Source of the DNA: Methanocaldococcus indicus
Lineage (GTDB): Archaea; AGJL01; Methanococci; Methanococcales; Methanocaldococcaceae
DNA: 64,000 bases
Assembly: GCF_049554935.1 (NCBI RefSeq)
Contig: NZ_CP186926.1
Coordinates: 1,024,001 to 1,088,000 of the forward strand
Direction: 5' to 3'
The position numbers and the translations under genes were made by a program. Of this stretch, positions 1 through 64,000 are shown in pieces (the stretch's first letter is position 1; the number at the start of each line of letters is the position of its first letter). A model generated the notes under the pieces. It searched no databases. It saw only the letters and a list, made by a program, of their open reading frames with translations, and was not told the origin of the DNA.

Positions 1-1141
1 AATAATTTTTATCTAATTCCTTAAATATTAAATTTTTTATTTCTTTTATATTTATATCTCTATTTTTTGAGTACATACATACTTTCCATAAATCCCTCTC
101 AGCCAATTTTAAGCTATTTGCTATTTTGGAGATGTTGTCTAATTTATCAACTTTATTATCTGAAAGTATGTATATATTATGTTCTTCAATTTTAGGAAGT
201 GGATATATATCTATAAATATGTCATATCCAAAAATATTCTTTAACTTTTCCTCTAACTTTAATATCTCCTTCTCATCAATATTTACAAGTATCCATCTTT
301 GCTTTGGAGTTAATTCATTGTAAGAGAACTCTAAAACTTTTTTATACAATTCTCTCCTATCAATAAAATTCATTAAATAGTTTTCACAACTCCTTAATCT
401 TGAAACTAAATCAATATCATCCATATATTTTAACTCTTCAATATTTAAATTATTATTTTTAATTTCTTCTATAACAGCCCTCTTCAGCATTGTATTTACA
501 ATTCTGACAGTTTTGTGCATATAAACAGCTGAATACATTTGATGTCTTGCTACTAATAAGGACTCAATAGCTTGAATTCCTTTTTTAATTACACCTATCT
601 TAACCTTACCAAAGTATTCAAAAGTTTTTAAACTTCTTATTATTCTTGGTAAATCTATGAGTCCATAAGCTGTCCCAGTATGATAACTATCTCTTAATAA
701 ATAATCCATTCTATCAGCATCTACATCCCCAGAGATTATTTCACTTTCTAATCTTTTTCCACTTAATACATCTAAAATCTCTTTATTGCTAAAAACTCCT
801 AAATCCATTTTTTTTATAATTTTTTTACCAACCTTTTCATGATTGTAATTTAAAATTTCTAAGGTATGTGAAAATGGAGGATGTCCAATATCATGTAAAA
901 GAGCACTTATCTTAACCAACTCTATATCAATATCATCAATTTTTTCAGCTATTTTTTGAGAAATAAACATTGTACCTAAAGAATGCTCAAATCTTGTATG
1001 ATTTGCAGAAGGATAAACAAGATTAGCTAAACCTAACTGTTTTATATTTCTTAACCTTTGGAATTCTTCACTATCTATAATTTTAAGTATTTCATCTTCA
1101 ATATAAATATCTTTATGAATGCTATCTCTTATAACTTTCAT
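1..1141 (-). CDS. HD-domain phosphohydrolase (SAMHD1/dGTPase-like), 3' end beyond left edge
   Basis: Manual translation (not in ORF track): MKVIRDSIHKDIYI...FQRLRNIKQLG...YPSANHTRFEHSLG...ALLHDIGHPPFSH...DADRMDYLLRD; alternative ATG at 1147. Confidence 0.9.
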   Translation of the reverse strand, partial: MKVIRDSIHKDIYIEDEILKIIDSEEFQRLRNIKQLGLANLVYPSANHTRFEHSLGTMFISQKIAEKIDDIDIELVKISALLHDIGHPPFSHTLEILNYNHEKVGKKIIKKMDLGVFSNKEILDVLSGKRLESEIISGDVDADRMDYLLRDSYHTGTAYGLIDLPRIIRSLKTFEYFGKVKIGVIKKGIQAIESLLVARHQMYSAVYMHKTVRIVNTMLKRAVIEEIKNNNLNIEELKYMDDIDLVSRLRSCENYLMNFIDRRELYKKVLEFSYNELTPKQRWILVNIDEKEILKLEEKLKNIFGYDIFIDIYPLPKIEEHNIYILSDNKVDKLDNISKIANSLKLAERDLWKVCMYSKNRDINIKEIKNLIFKELDKNY

Positions 1142-1177
1142 ATTCATCCACAATAATAAATAAAAAAATTTTATTTT

Positions 1178-2344
1178 TTATTCACTCCAAACAGTTCCAT
1201 TAAGATATGCTAAAATTTTGTCATTAGTTTTGTTATAAACTTTTCCTATTAGGACTTTTAATTTTTCTCCCTCTGATGTATTTATTCTCTCAATCTTTTT
1301 AATTTTTATAACCATTCTCATCTTTCTCATAAACTCCAAATATTCATCTAAATCTTCCTCACTATCAAAAATTAGCTCTATATCTTCTGTTACTCTTTCA
1401 TTATTTGCAACTTTTTTAATACTTTCAACCATTGGGAATATTATACTCTTCCCAATATCATAAGCTCTCTTATCTAAATCTTCATCATTAAATTCATAAG
1501 CCATAAATCCCTCTCTAACAACTCTACTAAATATAAAATCAACACCTAAATCAAAAAAGAAAGTAAATGCCTCTTCTAAATCTTTACAATGAATAAAATG
1601 AGTTGTGTATTTTAGTGGAGGAACAGTCATATCTAAATCTTTTATTACTACCCCTTCCCTACCTTTTTTATCTAATTCTAAAATTATATTTTTAATCTCT
1701 TCATGAGCTATATCTTTATCAACAATTTTTATTGGTTTTGTGTGAGGTAAATTATACTTTTCCAATAAACTTAATCTCTCTTTTACTGGTAGAGAGTTGT
1801 TTGTTTCTTTCTCTTTTATGTCAAATATATAAAATCCTAAATTTTCATATTCTTTCTCAACCTCTTCATAATAAAATGGAGTATATGGATTATTCTTCCC
1901 TATCATTTCTCCACATAACATATAGTTTGGATAATCATCTAAAATATTCAAATCTAAATATTTATTTATTTTTTTAGTTGTAAAAGGACAAATATAACCA
2001 CTTCTTGTCAATGCAACATACTTATCATTAACTTTAACAACTCTAATATTGTATCCATTAAGTTTTTCTTCAATTGCTACCTTATCTACAAAATGGTTTT
2101 TTATAGTTGGATAAAGTGTTATTGCTCTATATGTTTTGGGATAACCTCTAACAACATCTAAATTCTCATTTAAGAAAATAACTGTTCCCTTTTCTAAATG
2201 TTTAAATTCTTTTTTAAAAGTTAGTAATTTTATATCTTTATATTCATACTCCCTTAGGATTCCTTTTTTAAATGCTTTATTTAAATCTTTTAAAGAAATA
2301 TTTAGTTTATTTGCTATATCTTCTAAGTTGTATGTACTAATCAT
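1178..2344 (-). CDS. ATP-dependent RNA ligase, Pab1020/Rnl3 family
   Basis: Motif I EEKLNGYN, CGE, FDI, EGVVIK, LKYT; 388 aa. Confidence 0.9.
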   Translation of the reverse strand: MISTYNLEDIANKLNISLKDLNKAFKKGILREYEYKDIKLLTFKKEFKHLEKGTVIFLNENLDVVRGYPKTYRAITLYPTIKNHFVDKVAIEEKLNGYNIRVVKVNDKYVALTRSGYICPFTTKKINKYLDLNILDDYPNYMLCGEMIGKNNPYTPFYYEEVEKEYENLGFYIFDIKEKETNNSLPVKERLSLLEKYNLPHTKPIKIVDKDIAHEEIKNIILELDKKGREGVVIKDLDMTVPPLKYTTHFIHCKDLEEAFTFFFDLGVDFIFSRVVREGFMAYEFNDEDLDKRAYDIGKSIIFPMVESIKKVANNERVTEDIELIFDSEEDLDEYLEFMRKMRMVIKIKKIERINTSEGEKLKVLIGKVYNKTNDKILAYLNGTVWSE

Positions 2345-2349
2345 TCAAC

Positions 2350-2922
2350 TCACCTTAAATCTTCAATAGTATTTATATTATAGAATGCCTTCTTATCAAA
2401 TAGCTCAGAATTGATATACATAGGATTTAGATGCTTTATAAAATATCTAATAGATAAATTATCTTTTTCTAAAATTATCTTTCTTAAATAAATTAATGAT
2501 TCTCTTTTGTATAATGCAAATAGTGGCTCAATAAAACCATTTTTATGTTTTGGGATAATGCATAAGTTGTTTTTAGCTTCTTTTATTTTTGATATTAGTA
2601 TATCTACATCTTTTTTGGATATTAAGGGACTATCACATGGCAAAACTAAATACCATTCTGCATTTATTGATAGCATTCCACAATATATCCCCATTAATGG
2701 ACCTAAATCATTTATTAAATCAAAAGATAAAGATAATTTATATTTTTTAACAATATCATTTAGGTTTAAATCTTCTCTAACAACTACAACAAAAGGAATA
2801 TTTAGCTCTTTAAGAGTAGTTATAGGATACTCAATTAAATATTTATTTTTAAATTTTCTTAAAGGTTTTTTTCCTCCAATTCTTCTTCCTTTCCCCCCAG
2901 CTAATACAATGCCTGCTATGAT
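2350..2922 (-). CDS. mobA: Molybdenum cofactor guanylyltransferase
   Basis: Frame is open upstream of the track ORF to IIAGIVLAGGKGRRIGGKKP; GPLMGI, PCDSP, EPLFALY and NINT motifs; start appears non-canonical (ATC/ATA). Confidence 0.85.
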   Translation of the reverse strand: MIAGIVLAGGKGRRIGGKKPLRKFKNKYLIEYPITTLKELNIPFVVVVREDLNLNDIVKKYKLSLSFDLINDLGPLMGIYCGMLSINAEWYLVLPCDSPLISKKDVDILISKIKEAKNNLCIIPKHKNGFIEPLFALYKRESLIYLRKIILEKDNLSIRYFIKHLNPMYINSELFDKKAFYNINTIEDLR

Positions 2923-4160
2923 ATTATCTCACCATTGAATAGTATAGATGGAGCTATTAACTTGCCTCTCTGCTCTATATCATTTAAAGGAATAGCTTCT
3001 TTAAACAACTCAAAAATATTTCCTCCAAATAATCCCTTCTTTATTGGAGTAATTTCTCCATTTTTATATAAGTAGGAGTTTTGTATCTCAACTGAAAAAT
3101 CTCCAGTTATTGGATTTGATGTATGTGCTCCAATAACATTATTTATATAGATATATTCATCAAAATCATTTAAGGAGTATTTACTACTTTCAATTATTAT
3201 ATTTGTTGTTCCAACATGTGGAATAGAGGAATAACTTCTTAAACCATTTCCAGTAGATTCTTTACCTTCTTTATTTGCTCTCTTTATATCATATAAATAA
3301 TTCTTTAAAATTCCATTCTCTACTAAAACAGTTCTCTGTGTTTTTGTTCCTTCTCCATCAACTTTTCCAGAAGCTAAACCATAGTCAATAGTTCCATCAT
3401 CAACTATTGTTATACTGTTGTTAAATATTTCCTCTCCCAATTTTCCTTTTAAATAACTTCTATTCCTTTGGACATTCTCAGCTGAAAAAGCTGGAATTAA
3501 TGTATATCCTAACAAAGACCTCAGAGCTCTTGGAGATAATACTATATTTCCTTTATATTTTATCTTTACCCCATTTTTTGATAATTCAGCCAATTTTAAA
3601 GCTTTTTCTGTTAGCTGTTTTGTATCAAATAGTTTTATAGATGTTTTATATTCATGAGAAGGTTCGTTATCCAACATTATAGATATTCCTGCTGAGAAAG
3701 ATGTAGATGTTTCTTCAACATCTACTCCATTAGAGTTTATTAATCTAAAATATCCTATCTCCTTATCTACACTACCACTTAATACTTCTGCACCTTTTTC
3801 AATAGCTAAATCTCTCATCTCTATTAAATATTCCATTAAATCAGTTTCATCCAAATTTTCTACATCTTTACTAAAAATTTTAGGATTTTTATATTTATCA
3901 GGATAAGAAAAAGATACATACTCATCATAAACTAAGTTTTTCATAGCTTTATACACTATTGATTCATCTAATTTATTTGAATATGCAAAACCAACCTTAT
4001 TATCTTTTAAAACTCTCACACCAATACCATAACTTTTATAATACTCAGAGGTATCTACACTTTTTCCATCCAACTCAATACTTGAACTCTCTCCTTCAAC
4101 ATAATAAACTTCAACATCAAAACCTTCTCTTTCTCCAATTTTCATAATCTTTTCTAACAT
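2916..4160 (-). CDS. TldD/PmbA family protein (PmbA/TldE-like)
   Basis: GIGVRV..GFAYS, DGEG, STGNG and NPITGDFS motifs; probable start MLEK at 4160. Confidence 0.9.
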   Translation of the reverse strand: MLEKIMKIGEREGFDVEVYYVEGESSSIELDGKSVDTSEYYKSYGIGVRVLKDNKVGFAYSNKLDESIVYKAMKNLVYDEYVSFSYPDKYKNPKIFSKDVENLDETDLMEYLIEMRDLAIEKGAEVLSGSVDKEIGYFRLINSNGVDVEETSTSFSAGISIMLDNEPSHEYKTSIKLFDTKQLTEKALKLAELSKNGVKIKYKGNIVLSPRALRSLLGYTLIPAFSAENVQRNRSYLKGKLGEEIFNNSITIVDDGTIDYGLASGKVDGEGTKTQRTVLVENGILKNYLYDIKRANKEGKESTGNGLRSYSSIPHVGTTNIIIESSKYSLNDFDEYIYINNVIGAHTSNPITGDFSVEIQNSYLYKNGEITPIKKGLFGGNIFELFKEAIPLNDIEQRGKLIAPSILFNGEIIS

Positions 4161-4164
4161 CTTA

Positions 4165-5334
4165 TCACATATATTTGAATATTTTATAAAATATGTCTGT
4201 TGATGGATGTGTTTCAATAAAATTCTCATAGATATTTATTCCTTTTATATACTGAGCAAAATAAGGAACTACTTCATAGGCAGGAATCATAGTAAGAGCT
4301 CCAACAACTTTATTATTTTCATAGTATATCTTATTTATCCCTATATTATCTAAAACTCTAAAAAAGTTGTTCATTCCAACAGAGCTCTTAACTAATTTAT
4401 ATTTATTTGTTTGCTTTCCTACATAACTAATATTTAGCCTTAATCTTATGTTTTTTGGTATTAAACTATATTCTAATTTTTTCAAAGGTTTATTTTTTGT
4501 TAATCTAATTATATTTTCTGCAACAGTTAGAGCATCAATCCTTGCAGCAGGTGTATTTCCAAAGGAGTTAATTCTACAATCTCCACAAGCAAATTCTTTA
4601 TTATTAATTCTTAAGAATTCATCAGTTTTATATGTTGATTTTCCACCAATTGCTAAGATTTTTAAATAATCATCATTATCTAATAATTCTTTTAATCTAT
4701 CTTTACTGTAAGTTATTTCAAAATCAATTAAATTTTTTTTGATATAGTTCTTTATATCTTCATCCTTGATATCCTTTAATATTTCACTTCTTGAATATAA
4801 GGTAACATCTGAACCAAAGTCAGAAAATACTGGTGCTATCTCCAACCCAACAGTTCCACCACCTATAACTAACAACTTCTCAGGTAGTTCTTTTAAATTT
4901 GGAATATCAGTATGATTTAAAAGTGTTCTATTTTCAAATTCTTTTGTGTAAATTTTACCAGTAGCATAAACTATATAATCATAATCATCTTTATAATCAT
5001 TTTTAAATTCTTTATAAATGATATTAACTCCTGCCTCTTTGGTTTCTTTCTCTAACTTGTTTCTAATTCTATCCAAAACATCTTTAATTTTATTTTGAAG
5101 TTCTTTAAAACTAACTATCTCTTCCAAATGTATTTTTTTATTTTTTATTATTGAGAGATTTATTAAATTATTTGCTATCTCCCTCAAACCTGTGAAGTAT
5201 GTGCATCCATAATTTAAACATGTCCCTCCTAACTTATCTTTTTCATATAAATCAACTTCAAAATTATTTTTAGCTAATATTAAAGAGAGTAATCTTCCTG
5301 CTGGACCAGCTCCAACAATAGCTACTCTACTCAT
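4165..5334 (-). CDS. FAD-dependent pyridine nucleotide-disulfide oxidoreductase (dihydrolipoamide dehydrogenase-like)
   Basis: [15 protein letters not shown] redox disulfide, IGGG, C-terminal HPS. Confidence 0.85.
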
Positions 5335-5833
5335 GCTTATCCTCTTTCTCCATTTTAAAATCTTCATTTATTTTGATAACTATGTCAGCAATTTTTTGTA
5401 AAGCTGTTGAAAAACCTGGCTCTGCTCCTATAATAATTATTCTTTTTCCCTTTTCTTTTGCTTTTCTTATTGCTGGAAGAAAATCTGCATCTCTTGTAAC
5501 ATAAACAATAGTATCAATACTTGGATTAAAAACTAACTCAGTAGCATCAACAGCCATCTCTACATCCACATCCCCAGCAGATATCCTTGGCTCAAATCCC
5601 TGATTTATAACTGCCTCTATCAATTTATCAGATGCATACTGATTTAAATAAACCCTTCCAATAACTATGTCTCCATATTCCTCTAAAATTTCTCTTATTT
5701 TATCTAAATTTATATTAAACTCTTTTCTTAACATATTTGGGCCATCTATTAATAAAGCAATTTTTGCATTACCTCTCTTCCTTTTAGCTTTTTCATAAAT
5801 TTTATGAGTTAAACTTTCCAATTTTTTCCACAT
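5327..5833 (-). CDS. NYN/LabA-like PIN-fold protein (TIGR00288-like)
   Basis: [23 protein letters not shown]; start MWKK after a GGTGA SD. Confidence 0.85.
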
Positions 5834-5960
5834 GTATCTCACCAAAATAAACATTGGAATATGTAAGAATATAAGAGCATAAATATAAACAACATTACAA
5901 AAATCCTAATCTTTAATTTATTGTAACAATCTAATATAAAACAGTAATTAACACTAAATA

Positions 5961-6030
5961 AAATAGCGTCTCAGTTAGTGCCGATTTCCTCATCAAATCA
6001 GTGGGGGTAACTATCATCATTGACGCATAA
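5961..6030 (-). ncRNA. Box C/D methylation guide sRNA
   Basis: Minus strand gcgtca-ATGATGA-tagttaccccca-CTGA-t-TTGATGA-ggaaatcggcactaa-CTGA-gacgc: boxes C, D', C', D with terminal stem GCGTC/GACGC. Confidence 0.92.
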
Positions 6031-6048
6031 AAAAGAATAATAAAATTT

Positions 6049-6573
6049 TTAGATTTTTAAGAGTTCTCTACCTTTTGAAATAACTATTTTACATGGCATT
6101 GGTAATTTCATAGCAGCTCTTCTTAAAGCCTCTTTTGCAGCTTCATACTTATCTGGATTTACCCAGATTGTTAAAACAGCTTGTCCTTCTTTAACTCTTG
6201 CAGCTGTTCCTATTGGCTTACCAAAAGCCAACCTCATACCATCAGAAATCCTATCTGCCCCAGCTCCTGTAGCCATTTTGTGCTCTCTTAATACTTGGTG
6301 TGGATATACTCTAATTTGGAATTTATATCCCATTCTACCGCACATTTTTGCAATATACTTGTTTGCAGCAACTCTTGCAGCTTCTAATGCATTGTGTCTT
6401 ATTTGAATATCTTTTGTAGATACTAAATCTACTTGAACTGGAAAGTCAGCAGATAAATTACCCATAATGTAATGGACAACTTTTGGTTGTGGAACTCCTT
6501 TTATATACTCTTTTCTTGTGTATGGTGGTTTATCTACATCTCTATAACATCTGTTTGGTCTTAAAGAAGCCAT
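6049..6573 (-). CDS. rpl10e: 50S ribosomal protein L10e (uL16)
   Basis: [18 protein letters not shown] signature. Confidence 0.97.
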
Positions 6574-6682
6574 GTTTTCACCTAAATAATATTTATATTA
6601 TTCAATGCTTTATTTTAATGAGTTAATAAAAATAATTTGTTTTAGTTTATATAATTTATTATTAGATAATGAATTCAAATTT

Positions 6683-6793
6683 TTAAAGGCCTATTAAAAA
6701 TACTGGCACAACTGAAAGGAGCATGATAACTGCAATAATTATAGCAATTATTTGTCTTTTAGTTAAATTTAACTTTTTATTTTTCTTTTTCAT
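6683..6793 (-). CDS. Putative small single-TM membrane protein (36 aa)
   Basis: MKKKNKKLNLTKRQIIAIIIAVIMLLSVVPVFLIGL*; overlaps the end of cyaB, GGAG just upstream. Confidence 0.55.
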   Translation of the reverse strand: MKKKNKKLNLTKRQIIAIIIAVIMLLSVVPVFLIGL

Positions 6794-7313
6794 ACTCCAT
6801 CATCTCTAAATATGACTTAGTTATTATATTCTCCTTACTAATATTTAAAAGCTCTAACAAGTTTAACAACTCCTGCACATCATTTTTATTATATTCTTCA
6901 GCTTCTTTTTCTAACTCTATAAATGTCCCTAAACCTTCAACATCATCAATACAAACAGTTATATTATTATCTTTCTTATATATTTCTCTGCATTTTTTTA
7001 TAACTCTAACTTCTTTAAATCCAAGTTTTTTTAATATGTTTTTCATCTTTTCTTTATCTTCTATTCTAACTTCTATCTCTTCTCTTGATTTAGATATCTT
7101 ATCTAATTTAGGGCCTTTGTATGTTAAATAATAATTTCCACATACATCTCTTATTCTTAAAGCTTCATCAGTTTCTTTAAAATCTCTATCTATGCCATTA
7201 AAATATATATCCTCTTGATACTCTTTCTTAACAAAAGAAAAATTTAAAGATTTTAATTTTTTTATGATTTCTTCTTTATTATCTATCTTTGCTTTAACTT
7301 CAATCTCAAACAT
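6777..7313 (-). CDS. cyaB: CYTH-domain protein / class IV adenylate cyclase (CyaB-like)
   Basis: N-terminal EIEVK, ALRIR, LTYKGPK, FIELE. Confidence 0.9.
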   Translation of the reverse strand: MFEIEVKAKIDNKEEIIKKLKSLNFSFVKKEYQEDIYFNGIDRDFKETDEALRIRDVCGNYYLTYKGPKLDKISKSREEIEVRIEDKEKMKNILKKLGFKEVRVIKKCREIYKKDNNITVCIDDVEGLGTFIELEKEAEEYNKNDVQELLNLLELLNISKENIITKSYLEMMEYEKEK

Positions 7314-7336
7314 AATCTCACAAAAAAAATAAAAAA

Positions 7337-7444
7337 TTAGCTTCTTGCTTTTCTTCTTTCTCTTTTCAATCTTCTTAATCTTTTCTTATACCATTTCCAT
7401 CTCATTCTACCCTTTTTCTTCCATCTTCTTGAACTTCTTTTTAT
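7337..7444 (-). CDS. rpl41e: Ribosomal protein eL41 (L41e), long archaeal form
   Basis: (I/M)[34 protein letters not shown]; not in ORF track; begins at ATA after a GAGGGTGG SD. Confidence 0.9.
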
Positions 7445-7504
7445 GTTCCCACCCTCTTTAAAGTTTTTTTGTTTTAAATAAATATAAAAGATATTTAAAC
7501 TTTT

Positions 7505-7735
7505 TTACTTTAACCAGTGTGCTCTTTCAACTTTTATATAGCCATTTTCTGACTTAGAGAGTTTTAGAAACTTTTCTCTAAACTCTTTATCTATTTTAGG
7601 TTCATCTTCTCTTAAAACATTCTTTTTATCAATTATATAGTAACTTTCTTCACCTTCTAAATCAAATTTTTCAAGTATTTCACTAAACTTGTTTATAATC
7701 TCTTCAGCTTCCTTAATTATCTTTTCTTTCTCCAT
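7505..7735 (-). CDS. gatC: Asp/Glu-tRNA amidotransferase subunit C
   Basis: NVLREDEP motif, 76 aa, follows dapA. Confidence 0.8.
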   Translation of the reverse strand: MEKEKIIKEAEEIINKFSEILEKFDLEGEESYYIIDKKNVLREDEPKIDKEFREKFLKLSKSENGYIKVERAHWLK

Positions 7736-7738
7736 AAA

Positions 7739-8611
7739 TTATCCCAACAATCCTACATCTTTAAGAGCTTTTTTTAATATTTCCTTGTTTTCTTCTTTCA
7801 TTTCTGTAAGAGGACTTCTTAATTCACCAGCAGGAAACCCTAAAAGGTTCATTGCAGTTTTTATAGGAATTGGATTTGTTTCTATAAATAAAGCTTTCAT
7901 TAGAGGATACAACTTATAATGTATCTCTCTTGCCTTTTCAAAGTTGTTATTTAAAGCTGAATATACAAGCTCTTTCATCTCTTTTGGTAAGATGTTTGCT
8001 ATAACACTAACAACTCCTTTACCACCTAATGCTAAAATAGGTAGTGTTAGCTCATCATTTCCAGATAAAACCTCTAAATCAGTCTCTAAAATTAACTCAG
8101 AAACTTGTGAGAGATTTGGATTAGCTTCTTTTACAGCTACAATATTACTATACTCATTACTTAAATATTTAGCTGTTTCTACACTCATATTCACTATGCA
8201 TCTTGTTGGGATGTTGTATATTATTATTGGCAAATCTACACTTTCAGCTATTGTTCCAAAATGTTTTTTTAAACCTTCTTGAGTAGGTTTATTGTAATAT
8301 GGAACAACTGATAAAATAGCATCTACTCCAACATCCTCAGCAAATTTAGAAAGTTCTATAGCTTCTTGTGTGTTGTTAGAGCCAGTTCCAGCTATAACTT
8401 TTATTCTCCCATCAACAAACTCAACAGCTTTTTTTATTACTTCTTTATGTTCATCATGTGTAAGTGTAGGACTTTCCCCAGATGTTCCTACAACTACTAT
8501 TCCATCAACATCATTCTCAATTAAAAACTCAATATTCTTTTTTAGTCCATCAAAATCAATGTTGTAATTTTTAAAAGGAGTAATAATAGCAGGATATACA
8601 CCAGAAAACAT
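7739..8611 (-). CDS. dapA: 4-hydroxy-tetrahydrodipicolinate synthase
   Basis: GTSGESPTL, PYYNKP, YNIPTR, KEA, ETNPIPIK. Confidence 0.96.
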   Translation of the reverse strand: MFSGVYPAIITPFKNYNIDFDGLKKNIEFLIENDVDGIVVVGTSGESPTLTHDEHKEVIKKAVEFVDGRIKVIAGTGSNNTQEAIELSKFAEDVGVDAILSVVPYYNKPTQEGLKKHFGTIAESVDLPIIIYNIPTRCIVNMSVETAKYLSNEYSNIVAVKEANPNLSQVSELILETDLEVLSGNDELTLPILALGGKGVVSVIANILPKEMKELVYSALNNNFEKAREIHYKLYPLMKALFIETNPIPIKTAMNLLGFPAGELRSPLTEMKEENKEILKKALKDVGLLG

Positions 8612-8619
8612 AAATAAAT

Positions 8620-8811
8620 TCACCTTTGCATCTGTTTCATTTTATGAGTAATATATCCCGCTATTCTGTTTCTTAATCTTTTTGTAGATATCTCAGCTAC
8701 GTCTTCAACTCTTTTTTTATTTTCTTCAAAATCTGTGGTAAAGTAATCTTTATACTTCTTTATTAACTCCAATGCTGTCCTTTTTATAAAGAGTTGTCTC
8801 ACTCTTCCCAT
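8620..8811 (-). CDS. rps17e: 30S ribosomal protein S17e
   Basis: MGRVR...FTTDFEENK...RNRIAGYIT. Confidence 0.96.
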   Translation of the reverse strand: MGRVRQLFIKRTALELIKKYKDYFTTDFEENKKRVEDVAEISTKRLRNRIAGYITHKMKQMQR

Positions 8812-9092
8812 TTTTCCACCTTTTTTATATGTTTTTCTTGAAGTTGTTTGTTATGTTCAATTAATATCTTAAATATTTGAATGGCTATGTTTTCATCTAC
8901 ATTATAGAGCTTACAAAGTTTTTTTATACTTTCGTATTTATATTTTTCCCTCAATGGGTCGTTAATATTTAGTCCTAACTTATATTTAATATTAGCTATA
9001 TCCTTAGCCAACTTATTTCTTTCTGCAATAAGTTTTATAATGTTTTCATCTATCTCATCAATCTTTTTTCTTATACTTTCAAGCTCTTTCAT
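8799..9092 (-). CDS. aroQ: Chorismate mutase (AroQ type)
   Basis: LESIRKKIDEID...AERNKLA...K...DPLRE. Confidence 0.9.
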   Translation of the reverse strand: MKELESIRKKIDEIDENIIKLIAERNKLAKDIANIKYKLGLNINDPLREKYKYESIKKLCKLYNVDENIAIQIFKILIEHNKQLQEKHIKKVEKWEE

Positions 9093-9165
9093 AGATATCA
9101 GGGATTATTTTGGTTTTGCATTAAATAATAGTTTAAATAAAGATAGTAGTAAATAGTATAAAAAA

Positions 9166-10872
9166 TTAATATCTAACCTCTAAAATACCCCTATCCCACT
9201 CTAAATAATGGCCTATATCACCAACTTTTGATAAATCAATTATTGGAACAATTGCAGGAGTTGGAGAAATTCCCATCCTCTTCTGGAAATCTGTCTGTTC
9301 TTGGAAAGTTCCACTATTAACTAATACTACTCCTCTATAAATATCATATCCATTTATATGAATATGCCCAGTATGTAAAATATCAATATCTCTATCAATA
9401 ACTAAATAATCTTTATGTTCTGGAGCTATTGGGCATCTACCACCATAAGTAGGACATAATAATCTTCTTTTAATTAGTTCTCTCATAATTGTTGCAGGAT
9501 TTTCATAACTTGCTGTTTTTATTTGACTGACTAAGTCATCAAAACTCCTACCATGATACAGTAATGTGTCAAAACCATGTATATTTAAACAGCAAGGATT
9601 TCCTACAAAATACATATTGTCTCTGTTGAACAACTTTATTATATCATCTGGTAATCTTGGTTGAGGTTCAGCAGGTCTAACAGCATCGTGGTTTCCAGGA
9701 GATATGATAATAGATATATGCTCTGGAATTTGTTCTAAATATAATGCTATCTCTTCATACTGAGATAGAATATCTATCTCATATAAATCTTCCTCTTGTC
9801 CAGGATATACTCCAACTCCATCAACTAAATCTCCTGCAATACAGATATACTTCAATCTACTAACAACTTTTTCCTCTAAACAGTCATTTACATCTCCATT
9901 TAATAGTTTTATGAGTTTTTCAAATTCTCTATGTAAAAATTCTTTACTTCCAATGTGGATATCTGATAAAAACATCATATATATTTGTTCATTAATCTTT
10001 TTTGGTGGTTTTGGAGTAATAGAAGGTCTAATTATTTTATCAACAATAATCATATTATTGTTAGATACCTTTCCAATAGCTCCTATAACCTCATCTAATA
10101 AGATATCATCAGGAATATCTTTATTGTCTATTTTTTCTTTTGGAATTAAAAGAGTAGCTTCATCTTTAGTATCTTCTATTTTAACTCTTAAATGTCCTGT
10201 TTTTGTATAACTAACCTCTGAAACAATGCCAACAACAAAAATATCATCATAGCCCTTATATTTGTTTATTTTATCTAAGTCAATTGGTTTTCTATTTGCT
10301 TTTTTAATAATAAATTTTTTTAATCTTTCATATCTATCTTTAAAATATTCAATAAAATCCTCAATTGTCCCTGTACATGTTGATTTCCCTGTTACATCAG
10401 AATCTTCATAAATCTCTATTTTTTCTTCTATATCTTTTGCTATCCAGTTTATTCTGCTATTTACACTTTCCTTAATTTTTGAGATATATGAAAATCTTCT
10501 TTTTCTATCTTCTAAGTACTTGTTCTTATCCTCTATTTTCTTATCTTTATCTACTTTATTTAGCTCTTCAATCTTTTTTATTATTTCTTCTTCATTAATT
10601 TTTTTCTCTTTCTCTATTTTTTCTTCTTTTTTATCTTCTTCTCCTGTATAGTATTTGATAAAGTCAAAATCTTTATAATTCTCTATGATGTCCTCTAAAC
10701 TTTCAGTTAAAAAAATATCTAAAAACTTCTTGTCTAAGAGTATAAATCTTTTGTTATATTTTTTAAATTCTTTAATTTTGTTTATTAAATCCACTATCTT
10801 ATTGTAATTCTTTAAAAATTCATAAACCTCTGGGGATAATAAAACCTCTAACTCTAAAAATCTCTCTATCAT
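9166..10872 (-). CDS. polB: DNA polymerase D small subunit DP1 (proofreading exonuclease)
   Basis: Calcineurin-like motifs SDIHIG, GDLVDG, PGNHD, YHG, GHIH; OB-fold region. Confidence 0.96.
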   Translation of the reverse strand: MIERFLELEVLLSPEVYEFLKNYNKIVDLINKIKEFKKYNKRFILLDKKFLDIFLTESLEDIIENYKDFDFIKYYTGEEDKKEEKIEKEKKINEEEIIKKIEELNKVDKDKKIEDKNKYLEDRKRRFSYISKIKESVNSRINWIAKDIEEKIEIYEDSDVTGKSTCTGTIEDFIEYFKDRYERLKKFIIKKANRKPIDLDKINKYKGYDDIFVVGIVSEVSYTKTGHLRVKIEDTKDEATLLIPKEKIDNKDIPDDILLDEVIGAIGKVSNNNMIIVDKIIRPSITPKPPKKINEQIYMMFLSDIHIGSKEFLHREFEKLIKLLNGDVNDCLEEKVVSRLKYICIAGDLVDGVGVYPGQEEDLYEIDILSQYEEIALYLEQIPEHISIIISPGNHDAVRPAEPQPRLPDDIIKLFNRDNMYFVGNPCCLNIHGFDTLLYHGRSFDDLVSQIKTASYENPATIMRELIKRRLLCPTYGGRCPIAPEHKDYLVIDRDIDILHTGHIHINGYDIYRGVVLVNSGTFQEQTDFQKRMGISPTPAIVPIIDLSKVGDIGHYLEWDRGILEVRY

Positions 10873-10898
10873 AGCAATCATCAAAAAAGTAAAATTAA

Positions 10899-11828
10899 TT
10901 AGAATCTTCTAATATTTGGATTTATTAAATTTCTTTCAATATTCCATATTTCATTTAAAACATTAGAACTTAAATTACATCTAATAAATGGAGAGTTGCA
11001 ACTTATTGCTAAGTGTGCAATAGTTGAATTATTACCCTCAAATATTGGAGATAGTCCTTTATCTGATATGTAGTTTGAGTAATAGCATAAATCTGTTAAG
11101 CTGCCAATATCATAAGGATTTACTTTAACAAAATCTACATCCTCATACACTTCATTTGTACAAATAAACCCATCAAAATCTAATGTTTCATCAACTTCTA
11201 AATAATCTACTAATGATAAGTCCTTATCTTTTAAAATATCTTTCTTACCACTTATTCCTAAAAGAACATCTAAATCTTCATCCTCTTTTAGTTCATCAAT
11301 ATACTCTCTAATTTTTGGTAGTTCTTCAAAAACATCATTACATCTATATGCTCCATCTAAGCATAAATCTCCATAATCTTTTAATTTATTTATAATCTTT
11401 TGATAAAACTCTATAATTTCCTCAACTGATTCAGCGTTTATAATTGGAAATATTTCAATATTATTTTTGTCTTTTAAAATAGCTGATGCAACAGTTGGTA
11501 AGTCAATGGTTATGGCTCCTCCTAAGAATTTGTAAAAAGGTATATCCAAAGCATTTGCAGCAGCTCTTCCTATACTAATAGAGACTCCCATACAAACACT
11601 TGGAGAAAGATTTAAGCTTGATACAACAGAATCAATAAACTCAATATCTAATGGTGAGTAACCAATAACCTCAGGAGATACTATATTTTCAATCTCAGAG
11701 ATGACATCAGAGTTAGCAGATATAACATCATATCCAATAGATATGTTTGTTATAGTTGTAATCATTATTTTTTTTTCAAGATTTTTAAAAATCTCTTTTG
11801 CAGAGATTCTCTCAATAACAATACTCAA
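10899..11828 (-). CDS. Enolase-like protein (shortened, probably non-catalytic)
   Basis: Enolase-like N-terminus (GVSISIGRAAANALDIPFYKFLGG); 309 aa; located directly after rpoK. Confidence 0.7.
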   Translation of the reverse strand: MSIVIERISAKEIFKNLEKKIMITTITNISIGYDVISANSDVISEIENIVSPEVIGYSPLDIEFIDSVVSSLNLSPSVCMGVSISIGRAAANALDIPFYKFLGGAITIDLPTVASAILKDKNNIEIFPIINAESVEEIIEFYQKIINKLKDYGDLCLDGAYRCNDVFEELPKIREYIDELKEDEDLDVLLGISGKKDILKDKDLSLVDYLEVDETLDFDGFICTNEVYEDVDFVKVNPYDIGSLTDLCYYSNYISDKGLSPIFEGNNSTIAHLAISCNSPFIRCNLSSNVLNEIWNIERNLINPNIRRF

Positions 11829-11830
11829 AA

Positions 11831-12010
11831 TTATCCCTCTATTTTTCTTCTTCTAATAGGTTTTAATGGTGCTTTTTTTTCTTCCAATTCTTTAAAAGCT
11901 ATTTTTAAAGCACTATCTTTAACATCTACTAAGGCATAAGCTCCTTCTGATATTTGTAGGCTTCTTGCTCCTAATATTCTTGCTACCTCAAATTTTGTTA
12001 ATTTTTCCAT
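11831..12010 (-). CDS. rpoK: RNA polymerase subunit K (Rpo6)
   Basis: MEKLTKFEVARILGARSLQISEGA...; 59 aa, below ORF-track cutoff. Confidence 0.95.
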   Translation of the reverse strand: MEKLTKFEVARILGARSLQISEGAYALVDVKDSALKIAFKELEEKKAPLKPIRRRKIEG

Positions 12011-12045
12011 AAATTTCCCTCACATAAATTATTAAATATTTTAAA

Positions 12046-12122
12046 TGGTGGGGCCGCCGGGACTTGAACCCGGGTCGCACGCCCCCCAAGCGCACAGGAT
12101 AACCAGGCTACCCCACGGCCCC
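12046..12122 (-). tRNA. tRNA-Pro(GGG)
   Basis: GGGGCCGTGGGGTAGCCTGG...TGCGC-TTGGGGG-GCGTG...GGTTCAAGTCC...CGGCCCCACCA; CCA encoded. Confidence 0.97.
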
Positions 12123-12343
12123 TATAAGAATGTTTCATCATGAGCTATTAATTCATCAATAATCTCTTTACCATCTTTACTAATTCTATAAGATATAAAC
12201 ATTCTTCTACAACAATACTTTTTAATTCCTAAATCATCTAAAATATCTTTTGGATTTTCTCCATTTAATAATCTTCTTTTATATTCTTCAAAAACCTCAG
12301 AGATAACATTTCCACAAGAAAAGCATCTAATTGGGAACATCAT
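12122..12343 (-). CDS. rpoN: RNA polymerase subunit N (Rpo10)
   Basis: PIRCFSCG...YCCRRM. Confidence 0.97.
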   Translation of the reverse strand: MMFPIRCFSCGNVISEVFEEYKRRLLNGENPKDILDDLGIKKYCCRRMFISYRISKDGKEIIDELIAHDETFL

Positions 12344-12432
12344 ATTTAGCTCACCTTTTTTTAATTATTACTTAACTCCAAATAATTATATATAGTTAAA
12401 AAAGAAATAATAATTCAGTAAAATAAAATAAT

Positions 12433-12843
12433 TTATCTGTAAGATTTTTGTCTTTTTGCTCTTGGACCTTTTGTAGATCTACTTGGTTTGTGTGGTTCTG
12501 TTCTTCTTGCATCACTAACTAACAATGTTCTATCATAAGCTAAGAATTTATCTCTTAACTCTTTACTTCCTGTAAATTCAACAATTGCTTTACCTATTGC
12601 TGTTCTTGCAGCATCCATTTGTCCCATTACTCCTCCGCCTTTAACTGTAACATCTATATCAATTTGACTAATAATTTCCTCTCCAGCTAATAAAATTGGC
12701 TCCATTAACTTCATTCTTTTATATTTAGGTTCTATTAACTCAATAGGGACTTTGTTTATTCTTATTCTACCTTTTCCTTCTCTTGCCACAGCTCTTGCAA
12801 TTGCTCTTTTTCTTTTCCCAACTGTTAGAACTACCTTACTCAT
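12433..12843 (-). CDS. rps9: 30S ribosomal protein S9 (uS9)
   Basis: [10 protein letters not shown]...[11 protein letters not shown]. Confidence 0.97.
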
Positions 12844-12857
12844 AATATAATCACCTT

Positions 12858-13298
12858 TTAGAATTTAGCTCCCAAGTGTTTGCTAACTTCTCCTAATGTA
12901 ATATATTTGTTGGTTGTTAGTTCTTTTATGTAAGGTGTGTTTTCTTTTTCTGTTCCTAAACCTTCATCTGCTTGCAAATTCAAAGGATTTCCAACATATA
13001 CCTTAACTCTTTTAAAAGCTTCTCTTCCTTTAGCTTTTTTGTAAGGTAACATTTTTCTAATTGTTCTTCTTAATATATCATCTGGTCTTCTTGGGAATTT
13101 GGGACCAAATCTTCTTGGATTAGCTACGTTTTTCTTCTCTCTTTCTTCTCTATATTTTTCTAAAATCCACTCTCTATTTCCTGTTATAATAACTTTCTCA
13201 GCATTAATAATAGTTATTTCTTCTCCTCTTAAAACTCTTTTAGCAACTTCTGAAGCTAATCTTCCTAATATTGCCTTTTCAGCATTTATAACTGTCAT
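12858..13298 (-). CDS. rpl13: 50S ribosomal protein L13 (uL13)
   Basis: [11 protein letters not shown]...RRTIRKMLP. Confidence 0.97.
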
Positions 13299-13314
13299 AA
13301 GTGTTTCACCTTAT

Positions 13315-13680
13315 TTAACCTATTATCTTAACATTTGAACCTTTTGGATTTCTTTTTATTAACTCTTCTATTGATATAGCTTCCCCACCAGCTTCTTTAA
13401 TTAATCTTCTTGCTTTTTCTGTGAAGGCATAAGCAGCTACTACTACTTTTTTCTCTAATTTTCCAGCTCCTAAAACTTTTCCAGGAACTACAACAACATC
13501 TCCATCTTCAGTATATCTATTAATTCTACTAATATTTACTTCTATTCTTTTTCTTCTTGGTTTATCTAATTTCTCAGCTACTGCTCTCCAAATTTTTGCA
13601 TCATTTTTATGACTTTCAATTTTGAGTGTTTTAATTGTTTCTACTAATTTTGAATTTGTAGCTTTTGTTCTTATTTTCAT
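13315..13680 (-). CDS. rpl18e: 50S ribosomal protein L18e
   Basis: VNISRINR...[10 protein letters not shown]...[11 protein letters not shown]. Confidence 0.96.
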
Positions 13681-13691
13681 TTCATCCACCT

Positions 13692-14261
13692 TTATAGTGT
13701 TTCAATTTGGTTTAATAAATCCAAAGCTTTATTTTTTAAAATTTTTACAGCCTCTTCTAATATTTCTTCACCACTCATTTGCCCAAATGTTTCAACTAAA
13801 AACTCTACTTCATCATCAGATAGTTGTTTATATACAGCATTACATGGTTGCCATTTTGCATGAACCTTACCAATTCCTGGAATTGCTTCACACTCAATAT
13901 CAACTTTTTGCCCTTTACCTAATTTAATTATTGGAATGTTTTTAAAAGCTACTTCTCCATTCTCAGATACTAAATCTTTTGAGTATAATGTGCAAGGCCC
14001 TTCTCCTTTTAATTTAAAAATAATAACTTCTTCATCAGAAGTAGGTTTTCCCTTTATAGGGATAAGTCCTAATCTATGAGCTAAAATTTCATCATCCATA
14101 GATGAAGAATTTTCATAAATATAAACATTTTCAATAGCATAGGTAGGAACTTCAGAAATCATAATTCTTCTAATAGCATTAGAAAAAGATAGGGGAGCTT
14201 TCATCCTAAAAATAAATTGCTCCCCAATTCTTGTTTGTTTTTTTTCTTTAATTGTAAGCAA
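13692..14261 (-). CDS. rpoD: RNA polymerase subunit D (Rpo3)
   Basis: [30 protein letters not shown]; TTG start. Confidence 0.97.
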
Positions 14262-14272
14262 ATAGCTTCACC

Positions 14273-14659
14273 TTATTTTTTGTAGGCCTTCTTTGGAGTA
14301 GTACCATCATGAGGAATTGGTGTAACATCCTCAATTCTTCCAATTCTTAAACCTGCTCTTGCTAATGCTCTAATAGCTGCCTGAGCTCCAGGACCAGGAT
14401 TTTTTTGACCACTTCCTCCTGGAGCTCTAACTTTTATATGTATGTTTGTTACTCCTCTCTCTTTTAATATTTCAGCTAATTTAAAAGCTGCCTGCATAGC
14501 TGCATAAGGAGAACCTTCATCTCTCTGATTTCTTGTAACCATTCCACCAGATATTCTGGCTATTGTTTCAGCTCCTGTTATATCTGTTGCATGAATAATT
14601 GTGTTGTTGTAGGATGAATATATATGAACAATTCCCCATTTTTCTTTTTTTTCAGCCAT
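14273..14659 (-). CDS. rps11: 30S ribosomal protein S11 (uS11)
   Basis: [33 protein letters not shown]. Confidence 0.98.
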
Positions 14660-14671
14660 TGTTACACCTTT

Positions 14672-15217
14672 TTATTCTTGTGTTTCTTCCAATCCTATAA
14701 TTTTAGCTCTTTCAGGATGGTCATTGTTGTTAAATGGTGAGTTTTTTGCATAAGTTATTTTATCTTCTTCCTCAACTTTAACCATATAACTTGGGACAGT
14801 TACAACTCTTCCATTAACTGCTATATGCCCATGTATTATCAATTGTCTTGCTTGTCTTGGAGTTCTTGCTAATCCTTTTCTAAATACAAATGTTTGTAAT
14901 CTTCTATCTAAGATATCTTCAACAGTTAGAGATAAGACATCATCTAATGTTGGATTATCTTTAATTAATATCCCATACTTTCTTAAAACATCAAATAACT
15001 GTTTCTCTTCAATTAATGCTTGTTCTGACCTATCTCCAATTAATCTTCTTGCTTGTCTTCTATATTTTCTTAATATTGTTTCAGCTTTCCAAACTTCTCT
15101 TTTTCTTCTTAAACCATACTTTCTACATAATTCTTTTTCTCTTTCAATTCTTTCTTTAATCCATGGATGATTAGGTGTTTCATACTTCTTTTTATATCTT
15201 CTTCTTGGGTCTCCCAT
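14672..15217 (-). CDS. rps4: 30S ribosomal protein S4 (uS4)
   Basis: MGDP...RRLQT...[10 protein letters not shown]. Confidence 0.98.
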
Positions 15218-15226
15218 TTAATCACC

Positions 15227-15691
15227 TTATTTCTTTCTTCTTGATACTCCAACAGTTGGACCTCTTCTGAATGTACTTTTTGTTCTTTGTCCTCTACATG
15301 GTAATCCTAATTCGTGTCTTATACCTCTATAACATTTAATTCTCTTCAATCTGTTAATATCTTCTTGTTTAACTATCATTAAGTCAGATTCAATAACGTG
15401 TTTATCTTCTCCAGTTACATAATCTTTTCTTCTATTAAACATCCATGAAGGAATTCCAAAATTAGCTGGATTTTGTAAAACTTCTTCTATTTTTTTTACT
15501 TCTTCTTCTGTTAAATAACCAGCTAATTTGTTAGGGTCTATGTTTGTAACTCTTACAATAGCTCTTGCCATTGCTTCTCCAACACCATAAATGTCTTGGA
15601 GAGCCATTATTATCTTCTTGTTACCATCAACATCTGTTCTTGAGATTCTAAGTAAATATTTAAACTCATTGTTATTTTGAGTTTCAGCCAA
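15227..15691 (-). CDS. rps13: 30S ribosomal protein S13 (uS13)
   Basis: YRGIRHELGLPCRGQRTKS; TTG start. Confidence 0.98.
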   Translation of the reverse strand: MAETQNNNEFKYLLRISRTDVDGNKKIIMALQDIYGVGEAMARAIVRVTNIDPNKLAGYLTEEEVKKIEEVLQNPANFGIPSWMFNRRKDYVTGEDKHVIESDLMIVKQEDINRLKRIKCYRGIRHELGLPCRGQRTKSTFRRGPTVGVSRRKK

Positions 15692-15756
15692 GTTAATCCC
15701 TCCAGATTTACCTTATTTTAACGTGTTTGAATTAAATAATATAATAAAAAAATAAG

Positions 15757-15845
15757 TGGCGCGGAGGGGGGGATTTGAACCCCCGCGGGGCAAAGCCCCA
15801 TGGGATCTCCAGTCCCACGCCGTAGCCGGGCTTGGCTACCTCCGC
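15757..15845 (-). tRNA. tRNA-Ser(GGA)
   Basis: GCGGAGGTAGCCAAGCCCGG...TGGGA-CTGGAGA-TCCCA, long variable arm GGGGCTTTGCCCC, ends GCCA. Confidence 0.97.
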
Positions 15846-15923
15846 ACTCTAAAAACAAAAAATAATAAAATAACTAATCTATATAAATTACTTTCGGTTT
15901 AATTTATTAAAATATTTGAAAAT

Positions 15924-16268
15924 TTATTGAGCAGATGGTTGCATAATACTTTGTAATTTTTCTTGGAACTCTTTTAATTTTTCTTTTAATTTTTCTTCTT
16001 GTTTAGATAAGGTTTTTAGTCTTAATTCTAATGTTTCTATTTTGTCTTTTAATTCTTTAATAATTTCATCTTTTTTTCTTTTTATAAACAATCCACCAAT
16101 CAGTATATAAACATATTCATAGTCACTTTTCTCTAATTCTTCTAATGCTTTTTGACTTTCTTTTAACTCAGTTTCTACACCTTGCTTTTGCATTAAAATC
16201 ATTTGTAATTGTTGTTGTAATTGTTGGAGTTGTAATAGTTGAGCTTGAATTTGTGGAGGAACACTCAT
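15924..16268 (-). CDS. pfdB: Prefoldin beta subunit
   Basis: PPQIQAQL Q-rich coiled coil, VY..IGGLFIK hairpin. Confidence 0.95.
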   Translation of the reverse strand: MSVPPQIQAQLLQLQQLQQQLQMILMQKQGVETELKESQKALEELEKSDYEYVYILIGGLFIKRKKDEIIKELKDKIETLELRLKTLSKQEEKLKEKLKEFQEKLQSIMQPSAQ

Positions 16269-16358
16269 AAAATCACCATATAGTTTTTTTGTAGATAATA
16301 TAAAAACATCTTATATATATAAATTTTCATTATAAAATTTGAATTGTTAAATGATGGA

Positions 16359-17090
16359 TTAAGTAATTAATTCAGAAAATCTATTGTAACACTCTAATGC
16401 ATCTTCAATTTTACCCAACTTTTCTAATGCTACTGCTTTTCCATACCATGCTTCTGGAATAAATGGATGATGTTCAATAACATAATCAAAACATTTTATA
16501 GCTTTTTCATATTCTCCTAATTTGTTGTATATTACCCCACTAAGTAAATATAATTTTGGGTCTTTAGGATTAATTTCTTTAGCTTCTTTAATGTATTTTT
16601 TAGCTTCAGATATTTTGCCTAAAATAAAATTAATCTCTATGAGATAATTAAGAACAGTATGATGCTTTGGATTTAAATTATAAGCTTTTTTAAATTGGTT
16701 TAGAGCATCTAAATATCTCCCTAATTTAAAATAAATTTTTCCAGAAAGAATAAGAGCATCTAAATTTTTTTCATAAATATCTAAACTTTTATTAATAAAA
16801 TTTAAAGCTTCATCAAATTTTCCAAGGTCATAATAAAGCTCACCAAGTTCATAATATACAAAGGGACACTTTTTTTGTTCTTTAATAATATTATTTAACA
16901 TATTAATAGCTTTATCATACTCACCAAATTTTTTTAATAGATAGTATAATATAGCTGATACTAATAAATCACAGGAGTCTTTTTCATAAATCTCTAATAA
17001 CATTTCTTTTGCTTTTTCTACTTCACCATTTCTTAAATATTCCAAAGCTTTAAATAACATATTGTAAATAACTAATTTCTTATCCGACAT
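16359..17090 (-). CDS. TPR repeat protein
   Basis: Multiple 34-aa TPR units (AWYGKAVALEKLGKIEDALECYN). Confidence 0.88.
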   Translation of the reverse strand: MSDKKLVIYNMLFKALEYLRNGEVEKAKEMLLEIYEKDSCDLLVSAILYYLLKKFGEYDKAINMLNNIIKEQKKCPFVYYELGELYYDLGKFDEALNFINKSLDIYEKNLDALILSGKIYFKLGRYLDALNQFKKAYNLNPKHHTVLNYLIEINFILGKISEAKKYIKEAKEINPKDPKLYLLSGVIYNKLGEYEKAIKCFDYVIEHHPFIPEAWYGKAVALEKLGKIEDALECYNRFSELIT

Positions 17091-17154
17091 AGTTCCACAC
17101 AAGGAGTTTTATTTTTGCTTTTCTAACCTATATGTCTTTTGACCATATAAATAA

Positions 17155-17793
<639 letters not shown>

Positions 17794-17818
17794 ATTTTAT
17801 AAATGAGAGTGAATATAA

Positions 17819-18880
17819 ATGATTACAATAGTATTAGGGACAAGACCAGAAATAATTAAACTTTCCCCTATAATTAGAGAATTGATGGACAAAGAAATTG
17901 ATTTTAGGATTATTCACACAAACCAACATTATTCAAAAAATATGGACAAAATTTTTTTTGAAGAGTTGAATTTACCAAAACCAGATTATAATTTAAATGT
18001 AGGCTCAGGAACACATGGAGAACAGACAGGAAAGATGATAATGAATATAGAAAAAGTTCTATTAAAAGAAAAACCAAACATAGTTATAGTTCAGGGAGAT
18101 ACAAATACAACACTTGCAGGGGCATTAGCAGCTTCAAAATTAAAAATAAAAGTGGCTCATGTTGAAGCAGGATTAAGAAGTTTTGATAGAAATATGCCTG
18201 AAGAAATAAATAGGGTTTTAACTGACCATATAAGTGACTATCTATTTGCTCCAACAGAAATAGCTAAAAATAACTTAATAAATGAAGGAATTAATGAAAA
18301 TAAGATATTTGTTGTAGGTAATACTATTGTTGATGCAACTTTACAAAATTTAACTATTGCTGAAGAAAAATATAAAATTGAGGATAAAGATTATTTCCTA
18401 TTAACTTTACATAGAGCTGAAAATGTAGATAACAAAAAAAGATTGCAAAATATTATAAATGGAATTAATGAAGTTATAGAAATATACAACAAAGAAATAA
18501 TTTTTCCAGTACATCCCAGAACTTTAAAAAGATTAAAAGAATTTAATTTATTAGATAAACTAAATAAGAATATTAACATTATTGACCCAATAGGTTATTT
18601 AAAATTTTTATTGTTAGAGAAGTATGCAAAATTAATTTTAACTGATAGTGGAGGAGTGCAAGAAGAAGCTTGTATTTTAAAAGTTCCATGTATAACTTTG
18701 AGAGACAATACCGAAAGACCTGAAACTGTTGAAGTTGGGGCTAATATGTTAGTTGGAGATAGTAAAGAAAAACTAATTAATTCAATTAATATAATGCTTA
18801 AAAAAGAAAAAAATTGGAAAAATCCTTTTGGTGATGGAAAATCTGCTAAAAAAATAATTAAAATATTATTAAGGTGTTAA
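17819..18880 (+). CDS. wecB: UDP-N-acetylglucosamine 2-epimerase
   Basis: GTRPEIIK, GDT, HVEAGLRS, TDSGGVQEEA. Confidence 0.96.
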   Translation: MITIVLGTRPEIIKLSPIIRELMDKEIDFRIIHTNQHYSKNMDKIFFEELNLPKPDYNLNVGSGTHGEQTGKMIMNIEKVLLKEKPNIVIVQGDTNTTLAGALAASKLKIKVAHVEAGLRSFDRNMPEEINRVLTDHISDYLFAPTEIAKNNLINEGINENKIFVVGNTIVDATLQNLTIAEEKYKIEDKDYFLLTLHRAENVDNKKRLQNIINGINEVIEIYNKEIIFPVHPRTLKRLKEFNLLDKLNKNINIIDPIGYLKFLLLEKYAKLILTDSGGVQEEACILKVPCITLRDNTERPETVEVGANMLVGDSKEKLINSINIMLKKEKNWKNPFGDGKSAKKIIKILLRC

Positions 18881-18883
18881 TTT

Positions 18884-19123
18884 ATGTGCTTAGCTGTCCC
18901 ATGTAAAGTAATTGAAATAATAGAGGAGAACAATGAGAGATATGCAATAGCTGAGTATAGAGGAGTAAAACAAAAAGCAAAATTAACACTGTTGGATGAT
19001 GTGAAAGTTGGAGACTATATCCTTATACATGCAGGTTATGCAATAGAAAAAATGAGTGAAGAAGATGCAAAATTAAGTTTAGAAGCTTGGAATGAACTAT
19101 ATAAAGCTTTAGAAGAAGAATAA
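18884..19123 (+). CDS. hypC: Hydrogenase maturation chaperone HypC
   Basis: MCLAVP...[12 protein letters not shown]. Confidence 0.96.
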
Positions 19124-19164
19124 AAATAAAAAAATCAAGTCTTTTTTAACCAAACTATTTTAAT

Positions 19165-19353
19165 TTATTCTGGTTCAACTTTTACAGCTTTTGTTGGACA
19201 AACATCTTCACAAACTCCACAAAAAGTACATTCTTCTTCTCTTGCTACAACTACTTTATCTCCTTGAATTTCAAAAACTTCCATAGGACAGTTATTTACA
19301 CATTCTGCACAATCTGGACCTCTACATAAGTCATAGTTTATCTTTACAGCCAT
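19165..19353 (-). CDS. 2[4Fe-4S] ferredoxin
   Basis: CX4CXXCXXXCP and CXXCXXCXXXCP. Confidence 0.93.
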   Translation of the reverse strand: MAVKINYDLCRGPDCAECVNNCPMEVFEIQGDKVVVAREEECTFCGVCEDVCPTKAVKVEPE

Positions 19354-19565
19354 TATTATCACCTCATATTAAAAATTTAATATTAACTATATTACCAAAG
19401 TCATTTTATATATTTTTCTAACTTATAAAAATTAAGCATTTCGTTAATGAACTTAGTTTTACAATCACCACAAAATTTATATACCTCCTTATAAATTATT
19501 AAATCTAACATCTAACACACAAAATGTGTAATCAAATTCATAAAAAATATATTAGGTGAGTAAAT

Positions 19566-20852
19566 ATGGCAAAGCAAAAACCAGTATTAAACGTAGCATT
19601 TATAGGACACGTCGATGCTGGGAAATCTACAACAGTAGGAAGATTATTATACGACAGTGGAGCTATTGACCCACAGTTATTAGAAAAATTAAAAAGAGAA
19701 GCACAAGAAAGAGGTAAAGCAGGATTCGAATTTGCTTATGTTATGGACAACTTAAAAGAAGAAAGAGAAAGAGGAGTTACAATAGATGTAGCTCACAAAA
19801 AATTCGAAACCAAAAAATATGAGGTTACTATCGTAGATTGTCCAGGACACAGAGATTTCATTAAAAACATGATTACAGGGGCATCACAAGCAGATGCTGC
19901 TATATTAGTTGTTGATGTAAATGATGCTAAAACAGGAATTCAACCACAAACAAGAGAACACATGTTCTTAGCAAGAACATTAGGTATCAAACAAATAGCT
20001 GTCTGTATTAACAAAATGGATACTGTCAATTACAGCCAAGAAGAATACGAAAAAATGAAAAAAATGTTATCTGAACAGTTATTAAAAGTTTTAGGATACA
20101 ACCCAGACCAAATTGACTTTATTCCAACTGCATCATTAAAAGGAGACAACGTTGTTAAAAGATCCGAAAATATGCCATGGTACAAAGGACCAACATTAGT
20201 AGAAGCAATTGACAAATTCCAACCACCAGAAAAACCAGTTAATTTACCATTAAGAATACCAATTCAAGATGTATATTCCATTACTGGAGTTGGTACTGTC
20301 CCAGTTGGTAGAGTAGAAACAGGTATTTTAAGACCTGGAGACAAAGTTGTCTTTGAACCAGCTGGTGTAAGTGGAGAAGTTAAATCTATTGAAATGCACC
20401 ACGAACAAATCCCACAAGCAGAACCTGGAGACAACATAGGATTTAACGTTAGAGGAGTTAGTAAGAAAGATATAAAAAGAGGAGACGTTTGTGGTCACCC
20501 AGACAATCCACCAACAGTTGCAGATGAATTTACAGCACAATTAGTTGTCTTACAACACCCAACTGCTATAACAGTTGGTTACACACCGGTCTTCCACGCA
20601 CACACAGCACAAGTTGCTTGTACATTTATTGAATTATTAAAGAAATTAGACCCAAGAACAGGGCAAGTTATTGAAGAAAATCCACAATTCTTAAAAACTG
20701 GAGATGCTGCAATAGTTAGAATAAAACCAACAAAACCAATGGTTATTGAAAACGTTAGAGAAATACCACAATTAGGAAGATTCGCTGTTAGAGATATGGG
20801 TATGACAATTGCTGCTGGAATGGCAATAGATGTCAAACCTAAAAACAAATAA
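19566..20852 (+). CDS. tuf: Elongation factor 1-alpha
   Basis: [18 protein letters not shown]; strong codon bias. Confidence 0.99.
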
Positions 20853-20918
20853 ATTCTTTTAATTTTTTTATTTTTTAATTTTCAAGATTAATATATTAAA
20901 ATAAATTATGGTGATAGG

Positions 20919-21221
20919 ATGAGAAAAGCAAAAATAAAATTGACAAGTACAGACCATGTTATATTAGATGAAGTTTGTAGGCAAATAAAGGAAATAGCAG
21001 AGAAGACAGGAGTTGATATCTCTGGACCTATCCCATTACCAACAAAAAAATTAAAAGTTACTGTTAGAAGAAGTCCAGATGGAGAAGGTTCATCAACATT
21101 TGATAGATACACATTAACAATTCATAAAAGATTAATATATATAGATGCAGATGATAGAGCTTTAAGACACATAACAAGAATTAGAATTCCAGATGGAGTA
21201 CAAATAGAGATACAAATCTAA
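20919..21221 (+). CDS. rps10: 30S ribosomal protein S10 (uS10)
   Basis: GPIPLPT...RSPDGEGS...HKRLI. Confidence 0.97.
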
Positions 21222-21246
21222 TTTTAAAATCTAAATAATCATAAGC

Positions 21247-21290
21247 AAAAAAAGGTAGTAATCTGAATAATGAGGATTACTACCAAAAAA
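21247..21290 (-). terminator. Hairpin plus T-tract between convergent rps10 and rubrerythrin-like gene
   Basis: Perfect 10-bp stem GGTAGTAATC (21254-63)/GATTACTACC (21275-84), followed by T7 on the minus strand. Confidence 0.5.
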
Positions 21291-21368
21291 TTCTTTTTTA
21301 TTTTTGTATAATTAATTTTTAATAGATTTTCTAGTTCAAAAAAATTTAAAAAAAGAAAAAAATTTTAT

Positions 21369-21797
21369 TTATTTAAAGTATCTGTCTAATAATCCTTTTA
21401 ATATTCTTGCATGTCTTGCTTCATCTCTACTTGATTCATCAAAGTAGTCATGAGCTGGGTCTATATCTAACTCTTTTGCTTTTTTAGCAGCTTCTTTTTT
21501 CTCTTTGTTTGCCATACATTCTCCTTTTAACATCATTTCTAAGTTTTCTTTTAAGTTATCTGAAATAACTCCATTCATTTCAGCAAAGTGAGCTGCATGT
21601 TCAGCTTCTTCCATAGCTATTTTTCTTAAAGCAGCTGCAACTTCTGGTAATCCTTCTCTTTCAGCTTGTCTTGCCATAGCTAAGTACATTCCAACTTCTT
21701 TGCATTCTCCTTCAAAGTTTGCTTGAACAACTTTCTCTAATTCAGTTCCTTTTGTAACTCCTATTTTGTGCTCATTTATTAAGTCTAATTTTTCCAT
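21369..21797 (-). CDS. Rubrerythrin/ferritin-like di-iron protein (no rubredoxin domain)
   Basis: GE...Y, EEAEHA, GE, DEARH motifs. Confidence 0.88.
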
Positions 21798-21902
21798 TTT
21801 CTCACCTAATAATCTTTTTTTCTGTTTAATTATTTATTTAGAATTAGTATTTATAATTTACTGTCCTAATTTTGGACTAAAAACTGCTAAAATAGTTTGA
21901 AA

Positions 21903-22337
21903 TTAGTCAAAAGACATAGGAGAGTCATTAATTGTAATATTTTTTTCTTTAAACCATTCTGCATATTTTTTATCAGCTTTTTGTATGTGCATAATTAGCC
22001 AACCAATTAAAAAAGAAACAACATATCTTAAATTGACTTCATTTTCATCTATTTTTTTTAGTTCATTCTGGACAATTACTTTAACAAAGGTATCATGTAT
22101 CTTCTTATGTCTTTCATATTCAGGATAATTATATTTTTTCATTATTTCTTCTTCATGTTTAAAGTGTTTTTTAGTGTATTCTACAACTCTAATCTTTAAA
22201 AGTTCTTTAGCTTCTTCTTTTTTACCTTCTTTTAATAGTTCAAAAATTCTATTAAGTGTTTCAACTAAAAATTTATGCTCTTCATCAAAAGCTCTAATGC
22301 CACATTCAAAGTCCTCACTCCATTTTATTATTTCCAT
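21903..22337 (-). CDS. Bacteriohemerythrin-like protein
   Basis: DEEH, HFKHEE, H...H, WL..HI...D iron ligands. Confidence 0.93.
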
Positions 22338-22434
22338 AATTTATCACCAAAAAATAAAAATATAAAATTTAATAATTTTGAAATTATATAAAAATTTATA
22401 TTTAAATTTTGTTATAAATTAAAATAAAGAAAAA

Positions 22435-23358
22435 TTAAAATTCTTTAGCTGCTAAAACCATATTTTTAAGTTTATTAAAAGCTATATCTCTACTTAACAA
22501 TCTCATACCACAGTCAGGGTCTATAAGTATATTATCCTTTAAATTTTTGTTTAGATATTCATTGTTCTTTAAAATTTCTAATCCTTCCATAATAAGATTT
22601 TTTATATCTTCAACACTTTCAACTTTTTTAGATTTTGTATTTATACAACCAAATCCCACCTTTTTTGGGATATTATTTAGAATTTCTAAATTTTTTCTTA
22701 TTGAAGAAAATTCATGGTCTAAAATATCCACATTGAATTTAAAAAGGTCATCAGCTACTTTTGTAACATCTCCACATACATGCATAGCAATAGGTTTTTT
22801 TACACCTTTTATAGTTATATCAATAGCTTTTTTAGCAACATCTAAATCCATAATTCCTGTTGATAAAATAGGTTCATCTATCTGAATATAACTGACATGT
22901 CTCTCAATTGCTAAGAGCTCTTTATTTAAAGCAGCAGCAATATCATAAATTAAGTTTTCATCTTTATTATCAGTATAGAAATTCTCAACTCTTACAGAGC
23001 TTGCAATTGTTGAAGGTCCAGTTATGATACCTTTAATTTCTACATTTGGATTTAATTTTTTAGCTATTTTTTTTGCATAAAGAATGTCTTTTAAAGTAAT
23101 AGGCTTCATAAATTCAACTTTACTTACAACTCTTTTATCTTCAAACCCAAACATATTTTTTGTAAATATCTCTATCATATCTCCTCTAACTTGCCCATCT
23201 GAAATAATATTTATTCCAGCAGATATTTGGTCTTTAACAGCTATTTCAATAGCATATTTATATTTATCATACAATCCAAATGTCTCTAAAATCTTCTCAA
23301 AAAAAGATAATTTTTCTTTGAAAATTACTGGATAACTACCAACAACAGTAGTAATCAT
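22435..23358 (-). CDS. metE: Methionine synthase core domain (MetE C-terminal type)
   Basis: TTVVGSYP, SDGQ, QIDEP, HVC, DPDCG. Confidence 0.9.
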   Translation of the reverse strand: MITTVVGSYPVIFKEKLSFFEKILETFGLYDKYKYAIEIAVKDQISAGINIISDGQVRGDMIEIFTKNMFGFEDKRVVSKVEFMKPITLKDILYAKKIAKKLNPNVEIKGIITGPSTIASSVRVENFYTDNKDENLIYDIAAALNKELLAIERHVSYIQIDEPILSTGIMDLDVAKKAIDITIKGVKKPIAMHVCGDVTKVADDLFKFNVDILDHEFSSIRKNLEILNNIPKKVGFGCINTKSKKVESVEDIKNLIMEGLEILKNNEYLNKNLKDNILIDPDCGMRLLSRDIAFNKLKNMVLAAKEF

Positions 23359-24062
23359 TTTTCTCTCCTCATACAATTATTACATATCTTAATATACCCA
23401 GCTAAAAATTCTAAGGTTTGGTATATTTTATAATGTATATTTTTAGGAATCTTGTATATTATATATCCATAAATATAGCCAGTTATTACATCAACAATCC
23501 AATGCATTCCTACAATTAGTGTAGATATTGGGATTAATATAGCTAAGATGTAGAATAGGTATTTTATATTACTATCTTCATCTTTGTAATGGAGGGCTAT
23601 TAAAAAAGAGTATGCTGTATGCAAAGATGGTATTTCATAAGTTGGTTTAGTGAAAATCCAAAACAAATTCATATTTATTAAATTTTTAGCAACATCAACT
23701 TGGAAAGGTGACTTTACAACAGCTATACTGTATATAATTCCAGCTAATAACCATCCAATAGCTAAATCAACCAATATAGTATCACTCTTTAAAAAATCTT
23801 TCTTTATAAATAAGTAATAGCCTATCCCAAAAATAATAACAAAAGTGAAACAATATAGATATATAAATTTAAAGAACATTATTATAAAAGATGGAAGTGT
23901 TTGAAGGATATGATAAAATTTGTAGTTACATAGAGGAAACTCTAATATTAAATGTGTAAAGTCATAGGGTTTAATTATTTGAGAATACCACATAAATCCT
24001 CCCCATAGTAGATAAGCAATAGGATAAACTAACAATCTTATTTTAATTTCTTTATTTATCAT
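23355..24062 (-). CDS. PAP2/AUR1-like integral membrane phosphoesterase
   Basis: PSLHTA and GMHW..DV..G motifs, several TM segments. Confidence 0.85.
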   Translation of the reverse strand: MINKEIKIRLLVYPIAYLLWGGFMWYSQIIKPYDFTHLILEFPLCNYKFYHILQTLPSFIIMFFKFIYLYCFTFVIIFGIGYYLFIKKDFLKSDTILVDLAIGWLLAGIIYSIAVVKSPFQVDVAKNLINMNLFWIFTKPTYEIPSLHTAYSFLIALHYKDEDSNIKYLFYILAILIPISTLIVGMHWIVDVITGYIYGYIIYKIPKNIHYKIYQTLEFLAGYIKICNNCMRREK

Positions 24063-24081
24063 AAAATTCACCAGATTAAAG

Positions 24082-25497
24082 GTGGTTATTATTAAATTTT
24101 ATGAAGCAATATCTAATTTTTTAAAAGAATATAAAGTTTTTTGTTATCCAGGAGAACAGATATATAAACTTTATGAAAGCTTAGAAAATAAAATATTAGT
24201 TGGAGATGAAAGAGGAGCAGGTTTTATGGCTGAAGGTTATAGTAGGATTAACAATATAGGTTTTTGCTTAGTAACAAATGGCCCAGGAATAAGTAATTTA
24301 GCAACTCCATTGGCAAATGCATATAAAGATAACACCTCTATATTAGCAATATCTGGAAGAACTGAAAGAAAGTATATAAATAAAAACTATTTCCAAGAGA
24401 TTGAGATAAAGACAAATGCAAAGCAGTATTTTTTTGATACTCCTGATTTCAACAAGTTTTTAGATGCATATAACTACTCTCTAAGAAATAAAAAACCATC
24501 TTTATTAAATATTCCAGCAGATGTATTTGAAGAAGATTGTATATTTTTGGATGAGATGGATATTGATTATTCTCAAAATATAGATAATATTATTAATAAA
24601 ATTAATAGTATAAAAGCTGAAAAACCTCTAATCCTAATTGGTCAGGGAATATTTGGAAACCTTAGCTATGAGGAAATATTAAAAATACCAAAAATTTTAA
24701 ATAAACTTTCATTACCAATCTCTACTACCTATCCAGCAAGAGGAGTAATTGATGAATCCAAAAATATTGGTTTAGTTGGTAGGAGAGGAGATATTTCTTC
24801 ATTATTAAACTCAGATAAAATTTTAAATATAGGGTCATCATTATCCTACAATACATATCCTCCAAGTATTAGAGAAAAACTTTTAAAAAAGACAATTAAT
24901 ATTAACTTTACACCAAATAACTTAGAAGAAATAAAATACCTATTTGAAAATATTTCATTAGAGAGTTCATTAGAATATGAAAAGAAATTTTTTTCTCCAA
25001 AGGGAGATTATTCTCAAAAAATTAATGAAATTATAAAGTATGGAGATATAATAGTTACTGATGCTGGAAAACATACAGTATTCACCTCTTTATTAAAGAT
25101 TTGCAAAGAGCCAAAAACATTAATATCTTCTCATTCTTTTGGTTGTATGGGTTTTGGGTTACCTGTTGGAATAGGTGTAAAATTTGCTTTAATTGATAAA
25201 AATATTGATAAGGAAGTGTTGGTTATTTCTGGTGATGGAGGCATTTTAATGAATATTGAGGAGTTAAAGGTTATTTCTGACTACAATCTTGATATAAAAG
25301 TAGTTGTGATGAAAAACAATAAATTAGCTAATTTCACAAAAATAAAAAATCCTAATTTTATAAAAATTGCAGAAGGTTTTGGATTAGAAACAGTATATAT
25401 AGAGGATATTGAAGACATTAAAGAACTTAAATATAAAAAACAAATTTTTGCTGTTGTTGAGGTTGAAGATGAAGAACTACCTAAACCAAATTTATAA
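24082..25497 (+). CDS. Thiamine-diphosphate-dependent enzyme, acetolactate synthase large subunit-like
   Basis: DERGAGFMAEGYSR, GPG.SN, GCMGFGLP, GDGG..N. Confidence 0.85.
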   Translation: MVIIKFYEAISNFLKEYKVFCYPGEQIYKLYESLENKILVGDERGAGFMAEGYSRINNIGFCLVTNGPGISNLATPLANAYKDNTSILAISGRTERKYINKNYFQEIEIKTNAKQYFFDTPDFNKFLDAYNYSLRNKKPSLLNIPADVFEEDCIFLDEMDIDYSQNIDNIINKINSIKAEKPLILIGQGIFGNLSYEEILKIPKILNKLSLPISTTYPARGVIDESKNIGLVGRRGDISSLLNSDKILNIGSSLSYNTYPPSIREKLLKKTININFTPNNLEEIKYLFENISLESSLEYEKKFFSPKGDYSQKINEIIKYGDIIVTDAGKHTVFTSLLKICKEPKTLISSHSFGCMGFGLPVGIGVKFALIDKNIDKEVLVISGDGGILMNIEELKVISDYNLDIKVVVMKNNKLANFTKIKNPNFIKIAEGFGLETVYIEDIEDIKELKYKKQIFAVVEVEDEELPKPNL

Positions 25498-25509
25498 AGG
25501 TGAGGATAG

Positions 25510-26367
25510 ATGGATGAGTTATTTAACTTATTATCAAAAGATATACACTTTAATGTAACTAAATTAAACAATGAGAACTATAATCAAAATTGGAAAGTTC
25601 CTGAGGGATTTATATCAATAATTGGATTAGAAAATGCTAAGAAGCCAGTATTCTATTATGGATTAACAGATAGCTATAAAGAAAAAACAGGATTCAAAAA
25701 AATTAAAAGTGTAAAAGGAGAAAAACTATTATTTTTCAGAGTTTATTATGTATTTGATAGAAAAGATTTATTAGACAAAGAGAAGTATGTTGTTGCTAAT
25801 GCATTTAATGGTTTATTGTTGGCTATAAAAATTGATAAAGATGACTTTATAAATAAAGCAATAGATACACTTACAAAAGCTTATGAAGAGGATGAATTTG
25901 TTAGAGAAAGTATAGAGTATATAAAAGAGAGCCACATGTTTGACAATATTGAAGAAGCTATTAAATTTATGGCAAATAGAGATTACAATTGGCTAATTGG
26001 AAGAATTAAATACTATGCTAAAACTTTCCAATACTCTGGTGAAGGTTACTATTTATTACCTCTAAAAACTAACTTAGAGATAACAGAGGGTTTAATTGTA
26101 GATAATGATAAAGTTATAGTAGATTTAGAGAACTGTCAGCTCTTCCAACATTATATACTCTATATTGACACAAAAAATAACAAAATTATATACAACAGAG
26201 AAAGATTATGCACTAAGATACCAAAAATTTTAAATATTAAAGTTAAAGAAGATGAGTGTCCTTGGTGTGGAGCTAAGTTAAGAGTTGTAAAAACTAAAAA
26301 AGGAGAGTTTTTAGGATGCTCAAACTATCCAAAATGTTTATATAGAAGATTTCCAAAGAAATCATAA
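25510..26367 (+). CDS. Hypothetical protein with C-terminal topoisomerase-type C4 zinc finger
   Basis: CPWCG...FLGCSNYPKC. Confidence 0.8.
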   Translation: MDELFNLLSKDIHFNVTKLNNENYNQNWKVPEGFISIIGLENAKKPVFYYGLTDSYKEKTGFKKIKSVKGEKLLFFRVYYVFDRKDLLDKEKYVVANAFNGLLLAIKIDKDDFINKAIDTLTKAYEEDEFVRESIEYIKESHMFDNIEEAIKFMANRDYNWLIGRIKYYAKTFQYSGEGYYLLPLKTNLEITEGLIVDNDKVIVDLENCQLFQHYILYIDTKNNKIIYNRERLCTKIPKILNIKVKEDECPWCGAKLRVVKTKKGEFLGCSNYPKCLYRRFPKKS

Positions 26368-26389
26368 ATAACTTAAAATATTATAAATT

Positions 26390-26686
26390 TTATTTTGCTA
26401 TCTTAGAACATATATTTTCTAAGATTTTGTCCATATTTGGAAATAACTTTTTTAGTTCATTATCAAAGATATGATACTTACCATATTTTAGATGGAGTAG
26501 TTCATGAGCAATAATAAATTTTAATTCTTCTTTTGATAACTTATTAACTAAACTTTTGTTTATATAAATTATTTTATCTTTGAGAGATACAGTAGCTATT
26601 TTCCTTTTATAATGTTTAGTTTTTATTTTAACATTATATTTTATATCTAAGGTTAAACAAAGCTCTTCAACTAATTCAGAAAGCAT
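26390..26686 (-). CDS. YgjP/DUF45-like zinc metallopeptidase associated with type I R-M
   Basis: IIAHELLH...H; directly downstream of hsdR. Confidence 0.8.
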   Translation of the reverse strand: MLSELVEELCLTLDIKYNVKIKTKHYKRKIATVSLKDKIIYINKSLVNKLSKEELKFIIAHELLHLKYGKYHIFDNELKKLFPNMDKILENICSKIAK

Positions 26687-26689
26687 AAT

Positions 26690-29668
26690 TTATCCCATTA
26701 AAATAACTTTGACAACTTCATCATACAACTTATTAGAGAGTTCTTTAATTTCCCTATGAGATATATTTAGTCCTTTTTTAGCTTTCAATAAGTCAATTAA
26801 TAAAGCTTTTTTTATTTTTTCTATATCTCCTGGTAGTAAGAAATCTTTGTTTTCCAAAGATTTTAATTCCTCTTTTGTTTTACTTAATGATATATTATCA
26901 TATCCCATATCTTTGAGGTAAAGATAAATATTAAAAATAACTATCTCATGTATAGGAAGGTTTTTAACTTTATCTTCATACTCTTTAACTATTTTGTATT
27001 GGAATATTGTTTCATTTAATAGATTTTCAATATTTTCTAACTTTTTAATATATCTATCCTTAATCTCTTTTAGCTTTTTATAGATTCTTCTATAAATAGG
27101 GTCTTTTTTATCTTTTATCATATCCATAAGTGTAAATAGAAAGTCAGCAAATATTACTTCTTTTTTATAGATAGGGAGTGATTTTATATCATCAGGATTA
27201 ACTAATTTCAATGTTTCAAAATCACTAAACTCTAAATATTTTAAAAATTTCTCTTTAATATCTTTTGGGATAGTATATCTTTTAGGTTTTATTTGTTTAT
27301 TTATAGCTGAATATAAAAATCTTAAATAATCATAAATTTTGTAATATTTTATTTTATCTGGATAAGCACCAATAACTTCAAACAGCTTTATAAGGTCTCT
27401 AAGTTGATTATATATTATTAAAAATTCTTTATTTAGAACAATTTTAGTAATTATATATTTAACATCTTCATAAGATAGTTTTTCTTCTTCAATATTGTTA
27501 ATAAAGCTCTCAAAGTCCATATTTGTAATTTTCTTAAATAATTCTTTAAAATCATTAAATTTCTCTAAAAATGCTTTCCATACTAATTTAGAGTCAATAA
27601 ATAAGTTCTCTATAATGTCCTCAGAAATCTCTTTTTTAATGTATAGTTCATATTTTTCAACAGCTTTTTTATAGTTCTCTATTAATATTCCTGTTAAATC
27701 TACAATTAGTCCATAATTTTTGTTTATATCTGGCCTATTTGCTCTTGCAGATGCTTGTAGTAAAAGAGAATCTTTTAAAAACTGATGTATATACAGAACT
27801 TTTAGAATTGGAGCATCAAAACCAGTTAGTAGCTTTCTATTAACTATTAATACTTTTGGATACTCTTTATTTTTAAAGTTATCAGTCCAGAGTTTATTTA
27901 GCTTATCTATATTTAATTTATATTTTTCCTCCATTTTTTCCTTAAAATTCTTTATTTCTTCATCATCATTATGCTGATGTGTAATAACAACTTGAGAAAA
28001 TTCTTCATCAAAATATTTATCAAGATACTTCTTATATAGAATACAGGATTTTCTATCTTGGGTAATAATCATAGCTTTAAATTTGAAATTCTCTGTATCT
28101 TCTTTTATATGCTCAGCTATATATTTAACTGCTTTTTTTATTGTATTTTCACTTTTTAATACATCTGATATAGTTATTTTAATATCTTCATCTGGGTTTA
28201 AAAATAGATTTTCAATATCTACTTTTATTTTTTCCTCAGAAACATTTAAAAATATATCAAATTTTACAGGTCTCCATATTAATGGTAAAGTAAATTTTTC
28301 ATTTATAGAGTCTCTAATAAAGAATACATCTAAATAAAACTCTTCTGGAGGATAGGCAAATTCTTTAAATGTGCTATAATCAGCTTTATGAATAGGTGTT
28401 CCAGTAAATCCTATTAATATGGCATTTTTGAAAATATAGTTTCTCAATGTTGCCAATTTTCCAGATTCAGTCCTATGCACTTCATCTCTAAGTATTAATA
28501 TCTCTTTTTTATCAATCTTTAAATTTTCAAGTTCTTCTTTTAAGCTATTTTCATTAAATTTATGCATCATCAACAAATAAACTCCTTTAACAGATATATT
28601 TTTATTTTTTTCAGATTCTTTAATTTTTAAAAGAAGCTCTTTTAACTCCTTTATACTTTCTATTTTCTTGTAGCTTTCCCTAAAAGTTACATTTTTTAAG
28701 GAGAGAATAATCTCATTAAACTGCTCTTCTAATTCAATTCTATCAACAACTATAAAGACTATTGGATTTCTATTTTTGTAGATTTTGTAAAATAGCTCAG
28801 CTAAATAGATAATTTCAAATGTTTTACCACTACCTTGCCAATGCCAAATTAAACCTCTATTTTTGTTGGTTTTATTATTCAAATAGTCTGATACTCTTTT
28901 AAATGCCTTATTTACTGCAAAATATTGTATATATCTTGGAACTACTTTAGAAAGTTCTTTTTTTGAATCATGTCTATATAAAATAAAATTACATATAATA
29001 TCTAAAAGTCTCTCTCTTTTCAATAAATCAAAAATGTCCTCTTCTTTTTTTATATTTTTCCATTTATATGGCTTAGTATGTCTTTCTAATCCTTCATAAT
29101 TTGGGTATGTGGGTAGATAAAGCTTTTCATCAGCATAAGCTATTCCAATCTGTACATATTTAAATAAATCTGGAGCTTCTCTTTCATACCTATGTATTTG
29201 TTTAATTGCCTCTAAGTAACTATCTTCCTCTGTAAATTCTCTCTTAGCTTCAATAATTAAAATAGGAATACCATTAATAAAAAGTGTAAAATCTGGCTTA
29301 ATATTCCTCTTACCTTTAAATTTTAGTTCATGAGCATAGTTAAATACATTATTGTCTATGTTATTATAATCTATTAGTTTAACTGTCTTTGAAATTATCC
29401 CTTTCCTACCTTTATCAATCTCTACCAAAATCCCATTTTTTAAAAAATCTAAAACTTCTTCAGGTTTAGCATTTCTCAGTTTATCAATAGCTTTGTTTAT
29501 AAATTCTTCATCTATATTTGTATTAATATTTTTTAATTGTTTTTCTAATATAGGAATTATAATATAATCTGTAAATGCATAATCATAATAATTTTTAAGT
29601 TCTTTCCATCCTAAGCTTTCTAAATTGTTAATAATTTTATTATGTACTTTATACTCTGGAACTGGCAT
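26690..29668 (-). CDS. hsdR: Type I restriction enzyme R subunit
   Basis: PD...IEAK nuclease, WHWQGSGKT, DEVHR, FTGTP, LTGFDAP, QASARANR. Confidence 0.96.
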   Translation of the reverse strand: MPVPEYKVHNKIINNLESLGWKELKNYYDYAFTDYIIIPILEKQLKNINTNIDEEFINKAIDKLRNAKPEEVLDFLKNGILVEIDKGRKGIISKTVKLIDYNNIDNNVFNYAHELKFKGKRNIKPDFTLFINGIPILIIEAKREFTEEDSYLEAIKQIHRYEREAPDLFKYVQIGIAYADEKLYLPTYPNYEGLERHTKPYKWKNIKKEEDIFDLLKRERLLDIICNFILYRHDSKKELSKVVPRYIQYFAVNKAFKRVSDYLNNKTNKNRGLIWHWQGSGKTFEIIYLAELFYKIYKNRNPIVFIVVDRIELEEQFNEIILSLKNVTFRESYKKIESIKELKELLLKIKESEKNKNISVKGVYLLMMHKFNENSLKEELENLKIDKKEILILRDEVHRTESGKLATLRNYIFKNAILIGFTGTPIHKADYSTFKEFAYPPEEFYLDVFFIRDSINEKFTLPLIWRPVKFDIFLNVSEEKIKVDIENLFLNPDEDIKITISDVLKSENTIKKAVKYIAEHIKEDTENFKFKAMIITQDRKSCILYKKYLDKYFDEEFSQVVITHQHNDDEEIKNFKEKMEEKYKLNIDKLNKLWTDNFKNKEYPKVLIVNRKLLTGFDAPILKVLYIHQFLKDSLLLQASARANRPDINKNYGLIVDLTGILIENYKKAVEKYELYIKKEISEDIIENLFIDSKLVWKAFLEKFNDFKELFKKITNMDFESFINNIEEEKLSYEDVKYIITKIVLNKEFLIIYNQLRDLIKLFEVIGAYPDKIKYYKIYDYLRFLYSAINKQIKPKRYTIPKDIKEKFLKYLEFSDFETLKLVNPDDIKSLPIYKKEVIFADFLFTLMDMIKDKKDPIYRRIYKKLKEIKDRYIKKLENIENLLNETIFQYKIVKEYEDKVKNLPIHEIVIFNIYLYLKDMGYDNISLSKTKEELKSLENKDFLLPGDIEKIKKALLIDLLKAKKGLNISHREIKELSNKLYDEVVKVILMG

Positions 29669-29747
29669 ATTAAACACCAAAATCTGTTTATTTAATTCCA
29701 AATAATAATTTTATTAGCTTAATAGCATTAGGATTGGTTATAATTAT

Positions 29748-30042
29748 TTATTTAAACAACAGCAATTTACCAATTATTTCAGGAGCATACATTGCTAAAA
29801 TTATAATTAGAGCAATTATTATTATATCTCTTCTAACTAACTCAATCTTTTTTTCTAATTCTGTTTTAACCAATAAAACATCTTCCTTAGTAGCCAATTC
29901 ACTTCTTAGCTCATCCTTTAACTCATTTTTAATTATAATCTTTATTAAGCTCAATAATAATATCATAAATCTCCTTTGCTTCTTTTTCATCCATAACCTT
30001 TTTAAGTATTAACTTATATAACTTAGCATAAGTAACAGTCAT
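29748..30042 (-). pseudogene. Frameshifted small coiled-coil/C-terminal TM protein (ELATKEDV, DUF1640/CCDC90-like)
   Basis: GGTGA SD plus MTVTYAKLYKLILKKVMDEKEAKEIYDIIIEL, then frame change to IIIKNELKDELRSELATKEDV...; span of 295 nt is not divisible by 3. Confidence 0.7.
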
Positions 30043-30073
30043 AAAATCACCAAAATTATATAAAAAGTGTGTT

Positions 30074-30121
30074 TTAAGTTTTTACTCTAATTTTCCCAGT
30101 TAGTAGTAAATCCATAACCTT
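30074..30121 (-). pseudogene. Duplicate hsdS 3'-terminal stub
   Basis: Encodes [15 protein letters not shown], versus the hsdS end [15 protein letters not shown], with synonymous differences. Confidence 0.85.
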
Positions 30122-30188
30122 CCATAGGGCTACCGCCCTATTGGTATACCCGGGATGCACTGCCTCGCTTCGCTCAGCAGTGCCTCTT
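30122..30188. repeat. GC-rich multi-hairpin element (REP/MITE-like)
   Basis: CCATAGGGC-tacc-GCCCTATTGG hairpin, GGTATACC and CCCGGG palindromes, GCACTGC...GCAGTGC hairpin in an AT-rich background. Confidence 0.65.
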
Positions 30189-30191
30189 ATT

Positions 30192-31478
30192 TTATCTTCT
30201 TATCCTAATTTTCCCAGTTAGCAATAAATCCATTACCTTCTTTTTTGCTTTTTCTATTTGTTCTTTTTCTTTTCTTTTTATTTCTATTAAATCATCAATT
30301 GATTTTAATCTTTCAGCTATTGCTTGTTGTTCTTCTAATGGTGGGAGTGGGATTTTAAAGTTTTCAAGCATAGATTTTGATAATTCCTTAAATGTGCTTC
30401 CTCCACTTAGATTTTCAAGTAAATCTTTTTTAAACTTTAAATAATAAGCATAAAATTCAGAATTAACCAAATCATTATTTTTTGGGACTAATCCCTTACA
30501 ACCTTGATTAAATGTAGATTCAGCAGTTAAAACTGCAACATAACCAACTGGTGCTCTTGTTGATATGATAATCGAACCCTTAGGAATTAAATTTAAATTA
30601 CATTTTTCCAATGCTATTTTTGATATTTTTCTTTCACTATTTTCAATATAAATCTTTTCTTTTAATTTACTTAAATCTAATGGAGTTATCCAATTTATTT
30701 CCCCATTTTCCCAATATTCTAATTTTTTAGTTGATGGTGTTGTTCCAGTTTTTACATCAAATATCTTTTTAATCTCAACAACCTCCCAATCTTCTGGAAT
30801 CTCTCCAATCTCTGTTTTTTTAAAGTTTTTATGCTCAAAAACTCCCTTAGTAAATAATTTTTTCATCATTCCTTTTTTTGCTTTATTTAATGTCTCAATT
30901 TGCTTCTCTATTGTTTCTATTAGTTTGTCAAAGTCATTTAATACTTTGGCTATTGCTTGTTGTTCTTCTAATGGTGGGAGTGGGATTTTTATACTCTTTA
31001 AATCTCTATAGGACAGATTTGGTTGTGCCATCTGATTAGCCATATTTAATAATTCTCTAGATTTTGAAAACAGAGCATAATATATAAAAAGTTGGTCTAT
31101 TTTATTGTTTGCTACAATTTTAGCAACTCTTTGGTTTAATAATGCTGGATAGTTAAATGTATATAATCCTATTTTACCAGTGGTAGCCCCCGACAAAGCA
31201 ATGACAATATCATTAGGTTTTAAAATTATATCCTCTTTTATCTCTTTAAGCTTCTTTTCAGACAAATAAACAGTTTCCTCTTTATTGAAAATTATTTTTC
31301 CTGTTTTTTTTATATTGGATATTCTTAAAAGAGGAATGCCTTCCTTTTGGAATTCTTTACTCTTAAAAGCAAAACCCTGTATTATTTTTGCAATTTCTTC
31401 CAATCTTTTAACCTCCCAATCCCCTGGAACTCTCAACTCTTCAATCTCTTTAAAATTCTCTTCTCTGTAAAATTCCAT
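30192..31478 (-). CDS. hsdS: Type I restriction enzyme specificity subunit
   Basis: Two TRDs and repeated [14 protein letters not shown]; PEDWEV. Confidence 0.96.
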
Positions 31479-31499
31479 AATTAACCACCAAAAATTTTT

Positions 31500-31583
31500 T
31501 TTTAGAAAGAGTTTTTTTCTTCCTTTTCAATTTCTTTTAAAATATTTTTTATCTGATTTTTTAATTCTGGCATTCTTAGACAT
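31500..31583 (-). pseudogene. Remnant of a deleted second HEPN (DUF86) gene
   Basis: ATG TCT AAG overlapping the MNT stop, then [22 protein letters not shown] resembling the HEPN C-terminus IPEIKREFEKIIKDIEGENENSL. Confidence 0.5.
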
Positions 31584-31869
31584 ATTCAGCCTCTTTTAAA
31601 ATTTCATCTTTAATCATTGGATGTAAAGCATTTTTTGTAACTAAATCAACTTTTAGTCCTAAAATATCCTCTAAATAATATTTTAAATCTACAAATTCAA
31701 TTAAATCTGGAGTTTCATAAAATTCAACTAAAATATCAATATCAGAAGTTTCTTTCTGTTCCCCTCTTGCATAACTACCAAATATAGCAATAGATTTAAC
31801 TTTATACCTCTCCTTTAACTCATTTTTATGCTTTCTAAGAATTTCTTTAATCTCAGAGAGAGTTTTCAT
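31576..31869 (-). CDS. Minimal nucleotidyltransferase (MntA-like antitoxin), copy 2
   Basis: FGSYARGE...SDIDILV. Confidence 0.92.
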   Translation of the reverse strand: MKTLSEIKEILRKHKNELKERYKVKSIAIFGSYARGEQKETSDIDILVEFYETPDLIEFVDLKYYLEDILGLKVDLVTKNALHPMIKDEILKEAEYV

Positions 31870-32218
31870 TTTCTCCCTCAATGTCTTTTATAATCTTCTC
31901 AAATTCTCTTTTTATCTCTGGAATTTCGTATTTTGCAGTTTCCCAAACTACCAAATAATCCACACCAAAATACTGGTGGATTAATTTATCCCTCATCCTT
32001 GCTAATTCTCTAAATGGGATATGAGGATATTTTTCACTAATATCTTTTGGAATCTTTTTAACTGCCTCTCCAATAACTTCTAAGCATCTAATAACTGCAT
32101 ATTTTATTGCTTTGTTATTTATAAACTCCTCATAATCCATATCTTTTGTGAATTCAATTATATCATCCATGTAAGATAAAATATCATACAAAAATGCCTT
32201 TGTATCTCTTTTTGGCAT
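31853..32218 (-). CDS. HEPN/DUF86 RNase toxin (HepT-like)
   Basis: RX4H motif RDKLIHQY; LEVIGEA. Confidence 0.92.
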   Translation of the reverse strand: MPKRDTKAFLYDILSYMDDIIEFTKDMDYEEFINNKAIKYAVIRCLEVIGEAVKKIPKDISEKYPHIPFRELARMRDKLIHQYFGVDYLVVWETAKYEIPEIKREFEKIIKDIEGENENSL

Positions 32219-32229
32219 TTAACCACCAG

Positions 32230-32526
32230 TTAAATATAAATAAGGTCTTCTTCAATAGATTTTTTTACGTAAGGATTGTGAATAGAGTTTTTTGTAACTA
32301 AATCAACTTTAACTCCTAATAACTCAGAAAGATAGTCCTCCAACTCTATCAACTTCAATAAACTTATTGGCTCATAGTAATCAATTAAAATATCAATATC
32401 AGAAGTTTCTGTTTGCTCTCCTCTTGCATAACTACCAAATATAGCAATAGATTTAACCTTATATTTCTCCTTTAACTCCTTTTTGTGCTTTCTGAGGATT
32501 TCTTTTATTTCTTTGAGAGTTTTCAT
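32230..32526 (-). CDS. Minimal nucleotidyltransferase (MntA-like antitoxin), copy 1
   Basis: FGSYARGE...SDIDILI. Confidence 0.92.
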   Translation of the reverse strand: MKTLKEIKEILRKHKKELKEKYKVKSIAIFGSYARGEQTETSDIDILIDYYEPISLLKLIELEDYLSELLGVKVDLVTKNSIHNPYVKKSIEEDLIYI

Positions 32527-32546
32527 AGTTTCACCAAAAAATAAGA

Positions 32547-32708
32547 TTATTTTAAGAATATTTGCAATACCATAAATATGACAAGTAATAGAACTCCAAT
32601 TAATAATGAATCAACTCCAGTATCATTTGAAACTAATGCTGATTTTATACCAAATAAAATTGATAATGCTCCAACTACTCCAATTAATGCTATTATTGCT
32701 CTTATCAT
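32547..32708 (-). CDS. Small two-TM hypothetical membrane protein (53 aa)
   Basis: GGTGA SD then MIRAIIALIGVVGALSILFG...LLIGVLLLVIFMVLQIFLK. Confidence 0.65.
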   Translation of the reverse strand: MIRAIIALIGVVGALSILFGIKSALVSNDTGVDSLLIGVLLLVIFMVLQIFLK

Positions 32709-32727
32709 AATTTTCACCAATAATATT

Positions 32728-34434
32728 TTAACCAATCTTATTAATCTCCTCTAAATAACTCTTAACAACTTCAAACTTATTCAAATACTCATTATGTAGT
32801 TTATTCAACTCATTATATACTTCTTTTAAATCTATCTCTTCCCCTTCTTCAATAGGTGAAACATACAAAGAAACATTTAAGTTGTAGTCATTCTTTTTAA
32901 TCTCCTCAATATCTACAACCTTACAAAATCCATCTACATCCTTAAACTTCTTATATGCCTTTGCTATTTTCTCAATATTTTCATCAGAGAGTTTATTTAA
33001 CCTTCTAATTTCTGGGTGATTGATGTATTCATTAGAGGCATTTATAAACAAGATTTTTCCTTTTCTTTCTTCTGATTTATTTTTATTTAGAACTAAAATA
33101 ATTCCAGGAGCTTGTGCATTGTAAAATATCTTCTCTGGTAATAAAATAACTGCATCAATTAAATCCTCATCTACAAACTTCTTTCTTATAGCTCTTTCTC
33201 TCCCTCCTCTAAATAAAGCTCCTGTATCTATAACTATTCCAGCTTTTTCCTGAGTGTAGTAATTTATTAGTTGAATCCAAGCCCAATCAGCTGAGTTCTT
33301 ATTTGGGAATCCATATTTATATATCTCTGAATGTTTTGGATTATTTTTTAATACATCCTCAGTATATCCATCTTGGTTCCATGGAGGATTTGCTACAACT
33401 TTATTGGCTTTATCTCTTTTTAGCTCTTTTAAAAAACTCTCAAACTTTGGATTTACTAAACTATCTCCAATGAATATTTTAGCATTTGATGGAGTAATGC
33501 CATGTAAGATTATGTTTAATTTAGCTAAAATTCCTGTAACTTCATTTCTTTCTTGTCCTACTAAAACAACATTGTTGTTGAATTTATACTGTTCTATTAA
33601 CATAGAAGCAGAACCACAGGCAGGGTCTAAAATAATATCTCCATCCTTAGGCTCAATAATATAAGCCAACAACTTATTAACCTCTTTGGGAGTATAAACT
33701 TCTCCCTCCTTAGCTTTTGTAGGTGCAAAGTAGTTTAAAATCCATTCATAAGCATCTCCTAAGATATCATAATCTACTGATGATAAATCTACTTTACTAA
33801 ATAAGTCAATAAGTTGCTGAACTATGTATTTATTTTCATTCTCAAATAGGGAAGGTAGTCCTGTTCTCCTAATTAATTCTTGTAATCCTTCTAATTTACC
33901 TCTATTTAGCTCAACAATTCTATTTAAGGCATTTATAAATTCTTCTGGAGAGTTTTTAACATTGTTCCAAGTATATAGTTTATTATTTTCAATATCATAA
34001 AGTTCTAAAACTTCCTCATTAGCTAAAATATAAACATCTTCATCATCCAAATCTTTATGCTCTTCTCTAAGTTTCTCCACAGTTTTAAGATAGATATCAC
34101 TTATAGCTTTATAGAAGAGAAATAGCAAAAGAACTTTGTAATCTACTTGAGTTCTAATTAAATCAGCTCCTTGCTTTAATAAGGAAATTAGCTTATCTTT
34201 TGTTAATCTATTTATTTTTTCCATTTTATCAACAATTCTATATATCTTCTTCCTTTTATCTTTACTATCTTGCTTTTTCTCTAAATATCCTGCATTTACT
34301 AACTTGGATAAAACTTCTGCCACATTTTCATACTTTACTTTAAGAACTTTTTCAGCATTTTCATAAGTAAATGGGAAGTATCCAAACTTTTCCTTTAATA
34401 TTTCATAGGCTTTTATGAATCTTGGCTCTAACAT
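32728..34434 (-). CDS. hsdM: Type I R-M N6-adenine methyltransferase with N-terminal winged-helix-like domain
   Basis: GEVYTP, DPACGS, ANPPW. Confidence 0.96.
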   Translation of the reverse strand: MLEPRFIKAYEILKEKFGYFPFTYENAEKVLKVKYENVAEVLSKLVNAGYLEKKQDSKDKRKKIYRIVDKMEKINRLTKDKLISLLKQGADLIRTQVDYKVLLLFLFYKAISDIYLKTVEKLREEHKDLDDEDVYILANEEVLELYDIENNKLYTWNNVKNSPEEFINALNRIVELNRGKLEGLQELIRRTGLPSLFENENKYIVQQLIDLFSKVDLSSVDYDILGDAYEWILNYFAPTKAKEGEVYTPKEVNKLLAYIIEPKDGDIILDPACGSASMLIEQYKFNNNVVLVGQERNEVTGILAKLNIILHGITPSNAKIFIGDSLVNPKFESFLKELKRDKANKVVANPPWNQDGYTEDVLKNNPKHSEIYKYGFPNKNSADWAWIQLINYYTQEKAGIVIDTGALFRGGRERAIRKKFVDEDLIDAVILLPEKIFYNAQAPGIILVLNKNKSEERKGKILFINASNEYINHPEIRRLNKLSDENIEKIAKAYKKFKDVDGFCKVVDIEEIKKNDYNLNVSLYVSPIEEGEEIDLKEVYNELNKLHNEYLNKFEVVKSYLEEINKIG

Positions 34435-34549
34435 TCTACCACCAAATAGATAGTTATTATTATATTATAACTATGTTTTTTTGTATATATACTTTATGTT
34501 TAAATAAATAGTTGTAAAAATAATACAATCTAAAAAATAAGGTGAATAT

Positions 34550-35386
34550 ATGTTAAAAAACTATGCTCTCAAAGTTTTAAATAAATCATTAGAACAAGAT
34601 ATAGGATTTTTTGATGTATCAACTGAAATTTTTGGAAATAAAGAAGGGAGAGCAATAATATTAGCTAAAGAAAAATGTGTTTTGTGTGGTATAGATTTTA
34701 TTAAAGAGTTTTTTGAGAGTTATAATCTAAAATGTAAAAAATTAGCTAATGATGGAGATTTAGTTTTTGGAGAGATTTTGGAAATAGAAGGAAAAATAAA
34801 GGATATTCTTCTTTTAGAGAGGACAGCTTTAAACTTTTTAATGCACCTTTCAGGAGTATCTACAAAAACATACAACATAATTCAAAAAGTTAGAGAAGTA
34901 AATAAAAATGTAAGAATTGCTGGGACAAGAAAGACTCTACCTCTTTTAGCACCTCTTCAAAAGTATGCTATATATATAGCTGGTGGAGATACTCACAGAT
35001 TTAGATTAGATGACTGTATAATGATTAAAGACAACCATATTAAAGCTTTTGGAATGAGAGATGCTATAAAAAAAGTTAGAGAAAAAGTAAGTTTTACAAA
35101 AAAGATAGAGGTAGAAGTAAATAATTTCACTGAATTAAAGATTGCATTAGAGGAAAAAGTAGATATTGTTATGTTGGATAACTTTAAACCAAAAGATGTA
35201 TGTAGAGCTTTAAATATAATAAATAACTTTTACAAAGAAACAAGTTATAGGCCAATAGTTGAAGTTAGTGGAGGAATAAATGAAGATAATATTTTAGAAT
35301 ATGCTAAATATAAAGTAGATGTTATTTCATTAGGTTGCTTAACTCACTCAGTTAAAGCTGTTGATATGAGCTTAGATATTGTGTAG
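34550..35386 (+). CDS. nadC: Quinolinate phosphoribosyltransferase
   Basis: ERTALN, TRKT, HRFRLDD..MIKDNH, MLDN, SGGI. Confidence 0.96.
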   Translation: MLKNYALKVLNKSLEQDIGFFDVSTEIFGNKEGRAIILAKEKCVLCGIDFIKEFFESYNLKCKKLANDGDLVFGEILEIEGKIKDILLLERTALNFLMHLSGVSTKTYNIIQKVREVNKNVRIAGTRKTLPLLAPLQKYAIYIAGGDTHRFRLDDCIMIKDNHIKAFGMRDAIKKVREKVSFTKKIEVEVNNFTELKIALEEKVDIVMLDNFKPKDVCRALNIINNFYKETSYRPIVEVSGGINEDNILEYAKYKVDVISLGCLTHSVKAVDMSLDIV

Positions 35387-35392
35387 GAGGAT

Positions 35393-35989
35393 ATGATGGA
35401 GATAATAGAAACTCCTAAATATATCAAGGAAGAAATTCTTAAATATATAAATAATGAAACTGAAATTTTAGATGAGCTAAAATTTCTATGTAACTGTAAT
35501 AAGAAGTTTTATGAAATTAGAAAATTAACAGCAGAGATGAGGATGAAACTATACAAGCCAATTATTGAACTCCACTTATGTTTAGCTTTTAATGATTTAA
35601 ATGGACAACTTATAAGTATTGAAGATGATTCTCATGAATTTTCTAAAGAGTTGGATATGAACCTAAAAATTGATTATATGTTTTTATATAACAACAATAA
35701 GAAAGTGTTTATTAGCCATAGATTTTGGGATATAAAGAATCCAAATTCAAAAGAGCATTTTAAAATATTTCATATAAGAGCATCAGAACTAAGAGTTATA
35801 AATGAGACAAATATAGAAAATATATACTTTGTTCATTCTTATACTCATAACTATACTCAGTATCTTGCAACATCCATAATAAACATAAATAAATTAAGAA
35901 AATATTTAAATGACAAATTAAATATTATAAATAACCAAAAAGACCTTATATATGTAATTTGTGAGCCAGATTATATATTTCTATTTTAA
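35393..35989 (+). CDS. Hypothetical protein (possible PD-(D/E)XK-like nuclease)
   Basis: 198-aa ORF with GGAGG SD; ELDMNLKIDYMF segment. Confidence 0.6.
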   Translation: MMEIIETPKYIKEEILKYINNETEILDELKFLCNCNKKFYEIRKLTAEMRMKLYKPIIELHLCLAFNDLNGQLISIEDDSHEFSKELDMNLKIDYMFLYNNNKKVFISHRFWDIKNPNSKEHFKIFHIRASELRVINETNIENIYFVHSYTHNYTQYLATSIININKLRKYLNDKLNIINNQKDLIYVICEPDYIFLF

Positions 35990-36759
35990 TTTTGCTTTAA
36001 AGCTTTTATAACCTCTTCTTTTAGGATGTCATATATTTTCCTCTTATACTCTAAGAATTCAACACTTGTCCTATCTCTTGGTCTTGGTAAATCAATCTTT
36101 ACAATATCCTTTATTCTTCCAGGCCTTGCTGTTAGAACAACAACTCTATCAGAGAGATATATTGCCTCATCAATACTATGAGTTACAAAAAATACAGTTT
36201 TTTTATCTTTTTCCCAAATTTTTAATAGTTCATTTTGTAAAATTACTCTTGTTTGAGCATCTAAGGCAGCAAATGGTTCATCCATTAAAACAATTTCAGG
36301 ATTGTTTGCTAATGTCCTTGCTATTGCAACTCTTTGCTGCATTCCTCCACTAAGTTGCCAAGGATATGCATCTTCAAATCCTTCTAATCCAACCATTTTA
36401 ATAAACTTTTTAGCAATCTCAATTCTTTCATTTTTAGGAATTCCTTTAATCTCTAAACCAAAAGTCACATTTTTTAGGACAGTTCTCCAAGGCATTAATG
36501 TATATTGTTGAAAAACTACACCTCTATCTGCTCCAGGTCCTTTAACCTCTCTACCATCTAATAAAATCTTTCCCTCTGTTGGTTTGTCTAATCCTGCAAT
36601 AATCCTTAATAATGTTGTCTTTCCACAACCACTTGGACCCATAACTGTTAAAAATTCATTTTCATAAACATCCAAGTTTATATTTTCAAGAGCTTTAACC
36701 TTATTCCTATTGTATTCAAAAATCTTTGTAAGATTTTCAATCTTTAACTTTACATTCAT
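35986..36759 (-). CDS. ABC transporter ATP-binding protein (nitrate/sulfonate class)
   Basis: GPSGCGKT, LSGGMQQR, MDEPFAALDAQTR. Confidence 0.95.
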   Translation of the reverse strand: MNVKLKIENLTKIFEYNRNKVKALENINLDVYENEFLTVMGPSGCGKTTLLRIIAGLDKPTEGKILLDGREVKGPGADRGVVFQQYTLMPWRTVLKNVTFGLEIKGIPKNERIEIAKKFIKMVGLEGFEDAYPWQLSGGMQQRVAIARTLANNPEIVLMDEPFAALDAQTRVILQNELLKIWEKDKKTVFFVTHSIDEAIYLSDRVVVLTARPGRIKDIVKIDLPRPRDRTSVEFLEYKRKIYDILKEEVIKALKQN

Positions 36760-36873
36760 TTATTTCACTTTTTTAGTTTTTAAGTTTAATATTTCTAAAA
36801 TTTTGTATTGGAGTTATAAATATATAATATTGATTAATTTTTTTAACTAAAAATCTTTAGGGTGTTAATAATT

Positions 36874-37542
36874 ATGGACTTGAAAGAGAAAGTAGCAAAA
36901 GAGGCATTAAAGTATATTAAAGATGGATATGTTGTGGGGTTAGGTAGTGGTTCAACAGCAGCAATATTTATTAGAGAACTTGCAAAAAAGATGGAAGAAG
37001 AAGATTTAAATGTTTTTGGAATTCCAACATCTTATGAAGCAAGATTTTTAGCTATTCAGTATGGTATTCCATTAGTTAGTTTAGATGAGTATGATATTGA
37101 TTTAGCTGTTGATGGTGCTGATGAAGTTGATAAAAATTTAAATTTAATTAAAGGAGGTGGAGGTTGCCACACATTGGAGAAGATTGTTGATTACAATGCA
37201 AAGAAGTTTATTGTTATTGTTGATGAGTCAAAATTAGTTAATAGTTTAGGAGAAAAGTTTCCTATTCCTGTTGAAGTTTTACCAGTAGCATATAGAACAG
37301 TTATGAAAGAACTTTCTAATTATGGAAATGCTGTTATTAGATTAGCTGAAAGAAAAAGAGGACCAATAATTACTGACAATGGAAACTTTATTATTGATTT
37401 GTATGCTAAAAATATAGATAATCCAAAAGAGTTGGAGAGAGAAATAAATACAATCCCAGGAGTTGTAGAAAATGGAATATTTACAAAAGTTGATGAGGTG
37501 TTAGTAGCAACTAAAAAAGAAGTAAAAAAGTTAAAGAAATAA
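36874..37542 (+). CDS. rpiA: Ribose-5-phosphate isomerase A
   Basis: GLGSGST, DGADEVD, IKGGGG, PGVVENGIF. Confidence 0.97.
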   Translation: MDLKEKVAKEALKYIKDGYVVGLGSGSTAAIFIRELAKKMEEEDLNVFGIPTSYEARFLAIQYGIPLVSLDEYDIDLAVDGADEVDKNLNLIKGGGGCHTLEKIVDYNAKKFIVIVDESKLVNSLGEKFPIPVEVLPVAYRTVMKELSNYGNAVIRLAERKRGPIITDNGNFIIDLYAKNIDNPKELEREINTIPGVVENGIFTKVDEVLVATKKEVKKLKK

Positions 37543-37723
37543 AAAGGTTAAAATAATAAATAATTAATTACTATTTTTAAATATTTATAAGAAATTTCCT
37601 AATTAACTTTTCCTGCTTATATCCTATATCATATTATCTTTATTAAGATTAAATTATAAATTATAAATAACATAAAAATTAAGTTATTATTAAAGATAAT
37701 ATAATATTTATGAGGTAAATATT

Positions 37724-38113
37724 ATGATAACAATATCTGAAAACTCCAAAGCTGAGGATTTAGTAGAATTAGCAAAAGCTATTCATTTTTTAGTTAATAA
37801 ACTTCCTGTAGCAATGAGAAGTAAGAACTATCCTGGTGTTAGAGTAGAAAAAGGAGATGTTGTAGATAAAAATTATGAAGGTTATGTTTTAAAAGTGGCT
37901 ATACAGATAGGAAGGACTATAAAAGCTACTCCAATAACTGGACCTTATAAAGGTTTGCCAGTTATAGTAACTCCTCTAAAAGATAAGGATAACAATATAG
38001 TTGGAGTTGTTGGTGTAGTAGATATAACTGCTGGAATATTTGATGATATACTAACATTAGCAAGACGTCCAGAACTTTATAAATTCCTACCAGATGATGC
38101 ATTTCCAAAATAA
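37724..38113 (+). CDS. Conserved methanogen protein (DUF2111-like)
   Basis: LPVAMRS...GPYKGLPVIV...GVVDIT. Confidence 0.65.
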   Translation: MITISENSKAEDLVELAKAIHFLVNKLPVAMRSKNYPGVRVEKGDVVDKNYEGYVLKVAIQIGRTIKATPITGPYKGLPVIVTPLKDKDNNIVGVVGVVDITAGIFDDILTLARRPELYKFLPDDAFPK

Positions 38114-38129
38114 ATATTTTTTGATGTTT

Positions 38130-38786
38130 ATGGAAATAATAGTATTAAAAGAAATAGATAGCACCAATAATTATGCAAAAAAGTTAATTGACAAAAATAA
38201 GAACAATTTTGTTGTTTTAGCTAATAAACAAACTAATGGTAGAGGTAGATTAGATAGAAAATGGATATCTAATGAAGGAGGATTATATTTTAGTTTAGTT
38301 AAAGATTTTTCAGATATTTATCCTATTTTAACACCTTTAGCAATAGTTAAAACACTTAAACTATTCAATATAGATGCTAAAATAAAATTTCCAAATGACA
38401 TAACTATTAATAATAAAAAGCTATCAGGAATTTTAATTGAGAGTTATAAAGATAGAGTTATTATTGGAATAGGAATAAACTTCTATAATAAAGTTGAATT
38501 AGATACAGCAATATCAATATATGATTTAAATACATTTGTTGATAGATTAGAATTTTTATTTAAATTTTTGGAAATATTTAATAAATATTTAAAAAAAGAT
38601 AAAAACCAAATATTAGATGAATATAAAAAATATTCTTCCACTTTAAACCAAAAAGTTAAATTAATTTTGCCAAATAAAGTAGTTGAAGGTTTTGTTAGGG
38701 ATATAGATTTTGATGGAATTACTTTAAAAATAGGAGATAGAGAAGTTAAATATCCTACTGGGGAAGTAGTGCATTTAAGAATTTAG
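38130..38786 (+). CDS. birA: Biotin-protein ligase
   Basis: DSTN, QTNGRGR..RKW, KFPND, KLSGILIE. Confidence 0.93.
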   Translation: MEIIVLKEIDSTNNYAKKLIDKNKNNFVVLANKQTNGRGRLDRKWISNEGGLYFSLVKDFSDIYPILTPLAIVKTLKLFNIDAKIKFPNDITINNKKLSGILIESYKDRVIIGIGINFYNKVELDTAISIYDLNTFVDRLEFLFKFLEIFNKYLKKDKNQILDEYKKYSSTLNQKVKLILPNKVVEGFVRDIDFDGITLKIGDREVKYPTGEVVHLRI

Positions 38787-39277
38787 TTTAAAGGTTTTGA
38801 TATACAAAATTCACATAAAGAATATTTATTAAGTTGCTTATTTTTAACTGGACAGTAATAGATATTTCCTTTTTTTATGATTTTTAAACCTCCAGGAAAT
38901 ATTAAATATTCAGGATGGAAAGGTTTTTTGGCTATAAATCTTAAATATGGACAAATAATCTTAGAAAGTTTAATAAACTTCTCTTCTTCTTTTGTATTGT
39001 ATCTCCTAAAATTTTCAATCCTCTCAATTAATTTTCTATATAGATTTTCATCTATCTCATAATCCTCTATATCTTCTAAATTTAGTCTCTTTAATTCTTT
39101 AAAAGTATCTAAAAAGTATTTGAGCATAGCATTTATGTAGCTCTCCCTATACTTCTCAGGGAGATATTTAGCATCTTTTTCTAAGAAAACCTTTATATCT
39201 ATAATATCATATATTCCAAAATCTTTTGCCTCTTCTTTCAACTTTTTTAATAACTCCTTAGCTTTCACAACAACCAC
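38783..39277 (-). CDS. UPF0305/DUF2115 family protein
   Basis: HP...FPGG...YYCPVK...LCEFC. Confidence 0.75.
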   Translation of the reverse strand: MVVVKAKELLKKLKEEAKDFGIYDIIDIKVFLEKDAKYLPEKYRESYINAMLKYFLDTFKELKRLNLEDIEDYEIDENLYRKLIERIENFRRYNTKEEEKFIKLSKIICPYLRFIAKKPFHPEYLIFPGGLKIIKKGNIYYCPVKNKQLNKYSLCEFCISKPLN

Positions 39278-39831
39278 TCAATCATAAAGCATAATGCTGA
39301 AACTAACAAAGCCCCAACAACTAATTTTAGTCCAGATATTATAATGTTCTCATGAGATATTCTTCCAATATATATTCCTAATATAAACAACAACAATATA
39401 GTTATTAATATAGATATGTATAATGCTAATGTTATTTTAAATACAAAGAATGGTATTATTGGTAAGACAGAGCCAAAAGTTGTAGATACCCCATCAATAA
39501 TTCCACATACAATACATTCATTTATAGCTTTTTTATATAAAATTGATTTTTTTAAATATCCCTTATTTTTTAATAAACTTTTTTCTTTTTGTATTCTTTC
39601 TCTTTCTAATGATGCTCTTTCAGCTGTTAATGCTCCTAAAATATTTGATAAACCATTAGCTATTCCTCCACCTAAACCAGCAGATATAATGGTTGTTGCA
39701 TCTCCTGAAACACTTGCTCCTATAACTACTCCCAAAACAGATAAAGACCCATCTATTAAGCCTCTAACTATATACCTTACTGTTGATTCATTTTTTAAAA
39801 TATCTTTTATTTTAACCCGTATTCTTATCAC
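39265..39831 (-). CDS. VIT1/CCC1-like membrane protein
   Basis: GLIDGSLSVLGVVIG...ANGLSNILGA..AE; start uncertain. Confidence 0.82.
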   Translation of the reverse strand: MIRIRVKIKDILKNESTVRYIVRGLIDGSLSVLGVVIGASVSGDATTIISAGLGGGIANGLSNILGALTAERASLERERIQKEKSLLKNKGYLKKSILYKKAINECIVCGIIDGVSTTFGSVLPIIPFFVFKITLALYISILITILLLFILGIYIGRISHENIIISGLKLVVGALLVSALCFMIEWLL

Positions 39832-40398
39832 CTACAATTTTAGTATATCTTTCAAATCATAACCTCTTAAAATTTTCTCTCTAATAACTTTTTCTTTATT
39901 TTTAATTTCAATAACTCTTTTTAATATTTTATCTAAGTCTTCTTTTTTTATTACCACCACTCCATTAATATCTCCTACTATTATATCTCCTGGATAAACT
40001 GTTATATTATCTATTTCAATTGGAATATTTATTTTTCCTCTATCTAATGGTTTTCCAGCTTTTGGATTAACACCTCTTGCAAATACAGGAAAATTTAATT
40101 TTTTTATATCTTCTAAGTCCCTAACATATCCATCTATAACAACTCCTTTCACACCTTTAACTTTACAGTTTAAAGTAGCCAATCCTCCAAAAACAGCCAA
40201 ATTTCCATGAACTTTAACAACTAAAACTTTATTTCTTGCATAAGAAATTGCTTTAACAACAGTTCCCCAATCTTTTTCATCTACTTCAACAGTAACAGCT
40301 TCTCCATACACAACTTTATCAATATCTATTATAGGTTTTAGATTCAAAGTATATGCCCCTGCATCAGATAGGTTTGGAGTAGATATATTTTTAAACAT
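39832..40398 (-). CDS. RraA/HMG aldolase family protein
   Basis: STPNLSDA, VIDGYVRD, PGDIIVGDINGVV. Confidence 0.88.
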   Translation of the reverse strand: MFKNISTPNLSDAGAYTLNLKPIIDIDKVVYGEAVTVEVDEKDWGTVVKAISYARNKVLVVKVHGNLAVFGGLATLNCKVKGVKGVVIDGYVRDLEDIKKLNFPVFARGVNPKAGKPLDRGKINIPIEIDNITVYPGDIIVGDINGVVVIKKEDLDKILKRVIEIKNKEKVIREKILRGYDLKDILKL

Positions 40399-40400
40399 AA

Positions 40401-41048
40401 CTATCCACTGAAATATAGATACCAACTAATTGGCTCTAAAAATCCTGCAATAGAGATGAATATAAATGCTAAAATAAAGAGTAGAAATAACTTATTTTTA
40501 GATAAAGATTTATTTACAACTGGATATATTTTGTTTGCTAACTCTACTCCCAAAACAATAGATATAGCAAAACCTAAGAATTCAAAAGTTCCATGTATTA
40601 ATACATATTTTAAAGCAGTAAATTTCAATTTATATCCAATAATCCCTGTTAAAGGATTTAAAACTGCTATAATAAAGAGAATTGTTAAATATTTCTCATA
40701 TCTTTTTTTATCTTCATTATCTTTTTTAGCTAAGTATGCAAATAATGCAAAAACAAAAATAATAACTAAACATCCAGTAAAATTAGATATTATATATGAT
40801 AAAGCGCAATCTAAATATGGGTTGTTAGTTGCTGATGATACAGTCATTGAAACTACTTCATACTTTGCTGTTCCAACTGTTTTAATTGTATCTAAAGTAA
40901 TTTCAATAGTTTTTTTAGATTTAAATAAATTTGATAAGTAATATATTAATTTTCCTAATGAAAAAGAGAATAAGAAACCTAACCAACACAATATATAAGT
41001 TAAAAAAATTTTTTTATATAATGGAAGATTTAAATATTTTTTAATCAT
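40401..41048 (-). CDS. SpoIIM/DUF95-like membrane protein
   Basis: HGTFE...IAGFLE, multiple TM segments. Confidence 0.75.
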   Translation of the reverse strand: MIKKYLNLPLYKKIFLTYILCWLGFLFSFSLGKLIYYLSNLFKSKKTIEITLDTIKTVGTAKYEVVSMTVSSATNNPYLDCALSYIISNFTGCLVIIFVFALFAYLAKKDNEDKKRYEKYLTILFIIAVLNPLTGIIGYKLKFTALKYVLIHGTFEFLGFAISIVLGVELANKIYPVVNKSLSKNKLFLLFILAFIFISIAGFLEPISWYLYFSG

Positions 41049-41477
41049 TTACAACATCCTTATAGGTCTTATAGCCCCACAAGCCATACATTTTAACATG
41101 TGTATTCTACCTTCTTTAATAATCTTAGTATCTGGCTTACCACATTCTCTACAAATGACATACTCTCTTAAGAATGAGTTGATTCTATCTTTTAACAATT
41201 CAGGGCTAATTTTTCTTTGTAAAATTAATCTTCCACCTTCAACTGTTCCAGCACTACCAGTTTCTTTTAATAAATATTTAGCAAAGAAGTTCTCATCTCT
41301 ATTCATTGCTTTAGCAAGTTCTCTGAAATTTCTAATTATAGTTTTATTACCTTCAATAATTACCTCTATTGGAGGTAGCTCAAACCTATCTTTTTCAAAA
41401 ACATAATCAGGAATTTGTTCTCTTGCTCTTTTTAAAAGTGTTTTATAGTCATATAAATCAAGTTCATCAACTTTCAT
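41049..41477 (-). CDS. eif2b: Translation initiation factor 2 beta subunit
   Basis: GNKTIIRNF, CRECGKPDT, CMACGA. Confidence 0.96.
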   Translation of the reverse strand: MKVDELDLYDYKTLLKRAREQIPDYVFEKDRFELPPIEVIIEGNKTIIRNFRELAKAMNRDENFFAKYLLKETGSAGTVEGGRLILQRKISPELLKDRINSFLREYVICRECGKPDTKIIKEGRIHMLKCMACGAIRPIRML

Positions 41478-41487
41478 ATCTCTTCAC

Positions 41488-41673
41488 TTATCTTATTCTT
41501 TTCTTATTAACTTTTTTATTTTGCCATGAGTATTTTCTCATTCTTGGGTTTGGATATCCACATGCTGCACATCTTTTTTTTCTTACATGATAAGCTCTTC
41601 TTCCACATCTTCTACATCTTATATGATAACTTCCTTTATTTCTTTTACCCATTGATGGTGTTCCTTTTGTCAT
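41488..41673 (-). CDS. rpl37e: 50S ribosomal protein L37e
   Basis: [11 protein letters not shown]...CRRCG...CAACGY. Confidence 0.97.
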
Positions 41674-41814
41674 TTATTTCCCTCCTTATAAGTTATAAAT
41701 AATTTTTAATTTTACCAATTTGAGTAGTTAGAGAATAATAGGGATATAATGTATAAATAATGTATAAAAAGGTTTCATTAGTTATTATTAGTATCTTATA
41801 TAAAAAAGTTATAA

Positions 41815-42024
41815 TTAAGATTTTAATATAGTTTTTAAATACTGTATTGGAACATGAATTATATAACCTATAACTCCTAATAATGTTATTCCAAAAGCTG
41901 TTACTTTTGCAACTTGTATATATTCATCTTTTGTAGGTTTTTTTAAAACCAACCAAACTCTTTTACATTCTTCAATAAATTCTTTAAAATCTTCTATAAT
42001 TCTATATATTTCTGTTTTATCCAT
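41815..42024 (-). CDS. secE: Protein translocase SecE/Sec61-gamma
   Basis: LKKPT.DEY...GITLLGVIGYII. Confidence 0.93.
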   Translation of the reverse strand: MDKTEIYRIIEDFKEFIEECKRVWLVLKKPTKDEYIQVAKVTAFGITLLGVIGYIIHVPIQYLKTILKS

Positions 42025-42033
42025 AAATATCCC

Positions 42034-43131
42034 TTAAATTTTTGGAATATTTAATTTTTCTCTAATTATTTTCTTTCTTTTTAATCCTGTTTCACTAAAT
42101 TCAACTCTTGATTGTACTCCTGTAACAACCAATAATACCCTAACTGTATCTTCCAATTTGTCATCTATTGTAGCCCCCCATATAATAGTAGCTTCTGGGT
42201 CTAGCCTTTCTGAGACTGTTCCAACAACTTCCTTAGCTTCCTCTAATGTTAAGTTTTCAGGACCCATTACATGGATTAGGGCTCCTTTAGCACCATCAAT
42301 ATCAACATCCAACAATGGAGATTTTAGAGCTTGGTTTATAGCTTCCTTAGCTCTTTTTTCTCCCTCTCCTTCCCCTATCCCAATCATTGCTAAGCCTCCA
42401 TCAGACATAACAGCTTTTACATCTGCAAAATCAACATTAATTAATCCATCTTTTGTTATTAACTCTACTAATCCTCTAACAGAGTTTATTAAAACTTCAT
42501 CAGCTACTTTGAAAGCTAATGTTAAAGGCATTTTAGGAACAATTTCAAATAACTTCTCATTTGGAATAACTACTAATGTGTCAGTATTTTGTCTTAACTT
42601 CTTTAAACCTTCCATTGCATTTCTCATTCTAACTTTTCCTTCCATTTCAAATGGTAAAGTAACAACTGCAACAGTTAAAGCACCTATTTTTTTAGCTATT
42701 TCAGCAACAACTGGAGCAGAACCTGTTCCAGTCCCTCCTCCTAATCCACATGTAATAAATACCATATCAGAATCTTGAATAGCTGCTTTAATCTCTTCTG
42801 CACTCTCCTTAGCTGCTTCTTCTCCAATTTTTGGATTTCCACCAGCTCCAAGCCCTCTTGTTAATTTTCTCCCAATAAGGATTTTTTTATCTGCTTTTGT
42901 TCTTATAAGTTGTTGAGCATCTGTGTTTATAGCAACTGTTTTAGCTCCTTCAATACCTTCTAAATATAATCTTGTTATTGTATTGTTCCCAGCACCTCCA
43001 CAACCTACAACAGTAATTCTTGCCCTTGTTTGTTGTAGGAACTCTAATAATATTTTGTCATCCTCAGATAATTCTATATCATCTTCTAATGGAACTTCTT
43101 CATCTTTTAAAACTTTCTCTAAAAATTTCAC
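42034..43131 (-). CDS. ftsZ: Cell division protein FtsZ
   Basis: [23 protein letters not shown]. Confidence 0.98.
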
Positions 43132-43325
43132 AACTATTCACCTTGACAGCAAATATTATGTTTTATTATAATTATTGTATATATATTACTTGTCACATTA
43201 ATATATTACCTTATATTACCTTTAAATTCTACTATGTGAATATAAATTCATATAAGGAGTATAAAAATGTATTGTTTTTTTAATAATTATTCCTCAAATT
43301 TAAAAATATTTTGTTGTGAGATATT

Positions 43326-44435
43326 ATGGCAAAAATTCCAAAATTACCAAAAAAACCAAGAGAAATAGCAAAACAGAAAATAATTGATTTAGCTAAACAG
43401 ATGTATAATGATTTAATGAGAGGTTTAAGACCAAAGATAAAGATGCCTATAAGAAGTTTATCTAATGCTATGTTTGATAAAGAGAAAGGTTCTTTCAAAT
43501 TAGTTGGAAAAGAAAAAGAGAGAACTCTAACAGTAAATCAAGCTAAAATCTTTGCTCAAACAACTAAAATGATGGAATTTGCTAAACAACTATTAGACAC
43601 TGATGACTTTTCTACTTTGAGAGAAGCATATTATGTTTCAAAAAACTGGGGAGAGGCAAGATTTGATGACCAACAAGCATCTAACAATGTAATAGAAGAT
43701 TTAGAAGCTGCATTAGGAGTTTTAAGAGAACATTTAGGTTTTATCCCAGAAGAGGATGGTTCTGCTGTTGTAGGTAATTTAAAGATTATTGAAGAAACTC
43801 CTGAAGGTGAGTTGGTAGTTGATTGTAGAAGATTAGGTAGTGGTGCATACAATATTCCAAATGATATAACTAAGCTAAACTTAGAAACTAATGCAGATTT
43901 TATATTAGCAATAGAGACAAGTGGTATGTTTGCAAGGTTAAATGCTGAGAGATTTTGGGATAAACATAACTGTATCCTTGTATCCTTAAAAGGGGTTCCA
44001 GCAAGAGCTACAAGAAGATTTATAAAGAGATTACATGAAGAATTTGATTTACCAGTCTATGTCTTTACTGATGGAGACCCTTATGGTTATTTAAATATAT
44101 ATAGAACTTTAAAGGTAGGTAGTGGGAAATCTATACATTTGGCTGATAAATTAGCTATTCCATCAGCAAGATTGATAGGTATAACTCCACAAGATATTAT
44201 AGATTACAACTTACCAACACATCCATTAAAAGAGCAGGACATTAAGAGAATAAAAGATGGATTAAAGAATGATGATTTTGTTAGAAACTTCCCAGAGTGG
44301 CAAAAAGCTTTAAAACAGATGTTAGATATGAAAGTGAGAGCAGAACAGCAATCTTTGGCTAAGTATGGTTTAAAGTATGTTGTTGATACATATCTTCCAG
44401 AGAAGTTAAAAGATGATAGCACATGGCTACCTTAA
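43326..44435 (+). CDS. top6A: DNA topoisomerase VI subunit A
   Basis: TLREAYY, AIET, DGDPYG TOPRIM, AEQQSL. Confidence 0.97.
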   Translation: MAKIPKLPKKPREIAKQKIIDLAKQMYNDLMRGLRPKIKMPIRSLSNAMFDKEKGSFKLVGKEKERTLTVNQAKIFAQTTKMMEFAKQLLDTDDFSTLREAYYVSKNWGEARFDDQQASNNVIEDLEAALGVLREHLGFIPEEDGSAVVGNLKIIEETPEGELVVDCRRLGSGAYNIPNDITKLNLETNADFILAIETSGMFARLNAERFWDKHNCILVSLKGVPARATRRFIKRLHEEFDLPVYVFTDGDPYGYLNIYRTLKVGSGKSIHLADKLAIPSARLIGITPQDIIDYNLPTHPLKEQDIKRIKDGLKNDDFVRNFPEWQKALKQMLDMKVRAEQQSLAKYGLKYVVDTYLPEKLKDDSTWLP

Positions 44436-45194
44436 ACTTTCTCTTAATATAATTAATTTTTCTCTAATTTTGTGATTTCCTACTTTCCTTGCAATACTTA
44501 ATAAACTATCAAACTCATCATAGAACTTTTTTATCTTATTTTCCTCAACTCTATTAATTTTTAGGTTAATTAAAAAGAGGGATTCATAATCAAAAGATGA
44601 TTTGTTTCTTTTATTTTCTATATATTCTTTTAGCATTTCTAAACTTTCTAATAATAACCTTTTCTTTTCTAAAAATTCTTCAGAAATTTTTCTTTTCTTT
44701 CTACCTAATAAAAGTAGTTCTATCTCACTTTTTAATTCATAACTTCCAACTTTTAAAGCTAAATTCCCAATACTCCTCACTTCACTATAAAAATCTAAAA
44801 CTATTCCTCTATCTAATCTTAAAATCTTTAATGTTATTAAATTAAGAACATCTCTATCTAAATCATCTTTAAAAGGTTTTTTGTCAATATAGTTCTTTAA
44901 TAATTCTAAAACTTCAATTAATTTTTTTATTTTTTGTTTTTGACTCTGATTTAATCTTTTTTTGTCTCCATAAACAGCATAATTAATTTCTTTCCTTAGC
45001 TCATAACTTCCAAGATTTTTAGAAATCTCAACAATCTTCATTTTAATTGGCTCTATATCCTCCTCTAAAAGTTTCCCTTTTTCTAAATAGTCAATTAATT
45101 TTCTAATTATTACTCTCTCATCACTTCCAGGTTTTGCATAATTTTCTAATATCTCCAATATAAATATGAATCTTTCAGATATCTCTAACAACAT
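44427..45194 (-). CDS. Hypothetical helical protein with about 3 internal repeats
   Basis: Repeats ending KNLGSYELR / LKVGSYELK / RKVGNHKIR. Confidence 0.7.
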   Translation of the reverse strand: MLLEISERFIFILEILENYAKPGSDERVIIRKLIDYLEKGKLLEEDIEPIKMKIVEISKNLGSYELRKEINYAVYGDKKRLNQSQKQKIKKLIEVLELLKNYIDKKPFKDDLDRDVLNLITLKILRLDRGIVLDFYSEVRSIGNLALKVGSYELKSEIELLLLGRKKRKISEEFLEKKRLLLESLEMLKEYIENKRNKSSFDYESLFLINLKINRVEENKIKKFYDEFDSLLSIARKVGNHKIREKLIILRESLR

Positions 45195-45248
45195 ATTTAT
45201 TCACAGCATTTATTACTTTAATATTATCATTTTAAAGAGGTGATATTT

Positions 45249-46226
45249 TTGGGTGTTCCTATTGGTGAATACATTCCTAAAAAAATTATTGATTTTAAAG
45301 ATTTAAAAAATAAGTGGGTAGCAATAGATGGATTTAATGCAATATATCAATTTTTATCATCAATTAGATTGAAAGATGGCTCACCATTAAAAAATAAAAA
45401 AGGTGAGATAACATCTGCATATAATGGAATATTCTATAAAACCATAAATTTATTGGAAAAAGATATTTATCCAATTTGGGTGTTTGATGGAGAACATCCT
45501 GAATTAAAGAAAAAAACAAAAGAGCTAAGGGCAAAAGAAAAAGAAAAAGCTAAAGAGAAATTAGAGGAGGCCATAAAAAAAGGAAAAGATGAAGATATAT
45601 TAAAGTATGCTAAGAGAACATCTTCTGTTAATAACAAGATGATTGAAAACTGCAAATATCTACTAAAACTTATGGGCATTCCTTATGTGCAAGCACCATC
45701 AGAAGGAGAAGCACAGGCAAGTTATATGGCTAAAAAAGGAGATGTCTATGCAGTTGTGAGTCAAGATTATGATTCTCTTTTATATGGTGCCCCAAGAATT
45801 GTAAGAAATCTAACATCTACAGGAGAAAATTTGGAGTTGATAGAGTTAAATGAGGTCTTGGAAGATTTAAAATTAGATTTAGATAGTTTAATAGATTTAG
45901 CTATATTAATTGGAACTGATTACAATCCAAAAGGAGTTAAAGGAATAGGATTTAAGAGAGCTTATGAACTTGTAAGAAGTGGTGTAGCAAGAAAAATCTT
46001 AGAGAAGGAGGTTGAAAACTACTATGAAATAAAGAATTTATTTAAAAATCCTAAGGTAACTGATGACTACTCTTTAAGTTTAAAACTTCCTGATAAGGAA
46101 GGATTATATAAATTTTTAGTTGAAGAAAATGACTTCAATCCTGAAAGAGTAAAAAAGCATATTGATAAACTTTATAACATTATAAAATCAAAAACTAAGC
46201 AAAAAACATTAGATAGTTGGTTTTAG
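45249..46226 (+). CDS. fen: Flap endonuclease 1
   Basis: (M)GV, YQFL, APSEGEAQA, SQDYD, GTDYN, C-terminal PIP box QKTLDSWF; TTG start after SD. Confidence 0.97.
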   Translation: MGVPIGEYIPKKIIDFKDLKNKWVAIDGFNAIYQFLSSIRLKDGSPLKNKKGEITSAYNGIFYKTINLLEKDIYPIWVFDGEHPELKKKTKELRAKEKEKAKEKLEEAIKKGKDEDILKYAKRTSSVNNKMIENCKYLLKLMGIPYVQAPSEGEAQASYMAKKGDVYAVVSQDYDSLLYGAPRIVRNLTSTGENLELIELNEVLEDLKLDLDSLIDLAILIGTDYNPKGVKGIGFKRAYELVRSGVARKILEKEVENYYEIKNLFKNPKVTDDYSLSLKLPDKEGLYKFLVEENDFNPERVKKHIDKLYNIIKSKTKQKTLDSWF

Positions 46227-46234
46227 GTGAGCAA

Positions 46235-47356
46235 ATGAACACTTATGGAGATATGTTTAGAGTAACAGTCTTTGGAGAAAGTCATGGAAAAGCTGTTGGT
46301 GCTGTTGTAGATGGTTGTCCTGCTAATTTACCACTAACTGAGGAAGATATTCAAAAGGAGTTAGATAGAAGAAAACCAGGACAATCTATATTTTCAACTC
46401 CAAGGAAAGAGGAGGATAAAGTTGAAATTTTATCTGGAATTTTTAATGATTTGACAACTGGAGCACCAATATGCTGTTTAGTATATAACAAAAATTTTAG
46501 GAGTAAAGATTATGAAGAGTTGAAAGATATTGTTAGGCCAGGACATGCAGATTTAACTTATAGATTGAAATATAAAAATTATGATTATAGAGGAGGAGGT
46601 AGAGCAAGTGGAAGGATAACTATTGGACATGTTATTGGTGGAGCAATTGCTAAGAAACTTTTATCCTACACCTACAACATAAAAATTGTAGGATATACTA
46701 TAAAAGTAGGAAATATAGAGGGAGATTTTAACTACTACAACAATCCTAAAATTTTTGAAAATGAGTGTAGTTTAGAAAATTTAATTGAGAATATAGAAAA
46801 AAATCCATTGAGATGTCCATCTATAAATTATAGAGACATGGAAGAGTATGTATTAAATGCTATGAAAGAAGGAGACAGTGTTGGAGGTGTTATAGAGATT
46901 GTTGTTTTAAATGTCCCTGTTGGTGTGGGGAATCCTATATTTAATAAATTAAATGGTGAGTTGGCAAGAGGATTAATGAGTATAAATGCAGTTAAAGGAG
47001 TTGAAATAGGTAGAGGTTTTAAATCTGCTGAAATGTTAGGTAGTGAGATGAATGATGAGCTATACTTTGAAGATGAAAAAATAAAATTTTACTCTAACAA
47101 TTCTGGTGGAATCTTGGGAGGAATATCAACAGGACAACCAATAGTGTTGAGAATTGCTATTAAACCTACACCATCTATAAGAAAAAAACAAAGAACAATA
47201 AATTTAAAAACTCTTGAAAATGTTGAACTCTCTGTAAAAGGAAGACATGACCCTATAATAGTTCCAAGAATAATTCCTGTTGCTGAGTCAATGGTAGCTA
47301 TAACATTAGCAGATTTAATGATTAAAGGTGGATTTATACACCCATGTAGGTTATAG
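46235..47356 (+). CDS. aroC: Chorismate synthase
   Basis: GESHG, RPGHAD, GGGRASGR, KPTPSI, GRHDP. Confidence 0.97.
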   Translation: MNTYGDMFRVTVFGESHGKAVGAVVDGCPANLPLTEEDIQKELDRRKPGQSIFSTPRKEEDKVEILSGIFNDLTTGAPICCLVYNKNFRSKDYEELKDIVRPGHADLTYRLKYKNYDYRGGGRASGRITIGHVIGGAIAKKLLSYTYNIKIVGYTIKVGNIEGDFNYYNNPKIFENECSLENLIENIEKNPLRCPSINYRDMEEYVLNAMKEGDSVGGVIEIVVLNVPVGVGNPIFNKLNGELARGLMSINAVKGVEIGRGFKSAEMLGSEMNDELYFEDEKIKFYSNNSGGILGGISTGQPIVLRIAIKPTPSIRKKQRTINLKTLENVELSVKGRHDPIIVPRIIPVAESMVAITLADLMIKGGFIHPCRL

Positions 47357-47358
47357 TT

Positions 47359-48102
47359 ATGATTCTATTAATGGGAGGCACAAAGGATAGTGTAATTATT
47401 GGAAATGGGATAAAGAGAGAGTTAAAAGATATTGATATTATTTATACATCTACAACAGATTATGGAGGAGAATTAGCTAAATCCTTTGCATCTAAAATAA
47501 TAACTAAACCATTAGATAAAGAAAAATTAAAAAAAGTAATTTTAAGTAATAATATAAAGATATTAATTGATGCAACTCATCCCTTTGCAATAAATGCCAG
47601 TAAAAATGCTATGGAAGTATGTGAAAAACTTAATGTTAAGTATATAAGATATGAAAGAAAAGAAGAGAAAATAAAAAACAAAAATATAACTTATGTTAAA
47701 GATTTTGAGGAAGCATTTGAAATAGCTAAAAAATTTAAGAAAGTTTTTTTTATGGCTGGAATTAAGAACTTAAAAAGGGCTGTTGAAGTTTTAGGAAATA
47801 AAGTGGTGGCAAGAGTTTTACCCATATCAGTTAGTGAGGCATTAAATTATCTTCCACAAAAAAATATTGTAGCAATGTATGGAACTTTCTCAAAAGAGTT
47901 GAATAAATACTTAATCTTAGATTATGGATGTGATGCAATAATAACAAAAGAGAGTGGAGAAACAGGAGGATTTAAAGAGAAAGTATTAGGTGCTTTAGAA
48001 GCTAATGCATATGTTATTGTTGTAGAGAGACCAAAATTAAACTATCCTAATGTCTTTAATAATGTAGATGAGCTTATTAACTATTTAAAAGAAAATTTAT
48101 AA
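47359..48102 (+). CDS. cbiJ: Cobalt-precorrin-6A reductase
   Basis: GGT.D, IDATHPFA, TKESG..GG..EK. Confidence 0.93.
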   Translation: MILLMGGTKDSVIIGNGIKRELKDIDIIYTSTTDYGGELAKSFASKIITKPLDKEKLKKVILSNNIKILIDATHPFAINASKNAMEVCEKLNVKYIRYERKEEKIKNKNITYVKDFEEAFEIAKKFKKVFFMAGIKNLKRAVEVLGNKVVARVLPISVSEALNYLPQKNIVAMYGTFSKELNKYLILDYGCDAIITKESGETGGFKEKVLGALEANAYVIVVERPKLNYPNVFNNVDELINYLKENL

Positions 48103-48103
48103 T

Positions 48104-48562
48104 CTATTCTATTACATTTAAATATTTTAAAATCCTTACCCATATAAGATTTAGTATTAAAACTATTGGAAATAAAATAAAGCTGATAATATTATGGATT
48201 TCATTATAGTTTAACAAATTATGATATTGAATAATTAAAATAATCCTTATTACATTAAAAAATTCTATCATAATAATACCAAAAAGAGCATATATAATTT
48301 TATAAACAATTGAGACTTTTGGTGTAGCTAAAATAAATGCTAAAAAAAGGGAGATTTCAAAAGAACATGTGCATGCTGGGATTATAACAAAAGCTATATT
48401 TTTTGAAAATATAATGTTGTTATATAATCCTAAATTTAAAATTTTTGAAATAAGTAATGCCAAAAAAACAGATAGATAATTTTCCAAAAATAAGGTAAAA
48501 AATGAATATATTATAAAAAAATATAACAAAAAAAATAAAATATATTTTTTTTTATCATCCAT
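48104..48562 (-). CDS. artD: Archaeosortase D-type membrane transpeptidase
   Basis: Cys (PACTC), Arg (NVIRI) and His (IHN) triad in a TM protein; adjacent to a PKD protein with PIP-CTERM-like tail. Confidence 0.8.
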   Translation of the reverse strand: MDDKKKYILFFLLYFFIIYSFFTLFLENYLSVFLALLISKILNLGLYNNIIFSKNIAFVIIPACTCSFEISLFLAFILATPKVSIVYKIIYALFGIIMIEFFNVIRIILIIQYHNLLNYNEIHNIISFILFPIVLILNLIWVRILKYLNVIE

Positions 48563-48776
48563 TTATAATTGCCTCTTTTACTTTATTTACTATATCAACT
48601 ACTTTATTAAGCTTTACAGTATTTGAGACAATATTTTCATTTTGTGCTTTTGTTGATGAACTTTCAACTGTCTTTAAATAATAAAATCCTAAAATAGCTG
48701 CAACTGCTACAACAGCTGCCATTAATATAGCAAATTCCATAGTAATTTGTCCTCTATTTTTTAATAATACTTTCAT
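48555..48776 (-). CDS. Class III signal peptide (type IV pilin-like) protein
   Basis: KNRG|QITMEFAILMAAVVAVAAIL. Confidence 0.9.
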   Translation of the reverse strand: MKVLLKNRGQITMEFAILMAAVVAVAAILGFYYLKTVESSSTKAQNENIVSNTVKLNKVVDIVNKVKEAIING

Positions 48777-51775
48777 TTTACTCCCCTTATTATATATATT
48801 AAAGCTATACTTGTTGATAGTATTATTAATATTTTTACATATATAGGAACTGGAATACTTTTACTTTCTTGTACAATTGTAATAAACTTAGTAGTAGAAT
48901 CTCTATTATTATCATTATCAACAACAGTTAGAGTAACTATATAAGTTCCAGGTTTGTTATAAACATGTGTTATAATTGGATTAGTTGTAGTTATTTTGGT
49001 TCCATCTCCAAAATCCCATATATATTCTACTATCTTTCCATCAATATCATAAGAGCTTGAAGCGTCAAATGTTACATTTAATCCATTTATTGTGAAATTG
49101 AATTTTGCTATTGGAGGATAATTAGTATTACCTCTAACAAATATTGTCTTTGATATAGAAGACTTTACACCTAAATCATTCCAAACAGTTAAGGTAACTG
49201 TATAATATCCTATATTTTTGTATATGTGAGTAGGATTTTTTTCTGTGGATGTAGAACCATCTCCAAAGTCCCATATATATTTTACAATATTTCCTGGATT
49301 AGATGTTGAGTTATCATAAAAATTAACAACTTCATTAACTTTTGGATACAATGGTGAGTAAGTAAAATCTGCTTTTAGGTAATAAACTGTTATTGTTTTC
49401 TTTATAGTAGATGTTGCATTTAAGTTATCGACAACAGTTAGAGTAACTATATAAGTTCCAGGTTTGTTATAAACATGTGTTATAATTGGATTAGTTGTAG
49501 TTATTTTGGTTCCATCACCAAAGTCCCATATATATTCTACTATCTTTCCATCTGGGTCATAGGAACTTAATGCATTAAAGGTTATATTATCATTATAATT
49601 TGGATATATTGGAGTGTAAGTAAAATCTGCTTTTGGAGGAAGATTTATAACACTAAATTTTTCAGTGGTAGTACCAATAGCTCCAAATCCATCCCAAACT
49701 GTTAATATAGCAGTATAATTACCAATAGGGAATTTGTGATAAATTATTTTTAACTCATTTGATGAATAATTCCATACTATATCTCCAGAGGAATTATAGA
49801 CAGTTAAATTAAATCCGTATATTTTTGCAGGAGGTTCATCTGGAGAAATGATATAACCTGAACCATCTGATAATTCTCTATTTGCATCAGGGTCATAAGA
49901 GTTTAGAGGATTAAATACAACTGAATCTCTATAACTTGCAGGATTTGGGTATATATAAAGAACAGCAACTGGATTATGGTTGTTTATAACCTTAACTTGT
50001 CTTGGTAGGAAATAAACTTTAGGGTCATATCCTTCAATGTAGTAAATTCCTTCTCTATTGATTTTATATGTTAAATTTTCAAATGATGTAACATAACTTA
50101 CATATTTTTCGGCATATTGGCATATTAAACCTGAATAGCCAATATAATAAAGTTCATCTAATAGTATATTGTTCTTTGTGTAATCAAGTAGATAAATCTC
50201 TAAGTAACCACCAATATAATTTTTAGGATATTTATAAATAACATTGAATGGCTCTCCTACTTTAACAATTGTTGGATTGATCCATAGCATTGAGCTGATA
50301 ATTTTATTATTCTTTATGACAGGACCAAAACCTACAGAAACTATTCCATTTTCATCAATTATCATTACATGTGCTTGATAATCAACATCATTATTTGGAT
50401 ATATATGAGTTGGAGAATTATCTAATGAATAAGTTCCATCTCCAAAACTCCAGAATACAAGTACTGGCTTACTATAAGGATATTCATAGGAATACTTTAT
50501 TCCACCATTAGTTTCTTCTGCTTTAACTACAACATCATAGTGGGTTTTTTGCTTTAATTTAAGTTCAATTGGAGAGCTTATTACCTTTGACCATAACTCA
50601 ACAATTCTATTGTCTTTATCATAAGATTTAAAGAATGTATTTTCATTAATAGTTGTAGGAATAATTTTATAAGTTGTATCTCCTACATCACCAACAACTA
50701 AATAATCTAATGTAGCAGAGGATGCAATAGAGTAATCTCCCCACCTATCTACATCCATCCAACAAATTGGATAGATAAATGGGAATTTATAAACATGTTC
50801 TCTCCCATAATTTGAATTGTATAATTTATAAGATGTTTCACTTCCATCTCCAAAGAATAAGAATATTTTAGTATAGTCCTCAGCGTCTTTAGGTTTAATA
50901 TATATAGGTTCATTTACTCTATATGCCATAGCATATTCATCTTCAACATTTACAGCTCCACTTTCATTCATTACATAATTTTCATTTCTTATAGGTTCAA
51001 AATATCCACCTCTTGGTCTATTTACTTTAATCCCACTATCCAAATAACCAACCATCACTCTACCAAAATTATCAATAACCAACACTCTTGGGTAGTAAAT
51101 TCCTGGTTTAGTATATATATGAGTCGGTGATTTCTCAAAAGAGAAAGTTCCATCTCCAAAACACCAAACATTAAATATAATGTTTCTATTTATAGAATAG
51201 TTAAATTTTACAGAATCTCCTTCTACAATCTCTGTTTTATCTACATTAATATCTACAGGAGTGGTATCTACACTTAATCCTAAAAATTTTACATTTATTG
51301 GACTTTCAGAGTAGTATTTTATGATTACTGTGTTATTTGTTGAATTATATAGTACTTCCCAATTTGTTTTTGAATTTGAAGGGCTACCATTAAAGATATA
51401 TGTTGTATTATAAATATTTCCAATTATTATCCAATTGTATGTTAATGCCTTTGAATATCCAGTGTTGTTTAAATATCCGCACCATGCAACTGGGTAGGCA
51501 AATGGAAATGTATATGTATGATTGACTACTTTATTATCTCCATAATCTGTTTCTACTAAATCTCCAAAATCCCATTTTGTATATCCATTATTAATAATAT
51601 CTTGAGCTACTGAATTAGGAGCTAATGCCTCAAATATTATAGTATTATTTACTTCTCCTGTATAGTTAGAGATATTCATTGTATTGTTGTGTATTAAAAT
51701 AATATTTCCATTTACATTTATATACAAAAATAAAAATAATAAAAATATTAAACCATATGGTTTATGTGTTTTCAT
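48773..51775 (-). CDS. Secreted PKD-repeat surface protein with PIP-CTERM-like sorting signal
   Basis: Signal peptide, many WDFGDG PKD units, C-terminal SIPVP + TM + basic tail. Confidence 0.92.
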   Translation of the reverse strand: MKTHKPYGLIFLLFLFLYINVNGNIILIHNNTMNISNYTGEVNNTIIFEALAPNSVAQDIINNGYTKWDFGDLVETDYGDNKVVNHTYTFPFAYPVAWCGYLNNTGYSKALTYNWIIIGNIYNTTYIFNGSPSNSKTNWEVLYNSTNNTVIIKYYSESPINVKFLGLSVDTTPVDINVDKTEIVEGDSVKFNYSINRNIIFNVWCFGDGTFSFEKSPTHIYTKPGIYYPRVLVIDNFGRVMVGYLDSGIKVNRPRGGYFEPIRNENYVMNESGAVNVEDEYAMAYRVNEPIYIKPKDAEDYTKIFLFFGDGSETSYKLYNSNYGREHVYKFPFIYPICWMDVDRWGDYSIASSATLDYLVVGDVGDTTYKIIPTTINENTFFKSYDKDNRIVELWSKVISSPIELKLKQKTHYDVVVKAEETNGGIKYSYEYPYSKPVLVFWSFGDGTYSLDNSPTHIYPNNDVDYQAHVMIIDENGIVSVGFGPVIKNNKIISSMLWINPTIVKVGEPFNVIYKYPKNYIGGYLEIYLLDYTKNNILLDELYYIGYSGLICQYAEKYVSYVTSFENLTYKINREGIYYIEGYDPKVYFLPRQVKVINNHNPVAVLYIYPNPASYRDSVVFNPLNSYDPDANRELSDGSGYIISPDEPPAKIYGFNLTVYNSSGDIVWNYSSNELKIIYHKFPIGNYTAILTVWDGFGAIGTTTEKFSVINLPPKADFTYTPIYPNYNDNITFNALSSYDPDGKIVEYIWDFGDGTKITTTNPIITHVYNKPGTYIVTLTVVDNLNATSTIKKTITVYYLKADFTYSPLYPKVNEVVNFYDNSTSNPGNIVKYIWDFGDGSTSTEKNPTHIYKNIGYYTVTLTVWNDLGVKSSISKTIFVRGNTNYPPIAKFNFTINGLNVTFDASSSYDIDGKIVEYIWDFGDGTKITTTNPIITHVYNKPGTYIVTLTVVDNDNNRDSTTKFITIVQESKSIPVPIYVKILIILSTSIALIYIIRGVK

Positions 51776-51799
51776 TACGTATCAACCTAAAATATTGTT

Positions 51800-52074
51800 A
51801 AGTTTTAACCGTTTCCCATTTCCATAGCTTATCATTGCATTTAATAACTTCTCATACAAACCGACAGCTATGGGAATGGGTTGTCCTTAACCCATAACTT
51901 CATCGGGAACACCGTTCCCTCTGCTATAGGCTCATTGGACTTCGGGCTGAACGGAGACAGCCCCATGAATCTTTTTATCAAATTAAATACAGCTACTGCA
52001 TCTCTATCGGCATAAAACCCACAATCAAAGCAATACATTAGCCTCAAAGGCAGAGCCCTATCATCGGCTAACAT
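51800..52074 (-). mobile_element. tnpB: TnpB-family IS 3' remnant (IS200/IS605 or IS607): C-terminal tnpB fragment plus structured right end
   Basis: CFDCGFYADRDAVAVFNL (zinc ribbon half plus RuvC-III); GC-enriched hairpins; 15-bp stem 51815-51829/51866-51880. Confidence 0.8.
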
Positions 52075-52133
52075 ATATGTTTAAGAGTAATTTATATGTT
52101 ATTGTATGCTACGAAAACTAAGAAACTGTTTCG

Positions 52134-52194
52134 AACCCTTCAGAGCTCATACGGTTCATCATAAAATCAGTTAAAACTAATCATCATCAGGGAA
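52134..52194 (-). ncRNA. Box C/D sRNA (sR8-like D guide)
   Basis: Minus strand ccctg-ATGATGA-ttagttttaa-CTGA-tttt-ATGATGA-accgtatgagct-CTGA-aggg, terminal stem CCCT/AGGG. Confidence 0.85.
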
Positions 52195-52199
52195 AGATT

Positions 52200-53717
52200 A
52201 TGAGAGCTTTAATTTTAGATGGATATACTGATGAGCCAGCAGGTTTAGGAGTTCCTCCATATTTGGGAGTATATCCAAGATATGCTTATGGAGTTTTAGA
52301 TAAATTTAATGTTGAAACAGATTATACAACTATTGATAAATTTAGAGAAAAACCTTTAAATTTAGAAAGATATGATTTAATCATTTGCATATCTGGATTT
52401 CACACTCCTGGGAAGTATCTTTCTGCTAACCCAGCAACATTAAAAGAATTAGCATCAATAGTTTATAAATCTAATGCTATAAAAGTTTTAGGGGGTCCAG
52501 TAGCTACAAAATTTGGCTCTTCTTTTGTTGGAGGAGAGTTAAAAAAAGAAGAGAAATATAAAGAGATTTTTGATGTTGTTGTTGAAGGAGATTTAGAAGC
52601 TGTTTTATATGATTTATTAAATGAAAATTTAAATGTTGAGAAGGTAGATACTGAAAGATTTAGGAGTTATGAAGAATTGAGAGAATTTGCAATTAGAGGA
52701 GCTAAAATAGTAAAAAAACATCCACTATATCCTAATATAATTGTTGAATTGGAGAGTTATAGGGGTTGTGCAAGAGCAATAACAGGAGGATGCTCTTTTT
52801 GTGTTGAACCAAGAAGATTTAAATTGCCAGAATTTAGAGATGAAAGAGATATATATGAAGAAGCTAAAGCTCTCTCATTGGAAGGAATAAAATATTTTAG
52901 AGTTGGGAGACAGCCTTGTATATACAGCTATAAAGCTTTTGATATAGGAAAAGAAGAAGTTCCAAAGCCAAATGTTGATGCAATAGAAAAATTGTTTAAG
53001 TCATTATCATCTCTAAATCCAAAAGTTTTACATATAGATAATGTAAATCCTGCTGTTATAGCAAGATATAAAGAAGAGAGTATGGAAATAACTAAGATTT
53101 TGGTTAAATATTGCACATCTGGAAATGTTGCTGCCTTTGGTGTGGAAAGTTTTGATAAAAAGGTTATAAAAGCCAATAATTTAGGATTTGAGCCAGAGGA
53201 AATTTTAGAGGCAGTTAAAATTTTAAATGAAATTGGAGGAGAGAGAGGAGAAACAGGACTACCAAATTTACTCCCTGGAATCAATCTTCTATTTGGACTA
53301 AAAGGAGAGAGTAAAAGAACATTTAAAATAAACTATGAATATTTAAAGAAAATTTATGATGAGGGATATATGCTCAGAAGAATAAATATAAGGCAAGTAG
53401 TCCCATTTTATGGCACAGATATATGTGAGAAAGATATAAAAAAAGCTGAAAAAAGAAAAAAGTTATTTTTATGGTTTAAAGAGAAAATTAGAGAGGAAAT
53501 AGATAATAAAATGTTAAAAAGAGTTGTTCCAAAAGGAACAATATTAAAAGATGTATTAATTGAGAAAAAGGATAAAAATTTATATTTTGGTAGGCAGTTG
53601 GGCAGTTATCCAATTTTAGTGGGAATAAAAGGAAATGTAAATATTGGTGAATTTGTTGATGTTAAAGTTGTAGATTATGGTTATAGGTCTATAACAGGAG
53701 TTCCTATTAAAAATTAA
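52200..53717 (+). CDS. Radical SAM protein with C-terminal TRAM-like domain
   Basis: DGYTDEPAGLGVPPY N-terminus; RGC-X7-CSFC; RINIRQV; TRAM-like end. Confidence 0.85.
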   Translation: MRALILDGYTDEPAGLGVPPYLGVYPRYAYGVLDKFNVETDYTTIDKFREKPLNLERYDLIICISGFHTPGKYLSANPATLKELASIVYKSNAIKVLGGPVATKFGSSFVGGELKKEEKYKEIFDVVVEGDLEAVLYDLLNENLNVEKVDTERFRSYEELREFAIRGAKIVKKHPLYPNIIVELESYRGCARAITGGCSFCVEPRRFKLPEFRDERDIYEEAKALSLEGIKYFRVGRQPCIYSYKAFDIGKEEVPKPNVDAIEKLFKSLSSLNPKVLHIDNVNPAVIARYKEESMEITKILVKYCTSGNVAAFGVESFDKKVIKANNLGFEPEEILEAVKILNEIGGERGETGLPNLLPGINLLFGLKGESKRTFKINYEYLKKIYDEGYMLRRINIRQVVPFYGTDICEKDIKKAEKRKKLFLWFKEKIREEIDNKMLKRVVPKGTILKDVLIEKKDKNLYFGRQLGSYPILVGIKGNVNIGEFVDVKVVDYGYRSITGVPIKN

Positions 53718-53740
53718 CTTTTTTAGAAGTTAATAAATGA

Positions 53741-54226
53741 ATTTTAATTCTGAAACGGTCTTATTTTAACGCAGGGAAAATATTAGAGAAGAGTATTTCC
53801 ATACCGGGACGGTCTTATTTTAACATTATTGAAAGAAAATTTTACAACTTATACCAGCTATTATTTCCATACCGGGACGGTCTTATTTTAACTATGACAC
53901 TCCTAAAATCCAACAAATCCTTATACACTCATTTCCATACCGGGACGGTCTTATTTTAACTTTAGTTTTTTTAATATCAACTGTCGGAGCAATTCCATTT
54001 CCATACCGGGACGGTCTTATTTTAACCAGATAGCTATACAACAGTAACATCAACAGGAACAATATTTCCATACCGGGACGGTCTTATTTTAACATAAAAA
54101 AATTCCAAGTAAGATTCAAAATATCAAGATATTTCCATACCGGGACGGTCTTATTTTAACGGGATGTTAAATCAGAATGCAATTATAAAAACACAAATTT
54201 CCATACCGGGACGGTCTTATTTTAAC
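53741..54226 (-). CRISPR. CRISPR array, 8 repeats / 7 spacers
   Basis: 30-nt repeat ATTTCCATACCGGGACGGTCTTATTTTAAC (+) at 53795, 53863, 53931, 53997, 54064, 54131, 54197; degenerate copy at 53741; spacers 24, 38, 38, 36, 37, 37, 36 nt. Confidence 0.98.
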
Positions 54227-54560
54227 AGGAAGCACATTTTAGACATAATAATATAACAACGTTCTCATATATAAGCTTTTTGGTACTAAAATTTTCGAAG
54301 GGTAGGTTTCCCTATTCATTTATATACCTTCGAACTTTTATAAAAATCTTTCTATTTCATATTAATCCAATAAAAATTTTTCATATCTAAAAACTAAACC
54401 AATCTATCTGGGATTTTCAAATATTAAAAGAAAAAACATAAAACTACAAAAAATCTCATTAAATTATATAATCAAAATATATAAAATATTCAAAATAACG
54501 ACCCCCTATGAATTTTCCTAAAAATCCTCTAAATTGAAAATATCCTTCTAAAATCAAATA
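54227..54560 (-). promoter_or_regulatory. CRISPR leader (AT-rich, non-coding)
   Basis: Lies on the side opposite the degenerate repeat; TATA-like TTATATAT at about 54266-54273 on the minus strand; outer boundary approximate. Confidence 0.75.
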
Positions 54561-54685
54561 AAATCAAAAAATAAAGATTTTTAGCGTGATAATTGTCATC
54601 TGAATATTTAAAATTATGGTTAGTAAGATATTAATAAAAGCAATTTTATTTTAAAAGTTTAACATTACACCAAAAAGGTGAAAAG

Positions 54686-55921
54686 TTGTTCTTAACATTA
54701 GATGATTTTGATTTTGAAGGGAAAAGGGTTGTTTTAAGAGTAGATATAAATTGTCCAATAAATCCAGAAAATGGAGAAATTTTGGATGATAAAAGAATTA
54801 GAGAAGTTAAGAAAACTATAAATGAGCTATCTAATTCTGGAGCAAGAGTGGTTATTTTAGCTCACCAAAGTAGGCCTGGAAAGAAAGATTTTGCTCCTTT
54901 GGAGGAGCATGCTAAAAAATTAAGTGAGATATTACATAAAGAAGTTAAATATTTGGATGAAATATTTAGTAAGAGAGTTATCAATGAAATAAAAAATATG
55001 GAAGATGGAGATATAATTCTCTTGGAGAATATAAGATTTTATTCAGAAGAAGTTTTAAAAGATTGGAAAAAGTGGGAGAAGATTACTCCAAAAAAACAAG
55101 CAGAAACATTATTAATTAAAAGGTTAGCTCCTCTCTTTGACTATTTTGTTAATGATGCATTTGCAGCTGCTCATAGAGCACAACCTTCATTAGTTGGATT
55201 CTCTTATTATATGCCTATGATTGCTGGTAGATTGATGGAGAAGGAGGTTAATGTTTTATCAAAGGTTGTAGAAAATCCTGATAGTCCTGCTGTATATGTC
55301 TTAGGAGGAGCTAAGGCAGATGACTCTATAAAAGTTATGAAGAATGTATTGGATAGAGTAGATTATATACTAACTGGTGGAATAGTAGCAAATATCTTTT
55401 TGATAGCTAAGGGCTACAACTTAGGTAAGAATTTAGAGATAATTAAAAACTTAGGATATGAGAGTTTAATAGAAGAAGCTAAGAATCTATTAGAAAAATA
55501 TGAAGAAAAAATATATACTCCTGTTGATGTGGCTTTAAATATTAATGGGGAGAGAGTAGAAAAAAAATTAAATGGAGATGTTGAAGAGCTAATAAATGAT
55601 ATTGGAGAGGAGACAATAAAGATATATAGTGAAATTATCAAAAAAGCTAAGACTATTGTTGCTAATGGACCTATGGGAGTATTTGAATTGGAGAACTTTG
55701 CTATTGGAACAATAAAAATTTTAGATGCTATTGCACACTCAAAAGGATTTAAGGTTATTGGAGGGGGACATATAGCAGCTGCAACTGAATTATTTGGATA
55801 TGCTGATAAGATAGACCATATATCTACTGGTGGAGGAGCTACTCTCTCATTCTTGTCTGGGGAAAAACTTCCAGTTATAGAAATGTTGAAAGAATCATAT
55901 TCAAAGTTTAAGCATCCATAA
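54686..55921 (+). CDS. pgk: Phosphoglycerate kinase
   Basis: [29 protein letters not shown]; TTG start. Confidence 0.97.
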
Positions 55922-56126
55922 TTTTATTGAATATAAGTAAATCAAACTTAGAAACTTCTATTAACCCCAAAAATATAATTCTTTTTATACAACCATTTTC
56001 AATAGAGCAGTAGTAAAAGTAGTAGTCCTCTACAACAAAAATAGCACCATCATCTTTACAAAAGAGAATATGTATATTATCTTTCTCAAAAAATCTTTTT
56101 AAATAGGATAATATTTCGGGCGCCAT
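55908..56126 (-). CDS. Short hypothetical ORF
   Basis: 72-aa ORF filling the tiaS-pgk gap; no recognisable motif or SD. Confidence 0.3.
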
Positions 56127-56169
56127 ATAATATAGATGGCATATTGTGTTTTGTATTGTTTTTAGGTGT

Positions 56170-57429
56170 TTAACTAATCAAGTCAATCAGTTGGATAGGT
56201 TTAGATAAGTGTCTCCTTGCAGATGGAGGAACTTCATAAAAACCAATTTTTATATTCCTCTCAACTATTATTTTTTTTACACTTTCCTTATTAAAAGAGC
56301 TTTTACATTTTTTACATTTAAATGTAGTTCTTCCTTTAGATTTTAGAGTTCCACCACATAAAGGACATTCTTTAATATATTCAAATTTTTCAGCCAATTT
56401 TAAAATCTTAATTTTCTCTATATTTATAGTTAAAGGTTTTTCTCTAACTGTTCCATAAACTGCTATATAGTCTCCAACTATCAACTCTCTAATTATGTCT
56501 CTAAACTTTTTAGTTGGTTCATAAGCTATACAATCTATCTCTCCTGTATCATCCTTTAATTTAAATTTCACATGCCCTCCTTCTAAGTTTTTTGGCTCCT
56601 CTGATAAATAGCCATATACAATAACTCCTGTGTTTGGATATATATCCTTAATTTTCATATATCTTAGATGAGCATCAGTTCCATGATTTGTTTTAAATAT
56701 TAAAAATCTCTCTGATTTTTCTCCTTTAACTAAAAAATGAGCATCTATTAAATATTTTATATCTATTCCTCTTATTCCATACAAAACTGGACATGGAGTA
56801 TTTGGAGTTATTAAAATTTTTTTATTCTCATAGTCATAGTTATCAAATGTGTATGGGAAAGTTTCTTTATCCATCTTTATAACACTATCCTCATCAATTA
56901 TCCTTTTTGTTCCCCATCTATCTCTATATCTATAAGCTATTAGTTCATAAGTATATGGTGGAGTTGATGATATAGCTCCTAAAGCTCCTATAATTCCTCT
57001 CCCTAATTTATATTTTATACTATATCCATTTACCAATTTAATGATTTTTTCAGCATAATCAACATCAACAATATTATATAAAACCTCTTTATAATAGTTC
57101 TTTAGAATCTCTCTATGGTTTTTATAGTTCTTATGCTCCAAAAATACAACTCCTGGATTTGTATTTTCATCTTCTAAATCTGAGTACTTCTCAACAAAGT
57201 CAATAACCAAATCTTTTATAAATTTAAAATCTTCTCTTTTGTAGTTTAAAATTCTTAAAGAAACTCCTCCATTACCTCTTGTTTTGTATTTAACAGAAGG
57301 ATTAAATCTAATTAGTTTTGGAATATCTAAAATAAATCCATTGTTTTTTAGTTCTTCATATAGAAGAGTAGCTAAGTATGTTGTGCATAATTTCCTTCTA
57401 CTGTCTGTATCATCTATTCCAATGAACAT
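56170..57429 (-). CDS. tiaS: tRNA(Ile2) agmatinylcytidine synthase
   Basis: [26 protein letters not shown] fold, CPLCGG, RRHLSKP. Confidence 0.95.
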
Positions 57430-58334
57430 ACTTCCACCAATACTCTAAGAATATCTTTTAAATTCTCTTTTAAATCCCTTTTTTCAATCTTTTTAGTCTC
57501 AAAAACAACTCCTTTTCTTAAAATTCTATCATAAGTCGGGCAAATTGTAGTTAAAGATTTTTTATTATCTAATTTAATTTTTGAATTTATAATTTTAGAT
57601 AACTCTCTTGGATTATTACACTCAATAAAAATAGATAAACTCTCACTATTTTTAAAATAAGTATTTTTAATTCTCTTTTTTAAGAAGTTGTTAGATTTTA
57701 TATATAATCTATATGTCTTTTTAGCTTCTAACAATTCCTCTTTTAGTATGTTGAAGTAGTTTATAGTTTTGTATGTCTTATATATATCTAAAAACTCATC
57801 CTTTATTTTTTTAAATATCTCTTCTTTAATACCTAAGAAACCTCCATATTCACAATTTAAAATTTTTGGACTTCCAGTAGAACAAACAACTAAATCTCCA
57901 TATCCACAATCTCCTCCAATTTTGTTGGATATATCTTCAATAAATAAAATGTTATTTTCATCACATGCCTCTCTAATCTCTTTTAATGGATTCTCTGCAA
58001 GATATCCAGAGAGAGATGTTAAAATTAAGGCTTTATCTTTGTAGTTTATATTCTCTATTACTCCTAAATTAGTTTCTATTTTTTCAATATTTAAATTAAA
58101 GATTTTAGGATATTTTAAAAATCCTTTCCATCCTCCCATATCAGGAACTAATATTGTGTCATAAAATTTCTTAGCTATAAAAATAGATAAAAAAACACCT
58201 GCACTTCCAGAAGGTAAGAAAAATATTTTATATTCATTATTTAGTAGAGAGTTTATAATCTCTTTACAAATCTCTTCATCTCCCTCTTTATCAACTTTTG
58301 GAGCTCTTCTATGTCTTAAATATATAAAAATCAC
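57414..58334 (-). CDS. PLP-dependent transferase-fold protein (DegT/SepSecS-like), function unknown
   Basis: PSGSAG, PDMGGW, IEDIS, STGSPK..GGF. Confidence 0.7.
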
Positions 58335-58338
58335 CTTT

Positions 58339-59409
58339 TTATGGTTTTAAATAAAAGAGATGTGAAATGCATGAACAATCAGAACATCCAAATTTTTTAA
58401 TTGGTATTAAAATATCTCTTAGCTCTTGAGCAACTTCACACTCAACTTTTTTATTGGTTATATAGATTTCCTCAATTTTTCCATACTTTAAAAGATAGTC
58501 AATATGCCAATGTAATTTTTTATCATCTCTTAAATGTCTCCCAATTCTATTTTTTAAATTTATACTATTTCCAAAAGCAGAACCCACATAGAAATAATAT
58601 CCTTTTTTAAAAAATTCTTCATTATTACCAAATTTTATTTTTCTACCATTTTTTAGTTTTATTTTTAGTATATAGGTTCCTTTTTCTTTTGTAATATTAT
58701 TTTTACTAACTTTTTTGAAATTATATTTATCTAAAACTTCTTTTATCTTTGTTAATTTCTTATAGTAAGGACAGATTTCTTTAATCTCTTTAAAGCATTT
58801 ATCACATCTTGGCTTAACATTACATATCTCCCTACCAAATACAACTAATAAATTATTTATTTCCTTCCAATACTTTTTTGGTAATATTTTTCTTAGCTCT
58901 TTTTCAGTTTCTTCAGGTGTTTCAGTATCTACAAACTCCCATCTATTGCATATTCTATGGACATGAGTATCTACACAAATCCCATCTTTATTAAAAGCTA
59001 AGGTTAATACTAAATTAGCTGTTTTCCTACCAACACCTGGAAGTTTTAATAACTCTTCTAAATTGTCAGGAATTTCTCCATTGTATTTATCTTTTAAAGT
59101 TTTAGCAAGTTCTTTTAATTTTTTAGCTTTTACTTTATAAAATCCAGCTGGATAAATTAGATTAGAAAGCTCTTCTTCATCAATATTTATTAAATCATCA
59201 ACATCTTTAACTCTTTTAAACAATTTTTTACTAACCTCCTCTGTTACTTCATCTCTTGTCCTTGCACTTATAATAGTTGATACTAAAACTTTAAAAGGAC
59301 TATTTTCTTTTGAAATTTCTGTTACAACAGCATCTTTTTTTATCTTCTCTTTTAATATATCCAATAGTTTTGTATTTATATTACCACCTTCAAATATTTG
59401 AATTAACAT
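58339..59409 (-). CDS. nth: Endonuclease III (HhH-GPD, 4Fe-4S) fused to a DUF123/GIY-YIG domain
   Basis: [23 protein letters not shown]; C-terminal GTYIL...YVGSA...RIGRH...WHIDYL...GCSDC.C.SHL; start uncertain. Confidence 0.9.
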
Positions 59410-59481
59410 ATAAGAAGTATTATATAACTGTTTTGTATATATAATGATTATTGCTCAATAGTTATTACTTTGGTGATTACC

Positions 59482-60594
59482 TTGAAATTACCAACAACAA
59501 ATAAAAGATTACTATTTTCCAAAATTAAAACTTATGATGAGACACTACCATCTTTAAAGAGAGTTATTATTGAACCTGTTGGATTTCCAATTAAAGTAAG
59601 TAATAGCGAGAATGTTAAAGTTTCTGCTGAGAACTTAGATTTATTTAATATCTATGCGAGAGACCAATGGATTGGTGAGATTGTAAAGGAAGGGGATTAT
59701 TTATTTGATAATTCAATTATTCCTGACTATGCATTTAGAGTAATTTCCACATATCCAAAAGGAGGAGGACTAATAACGAGTGACACTTACTTTATACTAC
59801 AACAACCTAAAAAAATTATAAGAACACAATTTAAAAAAGCTAAGTTTGATGATATTATAGGACAGGAACATGCTAAAAAGAAATGTAAAATAATAATGAA
59901 GTATTTAGAGAATCCTAAACTATTTGGGGAGTGGGCTCCAAGAAATATATTGTTTTATGGACCTCCTGGAACTGGAAAGACATTAATGGCAAGGGCATTA
60001 GCAACAGAAACAGATTCCTCATTTATATTAATAAAAGCTCCTGAGTTGATAGGAGAACATGTAGGAGATTCATCTAAGATGATTAGAGAACTCTATAAAA
60101 AAGCTGAAGAATCTGCTCCATGTATTGTATTTATTGATGAGTTAGATGCAATAGGGTTGAGTAGAGAGTATCAATCTTTAAGGGGAGATGTCTCTGAGGT
60201 AGTAAATGCACTATTAACTGAATTGGATGGAATTAAAGAGCATGAGGGAGTAGTTACTATTGCAGCAACTAATAATCCTGCAATGTTAGATACAGCAATT
60301 AGAAGTAGATTTGAGGAAGAAATAGAATTTAAACTACCAAATGATGAAGAAAGATTAAAAATTATGGAGTTGTATGCAAAAACATTGCCATTACCAATTA
60401 AAGCAAATTTAAAAGAATTTGTAGAAAAAACTAAAGGATTTAGTGGTAGAGATATTAAAGAGAAGTTTTTAAAACCTGCTTTACACAAAGCAATTATTGA
60501 AGATAAGGAATTTATTGATAGAGAGGATTTACTATGGGCAATTAAAAATATTAAGAAAAATGTTAGAGAAGCTCCTCAACACCTCTATCTATAA
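59482..60594 (+). CDS. Single-domain AAA ATPase (archaeal AMA-like)
   Basis: GPPGTGKT, IVFIDELD, AATN..LD.AIRSRF. Confidence 0.9.
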   Translation: MKLPTTNKRLLFSKIKTYDETLPSLKRVIIEPVGFPIKVSNSENVKVSAENLDLFNIYARDQWIGEIVKEGDYLFDNSIIPDYAFRVISTYPKGGGLITSDTYFILQQPKKIIRTQFKKAKFDDIIGQEHAKKKCKIIMKYLENPKLFGEWAPRNILFYGPPGTGKTLMARALATETDSSFILIKAPELIGEHVGDSSKMIRELYKKAEESAPCIVFIDELDAIGLSREYQSLRGDVSEVVNALLTELDGIKEHEGVVTIAATNNPAMLDTAIRSRFEEEIEFKLPNDEERLKIMELYAKTLPLPIKANLKEFVEKTKGFSGRDIKEKFLKPALHKAIIEDKEFIDREDLLWAIKNIKKNVREAPQHLYL

Positions 60595-61216
60595 TATAAT
60601 CCTCAACTATCCACAACCTATCTTTATTTTTTCTATACAATATTAACAACTTGTATATTATTTCCTGATTATCTCTATTGAATATTTCTCTAATAACTAT
60701 ATCATAAATTTCAAAATCATCAACATCATTATTTATTAGTTCTTCAACTACTTTAATAAGTTCAGAGTCATCTAATTTTTTAATATTGTTCTTTAAAAAT
60801 GTTCTTAAAGTGTAGATGTTCTTTTTTTCTAACTTAGATAATTTAATTAAATTTTTAATTTTGTTAAATAATGAATCTACTTCAATAAATTCCTCCCATA
60901 AAAAATTATTTGTAATTATCTTTTCTAAGAGCTTAATGATATCTTCCTTTGATTGTTTCATAATATTATTAAATATTTCTTCCCCATCAATAAACATATT
61001 ATTTTTATATGCCAAATACAAAGCATATCCATGCTTACAGTTGTATTTATATGGGCAGGAGCATATACTCTCTAAGGTATCTAAGTTAAACTTTACTTTA
61101 TATATTTTAGAACCAACAACTTCTCCAAATAAATAATTTTTGTATTTTACACAATATCTAACTAAACCTAACTTAAAATATTGCTCTCCTCTTTTTTTGA
61201 CAAGTTCATCAAACAT
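60563..61216 (-). CDS. SWIM zinc-finger protein
   Basis: RG..Y...GEVVGS..Y...CSCP...CKH. Confidence 0.88.
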   Translation of the reverse strand: MFDELVKKRGEQYFKLGLVRYCVKYKNYLFGEVVGSKIYKVKFNLDTLESICSCPYKYNCKHGYALYLAYKNNMFIDGEEIFNNIMKQSKEDIIKLLEKIITNNFLWEEFIEVDSLFNKIKNLIKLSKLEKKNIYTLRTFLKNNIKKLDDSELIKVVEELINNDVDDFEIYDIVIREIFNRDNQEIIYKLLILYRKNKDRLWIVEDYIIDRGVEELL

Positions 61217-61321
61217 AATAATCACTAATAATATATAAATAAATTAATTTTAGAAAAGTATATATAGAAGTTTTACTAACATATATAAATAATTTTCGTA
61301 AATTATATAAAGGGGTTTATT

Positions 61322-61522
61322 TTGAAAATAAAAATACTACATAAAACTCCTAAAGGTTTTTTTATCGGTAGAGGATTTGTGAAGATAGGAACTGATGTTT
61401 TTTATAAACGTAAAAAAGTTGGGAAGGTTGTTGATATTTTTGGCCCAGTAAAAAATCCATATATTAAAATAAAACCATATAAAAAAGATATTGTTTTAGA
61501 TGTTGTCTATACTAATAAATAA
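61322..61522 (+). CDS. gar1: H/ACA RNP protein Gar1
   Basis: [15 protein letters not shown]; directly upstream of tfb. Confidence 0.88.
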
Positions 61523-61538
61523 TTTTTTAGGGATTCCT

Positions 61539-62513
61539 ATGTCTAATTTAAAAGAAATCCAAAAAGAGTTAGAAAAAAAATTAGATAAAAAAGAAGAAAA
61601 AAAGGAAGAAGAAATAGTATGTCCTATTTGTGGTAGTAAAGAAGTTATAAAAGATTATGAAAGGGCTGAAATTGTTTGTTCTGTGTGTGGATGTGTAATT
61701 AAAGAGAACTTATTTGATGTTGGGCCAGAATGGAGAGCATTTGACCATGAACAAAAAATGAAAAGATGTAGAGTAGGAGCTCCTACAACACTAACAATTC
61801 ATGATAAAGGACTTTCAACAGTTATTGATTGGAAAGATAAAGATAGTTATGGAAAGGATATATCTGCAAATAAAAAAGCTCAATTATATAGATTAAGAAA
61901 ATGGCAAAGAAGAATTAGAGTATGTGATGCCTCTGAAAGAAACTTAGCATTTGCATTATCTGAGTTAGATAGAATAGCAGCTAAGTTAAATCTTCCTAAA
62001 CATGTTAAGGAACATGCTGCAAGAATATATAGAAATGCTGTTGAGAAGGGATTAATTAGAGGTAGAAGTATTGAAGGAGTTGTTACTGCTGCTATATATG
62101 CAGCATGTAGAATTTGTAGAGTTCCAAGAACTTTGGATGAGATTGCAGAAGTTTCAAGAGTAGAAAGAAAAGAGATAGGTAGAACATACAGATTCTTAGC
62201 AAGAGAATTGGGAATAAAATTAACCCCAACAAGTCCAATAGATTATGTTCCAAGATTTGCCTCAGCTCTTGGCTTACCAGGAGAAGTGGAAAGTAAAGCA
62301 ATACAAATTTTAGAAAAAGCAGCTGAAAAAGGATTAACAAGTGGTAGAGGGCCTACTGGAGTTGCAGCAGCTGCAATATATATAGCAAGTGTCTTATTAG
62401 GACATAGAAAAACACAGAGAGAAGTTGCAGAAGTTGCAGGTGTAACTGAGGTAACAATAAGAAATAGATATAAGGAATTAACTGAACATTTAGATATTGA
62501 TGTTACTCTATAA
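61539..62513 (+). CDS. tfb: Transcription initiation factor IIB (TFB), intein-free
   Basis: CPICG zinc ribbon, GPEWRAF, two cyclin repeats. Confidence 0.97.
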
Positions 62514-62522
62514 AGGGGGAAT

Positions 62523-64000
62523 ATGGGACTTTTAGATAAAATAGGAAGTAAAAAAAAATCTGAAAAATTGAGTATTATCAATAAACCATTAGGATTAAAA
62601 GATAGAGAAACCAAGATAGATAGATTTAAAGAAAAAAAGGAAGAAGTAATAATAGATAAATACAATGTCAATGTTGATGAGATAGAATTTGAGGTTATTA
62701 TAAAAAGATGTCATGGGGAAATGTTCTATTTAATTCCTGAAATTGAATATATTGAACAATCATTATCTCATATTTCAAAAGAAAATTTAAATATGTTAAA
62801 AATACAAATTGGAGAACTTGGTTTATTTGAATATGAGCAAATAAAAAATTATGTTATAGAGTTTTTAACAAGATATAATATAAAAGTTCCACATGTGGAA
62901 TCATTAGCAAAATTTATATATCTACAATCTGGAAGATTAGGACTTTTGGAAATTCCTATAAATGATGCTTTTTTAGAGGAAGTTATGGTTAATGGGTATA
63001 GTATTCCAGTTTTTGTTTTTCATAGAAAATTTCAAATGTGTGAATCAAATATTGTTTTAGATAGAAATGAAGTAAATAGAATTATTGAAAGTATCTCTAA
63101 CTTGGTAAATAGGCCTATTGACTCAAGAGTGCCAATGCTTGATGCATTCCTTCCAGATGGTAGTAGAGTTAATGCTACACTCCCAGATATTACATTAAAT
63201 GGAGCTACTCTAACTATAAGAAAATTCTCAAAAACACCATTAACAGTTATTGATTTAATAAAATATAGAACATTATCATTAGATACTGCAGCTTTTCTAT
63301 GGCAAGCAGTTGAGGGTTACTTTGGCTCTAAGCCAGCTAATACATTAATAGCTGGAGGAACAGGTTCAGGAAAAACTACTCTTCTAAATGTTTTATCAAT
63401 GTTTGCAATGTATAATGAAAGAATAATAACAATTGAGGATACACCTGAACTACAAATACCTCATAAGCATGTTATAAGAATGGTCACTCGTCCAGCAAGG
63501 CCTGGAATGCCTGAGTATGAGATTACTATGGATGATTTAATTAAAAATGCTCTAAGAATGAGGCCAGATAGAATATTTGTTGGAGAGGTTAGGGGGGAAG
63601 AGGCTCATTCTTTATTAGTTGCTATGAATACAGGACATGATGGTGCTTTAATTAAAGATGAACTAATATATCTATCAAATAATGAAACTATAAACATTGG
63701 AGAATTTGTAGATGAATTTTTTGAAGAAAATAAATCAAATATAATAAAGGAACACAATGGTTTTGAATGGATTGATATATCTGATGAAAATATCCATATA
63801 GAAAGTTTTAATAAAAACACTTTAAAGATTGAAGATAAATTAATATCAAGAGTTTGGAGAAAGAGATACATTGGAAAGATGTTGAATATAAAAACTGAAA
63901 GTGGTAAAGAAATAACTCTAACTCATGACCATCCTGTTTATATTTTAAAGAATAATATTATATTTGAAGTAAATGCTGAGATAGTAAAGATAGATGATTA
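62523..64000 (+). CDS. Type IV pilus/Tad (CpaF/KlbA-like) secretion ATPase, intein-containing, runs off right edge
   Basis: Manual translation: MGLLDKIG...LPDGSRVNA...GGTGSGKTT...IEDTPEL...LRMRPDRIFVGEVRG...AMNTGHDG. Confidence 0.93.
   Translation, partial: MGLLDKIGSKKKSEKLSIINKPLGLKDRETKIDRFKEKKEEVIIDKYNVNVDEIEFEVIIKRCHGEMFYLIPEIEYIEQSLSHISKENLNMLKIQIGELGLFEYEQIKNYVIEFLTRYNIKVPHVESLAKFIYLQSGRLGLLEIPINDAFLEEVMVNGYSIPVFVFHRKFQMCESNIVLDRNEVNRIIESISNLVNRPIDSRVPMLDAFLPDGSRVNATLPDITLNGATLTIRKFSKTPLTVIDLIKYRTLSLDTAAFLWQAVEGYFGSKPANTLIAGGTGSGKTTLLNVLSMFAMYNERIITIEDTPELQIPHKHVIRMVTRPARPGMPEYEITMDDLIKNALRMRPDRIFVGEVRGEEAHSLLVAMNTGHDGALIKDELIYLSNNETINIGEFVDEFFEENKSNIIKEHNGFEWIDISDENIHIESFNKNTLKIEDKLISRVWRKRYIGKMLNIKTESGKEITLTHDHPVYILKNNIIFEVNAEIVKIDD
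63645..64000 (+). mobile_element. KlbA-type intein (Ala1), truncated by window edge
   Basis: After NTGHDG the frame reads ALIKDELIYLSNNETINIGEFVD...; block B IKTESGKEITLTHDHPVY. Confidence 0.9.

Follow-up and report, generated by a model that had tools for sequence, protein, structure and literature searches.

Positions 52135 to 51809 (minus strand) of the analyzed window, a 64,000-nucleotide stretch of the genome of Methanocaldococcus indicus (here G000), contain what we interpret as a non-autonomous, internally deleted derivative of an IS607-type, tnpB-carrying insertion sequence that resembles MITEs and PATEs and survives as a stranded relic. We assign this reading a probability of roughly 0.7, and an ordinary relic is the most likely identity of the element. 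The element is ~330 bp long. Its left end, with a TATA-like box, is retained, as are the final 73 codons of tnpB and an omega-RNA scaffold of 158 nt abutting the right end (Table 1). As is typical of MITE- and PATE-like elements, the two ends are kept, the protein gene is not intact and related short copies occur elsewhere, the host genome itself holding a single copy. The parent insertion sequence circulates in the genus and in a neighboring family.

Table 1. The element, its components and the adjacent host features, in window coordinates
Feature	Position	Strand	Basis
C/D box sRNA directly upstream of the element, host sequence	52138..52191	-	Rfam sR41, 42 bits
AGGG at the left junction, target/TAM-like motif with GG as presumed core dinucleotide	52136..52139	-	host-derived
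Retained left end, with a GAAAC-A-GTTTC palindrome and TATA-like ATATAAAT at 52097-52090	52090..52135	-	match to full-length copies
68-aa ORF, C-terminal tnpB remnant (zinc-ribbon second CxxC and last RuvC Asp region)	51868..52074	-	TnpB homology
GC-rich block (GATGATAGGGCTCTGCCTTTGAGGC...; ...GGGCTCTGCCTTTGAGGC...) within the tnpB remnant	52034..52070	-	kept by shorter non-coding miniature copies
Omega-RNA scaffold, five helices, ending in GGGAAACGG	51809..51966	-	fold, covariation, covariance model
Helix 1	51963-51958/51949-51944	-	GGGCTG/CAGCCC
Helix 2	51940-51937/51886-51883	-	predicted fold
Helix 3	51932-51923/51898-51889	-	predicted fold
Helix 4	51919-51914/51910-51905	-	GGGAAC/GTTCCC
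Helix 5, long stem with one C.A mismatch	51880-51866/51829-51815	-	predicted fold
Would-be guide, first 20 nt of the right-end flank (TTAAAACTTAACAATATTTT)	51789..51808	-	right-end boundary
Gene for a PKD-domain surface protein (ATG 51775), 33 nt downstream of the right end	48773..51775	-	ORF and domain
Archaeosortase D, next gene after the PKD gene	48104..48562	-	TIGR04175, 167 bits

An earlier sequence-only reading had taken this region for the bare 3' end of tnpB, reduced to its last ~50 codons and bounded at 52100. The C-terminal tail is indeed present, but it comprises 73 codons, it results from an internal deletion rather than a 5' truncation, and the feature extends ~40 nt further, into a retained left end (52135 to ~52090). 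Full-length copies in related genomes align on both sides of the gap, and their match to 52139-52090 is located ~1.17-1.24 kb upstream of their match to 52095/52077-51805; the deletion comprises ~1170 nt. At the deletion junction, an ATA(A/G)AT microhomology, the left end is joined to the last ~290 nt. The TATA-like box lies exactly where the sequence-only reading had put it and is a conserved component of the left end, which in full-length copies (L007, L009, L020, L021 and others) is found ~125 nt upstream of the tnpB start; the closest full-length copy, in G019, has no such left end just upstream and carries a short resolvase-like frame instead. Homology to TnpB spans 52089 to 51871; compared to the 440-aa TnpB of a relative, the remnant covers residues 368-440, with 89% identity and one internal TAA. 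The remnant ORF, which begins MLADDRALPLRLMYCFDCGFYADRDAVAVFNLIKRF, gives a weak match to Pfam PF07282 (TNB domain; E 0.043). The GC-rich block within it may represent the 5' part of the omega RNA or a signal for its processing.

The right end was defined by the divergence of related copies: among 41 of these, similarity stops abruptly past GGGAAACGG, at 51809, with the exact GGGAAACGG present in 28 copies and the terminal GG in 34. With the junctions marked by a slash, the window reads AGGG/TTCGAAAC on the left and GGGAAACGG/ on the right. Of 16 copies, 13 have AGGG and two have AGAG directly before the left-end motif TT(C/T)GAAACAG, and one has neither. Because (A)GGG(G) also terminates the orthologous sRNAs at empty sites, we consider AGGG to be the host target sequence and the element proper to begin at 52135. 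GAAAC motifs are present at both ends, and neither terminal inverted repeats nor a target-site duplication were found on inspection of the window ends with their flanks (CTGAAGGG ... TTAAAAC) and of the aligned copies.

Given the AGGG target, the terminal GG and the lack of inverted repeats at these ends, together with the serine-transposase remnant beside the cognate tnpB in relatives, we place the element, on its sequence features, in the IS607 rather than the IS200/IS605 family. The consulted part of one account of IS607 (PMC6188088) describes a terminal GG, an invariant GG with a preferred (G)GG target and short direct-repeat motifs at the ends, with no inverted repeats or target duplication; a strict GG core, with TGGG as target and TAM, is given for CboIStron, an IStron of the same family, in the accessible portion of 10.1101/2023.11.20.567912. 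The GG core dinucleotide is found both at the terminus of the present element and at its target. In G012, a truncated fragment of 109 aa encoded immediately before the cognate tnpB scores 130.2 bits with NF033518 (IS607 family transposase), above the cut-off of 110, and in G019 a truncated short frame upstream of the closest full-length copy shows weak resolvase similarity (E 0.18), so that the link to a serine transposase comes from truncated remnants in two relatives, a complete tnpA-tnpB copy of this exact family not having been seen. In addition, a resolvase fragment adjoins a tnpB fragment in G016. Our first assumption, the IS1341 group of IS200/IS605, was dropped: no Y1 TnpA is adjacent to the copies, and both the ends and the resolvase remnants are IS607-like. 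An intact Y1 transposase (PF01797) was detected in only two of 16 relatives, G010 and G001, both of which hold copies of the element, far from the transposase gene.

When the 325-nt stretch was searched against 41 related genomes, matches at E <= 0.01 were obtained in 16, the host genome included, with substantial matches to full-length and miniature copies in 10 related genomes. Full-length copies (e.g. L005, L007, L020, L021, L010 and L013) encode a 421-440-aa TnpB with a clear TNB domain (PF07282, 53-58 bits), and the L005 protein passes NF040570, 'RNA-guided endonuclease TnpB' (101 bits, cut-off 100). Four miniature copies (L022, L023, L029 and L031) share the junction between left end and tnpB tail and have a further ~50-nt deletion; the protein-less derivatives thus form a nested series in which the window copy is the longest. 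Over 291 nt, the window copy shares 94% identity with a full-length copy (L005/L093, on G019:C109) from the genome of a member of another family. Because this identity far exceeds that of the flanking genes within the genus (70-82%), it suggests recent horizontal spread of the element. The insertion site is empty in the 15 relatives that retain the sRNA, and the element is, as judged by these comparisons, a recent arrival. The miniature copies are most numerous in G016, with 21 DNA matches and ~20 miniature copies, where the best TnpB frames do not exceed 260 aa and none is intact, no Y1 transposase was found, and resolvase is limited to a 64-aa fragment; with ~20 copies and no intact TnpB, Y1 or complete resolvase, this is a genome full of orphan guide-RNA scaffolds.

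The three stems described in the sequence-only reading are all present, two of the hairpins lying inside the remnant ORF and not, as had been stated, after it. The region folds beyond chance expectation, with z-scores of -4.79 for 205 nt and -6.60 for 289 nt and none of 200 shuffles as good in either case, and the GC content of the scaffold is 47%, compared to 28% for the genome. The five minimum-free-energy helices of the window were projected onto an alignment of 41 copies (40 distinct), where 89.9% of the cells are paired. Both sides have changed in 16 of the 40 pairs, compared to 7-9 in slid controls, and doubly changed cells number 63, compared to at most 20, although the projected structure, which comes from one of the aligned sequences, has some advantage over the slid controls in these counts. 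The covariation score was matched by none of 500 shuffles. Misalignment of the hairpin loop and of the 5' junction in the raw MAFFT alignment leaves RNAalifold with a poor consensus (-7.55 kcal/mol, 19 pairs).

Because the projected structure was taken from one of the aligned sequences, a covariance model was built without the window, from 38 copies that also excluded L013, which has no helix 1, L064, with an internal deletion, and the truncated L062 and L065. On this model, the window scores 183.7 bits, ranking fifth of 26 forward matches and falling within the range of the copies linked to intact tnpB (146-192 bits), so the stems have not decayed relative to intact copies; such decay was among the findings that the sequence-only reading had named as evidence against itself. 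Relative to the closest full-length copy, there are six differences in the scaffold, all of which leave pairing intact: read from the alignment, four are in loops or unpaired positions, one changes G-C to G.U and one changes A.C to A-U. This absence of decay would also fit selection for function, six changes being too few to tell. Helices 3 and 4 lie within the tnpB coding tail. Because the C-termini of TnpB (421 compared to 440 aa) end in different frames over conserved nucleotides, the tail appears to be under constraint at the RNA level. The models of Rfam 15, including HgcC (RF00062) and RAGATH-18, gave no match to 51809-52100 at E up to 10 except SCARNA21 at chance level (E 3.9), and none to 20 related loci at E up to 0.01. 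Covariation, the covariance-model score and the sharp right-end boundary together support the proposal, already made in the sequence-only reading, that the retained piece corresponds to the omega-RNA scaffold of a TnpB element.

The sR41 match directly upstream of the element (E 1.2e-07) is below the gathering score of 54, and all four boxes are present; the sRNA is conserved in 15 of 16 genomes of the genus, where AT-rich empty sites then follow. The AGGG at the junction belongs to the 3' terminal stem of the sRNA, and the insertion target is its 3' terminal AGG(G). Under the history that we propose, the element would have inserted at the AGGG formed by the 3' terminal stem of this conserved sRNA; it now lies 33 nt upstream of the PKD gene. 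It would be a young relic, stranded in a genome without TnpB, serine TnpA or Y1 TnpA, with stems that are intact owing to recency and not to use. Its transcription would be passive, from the TATA-like box in its own left end or by read-through from the sRNA, and the element probably contributes at least some of the promoter and 5' leader for the PKD and archaeosortase D genes.

This last suggestion derives from the gene order around the element. In nine of 11 relatives (L073-L083), the PKD orthologue follows, in the same orientation, a gene of ~145 aa with a KRGQIS-type N-terminus, which we read as putatively pilin-like. This gene is missing upstream of the PKD gene in the host genome, where its nearest homologue is ~680 kb away. 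We take this absence to indicate that a rearrangement has taken place at the locus, with its breakpoint at the mini-element, and that transcription of the PKD gene must start within or upstream of the element. We can only infer candidate sources for the promoter, namely the ATATAAAT of the left end, the conserved TTATTAAAT in the terminal hairpin loop (51847-51839) and read-through from the sRNA; the promoter and 5' leader of the PKD and archaeosortase D genes may thus come, at least in part, from the element.

A stronger version of this scenario, to which we give a minor share of the probability, is that the element has been co-opted as a promoter and/or structured 5' leader that drives or modulates the PKD and archaeosortase D genes, and that the scaffold is retained for that role. 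The 33 nt between the right end and the ATG, with an SD-like AGGT that implies a leadered mRNA, the conserved TATA-like box in the left end together with the conserved terminal-loop motif, and the loss of the upstream gene found in nine of 11 relatives would all be compatible with such a role. However, the promoter motifs were read by eye in DNA of 28% GC, and the supply of a promoter would not require an intact scaffold. Moreover, the remnant is predicted to pair with the 5' UTR and SD no better than expected by chance: pairing at least as good was obtained with 28 of 300 GC-matched 36-mers and with 22 of 300 shuffles. A leader that sequesters the SD through this long-range pairing was rejected for the same reason. 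Further exaptation, in which the orphan scaffold would be transcribed from the element's own left-end promoter and, without TnpB, would regulate the PKD adhesin and archaeosortase D genes either in the form of a long structured leader or after processing into a small RNA, appears improbable to us. If true, archaeal surface-protein expression would here be controlled by a riboregulator of transposon origin, which a rearrangement had placed at the 3' end of the gene for a tRNA-modifying sRNA.

The interpretation of the element as a stranded relic is consistent with the gene content of the host. The genome (1.436 Mb in two contigs, the second of 22 kb) is 99.25% complete. Searches of both contigs with PF07282, PF01385, NF040570 and the cognate protein revealed no TnpB besides the 73-residue remnant, apart from one zinc-ribbon-like match of 15.5 bits; nor does this genome contain a Y1 transposase (PF01797), a resolvase-domain protein or serine transposase, or a second copy of the element, the scaffold model and the DNA search each giving a single match. 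With no TnpB, serine TnpA or Y1 TnpA encoded in the genome, neither transposition of the element nor assembly of a guide-RNA nuclease complex is possible. The sequence-only reading had envisaged a stand-alone guide RNA that would act with a TnpB encoded elsewhere, and had named the lack of an intact cognate TnpB as evidence against itself; with no full-length tnpB copy and no second scaffold in the genome, that proposal is not supported for this genome.

For such a guide to act in trans, TnpB would have to be provided from elsewhere, for example by a plasmid, a virus or an unassembled replicon. In favor of this reading, the intact scaffold has a score similar to those of copies beside intact tnpB genes, and miniature elements encoding omega RNAs that need TnpB in trans have been described (PMC10055086, in the part consulted). 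Furthermore, G001 carries an IS607-type element with a second TnpB family on its small contig C2, so such genes can travel on small replicons. Nevertheless, we regard this reading as highly improbable, because no TnpB of any kind was found in a 99.25% complete genome, the 22-kb contig included, and because the guide matches only its own flank, which would become a target only upon excision, for which the transposase is missing. Specifically, no other genomic site matches the 20-nt guide with two or fewer mismatches; a single 16-mer match with one mismatch, at C1:482390, is preceded by CATC, not AGGG, and a site combining TAM and target would exist only after the element has been excised. A guide of 20-25 nt would extend from 51808 to ~51784. 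The sequence-only reading had it contain both the SD-like sequence and the start of the PKD gene; it does reach the AGGT but stops short of the ATG. The inclusion of the SD has little meaning because any omega-RNA guide is the DNA that flanks the right end, wherever the element landed.

Comparison with known systems places the element among kinds that have already been described. With the IS607 tnpB elements, such as CboIStron of C. botulinum and Helicobacter IS607 as characterized in the portions of the literature consulted, it shares the terminal GG, the (N)GGG target/TAM at the left junction and the lack of terminal inverted repeats and target duplication, and also the scaffold that overlaps the 3' end of tnpB and abuts the right end and, in relatives, a truncated serine-transposase remnant beside the cognate tnpB. 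Unlike these elements, the window copy lacks tnpA, nearly all of tnpB and a group I intron; its archaeal scaffold is outside every Rfam 15 model, and a complete autonomous copy of the exact family was not seen. The PATE- and MITE-like omega-RNA elements of Geobacillus (Meers et al., PMC10055086, as far as the consulted part goes) similarly combine both ends and a guide module with the absence of the protein gene, are multi-copy, as is the present family in relatives (21 DNA matches in G016), and need proteins in trans. However, the Geobacillus elements are of the IS200/IS605 type, moved by Y1 and housed in genomes that hold TnpB, whereas the present one is of the IS607 type, in a host without TnpB or any TnpA.

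In Halobacterium, sotRNAs and PATE RNAs (Gomes-Filho et al., PMC4615843, in the sections consulted) similarly include RNA that overlaps the 3' end of tnpB; one probable sotRNA was assigned to a tnpB pseudogene truncated to 120 bp, and overexpressed sotRNA and PATE RNA are reported to affect growth. Those transcripts were observed experimentally, whereas the present element is known from DNA alone, and the sotRNAs, which accompany IS1341-type tnpB, belong to a different sequence family, there being no match to HgcC (RF00062) here. By analogy with this sotRNA at a truncated tnpB and the growth effects, the element might encode a regulatory small RNA independent of TnpB, which we consider the least probable of all the readings, given that the window gives no pointer to a target, the host has a single copy and the youth of the insertion explains the conservation. 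Going by the consulted parts of these two studies, mini-elements with omega RNAs (PMC10055086) and a sotRNA at a truncated tnpB (PMC4615843) are already known kinds, to which the present element adds a member. Among papers naming Methanocaldococcus together with TnpB, judged by title and abstract, nothing was found on this element.

What the present analysis documents is an archaeal IS607-type guide-RNA scaffold that is not covered by any Rfam model, together with the likely target/TAM (AGGG) and the exact ends of the element. Such scaffolds persist as orphans after the loss of every protein partner, as one copy here and as ~20 in G016, which has no intact TnpB. For genome annotation, it follows that a pseudogene resembling the tail of tnpB can be a complete mini-element. 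The element is also flagged here as a case of transposon-derived sequence that is a probable source of the promoter or leader of a surface-protein gene. The cognate pairs of thermophilic TnpB and omega RNA in relatives could be of interest for genome editing.

Two additional observations concern the surroundings of the family and of the locus. A second IS607-type element (L094, L096 and L097, in G001:C2, G005 and G006; also L095 and L101) consists of a complete HTH-resolvase gene encoding 207-213 aa followed by a gene for a protein of 434-455 aa; in G014, coordinates tie the second gene to a TnpB that is only ~33% identical to that of the present family.

The D guide of the upstream sRNA (ACCGUAUGAGC) is complementary to the anticodon loop and the exon-intron junction of an intron-containing tRNA with the anticodon CAT (G000:C1:1276226-1276332; L091 927-1033), which was called by Rfam and missed by ARAGORN. 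Under the N+5 rule, this guide would direct 2'-O-methylation of C34 of the tRNA. The sRNA resembles the Haloferax box C/D guide for elongator pre-tRNA-Met (Joardar et al. 2011, as cited in the consulted part of PMC6601510).
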